Positions 1 through 36,930 of a stretch of DNA of 36,930 nt are shown one piece after another. Below the pieces are notes generated by a model, which made no database searches, was not told the origin of the DNA, and worked only from the letters and a program-made list of their open reading frames with translations. The number at the start of each line of letters is the position of its first letter. The first letter of the stretch is position 1. The position numbers and the translations under genes were made by a program. This DNA is from Dehalococcoidia bacterium (GTDB taxonomy: Bacteria; Chloroflexota; Dehalococcoidia; DSTF01; JACRBR01), in the NCBI GenBank assembly GCA_041494685.1, contig JBGQBE010000029.1, positions 1 through 36,930 of the forward strand. Reading direction: 5' to 3'.

Positions 1-42
1 ATCCACCGCGACGAGATCCTCATCCCGCTGATCCTGGCTTAA
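1..42 (+). CDS. 3' end of a gene entering from the left (IHRDEILIPLILA*), possibly an alkaline-phosphatase-superfamily C-terminus
   Basis: Frame 1 is open with GC3-rich codons up to TAA at 40-42. The product guess rests on 13 residues only. Confidence 0.45.
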   Translation: MHRDEILIPLILA

Positions 43-59
43 CCGCATCTCCCGACCAA

Positions 60-86
60 GCTGACCAGCGGACCAGCTGACCGGCT
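60..86. repeat. Short tandem octamer repeat (GCTGACCA-type, about 3.4 units)
   Basis: GCTGACCA GCGGACCA GCTGACCG GCT, lying between convergent stop codons. Confidence 0.7.
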
Positions 87-89
87 CCC

Positions 90-311
90 TCACCCGTCTA
101 TGTTCGCCTTCCAGCCGAGCCAGACCATGGCGGCGATGGCGGCGATGACGAGCGTGCCGGGGAAGAGCATCGCGTCGCCGAAGGAGCTGAGACGGCTGCC
201 GTCGCCGGTGACGGCGCGCCAGGCGGCGTAGCAGATAGCCGCCGCGAGGCCGAGGGCGACGCCGGCGGCGGCCAACAGTATGTCGTTGCTCTTGCGCTCC
301 GGCTGGGACAT
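90..311 (-). CDS. Small two-TM membrane protein (73 aa), hypothetical
   Basis: Two hydrophobic segments. ATG at 311 lies 7 nt after an extended -10 (TGcTAGGCT), suggesting a leaderless start. Confidence 0.75.
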   Translation of the reverse strand: MSQPERKSNDILLAAAGVALGLAAAICYAAWRAVTGDGSRLSSFGDAMLFPGTLVIAAIAAMVWLGWKANIDG

Positions 312-410
312 CGCGCCCAGCCTAGCACCAGTAGATTCGCGCCGCACGCTTGACAGCGCACTGCTCATTGCGAGAGAGTAAGCGCGTTAGCTGAATTGCA
401 AGGAGGCACC

Positions 411-1010
411 ATGACCATCGCCACGCCGTCAGCAGCGCCCGGGTCCGGCTACCCCATCAGCTTCGATGTCCCCTACCCGGACCGCCTCTCACGCGGACTG
501 ATCTTCGTGAAGTGGCTGCTCGCGCTGCCGCACTACGTGATCATCTACGCGCTGAACATCGTCTTCGAGGTGCTGTCGCTGATCGCCTTCTTCGCGATCC
601 TCTTCACGAAGAAGTACCCCCGCGGACTCTTCGACTTCAACGTCGGTATCCGCCGCTGGCAGGCCAACGTGGGCGCGTACGTGGGGCTGCTGCGCGACGA
701 GTACCCTCCCTTCTCCATGGATGCGGGGCAGTATCCGTTGGCGTTCGACGTGGTTTATCCGGAGGAACTGGGCCGCTTCGCCCCGCTGTATAAGTGGATC
801 CTGGCGATACCGCACTTCATCGTCCTCGCGTTCCTGATGATCGCGGTCTTCTTCACGTCGATCATCGCGTGGTTCGCGATCCTGTTCACGGGACGATACC
901 CGGAAGGGCTGTTCAACTTCGCCGTCGGCGTGCAGCGCTGGAACCAGCGGGTATCGCTCTATGCGCTCTTCATGACGGACGCGTACCCTCCCTTCAGCCT
1001 GAACGCGTAA
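411..1010 (+). CDS. DUF4389-type membrane protein with two internal repeats
   Basis: Duplicated unit KW(L/I)LA(L/I)PH...FAILFT.(K/R)YP.GLF.F.VG..RW...YPPFS. AAGGAGG lies 4 nt before ATG 411. Confidence 0.88.
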   Translation: MTIATPSAAPGSGYPISFDVPYPDRLSRGLIFVKWLLALPHYVIIYALNIVFEVLSLIAFFAILFTKKYPRGLFDFNVGIRRWQANVGAYVGLLRDEYPPFSMDAGQYPLAFDVVYPEELGRFAPLYKWILAIPHFIVLAFLMIAVFFTSIIAWFAILFTGRYPEGLFNFAVGVQRWNQRVSLYALFMTDAYPPFSLNA

Positions 1011-1205
1011 GAGGAGCACGTCACTGGCCATCGCAGGCGCGCTGAAGCCGCCCGCACCTTGTCGCGTTCGATCTGGGTCACTTCAACGGCACCAGCCGGA
1101 TCCGGTTCGTGTTCGTTAGCTGAGCCTCAACCGCCTGAAAGGGAGCCGTAGCGCCTGAGCCTGCGCCATCTCGCGCGCGACGGCGGGGTTCGCTACCCTG
1201 CACCC

Positions 1206-3473
1206 GTGGCCCCCGATCAGCGTACCCTCGACCAGCTTTCACTCTCGCGCGACGAGTACGACCGCATCGTCGATCTGCTCGACCGCGAGCCGAACGAGGT
1301 CGAACTCGGCATGTTCGGCGCGCTCTGGTCGGAGCACTGCGGCTACAAGAACAGCCGTCCGCTGCTCAAGATGTTCCCCACCGAAGGCCCGTTCGTCCTG
1401 ACCAAGGCCGGCGAGGAGAACGCGGGCGTCGTGGATATCGGCGACGGCCTCGGTATCGCCTTCAAGATCGAATCGCACAACCACCCGTCGGCGATCGAGC
1501 CGTACGAGGGCGCGGCAACCGGCGTCGGCGGCATCGTGCGCGACATCTTCGCGATGGGCGCGCGGCCGATCGCGCTGCTCGACTCGCTGCGCTTCGGGCC
1601 GCTGCAGCCCACGCGCGCCGCGCCGGACGCCGGACCGGAGCACCTGCCGGAGACGACGCCCGACGTCGCGGCGCGCAACCGCCACCTCTTCAACGGCGTC
1701 GTCGCCGGCATCGGCGGCTACGGCAACTGCCTCGGCATCCCGACCGTCGGTGGCGAGGTGAGCTTCTCGCCGTCGTACTCCGGCAACCCGCTGGTCAACG
1801 CCATGTGCGTCGGCGTCGCGCGCATCGACAAGCTGGTGCGCGCGCGGGCGGACGGCCCCGGCAACCTGCTGATGCTCGTCGGCGCCGACACCGGCCGCGA
1901 CGGCATCCACGGCGCGACGTTCGCCAGCGTCCAACTCGACGAGTCGAGCGAGGAGCGGCGGCCGGCGGTCCAGGTCGGCAACCCCTTCCTGGAGAAGCTC
2001 CTCATGGAGGCGTGCCTGCAGCTGACCGAGGAGCACGGCGACTGGATCGCCGGCCTGCAGGATCTCGGCGCGGCCGGCCTGACCAGCTCCAGCGTGGAGT
2101 GCGCGGCGAAGGCCGGTACCGGCATCATCATCGACGTGGCGAAGGTACCGCGCCGCGAGGCCGGCATGACAGCGTACGAGGTGATGCTGAGCGAGTCGCA
2201 GGAGCGGATGCTCGTCATCGTCAAGCCGGAGCACGAAGCGGACGTGCGGAGGCTCTTCGAGCACTGGGAGTTGCACTGCGCGACCATCGGCGCCGTCACG
2301 GACGACGGTCTGGTGCGCATCGACGACGGCGCGGCGGAGGTGGCGTGCGTGTCGGCGACGATGCTCACGGAAGCGCCGACGTACACGCGCGAGGGCGTGA
2401 AGCCGGCGTACCTCGACCGGCTGCAGCGCTTCGACTTCGGCGCGCTGCCCGCTATGGACGACGGCGACGCGGGTGCGACGCTGCTGCGGCTGCTGGCATC
2501 GCCGGAGATCGCGTCGAAGCGCGTGGTCTGGCGGCAGTACGACCATCAGGTGGGGACGAACACGGTCGTGCCGCCGGGCAGCGACGCCGCGGTGCTGCGC
2601 ATCAAGGGCACGAAGAAGGGCATCGCGGTCTGCACGGATGGCAACGCGGCGTACACGTACCTGGACCCGTACGCCGGCGGCGCGATAGCGGTCGCCGAGG
2701 CGGCGCGCAACGTTGCCTGCAGCGGCGCGCGGCCGGTGGCGATGACGAACTGCCTGAACTTCGGCAACCCGGAGAAGCCTGAGGTCTACTACCAGCTCAG
2801 GGAAGCGATCCGCGGCATGTCCGACGCGGCGTGCGCGCTGGGCATCCCGGTGATCAGTGGCAACGTCAGCCTGTACAACGAGACGAACGGCGAGGCGATC
2901 TGGCCGACGCCGGTCGTCGGCATGGTCGGCATCCTCGACGACGTTGACTGCGCCGTGCCGATGGCGTTACAGCACGAAGGCGACGCGATCCTCTTCGCCG
3001 GCTCGTTCGAGGCCGCGCAGAGCGACAACGCAGCGTCCGAGTACACGCGCGCGGCCGCCGGCATCGTCGCGGGCAAGCCCGCCATCGACATCGAGGCGGA
3101 GGGGCGGCTGCAGCGCTTCCTCGTCGACGCAGCAGCCGCGGGGCTGCTGCGCTCGGCGCACGACGCCGGCGTGGGCGGCGTCGCGGTCGCGCTCGCCGAG
3201 TCGTGCATCGCGGGCGGCGTGGGCTGCGACGTGCGTGAAGTCGCGGCGATCTTCGGCGAGGCCCAGTCCCGCTGCGTCGTGTCGTGCGCGCCGGAGCGAG
3301 TAGCGGCGGTACGGGCGCTCGCGGACGCGTGCGGGGTACCGTGCGTCGCGCAGGGCGAGGTACGCGGAGACCGCCTGCGCTTCGGGACGATCGATCTGCC
3401 GGTGGACGAGCTGCGCGACGCGTTCGAATCGGGCATGCCGCACGCGCTCGAAGGCGCCAGCGCGAACGTCTAG
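1206..3473 (+). CDS. purL: Phosphoribosylformylglycinamidine synthase subunit PurL (small-type)
   Basis: WSEHCGYK, KIESHNHPSAIEPYEGAATGVGGIVRDI, QDLGAAGL, MLSESQERM, NCLNFGNPE and SGNVSLYNET motifs. Confidence 0.97.
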   Translation: MAPDQRTLDQLSLSRDEYDRIVDLLDREPNEVELGMFGALWSEHCGYKNSRPLLKMFPTEGPFVLTKAGEENAGVVDIGDGLGIAFKIESHNHPSAIEPYEGAATGVGGIVRDIFAMGARPIALLDSLRFGPLQPTRAAPDAGPEHLPETTPDVAARNRHLFNGVVAGIGGYGNCLGIPTVGGEVSFSPSYSGNPLVNAMCVGVARIDKLVRARADGPGNLLMLVGADTGRDGIHGATFASVQLDESSEERRPAVQVGNPFLEKLLMEACLQLTEEHGDWIAGLQDLGAAGLTSSSVECAAKAGTGIIIDVAKVPRREAGMTAYEVMLSESQERMLVIVKPEHEADVRRLFEHWELHCATIGAVTDDGLVRIDDGAAEVACVSATMLTEAPTYTREGVKPAYLDRLQRFDFGALPAMDDGDAGATLLRLLASPEIASKRVVWRQYDHQVGTNTVVPPGSDAAVLRIKGTKKGIAVCTDGNAAYTYLDPYAGGAIAVAEAARNVACSGARPVAMTNCLNFGNPEKPEVYYQLREAIRGMSDAACALGIPVISGNVSLYNETNGEAIWPTPVVGMVGILDDVDCAVPMALQHEGDAILFAGSFEAAQSDNAASEYTRAAAGIVAGKPAIDIEAEGRLQRFLVDAAAAGLLRSAHDAGVGGVAVALAESCIAGGVGCDVREVAAIFGEAQSRCVVSCAPERVAAVRALADACGVPCVAQGEVRGDRLRFGTIDLPVDELRDAFESGMPHALEGASANV

Positions 3474-3522
3474 CCCCTCGCGGCAGCGAGCATCGTCAAG
3501 CGTCGGCGAATAGCCGTTGCCT

Positions 3523-3550
3523 CATCTATGCCCATCTGTGTCATCTGTGG
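3523..3550. repeat. Short 9-10 nt tandem repeat (CATCTGTG x3) in a convergent intergenic gap
   Basis: CATCTATG-CC-CATCTGTG-T-CATCTGTG-G. Confidence 0.6.
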
Positions 3551-3560
3551 ATAGGCCCCG

Positions 3561-4157
3561 TCACCCCGTCGCGACAAGCAGCGCGCCCTCGACCGCGGCC
3601 AACGCGTCGGACGCGAGGTAAACGGCACCCCGGGCCACGTCAAGCGGCTCCGGCGCGTGGTGCTCCGTCAGCGAGGGCGCGGCCGCGTCCGCCAGCGCGC
3701 GCGACGCGACGAGCGCGTTCGCGCGCAGGCCGCCATCGGCCAATTCGCGCGTCCACGCGAAGAGCGCTATCGCCTCGTCCGCCGCGGCGTCAGCCGCGAC
3801 AAGCACGACGATCGCAGGGTCGGAGCGCAGGCCGACCAGCGCGGCGCGTGGCAGCGGCACTGGCGCGTGATACACCAGCACGCTCACCGGCCCGAGTTGC
3901 GCCGTCGCGTCAGCCAGGGCGGCGTTCAGCGCAGCCTCGCTGCCATCGGTCGTCAGCACGACGCCGCGGCGGCCGATCGCCCAGAACTCGTTGGCGGTGC
4001 TGTTGGCGGCGAACTCCGCCTGCGCGCCGGCGGAGAGCGTGATTAGCGCGACGTCCGCGCCGGCTTCGGCCAGCGCCACGGCGGCGCGTCGGCCCGCCGG
4101 GCGTTCGACGCCGATCACGGCGGCGTTGCGTTTCGCGAGCGGCGATGCGGCCATCAT
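3561..4157 (-). CDS. Degenerate short-chain dehydrogenase/reductase (SDR)-like protein
   Basis: SDR-like N-terminus (AAVIG...AAVALAEAGADVAL) and C-terminus (EPLDVARGAVYLASD...VEGALLV). No GxxxGxG and no YxxxK. The start overlaps the upstream stop by 4 nt. Confidence 0.7.
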   Translation of the reverse strand: MMAASPLAKRNAAVIGVERPAGRRAAVALAEAGADVALITLSAGAQAEFAANSTANEFWAIGRRGVVLTTDGSEAALNAALADATAQLGPVSVLVYHAPVPLPRAALVGLRSDPAIVVLVAADAAADEAIALFAWTRELADGGLRANALVASRALADAAAPSLTEHHAPEPLDVARGAVYLASDALAAVEGALLVATG

Positions 4158-5053
4158 GTGCGCTCCACCGTCATCCAGATGTGATTGCAGAAGTAGCGAT
4201 TCAGCGGCGGGTAGTGGCTCAGCGGTCGCAGGAACCGCAGGAAGTCCAGGATCCTCAGTTCGGCGTTCAGCCGCCGCGACGAGAAGTAGCAGTCCTTCGC
4301 CGGCGGCTCCCAGAACTCGACGCCGCGCACGCGGAAGCCGTGGCGCTCGACCTCGGCGGTCAGCCTCGGCGCGCTCTGCTCGTTGACGTGCATCTCGCGC
4401 TCGAACGTGTCGTGCGGGAACTCGCGGCCGGTCGGCAGCATCGTGTCGTTGAAGAGGCCATCGCTGAAGTGCAGCAGGCGGCTCAGGCCCAGCGCCGCCT
4501 GGTTGACGCGGCGGCTGTAGTTGGGGTAGACGCGCTCCTCGAACACCTTGTTGGGCGACGTGTGTATGACCAGCCGGCCGCCGGGCCGGATCGTGCGGTA
4601 CAGTTCGTCAAGCGCCAGCGCCAGCTCGTGCGGATAGAGGTGCTCGACGACGTCCATCATGAACACGACGTCGAAGAACCCGTCTTCGAACGGCAGCGCC
4701 TTCACGTCGGCCTGCTGCACGCGCGTGTGTTCGCGCAGCACCACGTCCACCGTGCGCAGCGCACCATCGGCGATATCGACCGCGGCCTGCGCGTAGTCGA
4801 TGCCCCACGCCTCGGCGCCGCGCATCGCCGACTGGATCACCAGTTCGCCGCGGCCGCAGCCGACGTCCAGCACGCGCTTGCCGCGCAGGTCGCCGGCCAG
4901 CGAGAGCGCCTTGACGAAGCGCGGTCCCACCTTGCGACCGCCGCTCATCACGAAGTCCTCGTAGCCGTGGCAGTTCGTCAGGTAGTAATCGTCGGTGTAG
5001 ATCTCCGGCTCGACGCGCTCGGGAGTGCCGGTGGGTCCGCGGTCATGCGTCAA
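4154..5053 (-). CDS. Class I SAM-dependent methyltransferase
   Basis: VLDVGCGRGE motif I, LPFEDGFFDVV, DVVEHL and IRPGGRLVI. TTG start preceded by GGAGG. Confidence 0.92.
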   Translation of the reverse strand: MTHDRGPTGTPERVEPEIYTDDYYLTNCHGYEDFVMSGGRKVGPRFVKALSLAGDLRGKRVLDVGCGRGELVIQSAMRGAEAWGIDYAQAAVDIADGALRTVDVVLREHTRVQQADVKALPFEDGFFDVVFMMDVVEHLYPHELALALDELYRTIRPGGRLVIHTSPNKVFEERVYPNYSRRVNQAALGLSRLLHFSDGLFNDTMLPTGREFPHDTFEREMHVNEQSAPRLTAEVERHGFRVRGVEFWEPPAKDCYFSSRRLNAELRILDFLRFLRPLSHYPPLNRYFCNHIWMTVERT

Positions 5054-5669
5054 GGTGCAGCACCTCCCGTACGGCGGCGAGTGTGCGCGCGCCGAACTTC
5101 TCGTCCGCCAGCAGGGTCTCCATGTACGCCCGGTCGAAGCCGCGCCGCAGCAGCAGCTCGGCGATGCCGTCGGAGCGCTCCGGGCGGCGCAGCAGCACGT
5201 TGGCGACGAGCTGCCACTCCAGCGGCACGACGGGGATGTGGCCGTCCTCGAAGTGGATGACGCGGACCTTGTCGCTCCAGCGTGCGAAGTGTTCGGTCGC
5301 GGTGATCGTGCCGTCGTCGCCGTAGATGACGAGGTCGCCCATGATCTCGACCTTCACGCCCTCCACCTCGAAGATGCCGAAGTGGCTGGAGTAGCGCGGC
5401 GAGACACTGTAGCTGACGGGACGAACCGTCGTGCCGCAGGAGACGACGCATGCCTCCATGATGTACGCGCCCTCGGCGGTCGTGACCAGGTCGATGTCGG
5501 GCGGCTCGTAGCCGTCCAGGCCCTGCAGCACCGACGCGGTGCTGCCCATGAGCGCCCACGGCTGCTGCGCGCGGAACATGGCCGGCACGATCCAGCGAAG
5601 GGCGCTGCGCAGCGCGGCGCGCACCTCGTCCGTCATCCCGGAACCGCAGGGGATCGTCTCGGCTCTCAT
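5043..5669 (-). CDS. Pol-beta-superfamily nucleotidyltransferase-like protein
   Basis: WALMGS...PPDIDL (hG[GS]...DxD) motif plus a downstream VEIMGD strand. ATG 5669 lies 7 nt after TAGACT; alternative start 5636. Confidence 0.75.
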   Translation of the reverse strand: MRAETIPCGSGMTDEVRAALRSALRWIVPAMFRAQQPWALMGSTASVLQGLDGYEPPDIDLVTTAEGAYIMEACVVSCGTTVRPVSYSVSPRYSSHFGIFEVEGVKVEIMGDLVIYGDDGTITATEHFARWSDKVRVIHFEDGHIPVVPLEWQLVANVLLRRPERSDGIAELLLRRGFDRAYMETLLADEKFGARTLAAVREVLHLDA

Positions 5670-5690
5670 CGCGGCCAGTCTAACTAACGG

Positions 5691-5742
5691 CAACAGACAA
5701 CAGACAGCAGACACGCCCGACACTCTGACGTCGGTTGCCTGT
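5691..5742. repeat. Heptamer tandem repeat (CAACAGA x3) with a degenerate inverted arm, downstream of dnaC
   Basis: CAACAGA CAACAGA CAGCAGA ... TCGGTTGCCTGT. The same 12-mer recurs at 33784-33795. Confidence 0.55.
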
Positions 5743-5747
5743 TCTCG

Positions 5748-7130
5748 CTACGCCTTGCGCGGCTTGCGGGCGGCGCGGCGCGAGGGCACTGCATCGGCGC
5801 GGGGCGGTTCGCCCAGCACGATGACGGTGCAGACCGCAGGATCCATCAGGCGCGACGCCAGCCGCTCGCCGAGATCATCGAGGCGGAGCGCTGTCGTGAT
5901 GACGGTGGGCAGGCGCGCGGTGTGGCGGAAGTTCAGCAGTTGGAAGAGGCGGTCGCGCACCCACGGGATGCCCGTCTGCGTATCCAGGTCGTCCAGGATG
6001 AGCAGCGGCGCCATCTTCATCTCGTCGAACGCATCGTAGGAGCCGCGCGCGTCGTCGCCGGCGAAGCCCCGGCGCAGGTAGTCCAGCAGGTCCGGCACGA
6101 CGACGAAGCCCGGCGTCTCGCCGCGCGCGCGCCGGTAGTTAGCGATCGCGGCGGCGAGGTGCGTCTTGCCGGAGCCGTGCGGCCCCATCAGCAGCAGCCA
6201 GCCGTCCGGCGCCTCCGCGAAGGCGATCGCCTGGCGGTAGGCGTTCTCCGTGCGCTTGCGATCGTCGGGTGAGAGGTGCACGCCGCGCGCGTCGAAGCGA
6301 TCGAACGTCATCTCGCGGATCAGCGGGTGGTCCAGTACGTCCAGCGCGCGCAGCTCCGACGGCCGTCGCGCCTCCAGCACGTAGACGCGGGCGATGCTCG
6401 CGTCGGTGAGCCGCGTGCGCAGGCGCTCGTCGATCTGCTCCGGCAGCAGGTTCGTCGTGACCACGGTGGGCAGCCGCCCGTTGAAGCGGTGGTTGATCAG
6501 CTGGAACAGCTTCTCCTGCGCCCACGGCGTCTGCGCCTGCGTGCCCAGGTCGTCCAGCACCAGCACCGGCGCGTTGCGCACGCGCTCGAACAGGTCGTCG
6601 TAGCCGATGTCGGCGCCCGGCTGGTACGCGGCGCGCAGGTGGTCCAGCAGGTCCGGCACGACGACGAACAGCGCCGGCTCGCCGCGCTCGACCAGTCGGT
6701 TCACGATGGCCGCGGCGATGTGCGTCTTGCCGCAGCCGCTGACGCCAGAGAGCAGCAGCCAGCCATCCGGCGCATCGGCGAACGCGCGCGCGTCGTCGAC
6801 GCACTGGCGGTACTGCTCCTGCTCGCGCGGGGCGGCGCTCCGGCCGCGGGCGAGGAGGTTGCGGAACGTCAACCGCGACAGCGCGCCGATGTTGGAGTAG
6901 CGCTGCAGGCGGTCGGTGCGGTCGGCGGGGCTCTCCTGCTGCGCGCAGCGACACGGCACCGCGTTGCCGAAGTCCGGATGGTCGGCGGCGACCTTCAGGC
7001 GGACGAAGCGGGCGCCGCGGCAGTACGGGCAGACCTCTGCGTCAGCGGTCGAGTCGCTCGCGGAGGATACGGCCGTACTTGCCGCTGAAGTAGCGCTCTT
7101 CGCTGGCAGGATCTCGTTCAGTTTTCGCAT
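5748..7130 (-). CDS. dnaC: DnaC/DnaI/IstB-family helicase loader with an N-terminal Zn site and two tandem AAA+ domains
   Basis: CPYC...CRC. Walker A GVSGCGKT and GPHGSGKT; Walker B LVLDD and LILDD. Duplicated VVPDLLD.LR and LFQL.N.R. Lies in an operon with dnaB. Confidence 0.88.
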   Translation of the reverse strand: MRKLNEILPAKSATSAASTAVSSASDSTADAEVCPYCRGARFVRLKVAADHPDFGNAVPCRCAQQESPADRTDRLQRYSNIGALSRLTFRNLLARGRSAAPREQEQYRQCVDDARAFADAPDGWLLLSGVSGCGKTHIAAAIVNRLVERGEPALFVVVPDLLDHLRAAYQPGADIGYDDLFERVRNAPVLVLDDLGTQAQTPWAQEKLFQLINHRFNGRLPTVVTTNLLPEQIDERLRTRLTDASIARVYVLEARRPSELRALDVLDHPLIREMTFDRFDARGVHLSPDDRKRTENAYRQAIAFAEAPDGWLLLMGPHGSGKTHLAAAIANYRRARGETPGFVVVPDLLDYLRRGFAGDDARGSYDAFDEMKMAPLLILDDLDTQTGIPWVRDRLFQLLNFRHTARLPTVITTALRLDDLGERLASRLMDPAVCTVIVLGEPPRADAVPSRRAARKPRKA

Positions 7131-7794
7131 GGTCCGGGCCCTCTATCGCCCACCGCTCCAGGATGCGTGATACGTAGCGCCAGCTGCGCGCGTTCTGCGC
7201 GGCGGCCTCGCGGAACGCGGCCTCCAGCCACTCCGCCGGGTACAGCCGCTCCGCCTCCGCCAACTCGTCGGCGATCAGCGGCGAGAGCGTGCCGACCAGC
7301 AACTCGTACAGCGCGAAGACGGACGAGCGCTGCTGCGCGGGCGGTGCGTCGGGCACCGCGCGGCCCAGTTCGATTTCGGCGTCGCCGCTGCGCACGCTCT
7401 CCATGCCGCGCCGGTCCGCCGGCGCATTCAGGAAGTACAGCTCCGCGCGGCGACCGTCGCGCTCGACGCCGAGCGCCAGCAGCACGCCGAGTTCGGCCGC
7501 GCGCAGCAGACTGGCGGCGATGGCGCCGTCAGGCGCGCCGGCGCGCGCCAAGTACGCCGCCAGCGCCGGCTCGGCTGCCAGGTCGGCGGCGGTGACGTAG
7601 CGCGGGCTGCCACGCTTCGCCTGCAACGCCTTGAACGCGTACAGCGTGACGCCCAGCGCGGCCGCGTCGTCGGCGAGCAGCGGCAGCACGTCGCTGAAGA
7701 ACACCCTGGGGATAGCCGTGGCCTCGGAGCGGGCCGGAAAGCCGCCGAATCGCCGCTCGCCCTCCGCGTCGTGCTTCGCGTCCCTGGCTACCAC
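7042..7794 (-). CDS. dnaD: DnaD domain protein (primosomal)
   Basis: C-terminal DnaB_2-type motif VFALYE..VG.LSPLIADEL...YP.EWLEAAFREAA.QN.RSWRYVSRILERW. GTG directly abuts the dnaB stop. Confidence 0.88.
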   Translation of the reverse strand: MVARDAKHDAEGERRFGGFPARSEATAIPRVFFSDVLPLLADDAAALGVTLYAFKALQAKRGSPRYVTAADLAAEPALAAYLARAGAPDGAIAASLLRAAELGVLLALGVERDGRRAELYFLNAPADRRGMESVRSGDAEIELGRAVPDAPPAQQRSSVFALYELLVGTLSPLIADELAEAERLYPAEWLEAAFREAAAQNARSWRYVSRILERWAIEGPDHAKTERDPASEERYFSGKYGRILRERLDR

Positions 7795-9171
7795 CTACGC
7801 CGTCTCTTCCTCGACCACCATCAGGTCCTCGAAGCGCGAGAGGTGGTTGCGGAAGCGCAGGTGCACAACCCCCGTCGGACCGTTGCGGTGCTTCGCGATG
7901 ATCAGCTTCGTGATCCCTTCCGGGTACGGCTGGTCGAAGTTTCGCGTCTCCCACTCCTCGCGCGTGACGTAGATGTCCTCGCGGTAGATGAACATCACGA
8001 CGTCCGCGTCCTGCTCGATGCTTCCCGACTCGCGCAGGTCGCTGAGCATCGGGATGTGCGGCGTGCGCATCTCCGGCGCGCGCGAGAGCTGCGCGGCGGC
8101 GATGATCGGTACGTCGAGGTCGCGGGCGAGCATCTTCAGCCCGCGCGAGATCTCGCTGACCTCTTGCACGCGGTTGTCGCTGCGGCGGCTGCCGCCCTGC
8201 ATGAGCTGGAGGTAGTCGATCAGCACCAGGTCGACGCCGCCGATCTGCTGCTTGAGCCGCCGCAGCTTCGTCTGGAGCTGCCCGACCGTGACCAGCGCCG
8301 AGTCGTCGATGTAGATCTCGAGGCCGGACAGTTCGCCGGTCGCGTGCATCGCGCGGCGCTCCTCCGCCTCACTCATCTGCCCCAGGCGCAGGCGCGACGC
8401 GTCCACGCCCGACTCGGACGCGAGGAGGCGCTGGGCGAGCTGCTCGCCGGACATCTCGATCGTGAAGATGGCGACGCGGGCGTTCTGGCCGACGGCGGCG
8501 TTGCGCGCGAAGTTCAGCAGCAGCGACGACTTGCCGACGCTGGGACGCGCCGCCAGGACCAACAGGTCAGAGCGGTGGAATCCGCCGAGCAGCGTATCCA
8601 GATCCATGAAGCCGCTGCGGATCGCGCCGATCGTCCCGGCGAACACCGCGTCGATGCCGGGCGTCTCCCAGAACGAGTCCAGCAGGTCGCGCAGCGGCAC
8701 GAGGTCGCCCATGCGCTGCGACTGGCGCACGCCCATCACCAGGTTCTCGGCGCGACCGATCGCGCCGTCGAGGTCCGGGCCGCCCTGGTAGGCGAGTTGG
8801 ACGATCTGCGAGCCGGCAGTGATCATCGCGCGGTACGTGGCGTCGCGCTTGACGATCGCGGCGTAGTGCTCGACGCCGATCGGCGTCGCCAGCTCGGCGA
8901 CGATGCGCGAGATGAACGGGATGCCGCCGACGTCGTCGAGCTTCTCGCGGCGGGAGAGCTCGTGCGCCAGCGTCACCTGGTTGATCGGCTCCTGGCGCTG
9001 CCATAGGGCTAGGCAGGCCTCGTACGTCCAGCGGTTCTGGTCGCGGTAGAAGTCGTCGGGCGCGACGACGCCCTCGACGCGGCCGATCGCTTCTTCGTCG
9101 ACCAGCATCGCGGCGATGCACGCCTCCTCGGCTTCGATATCAAACGGCGGGAGCTTTTCGGCACTGACCAA
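7795..9171 (-). CDS. dnaB: Replicative DNA helicase DnaB
   Basis: LPPFDIEAEE, AARPSVGKS, IDYLQLM, QLSRAPE, SDLRESGSIEQDAD and AKHRNGPTG. Confidence 0.98.
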   Translation of the reverse strand: MVSAEKLPPFDIEAEEACIAAMLVDEEAIGRVEGVVAPDDFYRDQNRWTYEACLALWQRQEPINQVTLAHELSRREKLDDVGGIPFISRIVAELATPIGVEHYAAIVKRDATYRAMITAGSQIVQLAYQGGPDLDGAIGRAENLVMGVRQSQRMGDLVPLRDLLDSFWETPGIDAVFAGTIGAIRSGFMDLDTLLGGFHRSDLLVLAARPSVGKSSLLLNFARNAAVGQNARVAIFTIEMSGEQLAQRLLASESGVDASRLRLGQMSEAEERRAMHATGELSGLEIYIDDSALVTVGQLQTKLRRLKQQIGGVDLVLIDYLQLMQGGSRRSDNRVQEVSEISRGLKMLARDLDVPIIAAAQLSRAPEMRTPHIPMLSDLRESGSIEQDADVVMFIYREDIYVTREEWETRNFDQPYPEGITKLIIAKHRNGPTGVVHLRFRNHLSRFEDLMVVEEETA

Positions 9172-9229
9172 GGCGGATCCTCATCTCGTGTGCGTGCGGC
9201 GTGTGCGGTGCGCGTGCGGCGGTGCAGCG

Positions 9230-9418
9230 CTAGTCGTCGCCGTGCTTGGAGAGCAGCTCGACGGCGGTGCGGCCAAGCAGAAGACGCCCGAGCGTGCGGT
9301 GCCCGAGCGTTCCCATGTAGCGCTTCCAGGTGTTGCGGATGTCGTCGGCGGTCTGCGCGGTGCGCAGCGCCTTCTCGGCCTCGTGGATCGTCAGTGCGTA
9401 GTCAACTGCGACGGGCAT
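9230..9418 (-). CDS. Small hypothetical helical protein (62 aa) between rplI and dnaB
   Basis: GGGAGG RBS before ATG 9418, typical codon usage, co-oriented within the operon. Confidence 0.8.
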   Translation of the reverse strand: MPVAVDYALTIHEAEKALRTAQTADDIRNTWKRYMGTLGHRTLGRLLLGRTAVELLSKHGDD

Positions 9419-9522
9419 GCGGCGGTGCCTCCCTGCGTTCTCGTCACCCGATGCTGCGCCGGGCGCCCGCGAGGGCGGGCGTCGGCACGACGAGAGACGC
9501 GGGGCCGCCACGATGCGGCCGG

Positions 9523-10116
9523 CTAGGCGTCCTCGCCGCTGTCTGTTACTGCATCCTCAACTTCGTAGCCGGCCTCATCCTCAGCCTCGTCTTCAGCCTC
9601 TTCGGCCTCGACGCTCGCCTCGGCCCTGCCGCCGGAAGCCTTCGCGCGGATGTCGGCGGCGGTCGTGCCGTCCTCGCCGACGACGCTGACGGTGACGGTG
9701 GCGCTGACGTTACGCGTCAGCTTCACGCTGACGGCGTAGTCGCCCAGGTCCTTGATCGGCTCGGCGAGCTGCACGTTGTGGCGGTCGAACTCCGCACCGA
9801 TCGTCTCACCGACCTTCGCGGCGATGTCGGCGGTGCCGACCGAGCCGAACAGCTTGCCGGTCGAGCCGGAGCGAGCGGTGAGAGTGTAGACCACACCATC
9901 GAGCTTGCCGGCGACGCCGCGCGCGTCGTTGTCACGCGCCTCCTGCAGGCGCGCCTCACGGGCCGCGCGCTGCTCCGCCGACTTCACCACGGACGGTGAT
10001 GCGGGCATCGCGAGCCTGCGCGGCAACAGGAAGTTGCGGGCGAAGCCCGACTTCACCTCTTTGATGTCGCCGATTTTCGCCGTGCCGGCGACGTCCTCGA
10101 GAAATACGACCTTCAC
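9523..10116 (-). CDS. rplI: 50S ribosomal protein L9 with an acidic C-terminal extension
   Basis: VKVVFLEDV..., VKSGFARNFLLPR, GKLFGSV and PIKDLG. GTG 10116 follows GGAGAG. Confidence 0.96.
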   Translation of the reverse strand: MKVVFLEDVAGTAKIGDIKEVKSGFARNFLLPRRLAMPASPSVVKSAEQRAAREARLQEARDNDARGVAGKLDGVVYTLTARSGSTGKLFGSVGTADIAAKVGETIGAEFDRHNVQLAEPIKDLGDYAVSVKLTRNVSATVTVSVVGEDGTTAADIRAKASGGRAEASVEAEEAEDEAEDEAGYEVEDAVTDSGEDA

Positions 10117-10321
10117 GTTGCTCTCCATGCTCGCCGGCAGAGTCCGCGGCGCCGGGGCGTCATGCCCCTCAACCGCGATCCGCCGGACAAAGAGACGCCG
10201 CCCAAACTCGCCTGCACTGCGTGGTGGCTGTGGTGTGCAGACAACCAGGGCGCCGTCACTGCCTGATACTACGCCGGGAATGGATTCCGACAAGTTATAA
10301 CAGGTCAAGAGCCCCCGCGAA

Positions 10322-10366
10322 ATCTCCCCACTCGGGTGGCGTTGCCGCTTCGACAAGTGGAGAGAT
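10322..10366 (-). other. Stable stem-loop at the 5' end of the predicted rplI-operon transcript
   Basis: Minus strand ATCTCTCCACTTG / CGAGTGGGGAGAT, 13 bp with two G-U pairs, enclosing a GCG-GCAA-CGC mini-hairpin. Confidence 0.55.
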
Positions 10367-10377
10367 CAGCCGTCTCG

Positions 10378-10406
10378 ATCTTAGAACGCATGTGCTGGCA
10401 TGTCAA
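10378..10406 (-). promoter_or_regulatory. Sigma70-type promoter for the rplI-dnaB-dnaD-dnaC operon
   Basis: TTGACA (10406-10401), 17 nt spacer, TAAGAT (10383-10378). Confidence 0.8.
10383..10396. promoter_or_regulatory. Putative LexA (SOS) box within the promoter spacer
   Basis: AGAAC-GCAT-GTGCT, one mismatch from AGAAC-N4-GTTCT. Confidence 0.55.
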
Positions 10407-10700
10407 GCCGCGGTCACCAGGCGGCGGCACTGCGGATGCGGTTGGCGGCGGGGCGGGGTCGCGTGGCACAACCGTCCCCGGCTGTGCTCGCTGGCGGCAG
10501 AGCACGTGGCACCGCGGCCGCGCACCGCAAGCACAGATCGCGATCGCGCCGCCACGCGCGCCATGGTTCACGCCGGATGGCACTGGAATACAGGCGCGCC
10601 TTGGAGCTATGATCCTGTTCCCACGCGTGGGCAAGTGTTTCGGTCTGGGCCTCGCCGCGGCGGTGCCGTGGCGGCATTCACAGCCAGGAGCGTGCCGGCC

Positions 10701-12773
10701 ATGAAAGAGTATGGGACTGAACAACTCCGCAATGTAGTTCTCCTCGGCCATGGAGGTACCGGCAAGACTTCCTTGGCCGAGGCGGCCTTTTTCTCCAGCG
10801 GCGGCACATCCCGCATGGGCCGCGTCGACGACGGCACCACTACCTCCGACTTCGAACCCGACGAGATCAAACGCAAGATCAGCCTCAGCCTCGCCCTCAT
10901 CCCCTGCGAGTGGGCGGACCACAAGATCAACATCATCGACACCCCCGGCTACTCCGACTTCGTCGGCGAAGTGAAGAGCGCGATCCGCGCCGTAGACCTG
11001 GGCGCGATCGTGGTCGATGCGGTCGCGGGCGTGCAGGTGGGCACGGAGATGGCGTGGCGCAACGCCGACCACGCCGGCCTGCCGCGCATCATCGTGATCA
11101 ACCGCATGGACCGCGAGAACGCGAACTTCGACGCGGCCCTGCAGCGCTTGCAGGCGCGCTTCGGCAAGAAGGTGGCGCCGTTGCAGCTGCCGATCGGCGC
11201 CCAGGACTCGTTCTCCGGCGTCATCAGCCTGATCGAGCGCGCGGCGTACATGGGCGACAAGGCCACGCCAGCGGAGATCCCTGCCGACATGGCGGACGCC
11301 GTCGCCGCGGCGCGCGACCAGCTTGTCGAGGCGGTCGCGGAGGCGGACGACGACCTGCTGGCGAAGTACCTGGAGGGCGCGACGCCGACCGCGGAGGAGC
11401 TGACGGCGGCACTGAAGAAGGGCATCGCGGCCGGCATGGTGTACCCCGTGTTCGCCACGTCATCGACGAAGAACATCGGCGTCTCGAAGCTGCTCGACGC
11501 GCTCGTCGCCGACTGTCCGTCGCCCGCGGAAGTGGCGCCACGCACCGCGAACAACTCGTCCGGCGAAGCGCAACTCAAGGCGGACGCGTCGGCGCCGCTG
11601 GCGGCGCTGGTCTTCAAGACGGCGGCAGACCAGTTCGTCGGCCGGCTGACGTACTTGCGTGTGATCTCGGGCACGCTGAAGGGCGACTCACACGTGTGGA
11701 ACGCCAACCACAGCGTCGACGAGCGCCTGGGCCAGATCATCACGCTGAAGGGCAAGACGCAGGATCACGCGCCGGCGCTGGCGGCCGGCGATATCGGTGC
11801 GCTGGCGAAACTGGCGCATACAGTCACCGGCGACACGCTCTGCACGAAGGAGCACGCGGTCACGCTGCCGGCGATCGAGTTCCCGCGCCCGCCCTTCAAC
11901 ATCGCCGTCACGCCGAAGGGCAAAGCCGACGTCGACAAGCTGGGCCCGTCGCTGCATCGCATCGCTGAAGAGGACCCGACGCTGCTCGTCCACCGCGAGG
12001 AGACGACGGGGGAGACGATCATCTCCGGCATGGGCGAGACGCACGTCGAAGTCGCCGCGGAGAAGATGAAGCGCAAGTTCGGCGTCGACGTGGACCTGCA
12101 CGCGCCGAAGGTGCCGTACCGCGAAACGGTGACGGCGCGCGTGGAGTCTGAGTACATCCACAAGAAGCAGACCGGCGGGCACGGCCAGTACGCGCGGGTC
12201 ACCATCACGGTCGAGCCGAACAAGGGCGGCGGCTTCGAGTTCGTAGACAAGGTCGTGGGCGGCGCGGTGCCGCGGAACTACATCCCTGCGGTCGAGAAGG
12301 GTGTGCAGGACGCGCTGCACGAGGGCGCGCTGGCCCACTTCCCGATGGTGGACATCCGCGTGACGCTCACCGACGGCAAGGAGCACCCGGTGGACTCGTC
12401 GGAGATGGCGTTCAAGCTGGCCGGCTCGCAGGCGCTGAAGCAAGGGGCGTTGAAGGCCAACCCTGTGCTGCTGGAGCCGATCGTGTCGATGCGCATCCAC
12501 GTGCCGGAGGCGAACACCGGCGACGTGATGAGCGACCTCAACGGCAAGCGCGCGAAAGTGCACGGCATGACGCCGGACGACGACGGCGCCACCGAGATCG
12601 ACGCCGAGGCGCCGCTGGCGGAGGTGCTGCGCTACTCGACGGACCTGCGCTCGATCACGCAGGGGCGCGGCACCTTCGAGATGGAGTTTGATCACTACGA
12701 AGAGGTGCCGGCGCACATCGCGCAAAAGGTGATCGCGGAGGCGGCGAAGGCGCGCGAAGCGGTGCACGCGTAG
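10701..12773 (+). CDS. fusA2: Elongation factor G paralogue (EF-G2/FusA2-type)
   Basis: Full five-domain EF-G (KKQTGGHGQYA, HPVDSSEMAFK, LLEPI, LRSITQGRG) with divergent GTPase motifs GHGGTGKT, RKISL, DTPGY and NRMD. Not in a str operon. AGGAG RBS. Confidence 0.92.
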   Translation: MKEYGTEQLRNVVLLGHGGTGKTSLAEAAFFSSGGTSRMGRVDDGTTTSDFEPDEIKRKISLSLALIPCEWADHKINIIDTPGYSDFVGEVKSAIRAVDLGAIVVDAVAGVQVGTEMAWRNADHAGLPRIIVINRMDRENANFDAALQRLQARFGKKVAPLQLPIGAQDSFSGVISLIERAAYMGDKATPAEIPADMADAVAAARDQLVEAVAEADDDLLAKYLEGATPTAEELTAALKKGIAAGMVYPVFATSSTKNIGVSKLLDALVADCPSPAEVAPRTANNSSGEAQLKADASAPLAALVFKTAADQFVGRLTYLRVISGTLKGDSHVWNANHSVDERLGQIITLKGKTQDHAPALAAGDIGALAKLAHTVTGDTLCTKEHAVTLPAIEFPRPPFNIAVTPKGKADVDKLGPSLHRIAEEDPTLLVHREETTGETIISGMGETHVEVAAEKMKRKFGVDVDLHAPKVPYRETVTARVESEYIHKKQTGGHGQYARVTITVEPNKGGGFEFVDKVVGGAVPRNYIPAVEKGVQDALHEGALAHFPMVDIRVTLTDGKEHPVDSSEMAFKLAGSQALKQGALKANPVLLEPIVSMRIHVPEANTGDVMSDLNGKRAKVHGMTPDDDGATEIDAEAPLAEVLRYSTDLRSITQGRGTFEMEFDHYEEVPAHIAQKVIAEAAKAREAVHA

Positions 12774-12807
12774 GGGAGCCGGTGAGCCGGTCAGGATGAC
12801 CACAAAC

Positions 12808-12835
12808 GAGAAGGCGCCGCTACGGGCGCCTTCTC
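12808..12835. terminator. Intrinsic terminator hairpin, probably bidirectional
   Basis: GAGAAGGCGCC-gctacg-GGCGCCTTCTC between convergent genes. Confidence 0.8.
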
Positions 12836-12844
12836 TGTGATCTA

Positions 12845-12888
12845 GCTGACTAGCTGAAACGCTGATTCGCTGACAAGCTGACCAGCTA
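12845..12888. repeat. Tandem octamer repeat GCTGANNN x5.5
   Basis: GCTGACTA GCTGAAAC GCTGATTC GCTGACAA GCTGACCA GCTA. Confidence 0.8.
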
Positions 12889-12889
12889 C

Positions 12890-13183
12890 CTACGTCACCT
12901 GTCCAAGGTCCGTGACCTTCCAGGCGCCGTCGATCTCCTTCCAACGCGTCATCATCGTGCCGGAGCCGGAGGCCGCCTCGACGGCCAGGTGATACACGTA
13001 CTCGCCGTTCTCCTCCGACTGGCGCTGCGCCTTGATGTCGGTGATACCGGTGGGCGGTGGCCCGCCGGACATCGCCATCGCCTTGCCCATCGCCTCCGGC
13101 GTGAGGCTGGCCATCAACGAACCGATGTCCATCATCTTGATCGCGTCGATGTACTTGCTGACGGCTTCGTCTACCGTTGCCAT
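12890..13183 (-). CDS. Small NTF2-like-fold hypothetical protein, paralogue 3 of 3
   Basis: SLTPEAMGK ... WKEIDGAWKV. AGGAGG RBS. Confidence 0.85.
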   Translation of the reverse strand: MATVDEAVSKYIDAIKMMDIGSLMASLTPEAMGKAMAMSGGPPPTGITDIKAQRQSEENGEYVYHLAVEAASGSGTMMTRWKEIDGAWKVTDLGQVT

Positions 13184-13193
13184 GTGCGTCCTC

Positions 13194-13484
13194 CTACGAC
13201 GGCTTGACGAGCGAGACGATCTTCCACGTCCCGTCGATCTGCCGCACGGTCTCCCGCATTGATGCCTTTGCGTCGCCGTCGCCGGTGTACGTCACGTCGA
13301 AGACATAGTCGTCGCCGTTCTGGCTGACCGGCACCACGGTGTTCGCCTTGGGCGGGTTCGGCCCGCCGGCCATCAGCGGCCCGACCTGGCCCATGGCCTC
13401 GGGCGTGAGGTCGCCCAGGATCTCAGCGATGCGGCCCTCGCACGCCTTGTTCGCGTGCCCCTGCATGAACTCTTGCGCTGTCAT
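13194..13484 (-). CDS. Small NTF2-like-fold hypothetical protein, paralogue 2 of 3
   Basis: DLTPEAMGQ ... VRQIDGTWKI. Starts 3 nt after the upstream stop. Confidence 0.85.
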   Translation of the reverse strand: MTAQEFMQGHANKACEGRIAEILGDLTPEAMGQVGPLMAGGPNPPKANTVVPVSQNGDDYVFDVTYTGDGDAKASMRETVRQIDGTWKIVSLVKPS

Positions 13485-13487
13485 CGG

Positions 13488-13790
13488 CTACTGCTCCATC
13501 GCTAGCGCGGCGATCTTCCAGGCGCCGCCGCCGTCGCGCCACGTCGCGATCGCTGTGAAGTCCTGGTCGCCGGAGAACTTGATCTTGAAGACGTGGTCCA
13601 CGCCCTGTTCCTCGTGGGTTTCGATCTGGAAGGACTTCAGCGTGGGCATCGCACCCATGCCGCCGCCGGCGTTCTGCATGAGCTGGCCCATCGCCTCAGG
13701 CGTCAGGTCGTTCATGACACGCATCAGGTCGCCGATGAGGAGGGCCTGGCAGTTCTGCTTGACGGCCTCCTCAACGCTCATATCGGGCAT
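13488..13790 (-). CDS. Small NTF2-like-fold hypothetical protein, paralogue 1 of 3
   Basis: DLTPEAMGQ ... WRDGGGAWKI. AAGGGAG RBS before ATG 13790. Confidence 0.85.
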   Translation of the reverse strand: MPDMSVEEAVKQNCQALLIGDLMRVMNDLTPEAMGQLMQNAGGGMGAMPTLKSFQIETHEEQGVDHVFKIKFSGDQDFTAIATWRDGGGAWKIAALAMEQ

Positions 13791-13861
13791 ACTCGCGCTC
13801 CCTTTTCCGAACACACGATCTGCTCTCAGGTTGCGCCCGCACCCGCGCGGAAGCGCCCGCG

Positions 13862-13891
13862 ATCATAGAATCAGCCGCACCGCAGTGTCAA
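13862..13891 (-). promoter_or_regulatory. Sigma70-type promoter for the paralogue triplet
   Basis: TTGACA (13891-13886), 18 nt spacer, TATGAT (13867-13862). Confidence 0.7.
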
Positions 13892-13926
13892 TGAAGATCG
13901 CTCAGGTAAGCGTCCCCCAACGCTGC

Positions 13927-13956
13927 TTGACATGCGCGATCTCCGGCCGATACGCT
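13927..13956 (+). promoter_or_regulatory. Sigma70-type promoter for the LCP gene (leaderless)
   Basis: TTGACA, 18 nt, TACGCT, 7 nt, then GTG 13964. Confidence 0.7.
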
Positions 13957-13963
13957 CGTCGCA

Positions 13964-15376
13964 GTGTCAACGGATCCGCAGAGTTCCACCTCCACATCCA
14001 CCCGGGGTCAGCGAGCGTTCATCGGAGCGGCGATCGTCGTCTTCGCGCTCCTCTCCGCGTATCTGGGCCTCGTAATCATCACGCGCGTGGACAGCATCTT
14101 CCTGGGGCCGAACCACCAGATCACGCTGCCGGGCGGCGTGGGCGCGGTGCTGCCCGGCGTCGACGCGAACGGCGACAGCGGCTCGAAGGACCGGATCAAC
14201 ATCCTCGTGATGGGCCTGGACCGCCGCTCGCGCGAAGGCAACATCCCGACGCGCACCGACTCGTTGTTCGTCGTCAGCGTCGATCCCAAGACGAACACGG
14301 CGGGCATCCTGGGCATCCCCCGCGATCTCTGGGTCGAGATCCCGGGCAAGACGGGCGGCACGTACCAGGAGCGCATCAACACCGTCTACGTGCAGGGCGA
14401 GACGCAGAAGTACCCGCAGGGCGGCGTCGGGCTGATGAAACAGGTGCTGCTCGACCAGTTCGGCATCAAGATCGACAAGTACGTGATCATCGACCTGAAG
14501 GGGTTCGAGACGATCATCGACGACCTCGGCGGCATCGACATCGACGTGCCGGAGGCGGTGTACGATCCCTACTACTCCGAGACGGAGCTGCCCGGCGACT
14601 ACTTCCCCGTCGACGTGAAGCCCGGCATGCAGCACATGGATGGCAAGACCGCGCTGGCGTACGCGCGGGTGCGCTTCAACACTGACGACCTGGACCGTAT
14701 CCAGCGGCAGCAGCGCGTGATCTTCGCGGCGATCGAGCGGGCCAAGAGCCTGAACGTGTTGAAGAACGCCGTTTCGCTCTGGGACAAGTACAAGGGCGCG
14801 GTGCAGACCGACGTCAGCGACATAGAGATCCCGAAGTACGCGATCCTGGCCGCGGACGTGAAGGATACGATCCACGGCGTGTCGCTGGGCCCAGCTACCT
14901 ACCCATACACGACGCCGGGCGGTGCCGAGGTACTGCTCTGGAACAAGGACAAGGCCCAGCAGATCGTCGACTCAGTGTTCTCGGATCAGTCCTCCGTAAC
15001 GCCTGAGGAGTCGCCGACGCCGGCGCCAGTGAACGTGGAGGTGCAGAACGGCACCGGCAGCGACGGTCTGGCGAAGCGCGTCGTGACGTTCATGGTGGGC
15101 AACGGATACCCGGTGGCGGCTCTGAACTTCAGCAACGCGCTGGACGACACGGTCCACGCAAAGTCGGAGATCATCGACGTGGACGGCGCGAACCAGCGCA
15201 ACGGCTATCTGATCGCGAAGATGCTGGGGATCCCGGTCGAGAACTACCGCAAGGCAACGGCGTCCGAGAAGGCCGCGCTGTCGGCAAACGGCACGGCGAT
15301 CGTAATCATCCTGGGGACCGACAAGGACTACGACCAGATGATCCAGTCCCCGACCACCAGCACACCCGGCGGGTGA
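13964..15376 (+). CDS. LCP (LytR-CpsA-Psr) family protein with a C-terminal LytR_C domain
   Basis: N-terminal TM, NILVMGLD, RTDSL, IPRDLWV, RINTVY, ALAYARVR, DLDRIQRQQ. C-terminal VEVQNGTG..GLA and IILGTD. Confidence 0.93.
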   Translation: MSTDPQSSTSTSTRGQRAFIGAAIVVFALLSAYLGLVIITRVDSIFLGPNHQITLPGGVGAVLPGVDANGDSGSKDRINILVMGLDRRSREGNIPTRTDSLFVVSVDPKTNTAGILGIPRDLWVEIPGKTGGTYQERINTVYVQGETQKYPQGGVGLMKQVLLDQFGIKIDKYVIIDLKGFETIIDDLGGIDIDVPEAVYDPYYSETELPGDYFPVDVKPGMQHMDGKTALAYARVRFNTDDLDRIQRQQRVIFAAIERAKSLNVLKNAVSLWDKYKGAVQTDVSDIEIPKYAILAADVKDTIHGVSLGPATYPYTTPGGAEVLLWNKDKAQQIVDSVFSDQSSVTPEESPTPAPVNVEVQNGTGSDGLAKRVVTFMVGNGYPVAALNFSNALDDTVHAKSEIIDVDGANQRNGYLIAKMLGIPVENYRKATASEKAALSANGTAIVIILGTDKDYDQMIQSPTTSTPGG

Positions 15377-15395
15377 TGCGCCGGGGCGGCCGCGC

Positions 15396-16466
15396 TCAGC
15401 GCGCGGCCATGTACGCCTTCAACCAGTCCAGCGCACCCATCGGCGACGGCTCGACCCCGTTGAGCAGGCCCATGTAGTAGCTCGCGAAGTCGCCGAGCTG
15501 CACCGCCCAGAGCATCTGCGCCAGCAGAGACGCGCCCGGCACGTCCACCACCTCCGCGGCGACGCCGGCGGCGCCCAGCTGCTCCAGCGTGGCGTCCACG
15601 CGCAGACGGATGCGCGGGTGCATCGACGCGTGGCGCAGCACCACCGCGCGCAGCAACGGCAGCAGCGGGGCCGGCGCGCCGAAGCCCAGCGGCGCGTTGT
15701 GGTTCATCTCCGGCAGCTCTTCGGCGATCGCCCAGGACTTCGCGTTCTCGTTGACCTGCGTGCGCCAGCGGTACGCGACGGGCGCCAGCGCCTGCGCGCC
15801 GATGATCACCGGCAGCCTGCCGGCGAGCCGCCGCGCGAGTTGCTTGGCCGCGTTCGACGCTTCCGGCACGTCGCGCGCGCACTGTGCCGCAAGCGCCCGC
15901 ATCCCGTCGAGCGCGCCGGGCAAGTCCGCGCGGAGATCCGGCAGCAGGCCAAGGCCGCCGCAGATCGCCAGCAGCGTCGCTGTGCTCCAGCCGAGCGCCG
16001 ACCGCGGCTCGCCCTCCCAGTCGAACGTTAGCGCCGGCAGGCCGCGCTCACGCGCCATCGCCAGCAATTGGCCGCCCGTCGTCAGTGCGACGCACATCGC
16101 ACCGGCGTCCGCGGCCGCGCCCAGCGACGCGACGATCTCCTCGGTATTGCCGCTGTTGGACGACGCCAGCACGAGCGTGCGGGGGCCGACGTACGCGGGC
16201 AGGACGTAGCCGCGCACGACGGAGACCTGCGTCCTCGCGCCGATATCGATCGCCAGCCCCTGGAGCAGCGCGCCGCCGATGCCGGAGCCGCCCATGCCCA
16301 GCACGACGATCCGGTTCGCCTCGCGATAGCCCGCGGGCAGCGCGAGCGCGCGGGCGGCGTCCCACGCCTGCGCCACCTGCTCCGGCAGCGCGGCGATGCG
16401 ATCGTACAGGCCGTGGGAGTCGAGCCGCTGGTATGTGTCGGTGGCGTCCAAGATCGATTCGGGCAT
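15396..16466 (-). CDS. Bifunctional phosphoglucose/phosphomannose isomerase (double SIS)
   Basis: GMGGSGIGG, SSNSGNTEE, TTGG, WRTQVNENAK, LPEMNHN and LGDFASYY. Confidence 0.92.
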   Translation of the reverse strand: MPESILDATDTYQRLDSHGLYDRIAALPEQVAQAWDAARALALPAGYREANRIVVLGMGGSGIGGALLQGLAIDIGARTQVSVVRGYVLPAYVGPRTLVLASSNSGNTEEIVASLGAAADAGAMCVALTTGGQLLAMARERGLPALTFDWEGEPRSALGWSTATLLAICGGLGLLPDLRADLPGALDGMRALAAQCARDVPEASNAAKQLARRLAGRLPVIIGAQALAPVAYRWRTQVNENAKSWAIAEELPEMNHNAPLGFGAPAPLLPLLRAVVLRHASMHPRIRLRVDATLEQLGAAGVAAEVVDVPGASLLAQMLWAVQLGDFASYYMGLLNGVEPSPMGALDWLKAYMAAR

Positions 16467-16549
16467 GCCACGTTGTATAGGCGGGGCGATCCGCCGTCAA
16501 ACGCCACGGTTCTTCTGGACACCCACGCCCGCGCGCGCGAGAATCCGGC

Positions 16550-17761
16550 ATGCGACGACCACTGGAAGGCATCCGCGTCCTCGATCTCACCGTCTGGCAG
16601 CAAGGCACCTACGCCACGGCCATGCTCGCGGAGCTTGGCGCGGACGTGGTGAAGGTCGAGGAGACGGTGTCGGGCGACCCGGGACGTCACTTCGCTGTGG
16701 TGCGCGACCTGGGGCTGAGCCCGTACTTCGAAGCGCACAACCACGGCAAGCGATCGATCGCCATCGACCTCAAGCACCCGCAGGGCCGCGCGGTGCTGCT
16801 GCGCCTGGCGGAGAGCGCGGATGTCTTCCTGAACAACTTCCGCGTCGGCGCCATCGAGCGGCTGGGCCTCACCTATGAGGCCATCTCCGCCGTGAACCCG
16901 CGCATCGTCTATGTCCAGGCCTCGGGCCACGGCCACTACGGCGACGACGCGGACGCCGGCTCGTTCGACATCCTGGCGCAGGCGCGCGGCGGCATCATGA
17001 GCGTGATGGGCGAGCCGGACGGGCCGCCCGGCTACACAGGCGTGCCGGTTGCCGACCAGGTGGGCGGGCTGCACGCCTCCATCGCCGCGCTGGCGGGCAT
17101 CGTCAGCCGCAACATCACGGGCACGGGCATGAAGTTCGACACGTCGCTGCTCGGCAGCCAGATCTCGCTGCAGTCGTTCGACATCACCCGCTACCTCTTC
17201 ACAGGCACGCAGCGCGAGCGCGTCTCGCGCGGCGGCGCCACGCCGTTCTGGCGCGCCTATCGCGCGGGCGACGGCCAATGGTTCGTCATCGGCATGTTGC
17301 TGCAGCGTGCGTGGCCCGAGATCGCGCAGGTTATCGGCCGGCCGGAACTCGAGCGCGATCCCCGCTTTGACACCTACCGCAAGCGCAGCCTCGAGCACGC
17401 CGCCGACCTGATTGCCATCCTCGACGAGGCGTTCCTGTCGGCGCCGGCGATGGAGTGGGTGCGGCGGCTGAACGCCGTGGGCATGTTCGCGGCGCCGGTG
17501 CAGGACTACGCGCAGGTCGCGGACGACCCGCAGGTGCTGGCCAACGGCTACATCAGCGAGGTGGAGTATCCCGGCCACGATCCGGTGCGCATCGCGGGCA
17601 TCGGCATCAGCGCGGACGGCGAGCCGCTGACGGTGCGGCGGCTGGCGTCCGATCACGGCGCGGACAGCGAGGCCGTGATGCTTGAAGCCGGCTATTCGTG
17701 GGACGAGATCACGCGCCTGCGCGCCGATGGCGTCATCGGCCCTGCGCACAACTCGGAGTAG
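16550..17761 (+). CDS. Family III CoA-transferase (CaiB/BaiF)
   Basis: PLEGIRVLDLT, LAELGADVVKVE, NHGKRSIAIDLK, NFRVG, FDILAQA and VPVADQVGG. Confidence 0.95.
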   Translation: MRRPLEGIRVLDLTVWQQGTYATAMLAELGADVVKVEETVSGDPGRHFAVVRDLGLSPYFEAHNHGKRSIAIDLKHPQGRAVLLRLAESADVFLNNFRVGAIERLGLTYEAISAVNPRIVYVQASGHGHYGDDADAGSFDILAQARGGIMSVMGEPDGPPGYTGVPVADQVGGLHASIAALAGIVSRNITGTGMKFDTSLLGSQISLQSFDITRYLFTGTQRERVSRGGATPFWRAYRAGDGQWFVIGMLLQRAWPEIAQVIGRPELERDPRFDTYRKRSLEHAADLIAILDEAFLSAPAMEWVRRLNAVGMFAAPVQDYAQVADDPQVLANGYISEVEYPGHDPVRIAGIGISADGEPLTVRRLASDHGADSEAVMLEAGYSWDEITRLRADGVIGPAHNSE

Positions 17762-17775
17762 GAGCGAGGGAAGCG

Positions 17776-18681
17776 ATGCCGATGACCATGCCGAAGATCT
17801 ACGTCCCGGGCGGCAGCCCGGAGGACGCGCGCCAGGCGGAGGCAGCGGGGGCCGACGGCGTCTTCGTGGGCGACCACGTGACCTTCTACGGCTCCGGCAG
17901 CGACGCGCTGATCCGCCTCACCTGCATCGCCGCCGTGACGACGAAGCTGGAGTTGCAGACGTGCGTGTACCTGCTGGCGCTACGCCATCCGACGCCGGTG
18001 GCGCTGCAGGCGGCGCAGGTCGATCAGCTCTCGCAGGGGCGGCTGACCATGGGCATCGGCATCGGCGGCGAGGACCCGAACGAGTGGTGGGCGTGCGGCG
18101 TCGACCCGAAGACGCGCGCACGCCGCACCGACGAGGGCATGCAGATCCTGCGCAGCCTCTGGACGCAGGAGGAGACGACGTTCGACGGCAAGTACTTCAA
18201 GCTGAAGGGCGTGCGGATGCGTCCGAAGCCGTACCGCGCAGGCGGCGTGACGATGCAGGTCGGCGGCCGCTCCGACGCCGCGCTGCGCCGCGCCGCGCGA
18301 TTCGCCGACGGCTGGACGGGCATCTGGGTCTCGGTGCGGCGGTTCAGCGAGGCGGGCGACAAGATCGCCGAGTTCGCGGCGGACGCCGGACGCGACGTGA
18401 CCGGCTTCCCCCGCGGCATGCAGGTGTGGATGGGCGTCGACAAGGACCGGGCCGCCGCACGCGAGAAGGTCGCGGGCAGCATGCAGGCGTTCTACAAGCT
18501 GCCGTTCCAGTCGTTCGAGAAGTACACGCCGTACGGCACCCCGGCCGAGGTGGCTGCATTCGTCGCGCCGTACGTCGAGGCGGGCTGCCGCTGGCTGAAC
18601 TTCGTCGTGGCGGACACGCCGGAGGCGATCCTGGAGCGCGCGCTGGCCGTGCGCGAGGAGTTGGCGAAGATCTGCGGCTGA
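17776..18681 (+). CDS. LLM-class (luciferase-like) flavin-dependent oxidoreductase
   Basis: AEAAGADGVFVGDH, LRHP, VDQLSQGRLTMGIGIG, FDGKYF and RRAARFADGW. Start is one of three nearby ATGs. Confidence 0.92.
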   Translation: MPMTMPKIYVPGGSPEDARQAEAAGADGVFVGDHVTFYGSGSDALIRLTCIAAVTTKLELQTCVYLLALRHPTPVALQAAQVDQLSQGRLTMGIGIGGEDPNEWWACGVDPKTRARRTDEGMQILRSLWTQEETTFDGKYFKLKGVRMRPKPYRAGGVTMQVGGRSDAALRRAARFADGWTGIWVSVRRFSEAGDKIAEFAADAGRDVTGFPRGMQVWMGVDKDRAAAREKVAGSMQAFYKLPFQSFEKYTPYGTPAEVAAFVAPYVEAGCRWLNFVVADTPEAILERALAVREELAKICG

Positions 18682-18688
18682 GCCGCCG

Positions 18689-19018
18689 CTACTCCACCAC
18701 CGGCTTCTCGGTCGTGATGAGCGACGCGACGCGGCTGTGATCGATGAAGTTCTTCTCGTCCTCGATCGCCGCGCGCACCTCGGGCGAGCCCATCGCGGCG
18801 CGCAGCGCGTCCATGTTGTCGAACCAGAGCTCGGCCGCGCCGTCATACGCCGGCGCGGTCCCCTGCCCGTAGAGCGCGGGCACGACGTGGCACTGCACGT
18901 AGCGGCGCAGCCCCGGGATGCGGCCGGCGATCGGGCCGTGGGTCTCGCGCCAGTAGCGCTGGAACTCCTCGACGCTCAGCTCCCGCTTCTTCGAGATGCA
19001 GTAGATCAGCTTGACCAC
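18689..19018 (-). CDS. EthD family protein
   Basis: KLIY..., EEFQRYWRETHGPI, IPGLRRYVQ, YDGAAELWF and DEKNFID. AGGAGG lies 6 nt before GTG 19018. Confidence 0.92.
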   Translation of the reverse strand: MVKLIYCISKKRELSVEEFQRYWRETHGPIAGRIPGLRRYVQCHVVPALYGQGTAPAYDGAAELWFDNMDALRAAMGSPEVRAAIEDEKNFIDHSRVASLITTEKPVVE

Positions 19019-19191
19019 GGACGTCCTCCTGACTGACCCAGATAGTGGCACACCGGCCCCGCTGCGTCATCGCGTCTCCGTTATGTCATGTTACATCCGG
19101 GCGCCGGATTCGTAACCTCCGGCCCGTTGCCAGCGCACGGGCAGGCGCGCATAGTGGAAGGCGGGGCGCACTATCGCGGCGAGGCGGCACT

Positions 19192-19467
19192 ATGCGACGA
19201 CTCGACGAACTCCGCACCGTAACGATCAGCACCGCCGGCGCCCGCACGGTCGAAGGCCAGGTGCGCGTGCGCGGCATCGATGCGCGCGCCGGCGGCCGCG
19301 GCTTCGTGTACGAGCGCCGTGAGGCCGTCTCGCTGCTGATCCGCGAGCCAGGATCGCTGCGGCGCGTCGCCTTGCCACGGGCGCGGCGCAGCGCGCTCGC
19401 CGTCTGGATCGCCGCACCGATCGCGGCCTGCATCGCCAAGCGCCTGGTAGCGCGTAGAAGGAGCTGA
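19192..19467 (+). CDS. Hypothetical protein with a C-terminal hydrophobic anchor (91 aa)
   Basis: GAGG RBS before ATG 19192. Ends 3 nt before the next gene and supplies its AGGAG RBS. Confidence 0.65.
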   Translation: MRRLDELRTVTISTAGARTVEGQVRVRGIDARAGGRGFVYERREAVSLLIREPGSLRRVALPRARRSALAVWIAAPIAACIAKRLVARRRS

Positions 19468-19470
19468 GCC

Positions 19471-19920
19471 ATGGAACTGCAAGCAGCGACCGAGGAGATG
19501 GTCCGCCAGATCGCCAACCTGCCGCAGGAGCTGGACGCAGCGTCCTGCTTCGGAACGCCGGTCGAGCGTGAGGGTCACACGCTGATCCCGGTGGCGCGGG
19601 TGTCGTTCGGCTACGGCGTGGGCTTCGGCGGCGGGACCGGCACGGACAAGAAGCGCGGCGGCGACGGGCTCGATGCGCCAGCCAGCGGAGAAGGCCTGGG
19701 CGGCGGTGGCGGCGGCGGCGGCAACGCCACGCCTGTAGCCGTGGTAGACATCTCGCGCGACAGCGTGGAGATCAAGCCGATCGTCGACGAATCGCGCATC
19801 GCTCGGACGGCCATCATGACCGGAGCATGGGTCGCGTTCTGGCTGCTGTGGACCGTGCGCACGATCTCGCGCGAGCACCAGAAGACACGCCGGCTGTCGA
19901 TCGAGAAGGCGCGAGACTAG
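19471..19920 (+). CDS. YtfJ/GerW-family protein with a C-terminal TM helix
   Basis: FGTPVEREGHTLIPVARVSFGYGVGFGGG...GGGGGGGNATPVAVV. Confidence 0.85.
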   Translation: MELQAATEEMVRQIANLPQELDAASCFGTPVEREGHTLIPVARVSFGYGVGFGGGTGTDKKRGGDGLDAPASGEGLGGGGGGGGNATPVAVVDISRDSVEIKPIVDESRIARTAIMTGAWVAFWLLWTVRTISREHQKTRRLSIEKARD

Positions 19921-19925
19921 CCCCG

Positions 19926-20114
19926 CTACTTCGCCTCGCCTTCGGCCTTCGCCTCGCCCTGCGCGGCGGGTGCCGCGGCAACGAGCTGGCCGTGCGCCTC
20001 CTGCCACTTGAGCGCGAGCGGCGTGCAGCCCGTGCACGCGACCGAGTGCGCGCCCATCGCCGTGCCGCCGCCCGTCACGAACGTCCCGCAGAACGAGCAT
20101 TTCCCCTGTGGCAT
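19926..20114 (-). CDS. 62-aa stand-alone ClpX-type C4 zinc-finger-like protein
   Basis: MPQGKCSFCG...VACTGC. GAGGAG RBS. Appears only as the 3' part of a longer ORF-track entry. Confidence 0.75.
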   Translation of the reverse strand: MPQGKCSFCGTFVTGGGTAMGAHSVACTGCTPLALKWQEAHGQLVAAAPAAQGEAKAEGEAK

Positions 20115-20143
20115 CTCGTCTCCTCGTGCCTGCGCCGGTGCGG

Positions 20144-20623
20144 TTACGCCCGGCTCTTCAGCTCCGTCAGCGCCTGCAGGATCTCCAACGAGTGCCCCGC
20201 CGGCGTCACCTTCGGGAACACCTTCGCGATCGTCCCGTCCGGCGCGATGATAAACGTCGCGCGGTCGACGCCCATGTAGTCGCGCCCCATAAACTTCTTG
20301 GGGCCCCAGACGCCGTAGCGGTCCGAGACCGCGTGCCCTTCGTCCGCCAGCAGCGGAAACGGCAGGCTGAACTTGTCGCGGAACTTCTGGTGCGACTTCA
20401 CGGAGTCGGGCGATACGCCGAACAGCACCGCTTCGCCGGAGAGCAGCGACCAGTTGTCGCGGATCTCGCAGGCCTCGGTCGTGCAGCCGGGCGTATCGTC
20501 CTTCGGGTACCAGTACAGCACCACCCACTGCCCGCGCAGGCCGTCGAGCGTCACCCGCTCGCCGCGATCGTTCTCGAGATCGAACTGCGGCGCCTGGACA
20601 CCTTCCACCAGCGTTGTCGGCAC
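20144..20623 (-). CDS. bcp: Peroxiredoxin Bcp/PrxQ
   Basis: YWYPKDDTPGCTTEAC (PxxxTxxC plus resolving Cys), GVSPD and RATFII. Confidence 0.95.
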   Translation of the reverse strand: MPTTLVEGVQAPQFDLENDRGERVTLDGLRGQWVVLYWYPKDDTPGCTTEACEIRDNWSLLSGEAVLFGVSPDSVKSHQKFRDKFSLPFPLLADEGHAVSDRYGVWGPKKFMGRDYMGVDRATFIIAPDGTIAKVFPKVTPAGHSLEILQALTELKSRA

Positions 20624-20705
20624 GTGTCACCCCTTCCGCTTCATGCGAACACCAGCAGCATCGTAGACGATGACGCGGCCAAGATCACAGGGCAGCGGTG
20701 GGGGG

Positions 20706-21659
20706 TCAGGCGGCGGCGATCTCGTCCGCGCCGAGCCGCTCGGTCGCGCGCAGCTCGCGCGTGTAGCAGACGTCGACGTGGTGGTAGTGGAAGCCGCTCG
20801 ATTCGTACAGCGCGACGGCCGCCTCGTTCGACTCGTCCACGTAGATCGCGGCGACGTCGGCGGCGCGCGCCGCAAGGTGCGCGAGCCCGCGCGCCAGCAG
20901 GAAGCGGCCCAGGCTGCGGCCCCGGTGCTCCGGCGCGGTGCCGATGACGTAGATCTCGCCGACGCGGCCCTCGCCGGGGCGCTCGTCGATCTTCAGCCAG
21001 CAGAACCCGGCCAGCGCGCCGCTCGCCTCCAGCAGCAGCACGTCTCGCGGGTCGAACCACGGCAGCGCCATGCGCGCGCGCAGGTCCTCCAGCGTCCACG
21101 CGCCGTTCTCGGGGTGCCCGGCGAAGATCCGATTGTTCAGCTCCAGCCAGCGCTCGTCGTCCTCGCCGGGACGCATCGCACGGACGCGCACGTCCTCGAC
21201 CGCCGGGGCATGCGGCAGCTCGCGCACGTGCCGGTGGAGGTGCAGCAGGCGGCGCGCCGCCCGGAAGCCGAACGCCGACGCGATGCTCGCACCCGCGCCA
21301 CGGTCGTTGTAGGCCCAGACGTCGAGCTTCCGCGCCTGCTGGCTGTTGGCGTGCATGATGGCGTGCGAGAGCAGCAGGCGGCCGAGACCGCGCTGCCGGA
21401 AGTCGGGGTGCACGACGAACTCGCAGGAGGCGCGGCGCTCGTCGCCCTCGCCGTACGTGACCGTGTGGGCGTAGCCGGCCAGGCGGTTGTCCTCGAACGC
21501 CAGCATGGCCGCCGCGAGGTCGTCGCCGCGCTGCAAGCGCAGGAACTTGTGCTCGCCCAGCGGCTCGTGGCCGTCAGCGCGCACGGCAGCTTCGACCAGC
21601 GCGGGAAGCTGCTCGAGGTGCTGGTCATCGAGTTGTGAGACGATCTCTACATGGTTCAT
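20706..21659 (-). CDS. mshD: Tandem-GNAT acetyltransferase, mycothiol synthase MshD-like
   Basis: ADGHEPLGEH, EFVVHPDFRQRGLG, LNNRIFAGHPENGAWT, GFCWLK, GEIYVIG and YVDESNEAAVALYES. Confidence 0.82.
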   Translation of the reverse strand: MNHVEIVSQLDDQHLEQLPALVEAAVRADGHEPLGEHKFLRLQRGDDLAAAMLAFEDNRLAGYAHTVTYGEGDERRASCEFVVHPDFRQRGLGRLLLSHAIMHANSQQARKLDVWAYNDRGAGASIASAFGFRAARRLLHLHRHVRELPHAPAVEDVRVRAMRPGEDDERWLELNNRIFAGHPENGAWTLEDLRARMALPWFDPRDVLLLEASGALAGFCWLKIDERPGEGRVGEIYVIGTAPEHRGRSLGRFLLARGLAHLAARAADVAAIYVDESNEAAVALYESSGFHYHHVDVCYTRELRATERLGADEIAAA

Positions 21660-21719
21660 CAGGGTTTCCCCGGAGGGTTATCGGCAGCCGTGCCGGCTAC
21701 CGGGAGTGTACCGCGCTCC

Positions 21720-21741
21720 ATTGTAATTGCAACTAGTTGCA
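21720..21741 (-). promoter_or_regulatory. -10 element TACAAT with an adjacent perfect 14-bp palindrome (candidate operator) upstream of mshD-bcp
   Basis: TGCAACTAGTTGCA at 21728-21741. ATTGTA at 21720-21725 reads TACAAT on the minus strand. Confidence 0.6.
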
Positions 21742-21748
21742 GTCCCCG

Positions 21749-22228
21749 CTACGCCGGCGCGGGCTCCGGCACGACTTCGCCCTCCATCACGGCGCCCGTC
21801 TCCTCGTCGGTGATCTCGTACCACTCACGGATCTCGACGCTGTGGTGCAGCATCGCGAAGACGGGGCAGTAGCGGATCATCGTCAGCTCAATCGCGCGCT
21901 GGACGTTCGCCTCGGCGATACCTCGCCCGCGCAGGACGTGGCGGAGACCGATGGTCGTGTAGACCCGCGGGTGCTCGTCGGCACGCGTCTGGGTGAGGCG
22001 CAACTCGTACGAACTCACGTCCTGGCGCATCTTGCGGAGGATCGAGATGGTGTCCATGCCCGTGCAGCCGCCGAGCGCGGCAAGCTGCATCTCCATCGGC
22101 GGCGGGCCCGCCAGCGGCCGGGCAGGGTCGACTGGCGAGTCCATCCTCAGCTCGAATCCGGAGGGCGTCGTCGCGGTGAACTCCAGCCCGCTGCTCAGTC
22201 GGAGGACCGTCTCCTTGCGCTCAACCAT
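21749..22228 (-). CDS. OsmC/YhfA-family protein
   Basis: GPPPMEMQLAALGGCTGMD..., HPRVYT and YCPV. AGGAG RBS. Confidence 0.92.
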   Translation of the reverse strand: MVERKETVLRLSSGLEFTATTPSGFELRMDSPVDPARPLAGPPPMEMQLAALGGCTGMDTISILRKMRQDVSSYELRLTQTRADEHPRVYTTIGLRHVLRGRGIAEANVQRAIELTMIRYCPVFAMLHHSVEIREWYEITDEETGAVMEGEVVPEPAPA

Positions 22229-22355
22229 CGCCCCGCTCCTTCCCGCACCCTCGCATCGCCTTGCCGATCCCAGCATTGGCGCTGGGGCCACGCGACACAA
22301 GATGCCGGGTGGGGCGAGAACAGGGGCGCAACGGGGGGTTGCGCCGGGACGAGAC

Positions 22356-22404
22356 AGAGCAGGAGGGCGACGGCGAGTCCCTTCGCCACGCGCCCTCCTG
22401 CTCT
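22356..22404 (-). other. Perfect 14-bp stem-loop in the long osmC leader
   Basis: AGAGCAGGAGGGCG / CGCCCTCCTGCTCT, with an inner GGCGA/TCGCC stem. Confidence 0.6.
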
Positions 22405-22575
22405 CGCGCGGAGTACCGTGCTCCGCGAGCCCTACCAGAGGCGAATTGACAATACCGCGCCTGGTGGCTCGCGTTCAACCATAGATGGTGTACATCTTGT
22501 ACCGTTTTCGGGCAGTCACCGAAAATTTCACCGACCCGTGGTCTTGCGAATCGACATGGGTCGTGATTCGCCCGC

Positions 22576-23229
22576 TTATGGGCTGACGTTGGCGCCGGGG
22601 TGTGGCGTCCCGGCGGCCGCGGAGGGCGTGCGCTTGATGCCGCCGGACGGGTTGGGGAAGGTCCGCACGGCGCCCGCCTTCAGCGTGCCGCCGGCCCAGT
22701 CGTAGGTCGTCTCGCGCAGCTGACTGGGGCAGCACTCCGGATCGTCCGGCCCGGGGACCGGCTGCGTCATGATCAGCTTGCCGCCCTCGATGCGAACCGC
22801 AAGCCCCGCCGTATCGACGCCCTGCGGAAATTCTCGCAGAAGGAGCTTTACGCCGGAGCCGTCGGGCGTCAGCACGACGAACCCGATGTCGCCCAGCGTG
22901 CCGCCGGAGTCCGCGGGCACCACGGCATCTTCGACACCGTCGCCGGTGAGGTCGGCGTAGAGCACTTCGCGCGCCACGAACTGCCCGCCCGTGTCAGCGA
23001 GCAGGCTCGCGACTGCGGCGCTCTTGCTTAGGTCGATGCCGCGGATGCGGGAGTCGATCGTCGGCTCGGGCGTGAGCACCGGCGGCCGCGAGGACGTGGC
23101 GACGGCGGTGAGACCGCTGGTGGGTGCGGGCGTGGGCGTCTTGCTGCCGGAACTGCTGCGGCAGCCCGCCGCGGCGAAGATCGCCAGGGCCGCGATGGAC
23201 GTGAGTATGAGCGGCGGTCGCGGGGTCAT
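22576..23229 (-). CDS. Putative lipoprotein (LppP/LprE-like C-terminal domain)
   Basis: Signal peptide with an AAAGC lipobox, a Pro/Thr linker, YADLTGDGVEDAVV and DPECCPS. TTGCCG-18-TACACT-6-ATG suggests a leaderless start. Confidence 0.82.
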   Translation of the reverse strand: MTPRPPLILTSIAALAIFAAAGCRSSSGSKTPTPAPTSGLTAVATSSRPPVLTPEPTIDSRIRGIDLSKSAAVASLLADTGGQFVAREVLYADLTGDGVEDAVVPADSGGTLGDIGFVVLTPDGSGVKLLLREFPQGVDTAGLAVRIEGGKLIMTQPVPGPDDPECCPSQLRETTYDWAGGTLKAGAVRTFPNPSGGIKRTPSAAAGTPHPGANVSP

Positions 23230-23275
23230 CGCCTGAGTGTAGGGTGCCGGTCCGCGGCGCGGCAAGGCGCGTTTC

Positions 23276-23304
23276 TTGAAGCGCCGCGCGCGCGTTGCTA
23301 GAAT
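23276..23304 (+). promoter_or_regulatory. Promoter of tRNA-Val
   Basis: TTGAAG, 17 nt, TAGAAT with extended TG. Confidence 0.75.
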
Positions 23305-23317
23305 GCGCCGTCTCCAG

Positions 23318-23393
23318 GGGCGGTTGGCTCAGCTGGTAGAGCGCTTCCTTCACACGGAAGAGGTCACAGGTTCGAGTCCTGTACCGCCCACCA
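23318..23393 (+). tRNA. tRNA-Val(CAC)
   Basis: Acceptor GGGCGGT/ACCGCCC, anticodon arm CTTCC-TTCACAC-GGAAG, GGTTCGAGTCC T-arm, encoded CCA. Confidence 0.97.
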
Positions 23394-23431
23394 TCCTCCT
23401 TCTCCGCGCACGGACCGCCAATCCGGCCGAA

Positions 23432-23460
23432 TTGCAGGCGATCACACCCCTTGCTACAAT
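23432..23460 (+). promoter_or_regulatory. Promoter of the tRNA-Leu/Arg/CAT cluster
   Basis: TTGCAG, 17 nt, TACAAT with extended TG. Confidence 0.75.
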
Positions 23461-23486
23461 CCCGAAGCCGCTCGTAGTGACCCGGC

Positions 23487-23572
23487 GCCGAGGTGGCGGA
23501 ACGGCAGACGCGCTACGTTCAGGGCGTAGTGTCCGCAAGGGCGTGCGGGTTCAAATCCCGCCCTCGGCACCA
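23487..23572 (+). tRNA. tRNA-Leu(CAG)
   Basis: Acceptor GCCGAGG/CCTCGGC, anticodon arm CTACG-TTCAGGG-CGTAG, long variable arm, CCA. Confidence 0.97.
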
Positions 23573-23591
23573 ATCATCGCGAGTATCGCGT

Positions 23592-23667
23592 GCGCTTGTA
23601 GCTCAGTGGATAGAGCGCTACCCTGCGGAGGTAGAGGCCGTGGGTTCGAGTCCCGCCAAGCGCGCCA
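23592..23667 (+). tRNA. tRNA-Arg(GCG)
   Basis: Acceptor GCGCTTG/CAAGCGC, anticodon arm CTACC-CTGCGGA-GGTAG, A20, CCA. Confidence 0.95.
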
Positions 23668-23698
23668 TTTTTCTCCCGCCCGATGCGCCGCATCGCAT

Positions 23699-23774
23699 GG
23701 CAGCGTAGCTCAGGGGTTAGAGCAACCGGCTCATAATCGGTAGGTCGTTGGTTCGAATCCAACCGCTGCTACCA
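23699..23774 (+). tRNA. tRNA with CAT anticodon, non-initiator (Ile2 or elongator Met)
   Basis: Acceptor GGCAGCG/CGCTGCT, anticodon arm ACCGG-CTCATAA-TCGGT. No C1:A72 mismatch and no GGG/CCC stem. The anticodon arm resembles Ile2. Confidence 0.92.
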
Positions 23775-23782
23775 CGCACACG

Positions 23783-23808
23783 AGAGCGGCCCCTGTGCCG
23801 CTCTTTTT
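23783..23808 (+). terminator. Intrinsic terminator after the tRNA cluster
   Basis: AGAGCGGC-ccctgt-GCCGCTCT-TTTT. Confidence 0.85.
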
Positions 23809-23820
23809 CACGCCCGCCGC

Positions 23821-26748
23821 TCAGGCCTCCAGCCGGAAGCCCTGCCCGCGCAGCGTGATGATGTACGACCGCTCGCCACCGGCCTGCACGATGCGCTCCC
23901 GGACGCGACGGACGAGCGCGTCAAGCGCCTCTTCGGAGACGCCCTCGGCGTGGGCGTCGGGCCAGACGTGCAGCACTAGCTCCTCGCGGCCCACAACTTT
24001 GCCGGCGCGCTCGTACAGGTACAGCAGCAACCGGAACTGCTCGTTCGAAAGCGGCGGCCGCGCCTCGACGCCCTTCACGTACACCCGCCGCGTCTCAGTG
24101 TCGATGCGCAGCACCGGAGGCCCCTTGGGCGCGCTCACAGGCTCCTGCGGCGCCAGCGGCTCCGCACGGGGCGCTGCGGGCACGTCCGGAGGCGGCTCCG
24201 CTTGCTGAACGGCCGCTTCCGGGCGCCTCGCCCGCCGCCGGCGGTACAGCGTGTGGCCACCGCCCGCGACCGCGAGCGCCAGCGCCGCCGGCACGCCGAT
24301 CGCCACCGCGAGCAGCGGCAAGCCGCCGCCGTCGCCGCTCGCCGGCGCGGGCGCCTCGACGGGCGTCGGCACGGCCGTCGAGGCGGTGACGGTGTCGCCC
24401 TGCACGGTAACGGAGAGCGGCGCGGACGCGAGGGCGCCCACTGCGGCGGTAGCGGTGTAGTGGCCGGGGCCGGCGGCTGTCAGCTGCGCGCCCGCCAGGC
24501 CGTCGACCGTCGACACGGTGGCGGCGCTCGACGCGCCATCGTCCTTCACCAGCCGGAACGAGACGGACGTGCCGTCAGCAACCGGGTTACCGTTGCGATC
24601 GAGGATCGGCCCGGCGACGACGCCCAGCACACGCGTGTCGCGCACGGCGTCGGACGGCTGCCCGAAGATCTGCACAGCGATCGACCGCGCCGGGTCCGGC
24701 TGTGTAGCGTCGGCCACGTCGTAGAAGATGCCGCTCACGCTGACGGGCGGGTGGCCCTTCGGCGTGACATCGCCGAAGAGCGCACGAAAGCCCGCGTCCA
24801 CCGCCGCGTTGGTCTTGCTATAGACCGCGAAGTACGCGGAGAGCTTGCTCACCTCGGTCGAGTCCAGGTGGTACGGCACGTTGTACGCGATGCCGATCAA
24901 GTTCTTGTTGCGCAGATCGACCGGCGGCGCGTCAAGGAAGCGTTTCACCGCGCCCGACGCGGGGCGCGCGTCCGGGTTGTACTCGGTCAGCGCGAAGATC
25001 AGCCACGCGGCGTCCCCGACGGCCTTCGCGGTCGCTGCGTTCGCGGGGTCTGCGGGCTTCGACAGCCACGCGTCGAGCTCGCCGAAGCTGATCGTGCCGA
25101 CGTCCTCCGGTTTCAGGCGCGCCTTGCCGGCGGGCCCGTAGAGCGCGAGCAGTTCGTTTTGTAGGTCGAGCTTCGACTTCACGCGGTAGGGGTAGCAGTC
25201 GTCCCAACACTCGACGATCAGGACCTTCTCGGGCGAGAGCGGGCCGCGCGGCAACCGCGCGCGCAGATCGGCGACGGTCGGCGGCTGCAGCAGCGTCAGC
25301 GCATCCTCCGCCAGCGCGCGCATCTCGTCGCCACCCTGCCCCGCCGCGGCGCTCGCCGCGGCCGGATCGACGGTCGCCTGGCGCAACGCGAGCTGCGGGT
25401 AGAGCTTCAGCTTCGCGGCGAGCACGCGCCGCACGGCATCGTCGGCGCGGCGGCGGAAATCGGGGTCGGCGGCGTACTGTTGGCGCATGTAGGTGATGCT
25501 GTCCTCGATCACCGGGAGCTGGTTGTCCTTCCAGCCGCGGTGGGCGGGATCCTTGTAGAATTCGACCAGCGGCAGCAGGTCGCTGCCGGCCATCAGGGCG
25601 TCGTGCACGACGGTGCGGTTGGGGAACTCGGCCGCGCCCTGCTCCTGCGCGTACCACTTCTTGATCGCGGGCACGCCCAACGAATCGCTCATCACCAGGT
25701 GGTCCGCACGCCAGCCCGCGAACTCGGGCAGCGCGAGCAGCGTCGTGAACGCCGCCGCGTCGAGCGAGAGTGGGCCCGTGAACGCCGCGCTGCCGCCCGG
25801 CACGAAATTCCGATAGCGGATGTGCGACACCATCATCCCGTCGGCCGTGCCGCCGACGTCCGCAGGGTCGCTGCTGTCGACGCGGGCGAAGGGCGCCAGA
25901 TCCGACGCGCGGAGCTGGTCGAGCGACTTATTGACGGTCGGCACTTCGTTGTCCGTCGAGCGGTCGCTGCCGCCGTGGCCAGGAAAGTGCTTCGCGACGG
26001 TGAGCATGCGCCCGCCGCTCCCATCGTGCACGCCGGCGATGAACGCCCGGCCCAACTCGCCAACCCACGCCGGGTCGCCGCCGAACGAGCGGATGCCGAT
26101 ATCGCCGTTGCCACCGGAGCGCGGGTTCTCGAGCACGTCCACGACCGGCCCCAGCAGCATGTTGATGCCGGCCGCCGACAGTTCCTTGCCGACGATGGCG
26201 CCCGTCGCGCGCGCGTGCGCTTTGCTCCACGTCGCGCCGATGGTCATGTTGTTCGGGATGGCGGTGTAGCCGTTGGTGACGTTGCTGAAGGGGAAGAGGT
26301 CGCCCTCGTTGTCGGTGGCGACGAGGAGCGGCAGGTAGTACTCGCCGCCCCCGGCATCGGTGCGGCGCGTGGCGTCGAATGCGCGTTGTTGCAGGCCGTT
26401 CGTCAGTGCAGCGATCTGCGCCGGCGTATCGCCTCGGTTCACGACGTTGCCGTTGCTGGCGGTGACCAGCACCGCGCCGACCTTGTAGTCGCGGATAAGC
26501 GCTGCGACATCGGACACGTCGGACACGTCGGTGCCGACGAAGTTCACCATCACGAGCTGGCCAACGCGCTCGTCCACGCTGAGCGACGCCATCACGCGAT
26601 CGAGGAACGCGTCGCCGGGTGTCTGCGCCGCCGCGTGCGGCTGCGGCGCCGCCCGCAGGGCGACGCAGGCAGCCGCGGCGATGGCGGCAACGCGAAGCCA
26701 GCCACCGCGGCGGCGCCCTGCACTCGGCGTCATGCGCGGTCGTGCCAT
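23821..26748 (-). CDS. Fusion protein: signal peptide, GH3 (NagZ-like) domains, Ig-like domain, TM helix, OmpR/PhoB-type winged-helix DNA-binding domain
   Basis: ERVGQLVMV, ATDNEG, GINMLLGPVVDV, IGIRSFG, KHFPGHG, MMVSH, MSDSL, ALMAGSD; DRNGNPVADGT.VSF; TM followed by RRRRARR; LSNEQFRLL.YLY...GKVV.REEL...VW...LVRRVRERI...YIITLRGQGFRL. ATG 26748 lies 7 nt after CATAAT. Confidence 0.9.
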   Translation of the reverse strand: MARPRMTPSAGRRRGGWLRVAAIAAAACVALRAAPQPHAAAQTPGDAFLDRVMASLSVDERVGQLVMVNFVGTDVSDVSDVAALIRDYKVGAVLVTASNGNVVNRGDTPAQIAALTNGLQQRAFDATRRTDAGGGEYYLPLLVATDNEGDLFPFSNVTNGYTAIPNNMTIGATWSKAHARATGAIVGKELSAAGINMLLGPVVDVLENPRSGGNGDIGIRSFGGDPAWVGELGRAFIAGVHDGSGGRMLTVAKHFPGHGGSDRSTDNEVPTVNKSLDQLRASDLAPFARVDSSDPADVGGTADGMMVSHIRYRNFVPGGSAAFTGPLSLDAAAFTTLLALPEFAGWRADHLVMSDSLGVPAIKKWYAQEQGAAEFPNRTVVHDALMAGSDLLPLVEFYKDPAHRGWKDNQLPVIEDSITYMRQQYAADPDFRRRADDAVRRVLAAKLKLYPQLALRQATVDPAAASAAAGQGGDEMRALAEDALTLLQPPTVADLRARLPRGPLSPEKVLIVECWDDCYPYRVKSKLDLQNELLALYGPAGKARLKPEDVGTISFGELDAWLSKPADPANAATAKAVGDAAWLIFALTEYNPDARPASGAVKRFLDAPPVDLRNKNLIGIAYNVPYHLDSTEVSKLSAYFAVYSKTNAAVDAGFRALFGDVTPKGHPPVSVSGIFYDVADATQPDPARSIAVQIFGQPSDAVRDTRVLGVVAGPILDRNGNPVADGTSVSFRLVKDDGASSAATVSTVDGLAGAQLTAAGPGHYTATAAVGALASAPLSVTVQGDTVTASTAVPTPVEAPAPASGDGGGLPLLAVAIGVPAALALAVAGGGHTLYRRRRARRPEAAVQQAEPPPDVPAAPRAEPLAPQEPVSAPKGPPVLRIDTETRRVYVKGVEARPPLSNEQFRLLLYLYERAGKVVGREELVLHVWPDAHAEGVSEEALDALVRRVRERIVQAGGERSYIITLRGQGFRLEA

Positions 26749-26842
26749 GTACGAGATTATGCGGCTTCTCAATCGCTATCGATAGCTGCGTCTCATGCGC
26801 CGATCACGAAGGTCCGCGCCCAAGCCAGAGGACACCGACGGC

Positions 26843-27955
26843 TCAGGCGGCGGCGCGCAGGTCGGCGGGGATCAGCGGATGGCCGGCCATCGCGGCGAAG
26901 CGTTCGCCGTAGACGGCGGCGGCGGCGCGTGCAGGCCACTGCGCGAGCGTGAAGCGGGCAAACTCTTCTCCCAGCATGTGCCGCTGGACGGCGGGCAGTG
27001 CGAGCAGGCGGTTGATCGCGCCCACGAAGCCGCGCTCATCGCCCGGTTCGACCAGGAAGCCGCTGCGCTCGTGCGCGAGCACCGCCGTCTCGGTGCCGCC
27101 ATCGGCAACGACCGGCGCGCCACTGACGGCGAGCGCGAGCGTGAGAACGGCACCGGCGTCGGGCGCCGGCTGACGCGACGCAGACGGCACCACGAAGGCG
27201 TCGACGCAACGCGATACGGCCGCCAGCAGGCTGGCGTTGAGCGGGCCGCCCAGCACGCGGAAATCGCCCTGTACGCCGACGGCGCGCAGCATCAGCCGCG
27301 CCTCGCGCAGGCTGTCGACGCCGATCAACAAGCAGAGCGGGCGCGACTCGACCTGCGGCAGTACGACGTCGCGGAACCAGCGGATGTCGTTGCGATTCTC
27401 GGGCCACGGCACGCCCAGGACGAGACGGCCGGGGCGCACACCGCGGAGGGCGCGCGCCACGCGGCGTGCGTCGCCGACTCCGGGCCAGGGCAGTTCATGC
27501 GCCGCCGGTCGCACCTGCGTTGTCAGCAGTCGCGGCGCGCGCTCGCGGAGCACCTGCGCCACAGCCGGATCGGAGACGAACCCTTCGTCAAAGCCGGCGA
27601 TCGCGCGGAAAGCCCAGCGGGACCACGGCGTCGCGCGCTTCCCGTCGCTCTCCGACACCGTGACGCTGACGGGCACGCCGTGGCGGCGCTGCAGCATCGC
27701 CCCGACCGGCGCGAACCGCGCGTCGAGCAGGTGAACCGCCTCGAAGCCCTCGGCAGCGATGGCCCGCGCCGCCCGGCGGTACGCGGACGGGGCGCCGGTC
27801 ATTGGCGACACGGCCGGGACGTGATGGACCTCGACATGGGCGCCCAGCGCGCCGAGCAGCGCGTCGCCGCGCGGCCCGAGGGCATCCCGAAAGGAGCCGA
27901 CGACGACGATGCGCGGGCGCGCTGATGCGGCGGACCGGCCACGAGAGAAGTCCAT
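26843..27955 (-). CDS. GT-B fold, GT4-like glycosyltransferase with a degenerate catalytic motif
   Basis: DAFVVPS...LAVSGAPVVA...ERSGFLVEPGD, but no EX7E glutamates. ATG 27955 lies 5 nt after GATACT. Confidence 0.75.
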   Translation of the reverse strand: MDFSRGRSAASARPRIVVVGSFRDALGPRGDALLGALGAHVEVHHVPAVSPMTGAPSAYRRAARAIAAEGFEAVHLLDARFAPVGAMLQRRHGVPVSVTVSESDGKRATPWSRWAFRAIAGFDEGFVSDPAVAQVLRERAPRLLTTQVRPAAHELPWPGVGDARRVARALRGVRPGRLVLGVPWPENRNDIRWFRDVVLPQVESRPLCLLIGVDSLREARLMLRAVGVQGDFRVLGGPLNASLLAAVSRCVDAFVVPSASRQPAPDAGAVLTLALAVSGAPVVADGGTETAVLAHERSGFLVEPGDERGFVGAINRLLALPAVQRHMLGEEFARFTLAQWPARAAAAVYGERFAAMAGHPLIPADLRAAA

Positions 27956-28047
27956 GAGCCAGTATCGGGCGCGCCGTTCGGCGGGTTCAGTAGGCGTTCC
28001 CCCGACCTCTTGCCGGATCCGCCTGAAGTGGTGTGCGGACGGCGGTC

Positions 28048-28494
28048 CTATCCGCCGTTGGCGGTGCGGGCGGCGGCGCGAAAGTGGTCCTGCACGATGG
28101 CCGCGGCGGCCGCGCGGGCGTAGCCCTGCGTAAGTTCCCGCTGCAGCGTCGTCTCTTCGACCCAGACGCGGCGCTGCCCCAGGGGGCGGTGGTACACGCC
28201 TTCGATCTCGCGGACGCCAAGGCCGTCGGCGTCCAGCTCGTAGCGGATGGAGCGTCCGGAGGGACGGATGCAGAACATGGCGCGCGGCTGGACGCCGCCC
28301 AGCTCGCACTCGATCGTGCAGGTGATGCCCTGTTTCTTCGCGAAGTCGGCGACTTCGCGGAAGCCCGGCTCAATCACGGCCTGGACGAGGCGGCGGAAGC
28401 TTGCGGCCAGCGGCGTGCGCACGCCGATCGTGCCGCGACGCAGCTCGTACGTCTGGCGTGCGTGGAGAATGCGTGCTTTCCAGTCCTCGGACAC
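28048..28494 (-). CDS. Hypothetical protein (148 aa)
   Basis: Coding-like codon usage, co-oriented with neighbours. GTG 28494 follows AGGGGTGG; alternative ATG 28515. Confidence 0.7.
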   Translation of the reverse strand: MSEDWKARILHARQTYELRRGTIGVRTPLAASFRRLVQAVIEPGFREVADFAKKQGITCTIECELGGVQPRAMFCIRPSGRSIRYELDADGLGVREIEGVYHRPLGQRRVWVEETTLQRELTQGYARAAAAAIVQDHFRAAARTANGG

Positions 28495-28546
28495 GATCCC
28501 ACCCCTGATCACCATCGGCCGGGCGGCGCGGCAGGCGCCATTCGGC

Positions 28547-29002
28547 CTACGCCGGCATCGATGCGCCGTCTGCGCCGTCCGCCAGATGAGCCGGCCGCTC
28601 CCCGGTCAGGAGGATCGAGATCTCGGCGGCGTCCGCCGGGTAGCAGAGCAGGCGCGGCACCCAGTGGATCGCCTTCGGCCCCGACCGGGCGAGTCGCTCG
28701 AGGATGCGGTCGCGTGCGGTCTTCGCCGCTTCGTCGTCCTGGTGCGGCAGCAGCACGCCCACCTGGCCTCGGCCAATCAGGCCGGCGAGGTCGGTGCCGC
28801 GGATGGCGGCGGGCACCCGGCCGCAGGCCTCGTCCAGAACCTTCGACGACGAGGACCCGGGCGCCTGTGCGTCCAGAAGCAGCAGCCCGAATGGAGGCCC
28901 GTACCGGGTCGAGCGATTCACTTCGTCCAGCACGCGAAGCCAGAAATACCAGCTCACGTGCAGGCCCGTATTCGCGTCGATCAACACCCACTTGTCGTCC
29001 AT
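28547..29002 (-). CDS. Stand-alone degenerate GGDEF-domain protein with an RxxD I-site
   Basis: IDANTGLH...EVNRSTRYGPPFGLLLLD...IRGTDLAGLIGRGQVGVLLP...A...RDRI. Confidence 0.82.
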   Translation of the reverse strand: MDDKWVLIDANTGLHVSWYFWLRVLDEVNRSTRYGPPFGLLLLDAQAPGSSSSKVLDEACGRVPAAIRGTDLAGLIGRGQVGVLLPHQDDEAAKTARDRILERLARSGPKAIHWVPRLLCYPADAAEISILLTGERPAHLADGADGASMPA

Positions 29003-29122
29003 CACGGGAATTGTCGGCGGCGCGAAGCATCGAGCGCAGCCCGCCAGGGCGGCGCGGCGCCCCGCTTACAGGCATCTGTGAGCCCCGTTGCCCGTGCGCC
29101 GCCGATTGTCTAAGCTCAGGCC

Positions 29123-29434
29123 GTGGAGATTGAGCCCGTCGAAGGCACACCCGTACGATTCCCGCCCGGCCGGGTCGCCATCCGGCTGAACGAGCGGCAT
29201 CGGCGCGCCTACCGGGCGCTCTACGCCCATTACCGCACCGTCCTGGACGGCCTGCCGGTCCTCCGTGAGCGTGACTTCGACGGCCGCGCCGTGAAGGTCA
29301 CGCCGGCACAGCTCGATGCCCTGAACCGGGCGTTCGCGAGTCTCGGGGCGACGAAGCGCCTCCCTGCGAACGTCTTTGACGCGCAGGAGCGGTCGCGCCA
29401 GGGGCTGTTCAAGCGACTCCAGTACCTGTCTTAG
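29123..29434 (+). CDS. Hypothetical protein (103 aa)
   Basis: TAAGCT, 6 nt, GTG (leaderless pattern). Coding-like codon usage. Confidence 0.7.
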   Translation: MEIEPVEGTPVRFPPGRVAIRLNERHRRAYRALYAHYRTVLDGLPVLRERDFDGRAVKVTPAQLDALNRAFASLGATKRLPANVFDAQERSRQGLFKRLQYLS

Positions 29435-29466
29435 TGCTATAGTTAGCATCTGGAAGGAGCCGATTC

Positions 29467-29532
29467 ATGGGCAAGAAGGACAAGGGCGGCCGCGAGACCA
29501 AGAAGCCCAAGCAGAACAAGGACAAGAAGTAA
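29467..29532 (+). CDS. Unannotated 21-aa Lys-rich peptide MGKKDKGGRETKKPKQNKDKK
   Basis: AAGGAG 7 nt before ATG, upstream TGcTATAGT extended -10, every sense codon ends in G/C, TAA stop. Confidence 0.75.
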   Translation: MGKKDKGGRETKKPKQNKDKK

Positions 29533-29672
29533 GGGCCGCAGCGATATTCGTTATGTCGCGCCGCGACCTCCGCGCGCGCCTTCGCGCCTGAAGCGCGCGT
29601 TGCGCTACACTGCGCGTCAAGAACCCTGAGACCCCGCCGCAGCCGGGAGCATCGTCCGAGGGCCCACCGATC

Positions 29673-30134
29673 ATGCCGAATACTGTACCTGCCCAGCTTC
29701 TCGCGGCCATCAAGGGACGCAAGTGGACCTCCGTCGCCCGGTTGTTCGCCAATCCGGTTGATTTCCAGGCGTGGACCCCGACCGGCCACTGGGTGGCCGA
29801 GGACGGCGGCACGGTCGCGAAGATCATCGAAGTCTGGTACACGCCGGGCGCCGGCTCGACCGTGACGTTCAGCAACGAAACCTCGGCCGCGCGCGGCGCC
29901 GCCATGCTGGAATACGAAATGACGTGGAAAGTGCCGCCGGACGACCAGCCGCGCGTGCTGCGTCAGACGTTCCTGATGACTGTGAAAGGCGAAAAGATCA
30001 CCCAGGCCCGCGTGTACTGCGCCGGACTCCACACGGAGTTCCCGGGCGTGGACCTGGAGAAGCAGCGCCGCTCCAAGGGGCTGGCGCTGGGCAAGGGCCC
30101 CGCACCCAAAGCCGTAGCCGCCAAGGCCAGCTGA
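29673..30134 (+). CDS. NTF2/SnoaL-like fold protein
   Basis: N-terminal helix pattern (LLAAIKGRKW..VARLFA..VDF) and C-terminal strands (RQTFLMTVKGEKITQARVYC). Confidence 0.72.
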   Translation: MPNTVPAQLLAAIKGRKWTSVARLFANPVDFQAWTPTGHWVAEDGGTVAKIIEVWYTPGAGSTVTFSNETSAARGAAMLEYEMTWKVPPDDQPRVLRQTFLMTVKGEKITQARVYCAGLHTEFPGVDLEKQRRSKGLALGKGPAPKAVAAKAS

Positions 30135-30157
30135 GTACCAGCAGATTCGCCCAGACG

Positions 30158-30191
30158 CGAACATGCCCTGCCTGGAGGCAGGGCATGTTCG
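30158..30191. terminator. Long hairpin between convergent genes (bidirectional terminator)
   Basis: CGAACATGCCCTGCC-TGGA-GGCAGGGCATGTTCG, perfect 15-bp stem. Confidence 0.8.
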
Positions 30192-30211
30192 ATCCTTGCC
30201 GATAGCGGGGG

Positions 30212-30298
30212 TTAGCCGAAGCCCCACGGCGCGACAGCCACGAAGGCAGTCGCAAGCACAGTGAAGGCCGCCAGGGCAGTTGGGATGAAACGGGACAT
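30212..30298 (-). CDS. Unannotated 28-aa hydrophobic peptide MSRFIPTALAAFTVLATAFVAVAPWGFG (candidate signalling-peptide precursor)
   Basis: GGAGGT 5 nt before ATG 30298, TAA at 30214-30212, terminator hairpin 20 nt downstream, signal-peptide-like layout. Confidence 0.78.
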   Translation of the reverse strand: MSRFIPTALAAFTVLATAFVAVAPWGFG

Positions 30299-30462
30299 CA
30301 GACACCTCCAAGACTCAACACTCTCTGCTGAGGGAGGTATCGGCAGGGATTACCCGTACTGAAGGGTCAGGGGACACCTAATGAGAACATTGCCCCTCGC
30401 ACGGCGACCACACGCACCGGCGCGGACGTGCACCCTGACTCCGAGGCGCGGGATGTGCGGGG

Positions 30463-33400
30463 TCAGCCCCGGCTGGTGGCTTCGCGGTAGAGCTCGTTGA
30501 GTCGTTCTGTGGGCTCTTCGCCAAGCTCATCCTTGAGCAGCTGGCGGAAACGCCGGTAGTGCCGGGCGGCACCCGTCGCGTCGTTCAGGGAGAGATAGCA
30601 ACGCATGACGCCGTAGGCGGCCGCTTCGCTGTACGGGTCCACCGCGTCGAGCACCTTGAAGAGCGTCAACGCTTCCTCGAAGACGCCTTCGCGCAGCTTG
30701 CGAGCCGCCAGTTCGTTCACCGCTTCGATGTAGCGGTCTTCAAGCTCGCGGCGCAGAGGCTCCACCCACTCGCTGTAGGCGGATGCGAGGTACGCGCCCT
30801 TGTAGAGCGCGACCGCTTCCTCCAGCTTCGCCACTCGGACCGCGTCGTCCCGGGCGACCTCCGCGGCGAGCATCGCCTGGTTGAACGCGTCTACGTCGGA
30901 CGAGTACGCGCCCCGCGGGTTCAGCGCGTAGCCGCCATCGGCTCCGCGCACGACGCACTCGTGGAAGAGCGCGCGGCGGAGCCGGTAGAGGCTGGAGTGG
31001 AAGTTGCTGTTGCACTTCGACTCCGGCAGCTCCGGCCACAGCGCGGCGAAGATCTCCTCCTTGCCGACGGACTCACCGCGTGCGAGCAGGAAGAAGAACA
31101 TCTCCTTGCTCTTCTCGCTGCGCCACTCCAGGTCGGACACCTGCCGGTCGCCGACCAGCACGCTCCCGCGCCCCAGGGCGAAGGCGCGTACCGGCGGCAG
31201 CATGTCCGGCGGCGCATCGCGCATGGCACGGCCGCTCGGTGCGGCTTCTGGCCTTCGGCCGCCTTCCGCCAGATCCCTTAGCAGCCCTTCGGCCACGTGA
31301 CGAACTGCGGCATACTCCAGCATCTCCGTCGCCCGCACGGCATACGGGCGCAAGAAGCGGCGATATCCCAGCTGCTCGCAGAGGCGGGTAACGTTCTCCA
31401 ACTCCGCCATCGCCTTCCGCGGCTGGTGACCATCGAACAGCGCCCGCGCGCGGAGGAACGCCGCGATCGCCATCTGGTGCCGGTTGTCCGACGGCTCGAG
31501 CTGGCGCGCCGCGAGGTCGGCTGCCTTCTGGGCGGCGATCGCGTCACCGCGATCGAGGGCAATCTGGGCGTCGACCAACGCGTGCTGCGCGATCCTCGCC
31601 GGCGGATCGGACGGTTTCGGCGCCAGGCTCTTCGCGATCTGCGCGGCCAGTTCGCCCTCTCCGAGGCTGAGCCGCGTGAGCGCGAGGCCGTAACCAATCT
31701 CCGTTATCAGGTACGCTTGTTGTAGGCCGGCGCTGATGGGCTCGACCTCCTGGTAGAGCGCCAGGCTCTCTTCGAAGCGGCCCATGCACCGGTACGTCTC
31801 GGCCATGCCGGCCGTCATATAGGCCTCCTGCTCCACGTTCCCCGTTCCGCGCATGAGCCGCACGCCGCGCTCGTACACCTGCAACGCCTGCTCGAACTCG
31901 CCGATCTCATAGTGGACCATACCCGTGTTGTTGAGCGTCAGGCCGAGATCGAACGTGTTCCCCGCGCGTTCGAACGCCGACTGCGCACGCTGCAGCGCGC
32001 CCAACGCCAGCATCGGGTCGCCGCGCATGCTGTAGCACTGCGCCAATGAGTTGCAGGCGTTGCCGATGCCTTGCAGATCACCCACCTGCTCCAGCATGCG
32101 GCGCGCTTCCTCCAGCTCATCGATCGCCGCGTCGAAGTCGCCGCTCAGGGTGTGTGTGACGCCGATGTTGCGCAGCGCCTGACCCATTAGCGCCGCGTCA
32201 TCGTCGCCTTCCGCCTCCAGCAACGCGCGCGCCTGGCTGAACGCGGCCAACGCCTCCCCGGCGAAGCCCTTGCGACGTAGCAGTTCGCCGCGCACGAAGA
32301 GCGCCCTCACCATCGCTTGCACGTCGCGATCCTGTCTCAGCGCCCGGATCGCGTCGTCGACGCGACGGAGCCCGTCGTCGAGTTCGAGCAGCTTCAACGA
32401 GGCGCGGGCTCGCCACACCTGCAAGTCCGGGCGGGCCGCCTGTGCGGCGGCGGGGAGGCGGTCGATCCACTCGGCCAGTCCACGCGCCTGTCCCTGCTGT
32501 ACCAGCCGCGGCGAGATCTCCTCCAGCGTCTCAGCCGCCTGCGTCCACTCCTCCAGTTCGAAGAGCAGCTCGACCGCCTCGTTCAACATGCCGAAGCGGG
32601 TGAGTGTCTCGGCGGCCTCGCGGCCGGCCCGGGCGAAGCCGTCCGGGTCGTCGGTGCGGAACTGCTGCATGAGCAGCGTGCGCATCAGTTGGTGGCAGCG
32701 GTACATGGGCGGTTCTTCGGCGTGCTGCGTGACGAAGAGGACGCGCGTCGCCGCTTCCTTCAGCAAGCGCTCGCTATCGCGGCGGCCGGTGACGTCGTTG
32801 CAGAGCGCCGGCGTCCACACGGCGAGCAGCGAGATGCTGCGCAGGAACGCGCGCAACTCCGGCGGCACCATGTCCAACGCTTCGCCGTGCACGTAGTCCG
32901 CCAGCGAGAGGCCGACGTTCGGCCCGGCGATGCTGCCGGCTCCGCCGGCGGCTTCCTCGCCCGGCACGCCGGTGCGCCCGGTGCGCGCGTCGCCCGCGCC
33001 GAGGATCAGCGCAGCCGCCCAACCCTCCGTGCGCTCGAACAGCGACTCCGCCTCGTCGTCCGATACCGCGCGGCCAAGCGACCCGAGCAGTTCCCGCACC
33101 TCGCGCGGCGTGAACGCCAGATCCGCCGCGCCGATGCTCATGACCTCGCGCCGCGCGAGCAGGCGCGAGAGCGACGGGATGGGCGGACGGGTGCGCGAGG
33201 TCATGACGACGTGCAGGTTCTCGGGCGCGCGCTCCAGCAGGTAGCCCAGCGTCTCCATCACCTCGGCCGAACCCTCGACGGTGTGTACGTCGTCCAGCAC
33301 GAGGACCACGTAGTCGTCCTGCTCGGCGATGGCGTTGATCAGCACAGTGGCGACCGTGCGCGGCTGCCAGAAGCGCTCGTCGCCGAGCGGCACGACGGTA

Positions 33401-33696
33401 TCGAAGCGGGTGCCGATGGCCGATGCGAGCGCGCGCGCGAACGCGGGAAGTTCGGCGTCCCAGGGGTCGAGCGAGAGCCAGACGGCGGCGAAGTCGGACG
33501 TCTGGTGCCAGTCGACCACGAGCGTGGTCTTGCCGTAGCCGGCGGGCGCGGCGATCAACGTGCCCTTGCCGCCGACGGCCGCATCGATGAACGCGTTGAG
33601 ACGCGGTCGCCGGACGACGTCGGGCCGCCGCCGCGGGACGGCGAACTTGGACGTCGCGACGCCCCCGATGCCCCCGGACCGCGGCGCGTTCTCCAT
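30463..33696 (-). CDS. MalT-like STAND ATPase - TPR - winged helix - BTAD transcriptional regulator
   Basis: SKFAVP..R..VVRRPRL, APAGYGKTT, LVLDDVH, TEGWAAAL, YRCHQLMR; multiple TPRs (ALRNIG, CNSLA, TLNNTG); WRSEKSKEMFFFL...LWPE...LYRLRRAL; DVDAF...LYKGAYL...DPYSE...MRCY...LKDELGEEP. TATAAT lies 8 nt before ATG. Confidence 0.92.
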   Translation of the reverse strand: MENAPRSGGIGGVATSKFAVPRRRPDVVRRPRLNAFIDAAVGGKGTLIAAPAGYGKTTLVVDWHQTSDFAAVWLSLDPWDAELPAFARALASAIGTRFDTVVPLGDERFWQPRTVATVLINAIAEQDDYVVLVLDDVHTVEGSAEVMETLGYLLERAPENLHVVMTSRTRPPIPSLSRLLARREVMSIGAADLAFTPREVRELLGSLGRAVSDDEAESLFERTEGWAAALILGAGDARTGRTGVPGEEAAGGAGSIAGPNVGLSLADYVHGEALDMVPPELRAFLRSISLLAVWTPALCNDVTGRRDSERLLKEAATRVLFVTQHAEEPPMYRCHQLMRTLLMQQFRTDDPDGFARAGREAAETLTRFGMLNEAVELLFELEEWTQAAETLEEISPRLVQQGQARGLAEWIDRLPAAAQAARPDLQVWRARASLKLLELDDGLRRVDDAIRALRQDRDVQAMVRALFVRGELLRRKGFAGEALAAFSQARALLEAEGDDDAALMGQALRNIGVTHTLSGDFDAAIDELEEARRMLEQVGDLQGIGNACNSLAQCYSMRGDPMLALGALQRAQSAFERAGNTFDLGLTLNNTGMVHYEIGEFEQALQVYERGVRLMRGTGNVEQEAYMTAGMAETYRCMGRFEESLALYQEVEPISAGLQQAYLITEIGYGLALTRLSLGEGELAAQIAKSLAPKPSDPPARIAQHALVDAQIALDRGDAIAAQKAADLAARQLEPSDNRHQMAIAAFLRARALFDGHQPRKAMAELENVTRLCEQLGYRRFLRPYAVRATEMLEYAAVRHVAEGLLRDLAEGGRRPEAAPSGRAMRDAPPDMLPPVRAFALGRGSVLVGDRQVSDLEWRSEKSKEMFFFLLARGESVGKEEIFAALWPELPESKCNSNFHSSLYRLRRALFHECVVRGADGGYALNPRGAYSSDVDAFNQAMLAAEVARDDAVRVAKLEEAVALYKGAYLASAYSEWVEPLRRELEDRYIEAVNELAARKLREGVFEEALTLFKVLDAVDPYSEAAAYGVMRCYLSLNDATGAARHYRRFRQLLKDELGEEPTERLNELYREATSRG

Positions 33697-33746
33697 CGAA
33701 AGAGATTATACGGCCGCGAGGATCACGCTGTCGCCGGCCGGCAAGC

Positions 33747-33770
33747 AGAAAGGCCCGCGTTAGCGGGCCT
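33747..33770 (-). terminator. Intrinsic terminator after clpX
   Basis: Minus strand AGGCCCGC-TAAC-GCGGGCCT-TTCT. Confidence 0.75.
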
Positions 33771-33803
33771 CTGCTGTCTGTGTTCGGTTGCCTGTCCTGG
33801 CGG

Positions 33804-35120
33804 CTACGCCGACACGTCCTTCACTTCGGGCTCTTCCGGCGCGGCGTCTTCGTCCGCGCTCTGCCCGCTTCGCGTGAGCAGCAGCGGGCGCTGGCGGTTG
33901 CGAATGGTGTCGCCGCTGACGATGCACTTCTTGATGTCCGGCCGCGACGGGATGTCGTACATCACTTCCATCAGCGTGTCTTCCAGCACGGTGCGGAGGC
34001 CGCGGGCGCCCGTCTTGTGTCGGATCGCCTCCTCGGCGCAGGCGCTCAGGCCGTCCTCCGTGAAGCTCAGCTCCACGCTGTCCAGGCTGAAGAAGCGTTG
34101 GAACTGGCGGGCGAGCGCGTTCTTCGGCTCCGTCAGGATGCGCACCAGCGCCGGCACGTCCAGCGATTCCAGGCTGACCACCATCGGTAGGCGGCCGACG
34201 AACTCCGGGATGAGGCCATAGGTCAGCAGGTCGTCGTGGGTGACATGCTTCATCAGCTCGTCGGTGCGCTTCTGCTGGTCCATCAGCTTGTACTCCGCGC
34301 CGAAGCCCAGCGAGCGCTTGTCGCGGCCCAGGCGCCGCTCTGTGACCTTGTCCAGCCCCTCGAAGGCGCCGCCGCAGATGAACAGGATGTTCGCGGTGTT
34401 GATCTGGATAAAGTCCTGGTGCGGGTGCTTGCGGCCGCCCTGCGGCGGCACGTTCGCCGTCGTGCCCTCGATGATCTTAAGCAGCGCCTGCTGGACGCCC
34501 TCGCCCGATACGTCACGGGTGATGGACGGGTTGTCGGACTTGCGGGCGATCTTGTCGATCTCGTCGATGTAGACGATGCCGCGCTCGGCACGCTGCACGT
34601 CGAAGTCGGCGGACTGGATCAGGTGCAGCAGGATGTTCTCGACGTCCTCGCCGACGTAGCCAGCCTCGGTCAGCGCCGTCGCATCGGCGATCGTGAAGGG
34701 CACGTCGAGGATCTTCGCCAGCGTGCGCGCCAGCAGCGTCTTGCCGGAGCCTGTCGGACCGAGCAGCAGGATGTTGCTCTTCTCCAACTCGACATCCGAG
34801 TTCTGCCCGGCCGACGCGGTGATGCGCTTGTAGTGGTTGTAGACGGCGACCGAGAGGACCTTCTTGGCCTGCTCCTGGCCGACTACGTACTCGCTGAGGT
34901 TGTCGAAGATCTGCTTGGGCGGCGGCGTGCGCTGGCCGGCGCCGACCTTGGTCTTCGCCGGTCCCGCCGCTTCCTCGTCGATGATCTCGCGGCACAGCTC
35001 GACGCACTCGTCGCAGATGTACACCGCGCCCGGGCCCGCGATCAGGCGCTTCACCTGATCCTGGTTCTTTCCGCAGAACGAGCAGTGGTACTGGACGCGC
35101 GTCTGACGGCTGTTAGCCAT
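33804..35120 (-). CDS. clpX: ATP-dependent Clp protease ATP-binding subunit ClpX
   Basis: CSFCGK...[50 protein letters not shown] loop and GARGLR. Confidence 0.98.
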
Positions 35121-35180
35121 GCTCAGTGTCCCCTAGCGACTCGCATCCCCATTGCGCGCGGGCGATGCTTGATCATGCCG

Positions 35181-35210
35181 ATTCTACGCCAGCCATTGCC
35201 ACTTTGTCAG
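35181..35210 (-). promoter_or_regulatory. Internal promoter for clpX
   Basis: CTGACA, 18 nt, TAGAAT in the 205-nt clpP-clpX gap. The -35 lies within a TGTCA-gct-TGACA inverted repeat. Confidence 0.55.
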
Positions 35211-35325
35211 CTTGACACCGGCCGTGAACCCCGCGCGCGGGCGTCCTACAAGGTTTTCGGGAATCTGGAAGCCCGTCTGAAGTGTAAAACGGCTTCCGGC
35301 CCCCGATATAACCGATGCTTGGGTG

Positions 35326-35940
35326 CTACCCCTCCCTGCGCGCCAGGATCTCGTCGATCATCCCGTACGCCTTGGCCTGCTCCGGGTTCATGTAGAAGTC
35401 GCGGTCGAAGTCGCGGCGGATCCGCTCATCGTCCTGCCCGGTGTGCTTGACGAGAATACCACGGATGATGTCGTTCTCTCGCAAGATCTCGCGGGCCTGG
35501 ATCTCGATGTCGGCCGCCTGACCGCGCGCGCCGCCGAGCGCCTGGTGCATGTGGACCGTGGCGTTCGGCATGCAGTAGCGCTTGCCCGGCGTCCCCGCGC
35601 ACATCAGCACAGTGCCCATGCTGGCGGTCATACCAACGGCGTAGGTCGCGACGTCCGGCCGGACGAGCTGCATGGTGTCGTAGATCGCAAGACCGGCGGT
35701 GATCTGGCCGCCAGGCGAGTGGATGTAGAGGTTGATGTCCTTCTCCGGGTCCTCGCGCTCCAGATAGAGGAGCTGCGCGATGATCAGGTTGGCGATCTGA
35801 TCGTCGATCCCGGTGCCCAGGAAGATGATGCGCTCGCGCAGCAGCAGCGAGTAGATGTCGAACGCACGCTCGCCGCGGGCGCTGGTCTCAATGACGGACG
35901 GGATAATCATGTCGTGTGCCCTCTCCATGCTGGTGTCCAT
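35326..35940 (-). CDS. clpP: ATP-dependent Clp protease proteolytic subunit ClpP
   Basis: [22 protein letters not shown] (Ser), MHQ (His), RDFY (Asp). Alternative start 35910. Confidence 0.97.
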
Positions 35941-35942
35941 GC

Positions 35943-36930
35943 CTATTCCTCGGTGGATTCCGTCGGCACGGGTTCTGCCTCTGCGGCCTCGGCCGCGGCG
36001 GCCGCCGCGGCCTTCGCGCGCGTCTTCTTCTTCGGCTTCTCGGGGGCGGCCTCCGCGCCACCATCCTGCGTCGCGATCTCAATGAGGCGGGTCAGCGTCT
36101 TCCGCGTCAACAGGTTGCGGCGGATCGTCGCGCGCCCGTCCTCGCTGGCGAAGAGCTGGCGCAGCTGCGCCGACTGTACGCCCGCCGAAGCGGTCATCGT
36201 GTCGATCTCCGCCTCCACATCCTCCGGCGTCACTTCGATATTCTCGGCTTCGGAGACCTCCGACAGCACCAGTGAACGCCTTAGGCGAACGTCCGCGATC
36301 GGCTGAAGCTCGGCGCGCACTTCCTCCTCGGTCTTGCCGATGCCCGCCAGGTAGCGATCCAGGCCCTCTCCCCGCTCGATATGGCCGGCCTGGTCGTGCA
36401 ACAGCCGGTCAATCTCGGACTCCAGCATTACCGGCGGGAACTCGACCGTCGCCTGTTCGACGAGCTGGTTGAGGATCTCGTCGTGGTAGCGATTGTCGCG
36501 CTGCTCCTCTTCGGACTTCTGGATGTCCTCGCGGATGCGCTGGCGCAGTGCGTCCACCGTCTCAAAGCCCTCACCCACCTGCTTGGTGAACTCATCGTCG
36601 AGGTCGGGCAGCACCTCTTCTTTCGTCTCGAGGAGGGTGACTGTGAAGTGCGCCTGCTTGCCGGCGAACTTCTCACTATTGACCGTTTCGGGCACGGCCA
36701 GGTCGAATTCGAGCGCATCGCGTTTCTTGTGGCCGAGCACCTGTTCTTCAAAGCCAGGGAAGATCACGTCGCGCTCTTCCACCAACTGCACTTCGGCTTC
36801 CTGCTGCTGGACCAGGATCTCGTCCTCGACCGTCGCGGCGATCTCCATGCGCACGACATCGCCCCAGGCGATCTCCCGCTCGATCGGCTCCAGCGTGGCG
36901 ACACGGCGGCGCAGGATCTTCAGCGTCTCG
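35943..36930 (-). CDS. tig: Trigger factor, 5'-truncated by the window edge
   Basis: The frame stays open to the window end ([26 protein letters not shown]...). [19 protein letters not shown] and LPDLDDEF. tig-clpP-clpX order. Confidence 0.95.

Follow-up and report, generated by a model that had tools for sequence, protein, structure and literature searches.

What does a bacterium do with a protein that begins as an exported glycosidase and ends, on the other side of a membrane helix, as a DNA-binding domain? The question is raised by a contig of a Dehalococcoidia genome (JBGQBE010000029.1, assembly GCA_041494685.1), of which positions 1 to 36,930 were analysed (hereafter the window). It carries an uninterrupted 975-aa open reading frame at 23821-26748 on the minus strand. 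On balance we favour reading the product as a one-component transcription regulator that crosses the membrane once (type I), with inverted topology and an enzyme-type GlcNAc-glycan sensor, a putative switch by which GlcNAc-type glycans would probably control genes without a separate signalling relay. The domains follow each other as signal peptide, two-domain NagZ/YbbD-like GH3, Ig-like stalk, one TM helix, YRRRRARR, Pro/Ala linker and OmpR-type winged helix. The first-pass annotation had listed these domains in one frame, and the reading frame, Pfam, hydropathy and an AF2 model bear it out. The features are, from the promoter side onwards:

26755..26762, minus strand: -10-like box GCATAATC, conserved, 7 nt 5' of ATG 26748.
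26626..26748, minus strand: signal peptide, residues 1-41 (RRRGGW, hydrophobic core and PHAAA/QTP read from the sequence; helix 14-33 in the model).
25549..26625, minus strand: GH3 catalytic (beta/alpha)8 domain, residues 42-400 (PF00933, E 6.7e-41).
24679..25548, minus strand: second GH3 domain (alpha/beta sandwich), residues 401-690 (weak PF01915 match at 624-672; Foldseek).
24391..24678, minus strand: Ig-like beta-sandwich stalk, residues 691-786 (Big_1, E 0.0019, sub-cut-off; AF2 strands).
24244..24390, minus strand: outer linker rich in Pro, Ala and Gly, residues 787-809, and TM helix, residues 810-835 (Kyte-Doolittle; model).
24115..24243, minus strand: RRRRARR stop-transfer cluster and Pro/Ala cytoplasmic linker, residues 836-878 (pLDDT <50, disordered).
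23824..24114, minus strand: OmpR/PhoB-type winged helix-turn-helix (wHTH), residues 879-975 (PF00486, E 1.6e-15).

Two Pfam matches lie well above their cut-offs. Glyco_hydro_3 covers residues 58-392 with 141.2 bits (cut-off 27), placing the protein in GH3, and Trans_reg_C covers residues 899-973 with 57.4 bits (cut-off 26.2), a membership to which the winged-helix fold of the AF2 model also points. The matches to Big_1 (715-781) and Glyco_hydro_3_C (624-672) are sub-threshold. Pfam found no Response_reg match in the 975 residues, in keeping with the receiver-less architecture first described, and the protein is thus not an OmpR-family response regulator. A hydropathy scan gave one strong internal TM segment, residues 810-828 (Kyte-Doolittle peak 2.37), followed by GGGHTLYRRRRARR; it falls at about 24244-24321, in agreement with the 24247-24321 read initially. 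In the family alignment this segment carries a mid-helix G-x-P within the consensus ...LALAIGxPxA...LYRRRR. The AF2 model (pLDDT 86.6) is confident for the ectodomain (41-786) and the wHTH (876-975) and leaves the linkers disordered. It shows seven confident strands within 692-783 for the Ig-like stalk, a helix at 813-837 for the TM segment and, at pLDDT >90, a wHTH of strands 880-883 and 888-891, helices 902-913, 921-928 and 939-955, and a hairpin at 963-973. The disordered gap between TM helix and wHTH is about 43 residues; over 59 orthologues the cytoplasmic linker measures 17-45 aa (median 31, P+A 46%). An N-terminal pattern of basic stretch, hydrophobic stretch and A-x-A/Q cleavage site is common to the 13 orthologous loci read, and cleavage of the signal peptide is probable. 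Together with the positive-inside rule, the predicted signal peptide supports a type I topology, ectodomain outside and wHTH inside, as had been proposed at first pass.

The stop-to-stop frame spans 23821..26772 on the minus strand, its stop codon at 23821-23823. We favour ATG 26748 over TTG 26772 as the start, as did the first reading, because a conserved -10-like box sits 7 nt upstream of that ATG. The box, GCATAATC, occurs once in the window; its GCATAAT(C) core is present as GCATAAT in 13 of 14 orthologous upstream regions, the window's locus included, and the start codon follows after 5-8 nt in 11 of 13 orthologous loci. TTG 26772, located 5' of the box, was rejected. From the box we predict a promoter proper to this gene and an mRNA that is leaderless or nearly so, and we regard it as the putative promoter. 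In an ungapped alignment of orthologous upstream regions anchored on this box, its only companion was a weak element resembling cTaTCg, some 18 nt further upstream, and no repeated operator was convincing. The palindrome CTATCGATAG of the window, considered as an operator, was discarded; it is not conserved as such among these regions.

The closest sequence and fold matches of the ectodomain are B. subtilis NagZ (YbbD) and other two-domain GH3 beta-N-acetylglucosaminidases (3bmx/4gyj, 6k5j, 4zm6). The Foldseek alignment spans about 690 columns of the two-domain NagZ (4gyj/3bmx, 6k5j); the best fold matches are B. subtilis NagZ, whose crystals contained GlcNAc-MurNAc (E 2.5e-30, target TM-score 0.74), and the Paenibacillus GH3 GlcNAcase 6k5j (TM-score 0.83). 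Like this group, the protein is predicted to be exported and has the two-domain GH3 fold, the KHFPGHG motif and an aligned nucleophile; unlike it, it adds an Ig stalk, a TM helix and a wHTH, and the identity is about 22%. The nucleophile, D355, pairs in the alignment with D318 of B. subtilis NagZ (chain position 318), which is the residue changed in 4gyj. Counted over the non-gap residues of each column in a 120-sequence alignment, it is kept in 115/116, and the sugar-site columns read D146 105/112, E148 112/112, R220 113/113, K253 111/115 and H254 114/115. In the second GH3 domain E513-C514-W515 is invariant in the family alignment. NagZ's Asp-His dyad (chain positions 232/234), whose catalytic role in NagZ-type GH3 is treated in PMC5063960, corresponds in the alignment to B. 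subtilis NagZ/YbbD to S264/D266, with an aspartate where NagZ has its catalytic His. The pattern KHFPGHGxxxxD[ST]H is accordingly absent from this protein, the local sequence being KHFPGHGGSDRSTD. Of 115 sequences, 110 carry an acidic residue at position 266 (D 93, E 17); position 264 varies (S 56, G 17, D 17, A 11, L 7). The NCBIfam equivalog for NagZ, PRK05337, scores 81.6 bits against a cut-off of 207. With the dyad replaced and the equivalog far under its cut-off we rejected a canonical NagZ identity, and for the same reasons substrate and chemistry may differ from those of NagZ. It is the likeness to NagZ/YbbD, and only that, which suggests GlcNAc glycans or muropeptides as putative ligands.

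At the opposite end, the wHTH is the most conserved region of the protein (mean identity 0.79 over 58 orthologues, versus 0.70 for the first GH3 domain). From this conservation, both ends are under purifying selection. Outside the GH3 fusions, its nearest relatives are receiver-less modular outputs: the 31 hand-picked matches that we scanned include nine FHA-wHTH proteins, one Pkinase-FHA-wHTH, one cyclase-wHTH, several STAND/AAA-wHTH and only one with REC. Of the 16 further Trans_reg_C reading frames in this genome, 13 carry a receiver, and no wHTH paralogue there exceeds about 33% identity. An FHA-wHTH protein of this genome (L033), considered as the closest paralogue, was dismissed at 26% identity.

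Membrane one-component regulators are known mainly from the ToxR/CadC type, with small sensor domains and an N-terminal DNA-binding domain. Like ToxR, CadC and TcpP, the protein studied here is one polypeptide with a single TM helix, a cytoplasmic OmpR-type wHTH without receiver and an extracytoplasmic sensor. In ToxR and CadC, however, the wHTH is N-terminal and the order is wHTH, TM, sensor, whereas Pfam and hydropathy give sensor, TM, wHTH here, with signal peptide and ectodomain N-terminal and the wHTH C-terminal (type I); the inverted orientation claimed by the first-pass annotation therefore stands. The ectodomain is also a 745-aa glycosidase module instead of a small periplasmic domain. 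A C-terminal, cytoplasmic DNA-binding domain is found in Vibrio ChiS and TfoS and in the Bacteroides hybrid two-component sensors (HTCS), where it is of other types (AraC-type). Unlike our protein, these have sensor domains that are not glycosidases, and ChiS and the HTCS contain kinase/receiver modules. The likeness is that all are membrane regulators answering external glycans (PMC11856585, PMC3903286, PMC3404733), a property only predicted for our protein.

With Trans_reg_C and one TM helix, the protein is a TTR by the definition of Demey et al. (2023; PMC10269533), which asks that a single protein unite a DNA-binding domain with one or more TM regions. We found no published protein combining GH3 and Trans_reg_C in literature searches or in the supplements of the 50,302-protein TTR census (PMC10269533), in agreement with the initial remark that no such fusion is described; in the census tables of these supplements Glyco_hydro_3 is absent, its prefix matching only Glyco_hydro_39. 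The same tables list 15 Glyco_hydro_18,LytTR proteins of 740-761 aa with one TM region. As compared from the census listing alone, these share with our protein a glycoside hydrolase at the start, a DNA-binding domain at the end and a single TM, and differ in the GH18 family and the LytTR fold. Regulators made of a glycosidase, a TM helix and a C-terminal DNA-binding domain exist in the census, which makes the class less unprecedented than first implied. A parallel for the input side is Ngs1 of Candida albicans, described in PMC5063960 as a NagZ-like GH3 without the dyad His, fused to a GNAT acetyltransferase, that senses GlcNAc for transcription; in that account the His is replaced by Leu, and no hydrolase activity was found. 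Common to both is a GH3 domain without the dyad His as the input, proposed in our case, of a transcription-controlling protein. Unlike our protein, Ngs1 is by the same description eukaryotic, cytoplasmic/nuclear and without a TM helix, it acts by histone acetylation via Rep1 instead of direct DNA binding, and the dyad-His position is not the conserved Asp/Glu found here (PMC5063960).

As a regulator of the favoured kind, the protein could work as follows. After export and probable cleavage of the signal peptide, the GH3 module, Ig-like stalk and short outer linker would face the cell wall, while past the basic cluster a Pro/Ala linker, flexible and some 30-40 aa long, would hold the receiver-less wHTH in the cytoplasm. 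The GH3 pocket would bind, and probably also cleave, terminal beta-linked GlcNAc-type sugars, for which peptidoglycan turnover products or chito-oligosaccharides are candidate sources. With its pocket occupied, the receptor might change its oligomeric or conformational state across the membrane, upon which the wHTH domains would bind repeated DNA sites and change transcription, either membrane-tethered, as in ToxR/CadC, or after release. What we infer in this scheme is which ligand is bound, that the GH3 module can catalyse, that the wHTH binds DNA and at which targets, and how activation comes about. Such a protein could show how the little-studied monoderm Chloroflexota monitor GlcNAc glycans of the cell wall or the environment, and synthetic biology may gain from it a compact glycan-responsive part.

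The idea of the first-pass annotation that the ectodomain is a sensor gains from relatives that carry other outputs. On the same ectodomain, TM helix and basic cluster, a Pkinase (P0078; C-terminal, residues 819-1065) or a TCAD9/APH module (P0102, P0103) replaces the wHTH, and in a tree of the ectodomain P0078 nests among wHTH forms (SH-like support 0.93; 1.0 for the enclosing six-tip clade). We argue from this exchange of outputs, and from the position of the kinase form inside the wHTH clade, that the ectodomain is a signalling input. Cell-wall-related outer modules, some of them enzyme-derived, also signal via one TM helix to a cytoplasmic effector in the PknB-type PASTA kinases and in BlaR1/MecR1, a parallel relevant to P0078. 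The kinase of PknB is, however, N-terminal with PASTA outside, that of P0078 C-terminal, and BlaR1 differs in combining a PBP-like sensor with a protease output. A broader reading, possible and held here tentatively, is that of a modular 'glycosidase receptor' family in Chloroflexota, in which an active GH3 would report its own turnover of cell-wall or chitin-type glycans via the TM helix to swappable outputs (receiver-less wHTH, Ser/Thr kinase, TCAD9). Given that the nearest wHTH relatives outside this family are FHA-wHTH proteins, the wHTH form would then be a short-circuited version of a pathway from kinase via phospho-Thr to FHA-wHTH. If true, this would be an undescribed class of enzyme-coupled transmembrane input in bacteria. 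The family departs from the known pattern in four ways, namely a full glycosidase outside, the inverted orientation, the breadth of its conservation (three or more families in an uncultured order of Chloroflexota) and natural output variants, which together make it a tractable model in which to study how ligand or turnover information travels from an enzyme-type fold over one TM helix.

An unlikely alternative is that the protein is primarily an exo-beta-glycosidase, anchored in the membrane and acting outside the cell in cell-wall turnover or scavenging, with the glycan as substrate and not as regulon signal, and with the wHTH as a secondary add-on for, e.g., simple autoregulation or nucleoid/membrane positioning. 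The nucleophile (115/116) and an acidic residue at the acid/base position (110/115) are kept as in an active hydrolase, the gene has its own conserved promoter-like box, and it is the sole GH3 gene found in a genome 97.6% complete. Moreover, a sister clade (P0105-P0111 type) has the same ectodomain with a C-terminal TM anchor only and no output, where it can evidently serve as an anchored enzyme and nothing more. Against this, the wHTH is the best-conserved segment (0.79), kept through the depth of the family to 39-41% overall identity, and relatives swap it for signalling modules (kinase, TCAD9) and not for random tails. Anchored catalysis is also compatible with sensing, as in a 'trigger enzyme'. 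Were the ectodomain only an anchored enzyme, the finding would reduce to an unusual domain fusion.

We give less credence still to a pseudo-enzyme receptor whose GH3 domain binds without turnover and whose wHTH is freed in soluble form by regulated cleavage in or near the TM helix. Intramembrane proteases favour helix-destabilising TM features, and the TM consensus offers both the G-x-P and Gly runs, flanked on either side of the membrane by linkers that AF2 leaves disordered. Nonetheless, release would be of no obvious use to the kinase and TCAD9 variants, and no protease gene is linked to the locus within the window. The lost catalytic His of the NagZ dyad does recall Candida Ngs1 (PMC5063960), but its position is taken by a conserved carboxylate (D/E in 110/115) instead of the neutral Leu of Ngs1 as given there, and the nucleophile is nearly invariant.

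The weakest explanation, an assembly or frameshift artefact that made one gene out of two, a secreted GH3 and a small wHTH, is refuted for this window, even though the parts lie in different frames or are truncated in a few relatives: both Pfam domains occur in one protein in 91 of the best 120 database clusters, full-length single-frame copies (40-76% identity) are present in 23 of 92 further genomes from three families of the order, single-contig genomes among them, the match reaches residue 974/975 at 13 of 16 GTDB loci, contigs of two independent metagenome runs bridge the junction, and nothing independent speaks for a wHTH of about 100 aa that stands alone behind a TM helix. Those contigs (X3 record 9, 24056-25035, no gaps; X2 record 2, 24159-24384) cross the junction with no indels reported, as the first-pass annotation had asked of read coverage, and relatives do carry the fusion, whose absence from all of them would have spoken against it. 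Short-sided joints (20-21 letters) and loose ends in run contigs were taken as other organisms or repeats. The complete architecture recurs at 39-85% identity across many independent assemblies, and judged by this spread of sequences the fusion is old and widespread. The copies split between ectodomain and TM/wHTH into different frames (G005, G010, G031) and that with an in-frame TAG (G026) may be assembly errors or real decay; P0072 and P0073 are the truncated relatives.

Functionally telling neighbours were not found around the gene. A functional link to the upstream GT4 glycosyltransferase was rejected: the two genes are adjacent in just 6 of 16 loci, which are not independent evidence because they share the whole neighbourhood. 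The genome offered no usable GlcNAc or muropeptide catabolic cluster as a candidate target, and MurQ had no match over the cut-off. NagA (244 bits) is encoded elsewhere, among the unrelated neighbours Fpg, glyoxalase, MetK and AdoHcyase, and a single GH18 match is marginal (37 bits). Peptidoglycan synthesis is encoded in this genome, with four PBP and eight Mur-ligase matches.

The fusion gene, with its ATG at 26748, encodes a protein of 975 residues, P0001. We consider it fairly probable that this protein is a one-component regulator with type-I transmembrane topology, in which the GH3 ectodomain would bind terminal sugars of the GlcNAc type, derived from the turnover of the wall or from chitin-like material, would probably also turn them over, and would in this way control the DNA-binding state of the tethered winged helix (wHTH). 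In the window the gene lies in an ORF without interruption (23821..26772, minus strand, stop to stop), and its product is built as follows.

Architecture of P0001 (residues)
41-786: ectodomain, confident in the AlphaFold2 model
58-392: Glyco_hydro_3 (Pfam, 141 bits, cut-off 27)
624-672: Glyco_hydro_3_C (Pfam, sub-threshold)
692-783: seven-stranded Ig-like sandwich (AlphaFold2 model)
715-781: Big_1 (Pfam, sub-threshold)
813-837: transmembrane (TM) helix as modelled by AlphaFold2, with disordered linkers on either side
880-973: winged helix, confident in the AlphaFold2 model
899-973: Trans_reg_C (Pfam, 57 bits, cut-off 26)

The AlphaFold2 model was built on 59 orthologues (mean pLDDT 86.6, pTM 0.78). 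A hydropathy scan gives a single strong internal TM segment at 810-828, followed by GGGHTLYRRRRARR, and the N-terminus runs from basic to hydrophobic residues and on to PHAAA/QTP, a pattern that recurs, with its A-x-A/Q end, in the 13 orthologous loci inspected. Every element that the first-pass annotation had listed, from signal peptide to wHTH, is present at the coordinates given there, by ORF, Pfam, hydropathy, N-terminal sequence and model, and a Pfam scan of the whole protein finds no receiver domain, in line with its statement that there is none.

The ectodomain, TM helix and basic cluster are common to relatives with different cytoplasmic ends. Among these database cluster representatives, P0078 carries a C-terminal Ser/Thr kinase (Pkinase, 819-1065), P0102 and P0103 carry TCAD9/APH at ~880-1294, and proteins of the P0105-P0111 type stop at a C-terminal TM anchor with nothing behind it. 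For a bacterial Ser/Thr kinase, a position C-terminal to a TM helix is itself unusual. In a midpoint-rooted FastTree phylogeny of 112 ectodomains (8 of 120 sequences, with fewer than 600 ectodomain residues, were dropped), the kinase form and two wHTH forms make one group (SH-like support 0.93) within a six-tip clade (support 1.0), a 16-tip clade (support 0.99) unites the TCAD9 with the anchor-only forms, and wHTH forms fall on either side of the root. P0001 could alternatively be a membrane-anchored enzyme with an accessory wHTH, and the anchor-only clade shows that the ectodomain can also occur as no more than an anchored enzyme; against this stands the finding that, on an unchanged ectodomain, one signalling output takes the place of another, which among the computational arguments speaks most strongly for the ectodomain as an input. 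The candidate glycan sensor proposed in the first-pass annotation is partly supported: the architecture, topology and conservation hold, and so does the signalling character, to which the swapped outputs speak.

The closest solved proteins by sequence are the GH3 beta-N-acetylglucosaminidases 4zm6, 6k5j and B. subtilis NagZ/YbbD. The top fold matches to the ectodomain are NagZ/YbbD, in its crystal form with GlcNAc-MurNAc (4gyj; E 2.5e-30, target TM 0.74), and 6k5j (TM 0.83); with a span of ~640-690 columns, the fold alignments take in both GH3 domains. HMMER alignment places D355 at YbbD chain position 318, the residue changed in the D318N entries, and KHFPGHGGSDRSTD of P0001 opposite KHFPGHGDTDVDSH of YbbD, so that the NagZ Asp-His dyad positions correspond to S264 and D266. 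This dyad is essential to NagZ catalysis, according to a statement in PMC5063960 attributed to Litzinger et al. 2010. Counted over the non-gap residues of each column in the 120-sequence family alignment, D146 (105/112), E148 (112/112), R220 (113/113), K253 (111/115), H254 (114/115), R263 (115/115) and the nucleophile D355 (115/116) are conserved; the NagZ His position, 266, holds D in 93 and E in 17 of 115 sequences, and the NagZ Asp position, 264, is variable. P0001 scores 81.6 bits against the NagZ equivalog model, below the cut-off of 207. We read the ectodomain family as a clade of its own within GH3, akin to two-domain NagZ, which appears to retain the sugar pocket and the nucleophile and to have a carboxylate at the NagZ His position. 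Such a combination is as expected of a conventional hydrolase, and catalysis is predicted from it; E513 in GH3 domain 2, invariant in the orthologue alignment, is an alternative candidate acid/base. A second rival, a non-catalytic receptor freed by proteolysis, agrees less well with the residues kept, namely the nucleophile and a carboxylate where Candida Ngs1 has Leu in place of the His, a protein for which PMC5063960 reports that activity was not detected.

On the cytoplasmic side, the wHTH is the best-conserved region of the protein, with a mean identity to P0001 over 58 orthologues of 0.79, followed by GH3 domain 1 (0.70), GH3 domain 2 (0.65), the Ig stalk (0.47), the TM helix (0.43) and the linkers (0.26-0.29). 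The cytoplasmic linker of the orthologues measures 17-45 aa (median 31) and is 46% Pro+Ala. With residues 805-975 as query, phmmer returned 4,361 matches at E <= 0.001 among 1.84 billion representatives. From these, 31 were chosen by rank and length, hence non-randomly, and Pfam-scanned; leaving aside the GH3 fusions and fragments among these 31, nine are FHA + Trans_reg_C proteins of ~215-286 aa, one is Pkinase-FHA-Trans_reg_C, one cyclase-Trans_reg_C, several are STAND/AAA-Trans_reg_C and only one bears a receiver. Trans_reg_C is matched 17 times in the window's own genome, the fusion protein included; the other 16 comprise 13 receiver-type ORFs, one FHA-wHTH, one BTAD/AAA and one with no second domain at the threshold used, and none has a wHTH above ~33% identity to that of the fusion. 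Both comparisons assign the wHTH to a branch of the OmpR-type fold whose members are modular and lack a receiver, with no close paralogue in its own genome. The FHA-wHTH ORF, L033 (G000:C25, ~10889-11098, minus strand; 238 aa), is 26% identical to the fusion wHTH and shares the commonest architecture among the nearest non-GH3 relatives scanned elsewhere.

P0001 fits the definition of transmembrane transcription regulators (TTRs) as published in PMC10269533. It does not have the ToxR/CadC layout, because its domain order is reversed, as the first-pass annotation had pointed out, and it is not a response regulator, because it is without a receiver. The census supplements of PMC10269533 hold 3,459 TTRs with Trans_reg_C, 15 'Glyco_hydro_18,LytTR' proteins and fewer of other glycosidase families; Glyco_hydro_3 is absent from these supplements, where the prefix matches Glyco_hydro_39 only. 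The earlier remark that no described GH3-wHTH fusion is known agrees with this and with full-text searches, which, subscription journals and InterPro architecture tables aside, turned up no account of one. Related database proteins bear generic names ('beta-N-acetylhexosaminidase', 'glycoside hydrolase family 3 N-terminal domain-containing protein', 'winged helix-turn-helix domain-containing protein').

That the fusion might be an assembly artefact, a concern raised with the original annotation, is refuted by its recurrence and by independent contigs, even though the two parts lie in different frames in some genomes (G005, G010, G031) and two clusters (P0072, P0073) terminate after the Ig domain. 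Both Pfam domains occur in 91 of the 120 best database clusters (39-100% identity, the window's own cluster among the 91); five others are C-terminal fragments with Trans_reg_C alone, and 24 have no Trans_reg_C on record. Sixteen orthologous GTDB loci, from MAGs titled Dehalococcoidia, Chloroflexota or 'uncultured Chloroflexia', were recovered, 13 of them matching as far as residue 974/975. Within the window's order at least 40 of 93 genomes have a match, and at least 23 of the 92 other genomes hold a full-length, single-frame, stop-free copy at 40-76% identity (spread 13, 9 and 1 over the window's family and two others); these counts are floors from a stricter first look and take in one unpublished genome, G025. 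The wHTH-TM-ectodomain junction is bridged by contigs of other sediment-metagenome runs from different studies, with no indels reported: X3 record 9 covers 24056-25035 without gaps, and X2 record 2 covers 24159-24384. The breaks in G005, G010, G031, P0072 and P0073 all fall after the Ig stalk and before the TM/wHTH part; these and the G026 orthologue, with one in-frame TAG, could reflect sequencing or assembly error, decay or a genuine split.

Upstream of the start codon, a -10-like box, GCATAATC (26755-26762, minus strand), is unique in the window and lies 7 nt before the ATG. GCATAAT(C) recurs in 13 of 14 orthologous upstream regions drawn from L001-L016 and the window, and in 11 of these 13 a start codon follows after 5-8 nt, which suggests that the fusion gene may have its own promoter and a leaderless transcript. 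A short way upstream of the box is a 10-bp perfect palindrome, CTATCGATAG (26776-26785), not kept as such in the other orthologous regions, and a weak cTaTCg-like element lies ~18 nt further upstream of GCATAAT in the orthologous set.

The window's genome (3.29 Mb, 97.6% complete) encodes peptidoglycan synthesis and NagA; the fusion protein is its only GH3 match, GH18 gives a marginal match only, and no MurQ was found over its cut-off. Upstream on the same strand as the fusion gene lie a GT4 glycosyltransferase, two small unknown ORFs, a BTAD/TPR/AAA regulator, ClpX and ClpP.

Neighbours of the fusion gene
22576-23265 (-): 229-aa ORF without Pfam match, its N-terminus (…AAAGC) resembling that of a lipoprotein; conserved close to the fusion gene in 6/16 loci
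23276-23304: TTGAAG-17-TAGAAT, sole sigma-70-like promoter match of the region scanned
23318-23774 (+): four tRNA genes (Val-CAC, Leu-CAG, Arg-GCG, Met-CAT) downstream of, and convergent with, the fusion gene 3' end
26843-28309 (-): GT4 ORF as called, 488 aa from GTG 28309
28048-28515 (-): conserved 155-aa ORF, overlapped by the called GT4 ORF
30463-33705 (-): 1,080-aa protein with AAA, TPR/MalT-like repeats and C-terminal BTAD, conserved in syntenic loci; no wHTH match at the threshold used

Adjacency of the GT4 and fusion genes, seen in 6 of 16 loci, says little on function because all six conserve the whole neighbourhood. A GT4 start near 27955 (MDFSRG…) is more likely than the one called, since the GT domains begin at ORF residue ~155.

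Follow-up and report, generated by a model that had tools for sequence, protein, structure and literature searches.

An overlooked 28-codon gene joins a STAND-TPR-SARP regulator and DUF5317 in a Chloroflexota gene module

Behind the gene for a large transcriptional regulator in a Dehalococcoidia genome lies an open reading frame of only 28 codons. An earlier interpretation made from the DNA letters alone (the sequence-only reading) had taken the two for a candidate peptide-signalling system, in which the regulator's TPR domain would sense a short peptide cut from the tiny precursor. Is the tiny frame really a gene, what kind of peptide would it encode, and is the regulator its partner? We addressed these questions on a stretch of 36,930 nucleotides, called the window here, whose relevant features are as follows.

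29673..30134, + strand: convergent gene with a weak SnoaL_2 match (E 7e-4, under the Pfam cut-off), running toward the hairpin
30159..30190, − strand: hairpin at the end of the peptide cassette, a perfect inverted repeat with 15-nt arms
30212..30298 (stop included), − strand: ORF of the 28-aa peptide (basic head, hydrophobic stretch, tail), characterised by its homologues and by pN/pS
30304..30309, − strand: Shine-Dalgarno sequence GGAGGT, 5 nt 5' of the peptide ATG
30324..30366, − strand: conserved block 5' of the peptide gene, CCCTTCAGT..GGG....CCCTGCCGATACCTCC..CAGCAGA
30463..33696, − strand: regulator of 1077 aa, characterised by Pfam and NCBIfam domains, family orthologues and homologues upstream of DUF5317

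The peptide ORF, 30298..30212 (−), reads MSRFIPTALAAFTVLATAFVAVAPWGFG and encodes a basic head, M-S-R-F-I-P, followed by ~19 hydrophobic residues and the tail A-P-W-G-F-G. It starts after a gap of 164 nt from the end of the regulator ORF on the same strand, and the frame, the GGAGGT site and this gap are all present where the sequence-only reading had placed them. The 15-bp terminator that it described is borne out in the 15-nt arms of the inverted repeat, but the folded stem (30190-30159) has 14 bp with a 4-nt loop, and a consensus terminator scan did not call the hairpin because there is no U-tract 3' of the stem. The RNA fold has a dG of -36 kcal/mol (z = -5.3; 0 of 200 shuffles were as stable), and GC-rich hairpins also lie 3' of the stop codon in homologous cassettes of the family. 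The hairpin probably acts as a terminator serving both converging genes.

Judged by comparison with its homologues, the 28-codon ORF is a genuine gene, as had been proposed from the letters; it is conserved and under purifying selection. A homologous ORF of 28-29 codons with a GGAGG-type ribosome-binding site was found in 29 of 36 family genomes, one copy each, and in the homologous ORFs listed this site is kept upstream of the start codon. The pN/pS ratio is 0.50 in the peptide frame vs 1.06 and 1.62 in the two other frames, and the third codon position is the most variable. Both the head, M-x-R-[FY]-[IL]-P, and the tail, P-W-x-W-G, are near-invariant over ~19 genera; the variable tail residue x is H, G or S among three species of one genus. 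Searches with the 28-aa peptide matched 0 families in Pfam (E up to 10) and NCBIfam (E up to 1), and a profile of the peptide family found only 14 cluster representatives at E <= 0.001 among 1.84 billion proteins. These peptides make up a new family of ~25-50-codon genes that gene callers largely overlook.

The domain set that the sequence-only reading had assigned to the regulator (STAND ATPase, TPR, winged helix and BTAD) was recovered by Pfam (AAA_16/AAA_22, residues 33-163; TPR_MalT/TPR_12, 469-780; BTAD, 934-1072, E 5.2e-18) and by NCBIfam (MalT, residues 15-539, E 2.4e-61; AfsR SARP, 869-1070, E 1.9e-17). A MalT-like STAND NTPase with a TPR sensor forms the N-terminal part, and the C-terminal part is a SARP module, that is, an OmpR-type winged helix plus BTAD. 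The score against the AfsR model is far under the AfsR equivalog cut-off, and the regulator is therefore a SARP relative at the domain level only. It is not an E. coli-type MalT either: in spite of the TPR_MalT region, it reaches 207.8 bits vs the equivalog cut-off of 537, the match is limited to residues 15-539, and the LuxR-type DNA-binding C-terminus is replaced by the SARP module. RRNPP receptors, which combine an HTH or phosphatase domain with TPR-like repeats in ~300-450 aa, were rejected as a class for this protein of 1077 aa with AAA/STAND, TPR_MalT and BTAD domains, and neither Pfam nor NCBIfam gave an RRNPP-family match. Orthologues with 65-77% identity occur in 19 other family genomes. 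For this large type of STAND/TPR/SARP regulator, the neighbouring peptide suggests a ligand class or a partner.

The adjacency of regulator and peptide, on which the sequence-only reading had built, is found in only part of the family. The cassette stands directly behind the regulator in 6 of 29 family genomes, including that of the window, and these belong to lineages separate on the regulator tree; in the other 23 the two are apart, and in 22 of those the cassette lies directly upstream of a DUF5317 gene on the same strand. Neither neighbour is retained across all family genomes. The cassette was relocated at least once within the family, so that selection on the linkage is not strict. It also adjoins the core genes nuoC and clpX. 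What the sequence-only reading had overlooked is the third gene, DUF5317 (PF17248), the peptide's constant partner, which is paired with it even where the regulator is lacking. The copy in the window's genome sits outside the window (G000:C32) and matches the Pfam model with 50.8 bits vs a cut-off of 25; the copy in the relative G029 scores 81.7 bits.

Among deeper relatives, the proposed link of regulator and tiny hydrophobic peptide genes holds across Chloroflexota. A regulator homologue with 23-38% identity lies upstream of DUF5317 at 35 of 42 non-family loci, and the gene order is regulator, peptide(s), DUF5317. In G029 and G008, for example, a regulator 34% and 38% identical, respectively, is followed by a 27-28-aa peptide with the tail ..APWAWS or ..APWAW and then by DUF5317. 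The search for small ORFs beside the regulators that had been suggested as a check gave a positive answer here: the gap between regulator and DUF5317 contains small hydrophobic ORFs on the coding strand at 32 of 39 loci (reverse strand, 0/39; shuffles, 0.8). Likewise, 70 DUF5317 loci offered 1200 nt or more of upstream DNA, and at 52 of them this DNA contains, on the DUF5317 strand, a small hydrophobic ORF preceded by a ribosome-binding site, as opposed to 3/70 on the opposite strand and 1 and 3 of 73 in downstream control windows; because related loci are phylogenetically non-independent, all these counts overstate the statistical weight. Tandem peptide genes occur as well (three in L093; two each in L100, L112, L113, L127 and L130), and in the relatives' peptides the [AG]-x-[AS]-P junction is conserved and the tails beyond it vary, some of them with Cys pairs. 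An OppA-type (SBP_bac_5) plus OppB/C-type transporter directly follows DUF5317 at 11 of 54 loci; no Opp genes adjoin the regulator or DUF5317 in the window's genome. Outside Chloroflexota, four loci have no regulator and show the order tiny peptide, GGDEF-HD protein, DUF5317, with peptide tails such as ..GARWS and ..GKWG.

These comparisons support an ancient and highly non-random link between the STAND-TPR-SARP regulator and tiny hydrophobic peptides across Chloroflexota, and the peptide of the window is a member of an unnamed family of tiny peptides accompanying DUF5317. Regulator, tiny membrane peptide(s) and DUF5317 form a previously undescribed Chloroflexota gene module. Chloroflexota are abundant in sediments and soils and mostly uncultured; to our knowledge, no peptide-based signalling system of this kind is known from them, and the module provides a concrete candidate.

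DUF5317 is a Pfam family without assigned function and went unmentioned in the literature searched; its signalling-protein and tiny-peptide neighbours give a first functional handle on it. A structure model of this four-helix membrane protein (mean pLDDT 86.5) has three helices, a small beta loop and then a fourth helix, and the invariant residues are all in the beta loop, whose motif comprises A-N-G-G-L-M-P, K, D and S-x-G-D with Ser and Asp invariant and Lys nearly so. The loop is predicted to be on the outer face, on the same side as the peptide tail. Comparison of the fold revealed no recognisable protease fold and no structural relative, and DUF5317 resembles AgrB in neither sequence nor fold.

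The DNA 5' of the peptide genes bears on whether the regulator could control them. Block 30324..30366 aligns in 28 family genomes, alike whether the cassette stands behind the regulator or before DUF5317, and a 43-nt weight matrix of it exceeds 12 bits at this single site across the 3.29-Mb genome; we regard it as a putative promoter. A study on AfsR (PMC10936776) describes its SARP domain as binding two 11-bp direct repeats that overlap the -35 element, and AfsR as activating an adjoining small gene. Exact 7-mer direct repeats with 10-12-nt spacing occur 5' of the first peptide gene at 19 of 32 related loci (shuffles, 0.58; other spacings, 0-3). Clear SARP repeats are absent from the window's peptide promoter and from the family consensus, where the best repeat match is 6-7 of 9 bases. 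In lineages with two peptide types, the type adjoining DUF5317 has a consensus TTGACA-17-TATCAAT promoter and the other type bears the repeats. The window's peptide, the only copy in its genome, aligns with the DUF5317-adjoining type, and no second type was found in that genome.

Would the peptide be released from the membrane? Pro at position +1 blocks bacterial LepB. With the head M-S-R and an A-V-A site, the peptide has two marks of a Sec signal peptide, but it violates the rule that Pro is absent from +1: in the window peptide and the family peptides listed, Pro succeeds A-V-A, and classical signal-peptidase cleavage is therefore unlikely. According to PMC11579918, Pro does not occur at +1 of signal peptides, and an Ala-to-Pro change at this position abolishes cleavage. 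This Pro and the anchor-like stretch speak against use of the A-V-A site that the sequence-only reading called signal-peptidase-like; the peptide is presumably not cut by signal peptidase I, and ~19 hydrophobic residues followed by Pro look like a signal anchor rather than a cleavable Sec signal peptide. Head and tail that both barely vary also fit a structural partner in the membrane better than a pheromone under diversification.

We give about an even chance to the interpretation that the peptide is a membrane-resident partner of DUF5317 within a regulator-linked signalling module. The 28-residue peptide, expressed from its own promoter-to-terminator cassette, would span the membrane once with the basic head in the cytoplasm and the Trp-rich tail, A-P-W-x-W-G, at the outer face. 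Most likely it would remain membrane-bound and serve DUF5317 as partner or ligand; the two would form the membrane arm and the regulator the cytoplasmic arm, and in other phyla the GGDEF/HD protein would replace the regulator. In favour of this interpretation we count, besides the gene-order evidence for DUF5317 and the regulator, the near-invariant head and tail, the Pro after A-V-A, the confident DUF5317 model, and the alignment with the peptide type that adjoins DUF5317 and has the TTGACA-17-TATCAAT promoter, the repeats being on the other type. Against it we count the loose linkage to either neighbour within the family; the relatives' tandem genes, variable tails and Opp-type transporter after DUF5317, which favour a released signal; and the H/G/S variation at tail residue x, which might mark a specificity position. 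A tiny peptide with a ~190-aa polytopic membrane protein and a signalling output recalls agr (AgrB/AgrD) and MgrB-PhoQ, but DUF5317 is unlike AgrB and the output proteins differ. If the membrane-partner interpretation is true, it adds a new tiny protein that obligatorily accompanies a membrane protein involved in signalling.

A somewhat unlikely alternative is that the peptide is a pheromone precursor. DUF5317 would either cleave it at [AG]-x-[AS]|P on the outer side of the membrane or export it; the freed tail would return through Opp and dock onto the TPR sensor of the regulator, thereby switching ATP-dependent oligomerisation and the transcription driven by the SARP module, with the peptide genes among the targets. 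Maintenance of the regulator-peptide linkage at phylum scale, the position of the cassette 3' of the regulator in branches that stand apart in the regulator tree, tandem gene copies and a junction conserved while tails vary all agree with it, and the SARP-box-like repeats would supply the kind of positive feedback known from quorum sensing. The Opp-type genes 3' of DUF5317 at 11 loci follow RRNPP-type logic, and the outward-loop Ser, Asp and near-invariant Lys of DUF5317 could, speculatively, be a catalytic site. The peptide further resembles SHPs and the Trp-containing ComS tails: in Rgg/SHP and ComR/ComS, too, a very small hydrophobic gene lies beside a cytoplasmic TPR-type transcription factor, and its product runs from a basic head through a hydrophobic body to a short C-terminus, in many cases aromatic. 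These precursors are matured by a membrane enzyme, not by Sec signal peptidase, and are taken up by Opp-type transport. However, the receptors there are HTH-TPR proteins of ~300 aa from Bacillota (streptococci), whereas here a STAND NTPase-TPR-SARP protein of ~1,080 aa occurs in Chloroflexota with a dedicated DUF5317, the tail hardly differs between genera, and adjacency is lost in most family genomes. Release is also opposed by conservation of the cytoplasmic head, by the fact that the window's peptide is the type travelling with DUF5317 under a promoter without clear repeats, and by the absence of a second peptide type and of adjoining Opp genes in its genome. Moreover, the peptide/DUF5317 pair accompanies GGDEF-HD proteins devoid of a TPR sensor, DUF5317 has no recognisable protease fold, and SBP_bac_5 proteins bind non-peptide ligands as well.

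It is improbable, in our estimation, that the peptide acts in an MgrB/AfsS-like feedback, in which the regulator induces the peptide, the head of the membrane-anchored peptide binds the TPR domain to sequester or release the regulator, and DUF5317 modulates the exchange. The cytoplasmic head, M-x-R-[FY]-[IL]-P, is conserved, TPR domains often recognise short linear motifs, and partner proteins restrain MalT; the head has only ~6 residues, however, and the peptide/DUF5317 pair occurs without the regulator. AfsS is a soluble protein of ~63 aa, unlike the membrane peptide here, and no DUF5317-like partner is known for AfsR-AfsS. The repeats before peptide genes at related loci are comparable to AfsR sites, but the window's peptide promoter has none that are clear. 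According to the AfsR study (PMC10936776), Streptomyces AfsR shares the SARP, NOD and TPR domain set and switches on the adjoining small gene; its domains are arranged the other way round, as SARP-NOD-TPR vs NOD-TPR-SARP here.

Still more remote is the possibility that the peptide is a hydrophobic toxin or bacteriocin of small size to which DUF5317 confers immunity, with a SARP-type activator controlling the two. Antibiotic gene clusters are classically SARP-controlled (PMC10972967), and the peptides are short and hydrophobic, with genes that are at times duplicated, but the gene is single-copy per genome in a largely kept order family-wide, is under purifying selection and lies beside nuoC and clpX, the window has no transporter or modification genes, and the association with a c-di-GMP enzyme and kinases points to signalling. 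A chance ORF in GC-rich intergenic DNA, in a GC-rich window that has many spurious ORFs, is refuted by the conservation in 29/36 genomes, the codon-position pattern, the kept ribosome-binding site and the strand-biased small hydrophobic ORFs at regulator and DUF5317 loci (32/39; 52/70).

Beyond Chloroflexota, we consider it a tentative possibility that tiny peptides and DUF5317 are an unrecognised cross-phylum peptide-signalling device with interchangeable cytoplasmic outputs. DUF5317 would then be a new membrane enzyme cutting [AG]-x-[AS]|P, or a receptor sensing the tail, complemented in some Chloroflexota lineages by import through an Opp-type system and by precursor genes that are duplicated and subject to autoinduction. 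Such a device would take peptide quorum sensing beyond Bacillota and make a STAND protein its receptor. Its output would be the STAND NTPase-TPR-SARP regulator in Chloroflexota and elsewhere a c-di-GMP enzyme of the GGDEF/HD type; a hybrid kinase is a further possible output, and such kinases adjoin DUF5317 at additional loci.

The layout described in the sequence-only reading, i.e., a 28-codon ORF behind a GGAGGT motif, a 164-nt gap to the regulator gene and an inverted repeat, was borne out when the sequence was re-read. The features of the locus are as follows.

33804-36854, minus strand: trigger factor, probable clpP and clpX, immediately 5' of the regulator, same strand
33696..30463, minus strand: regulator ORF, 1077 aa
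30298 (ATG) to 30212 (end), minus strand: peptide ORF, reading frame MSRFIPTALAAFTVLATAFVAVAPWGFG
30190-30159, minus strand: perfect inverted repeat, 3' of the peptide stop

The regulator stop and the peptide ATG at 30298 are 164 nt apart on the same strand, and GGAGGT lies 5 nt 5' of the ATG. The inverted repeat at 30190-30159 is predicted to fold as RNA with −36 kcal/mol (z = −5.3); a U-tract is absent after this hairpin, and for that reason the consensus terminator scanner made no call there. A weakly SnoaL-like plus-strand gene converges on the hairpin. In a synteny check, none of the clpX, clpP and SnoaL-like genes adjoined regulator homologues outside the family of genomes to which the window belongs. 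The regulator carries AAA_16/22, TPR_MalT/TPR_12 and BTAD domains. MalT is the match for its first half (E 2.4e-61), and the 200 residues at its C-terminal end match AfsR in the SARP part of that protein (E 1.9e-17). By these two matches it combines a MalT-like STAND NTPase and TPR sensor with a SARP DNA-binding module at the C-terminus.

A peptide profile built from four copies found one match each in 29 of the 36 family genomes; the window's genome has a single copy, and the copy of G007 is divided between two contig ends. All family peptide ORFs have 28-29 codons and a GGAGG-type ribosome-binding site, and their products follow the consensus M-[STA]-R-[FY]-[IL]-P...A-P-W-x-W-G with 0-1 extra residue. 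Among the 28 intact copies, pN/pS was 0.50 in frame versus 1.06 and 1.62 in the other frames, and entropy peaked at third codon positions. The conservation of the reading frame marks the small ORF as a gene. The peptide has no match among Pfam or NCBIfam models, and the family profile retrieved only 14 cluster representatives at E <= 0.001 from 1.84 billion predicted proteins. Thirteen sequencing runs contain all or part of the region, none of them recorded as RNA. In G041, a single-contig, 64%-complete genome, the peptide gene (L048 about 1501-1620, G041:C1) is frameshifted after codon 16 with the remainder in another frame; either misassembly or pseudogene formation could explain this.

The sequence-only reading proposed a search for similar small ORFs beside orthologous regulators, and within the family few were observed. 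When regulator orthologues (65-77% identity) were taken from 19 other genomes, a small ORF was located 3' of the regulator in only 4 of the 20 orthologue loci, the window's included. Likewise, the regulator lies upstream of the peptide in 6 of 29 peptide loci (G000, which is the window's genome, G010, G048, G050, G015 and G021). In 22 of the remaining 23 family loci, the peptide is followed on the same strand by a gene for DUF5317 (PF17248), a membrane protein, and the 23rd is interrupted by a contig break; nuoC is divergently upstream in 22 of these 23 loci. The genomes with the regulator context have DUF5317 elsewhere, without the peptide. Because DUF5317 is still near nuoC in the window's genome (about 1.7 kb away), we consider that, as judged from gene order, the DUF5317 site is unchanged and the peptide cassette (promoter block, ORF and hairpin) is what moved. 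In a quick regulator tree, the basal family lineages all had the DUF5317 context and three regulator-context genomes formed one clade; the same tree, which is provisional, placed the window's genome as sister to a DUF5317-context genome (SH-aLRT 96). On the contig of the window's genome that encodes DUF5317 (L142 4315-5620, G000:C32), ORFs without a Pfam match lie between nuoC and DUF5317, at the place of the peptide cassette in related genomes. The unpublished genome G021, one of the six with the regulator context, is counted in the tallies 4/20, 29/36 and 6/29, and contributes one row to alignments A1, A2 and A5, one tree tip, and one of the 28 copies used for pN/pS and the promoter alignment; no conclusion hangs on it by itself.

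In both contexts, conservation extends over about 70 nt 5' of the ATG (cTAgG...CCCTCAAGT..GGG....CCCTGCCGAT..CTCC..TAGCAGA), and each family peptide copy has its own GC-rich hairpin at the 3' side. In its composition, the peptide cassette is self-contained. In a search for a wider regulon, the sole match of a 43-nt block matrix in the 3.29-Mb genome was the peptide's own promoter. The short promoter core GCCGATAC has 167 genomic copies versus a rough chance estimate of about 130 and is not clearly over-represented. An GCCGATAC(T/C) element recurs just upstream of DUF5317, downstream of the peptide hairpin, in L028, L030, L042, L044, L047 and L049.

In deeper relatives, regulator, peptide and DUF5317 genes were found together. 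In G029, which belongs to another family, a regulator of 34% identity with the same domains is followed after 206 nt by a 28-aa ORF (MKRLLPIALSALSFLAVVFAGTAPWAWS) and after a further 77 nt by DUF5317 (E 7e-23). The order in G008 is a 38% identical regulator, 110 nt, a 27-aa ORF ending in APWAW, and then DUF5317 (G008:C52:15563-15982). A scan with the DUF5317 alignment, using one genome per species, gave 80 loci, Anaerolineae and Caldilineaceae MAGs among them, and 54 were not of the window's family type; since the loci are related to each other, the counts obtained from them are not independent trials. Of the non-family loci, 42 had 3.8 kb or more of upstream sequence, and in 35 of them a regulator homologue was present upstream on the same strand. 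The homologues share 23-38% identity, in most cases with a match spanning almost the entire protein. Thirty-nine loci had a defined gap between regulator and DUF5317. With a strict filter (ribosome-binding site, 20-60 codons, a strongly hydrophobic 15-residue stretch), small ORFs were detected in 32 of these gaps, 45 ORFs in total, compared with 0/39 for the reverse strand and 0.8 for shuffles; a looser filter detected them in 36/39. More generally, 70 DUF5317 loci had 1200 nt or more of upstream sequence, and in 52 of these the same strand carried, upstream of the gene, a small ORF that is hydrophobic and has a ribosome-binding site (controls: opposite strand, 3/70; downstream windows, 1 and 3 of 73). 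The 18 misses comprised family genomes without the peptide upstream of DUF5317, peptides with weaker ribosome-binding sites, a frameshifted copy, and four loci with the peptide further upstream. The pairing of peptide and regulator proposed in the sequence-only reading stands in part: the linkage is seen in deeper relatives, but the peptide's constant companion is, by gene neighbourhood, DUF5317 and not the regulator.

The peptides took three forms.

Forms of the small peptide
Form (i), next to DUF5317: 27-32 residues, Trp one to three residues from the end (..APWxWG, ..AAALWWR, ..APWAW)
Form (ii), right after the regulator: 24-43 residues, ending in A-[AG]-Q-S-[APV]-[FL]-[FILV], often two tandem copies
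Form (iii), Anaerolineae-type: 33-51 residues, conserved ..G-A-G-A-P junction, variable Gly-rich tail

Common to all three are a basic head, a single hydrophobic helix and a small-x-small-Pro junction. Form (i) peptides align with the window's peptide; the repeat-driven form (ii) and the Anaerolineae-type form (iii) matched nothing significantly in the window's genome (best E 0.27 and 0.13). In 19 of 32 loci, the first peptide gene is preceded by an exact 7-mer direct repeat with 10-12-nt spacing, against 0.58 loci in shuffles and 0-3 loci at other spacings, and the repeated words differ by lineage (GGCGAGA, TGGTGA, CCCTCGTCC, TTTGAGG, GTGAGAA). This layout in the relatives resembles the arrangement bound by SARP domains, as in the AfsR/afsS case, where AfsR, according to PMC10936776, binds a pair of 11-bp direct repeats that overlap the −35 element of the adjacent small gene afsS. 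Loci with both form (i) and form (ii) have, in front of form (i), a consensus promoter, TTGACA-17-TATCAAT, instead of the repeats. No clear 11-nt direct repeats were seen in the window's peptide promoter or in the family consensus. Three tandem form (iii) genes for 44-aa peptides (..FVLSAGAPGATGH) lie between regulator and DUF5317 in L093 3817-4666, in units of about 358 nt, each with its own ribosome-binding site. Some form (iii) tails contain Cys, mostly in pairs (L105 1304, L109 524, L126 385, L129 4798; ..GCLGCLASIGW, ..GCYYC, ..HYCGGC), which hints that an exposed tail may be cyclised, by a disulfide or otherwise.

In the alignment of 52 DUF5317 sequences, 13 columns are invariant (Gly, Asn, A-N-G-G-L-M-P, Asp, and S/G/D of S-x-G-D) and a Lys is nearly so. 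The AlphaFold model is confident (mean pLDDT 86.5) and has three helices, a short beta loop that bears the invariant positions, and then helix 4; when the loop was folded by itself, pLDDT was 54. Arg-rich segments precede helix 1, separate helices 2 and 3, and follow helix 4, and by the positive-inside rule these positions would place the loop on the outer side of the membrane, where the peptide tail would also lie. Foldseek against PDB gave nothing for the model at E <= 0.001, a wide VIA-align search turned up generic helix bundles only (best Z 8.8), and an ESM Atlas search returned only DUF5317 clusters. The loop's likeness to Ser/Lys peptidases, also considered, extends to short motifs only. 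Complex prediction with the 178-aa DUF5317 and 32-aa peptide of L087 as stand-ins for the window's pair gave no verdict either way (score 0.02). In the literature searched, no paper mentions DUF5317.

In a clustering of the neighbours of the 54 non-family loci, DUF5317 adjoins GGDEF+HD_5 proteins in 13 and PAS-histidine-kinase-receiver hybrids in 14 (within L091-L141), suggesting that it is generally tied to signal transduction. An SBP_bac_5 (OppA-type) gene is directly 3' of DUF5317 in 11 of the 54, and by Pfam OppB/C-type permeases come next in most of these loci that extend far enough. Four loci outside Chloroflexota (Actinomycetes, Candidatus Sysuimicrobiota, Candidatus Tepidifontimicrobium) have no STAND regulator and show the order tiny peptide (..SGAGARWS, ..ANGKWG), GGDEF-HD, DUF5317.

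The sequence-only reading took the A-V-A of the peptide as a signal-peptidase-like site. According to PMC11579918, Pro is absent from the +1 position of signal peptides, and replacing Ala by Pro at that position prevents cleavage. The window's peptide has Pro at exactly this position and a hydrophobic stretch of anchor length, which makes such cleavage unlikely. The block by Pro at +1 holds for bacterial LepB too. In addition, both peptide ends are conserved over about 19 genera. From the anchor-length stretch, the Pro after A-V-A and the conserved ends, we chose the interpretation of an N-in/C-out membrane partner; the window's peptide looks like a membrane resident. The peptide would then work with DUF5317, the two forming the membrane arm of a signalling module whose cytoplasmic arm in Chloroflexota would be the STAND-TPR-SARP regulator, a proposal we regard as having about an even chance. 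A strong rival, which we consider somewhat unlikely, is a pheromone: DUF5317 would mature or export the peptide, an Opp-type system would import the tail, and the TPR sensor would read it. Duplicated precursor genes, variable tails, repeats that would give autoinduction and Opp genes in relatives all favour the pheromone.

Elsewhere in the window, a 983-aa ORF at 23821-26772 on the minus strand combines glycoside hydrolase family 3 and Big_1 domains with an OmpR-type DNA-binding domain at its C-terminus (Trans_reg_C, E 1.6e-15), an unusual enzyme-regulator fusion.
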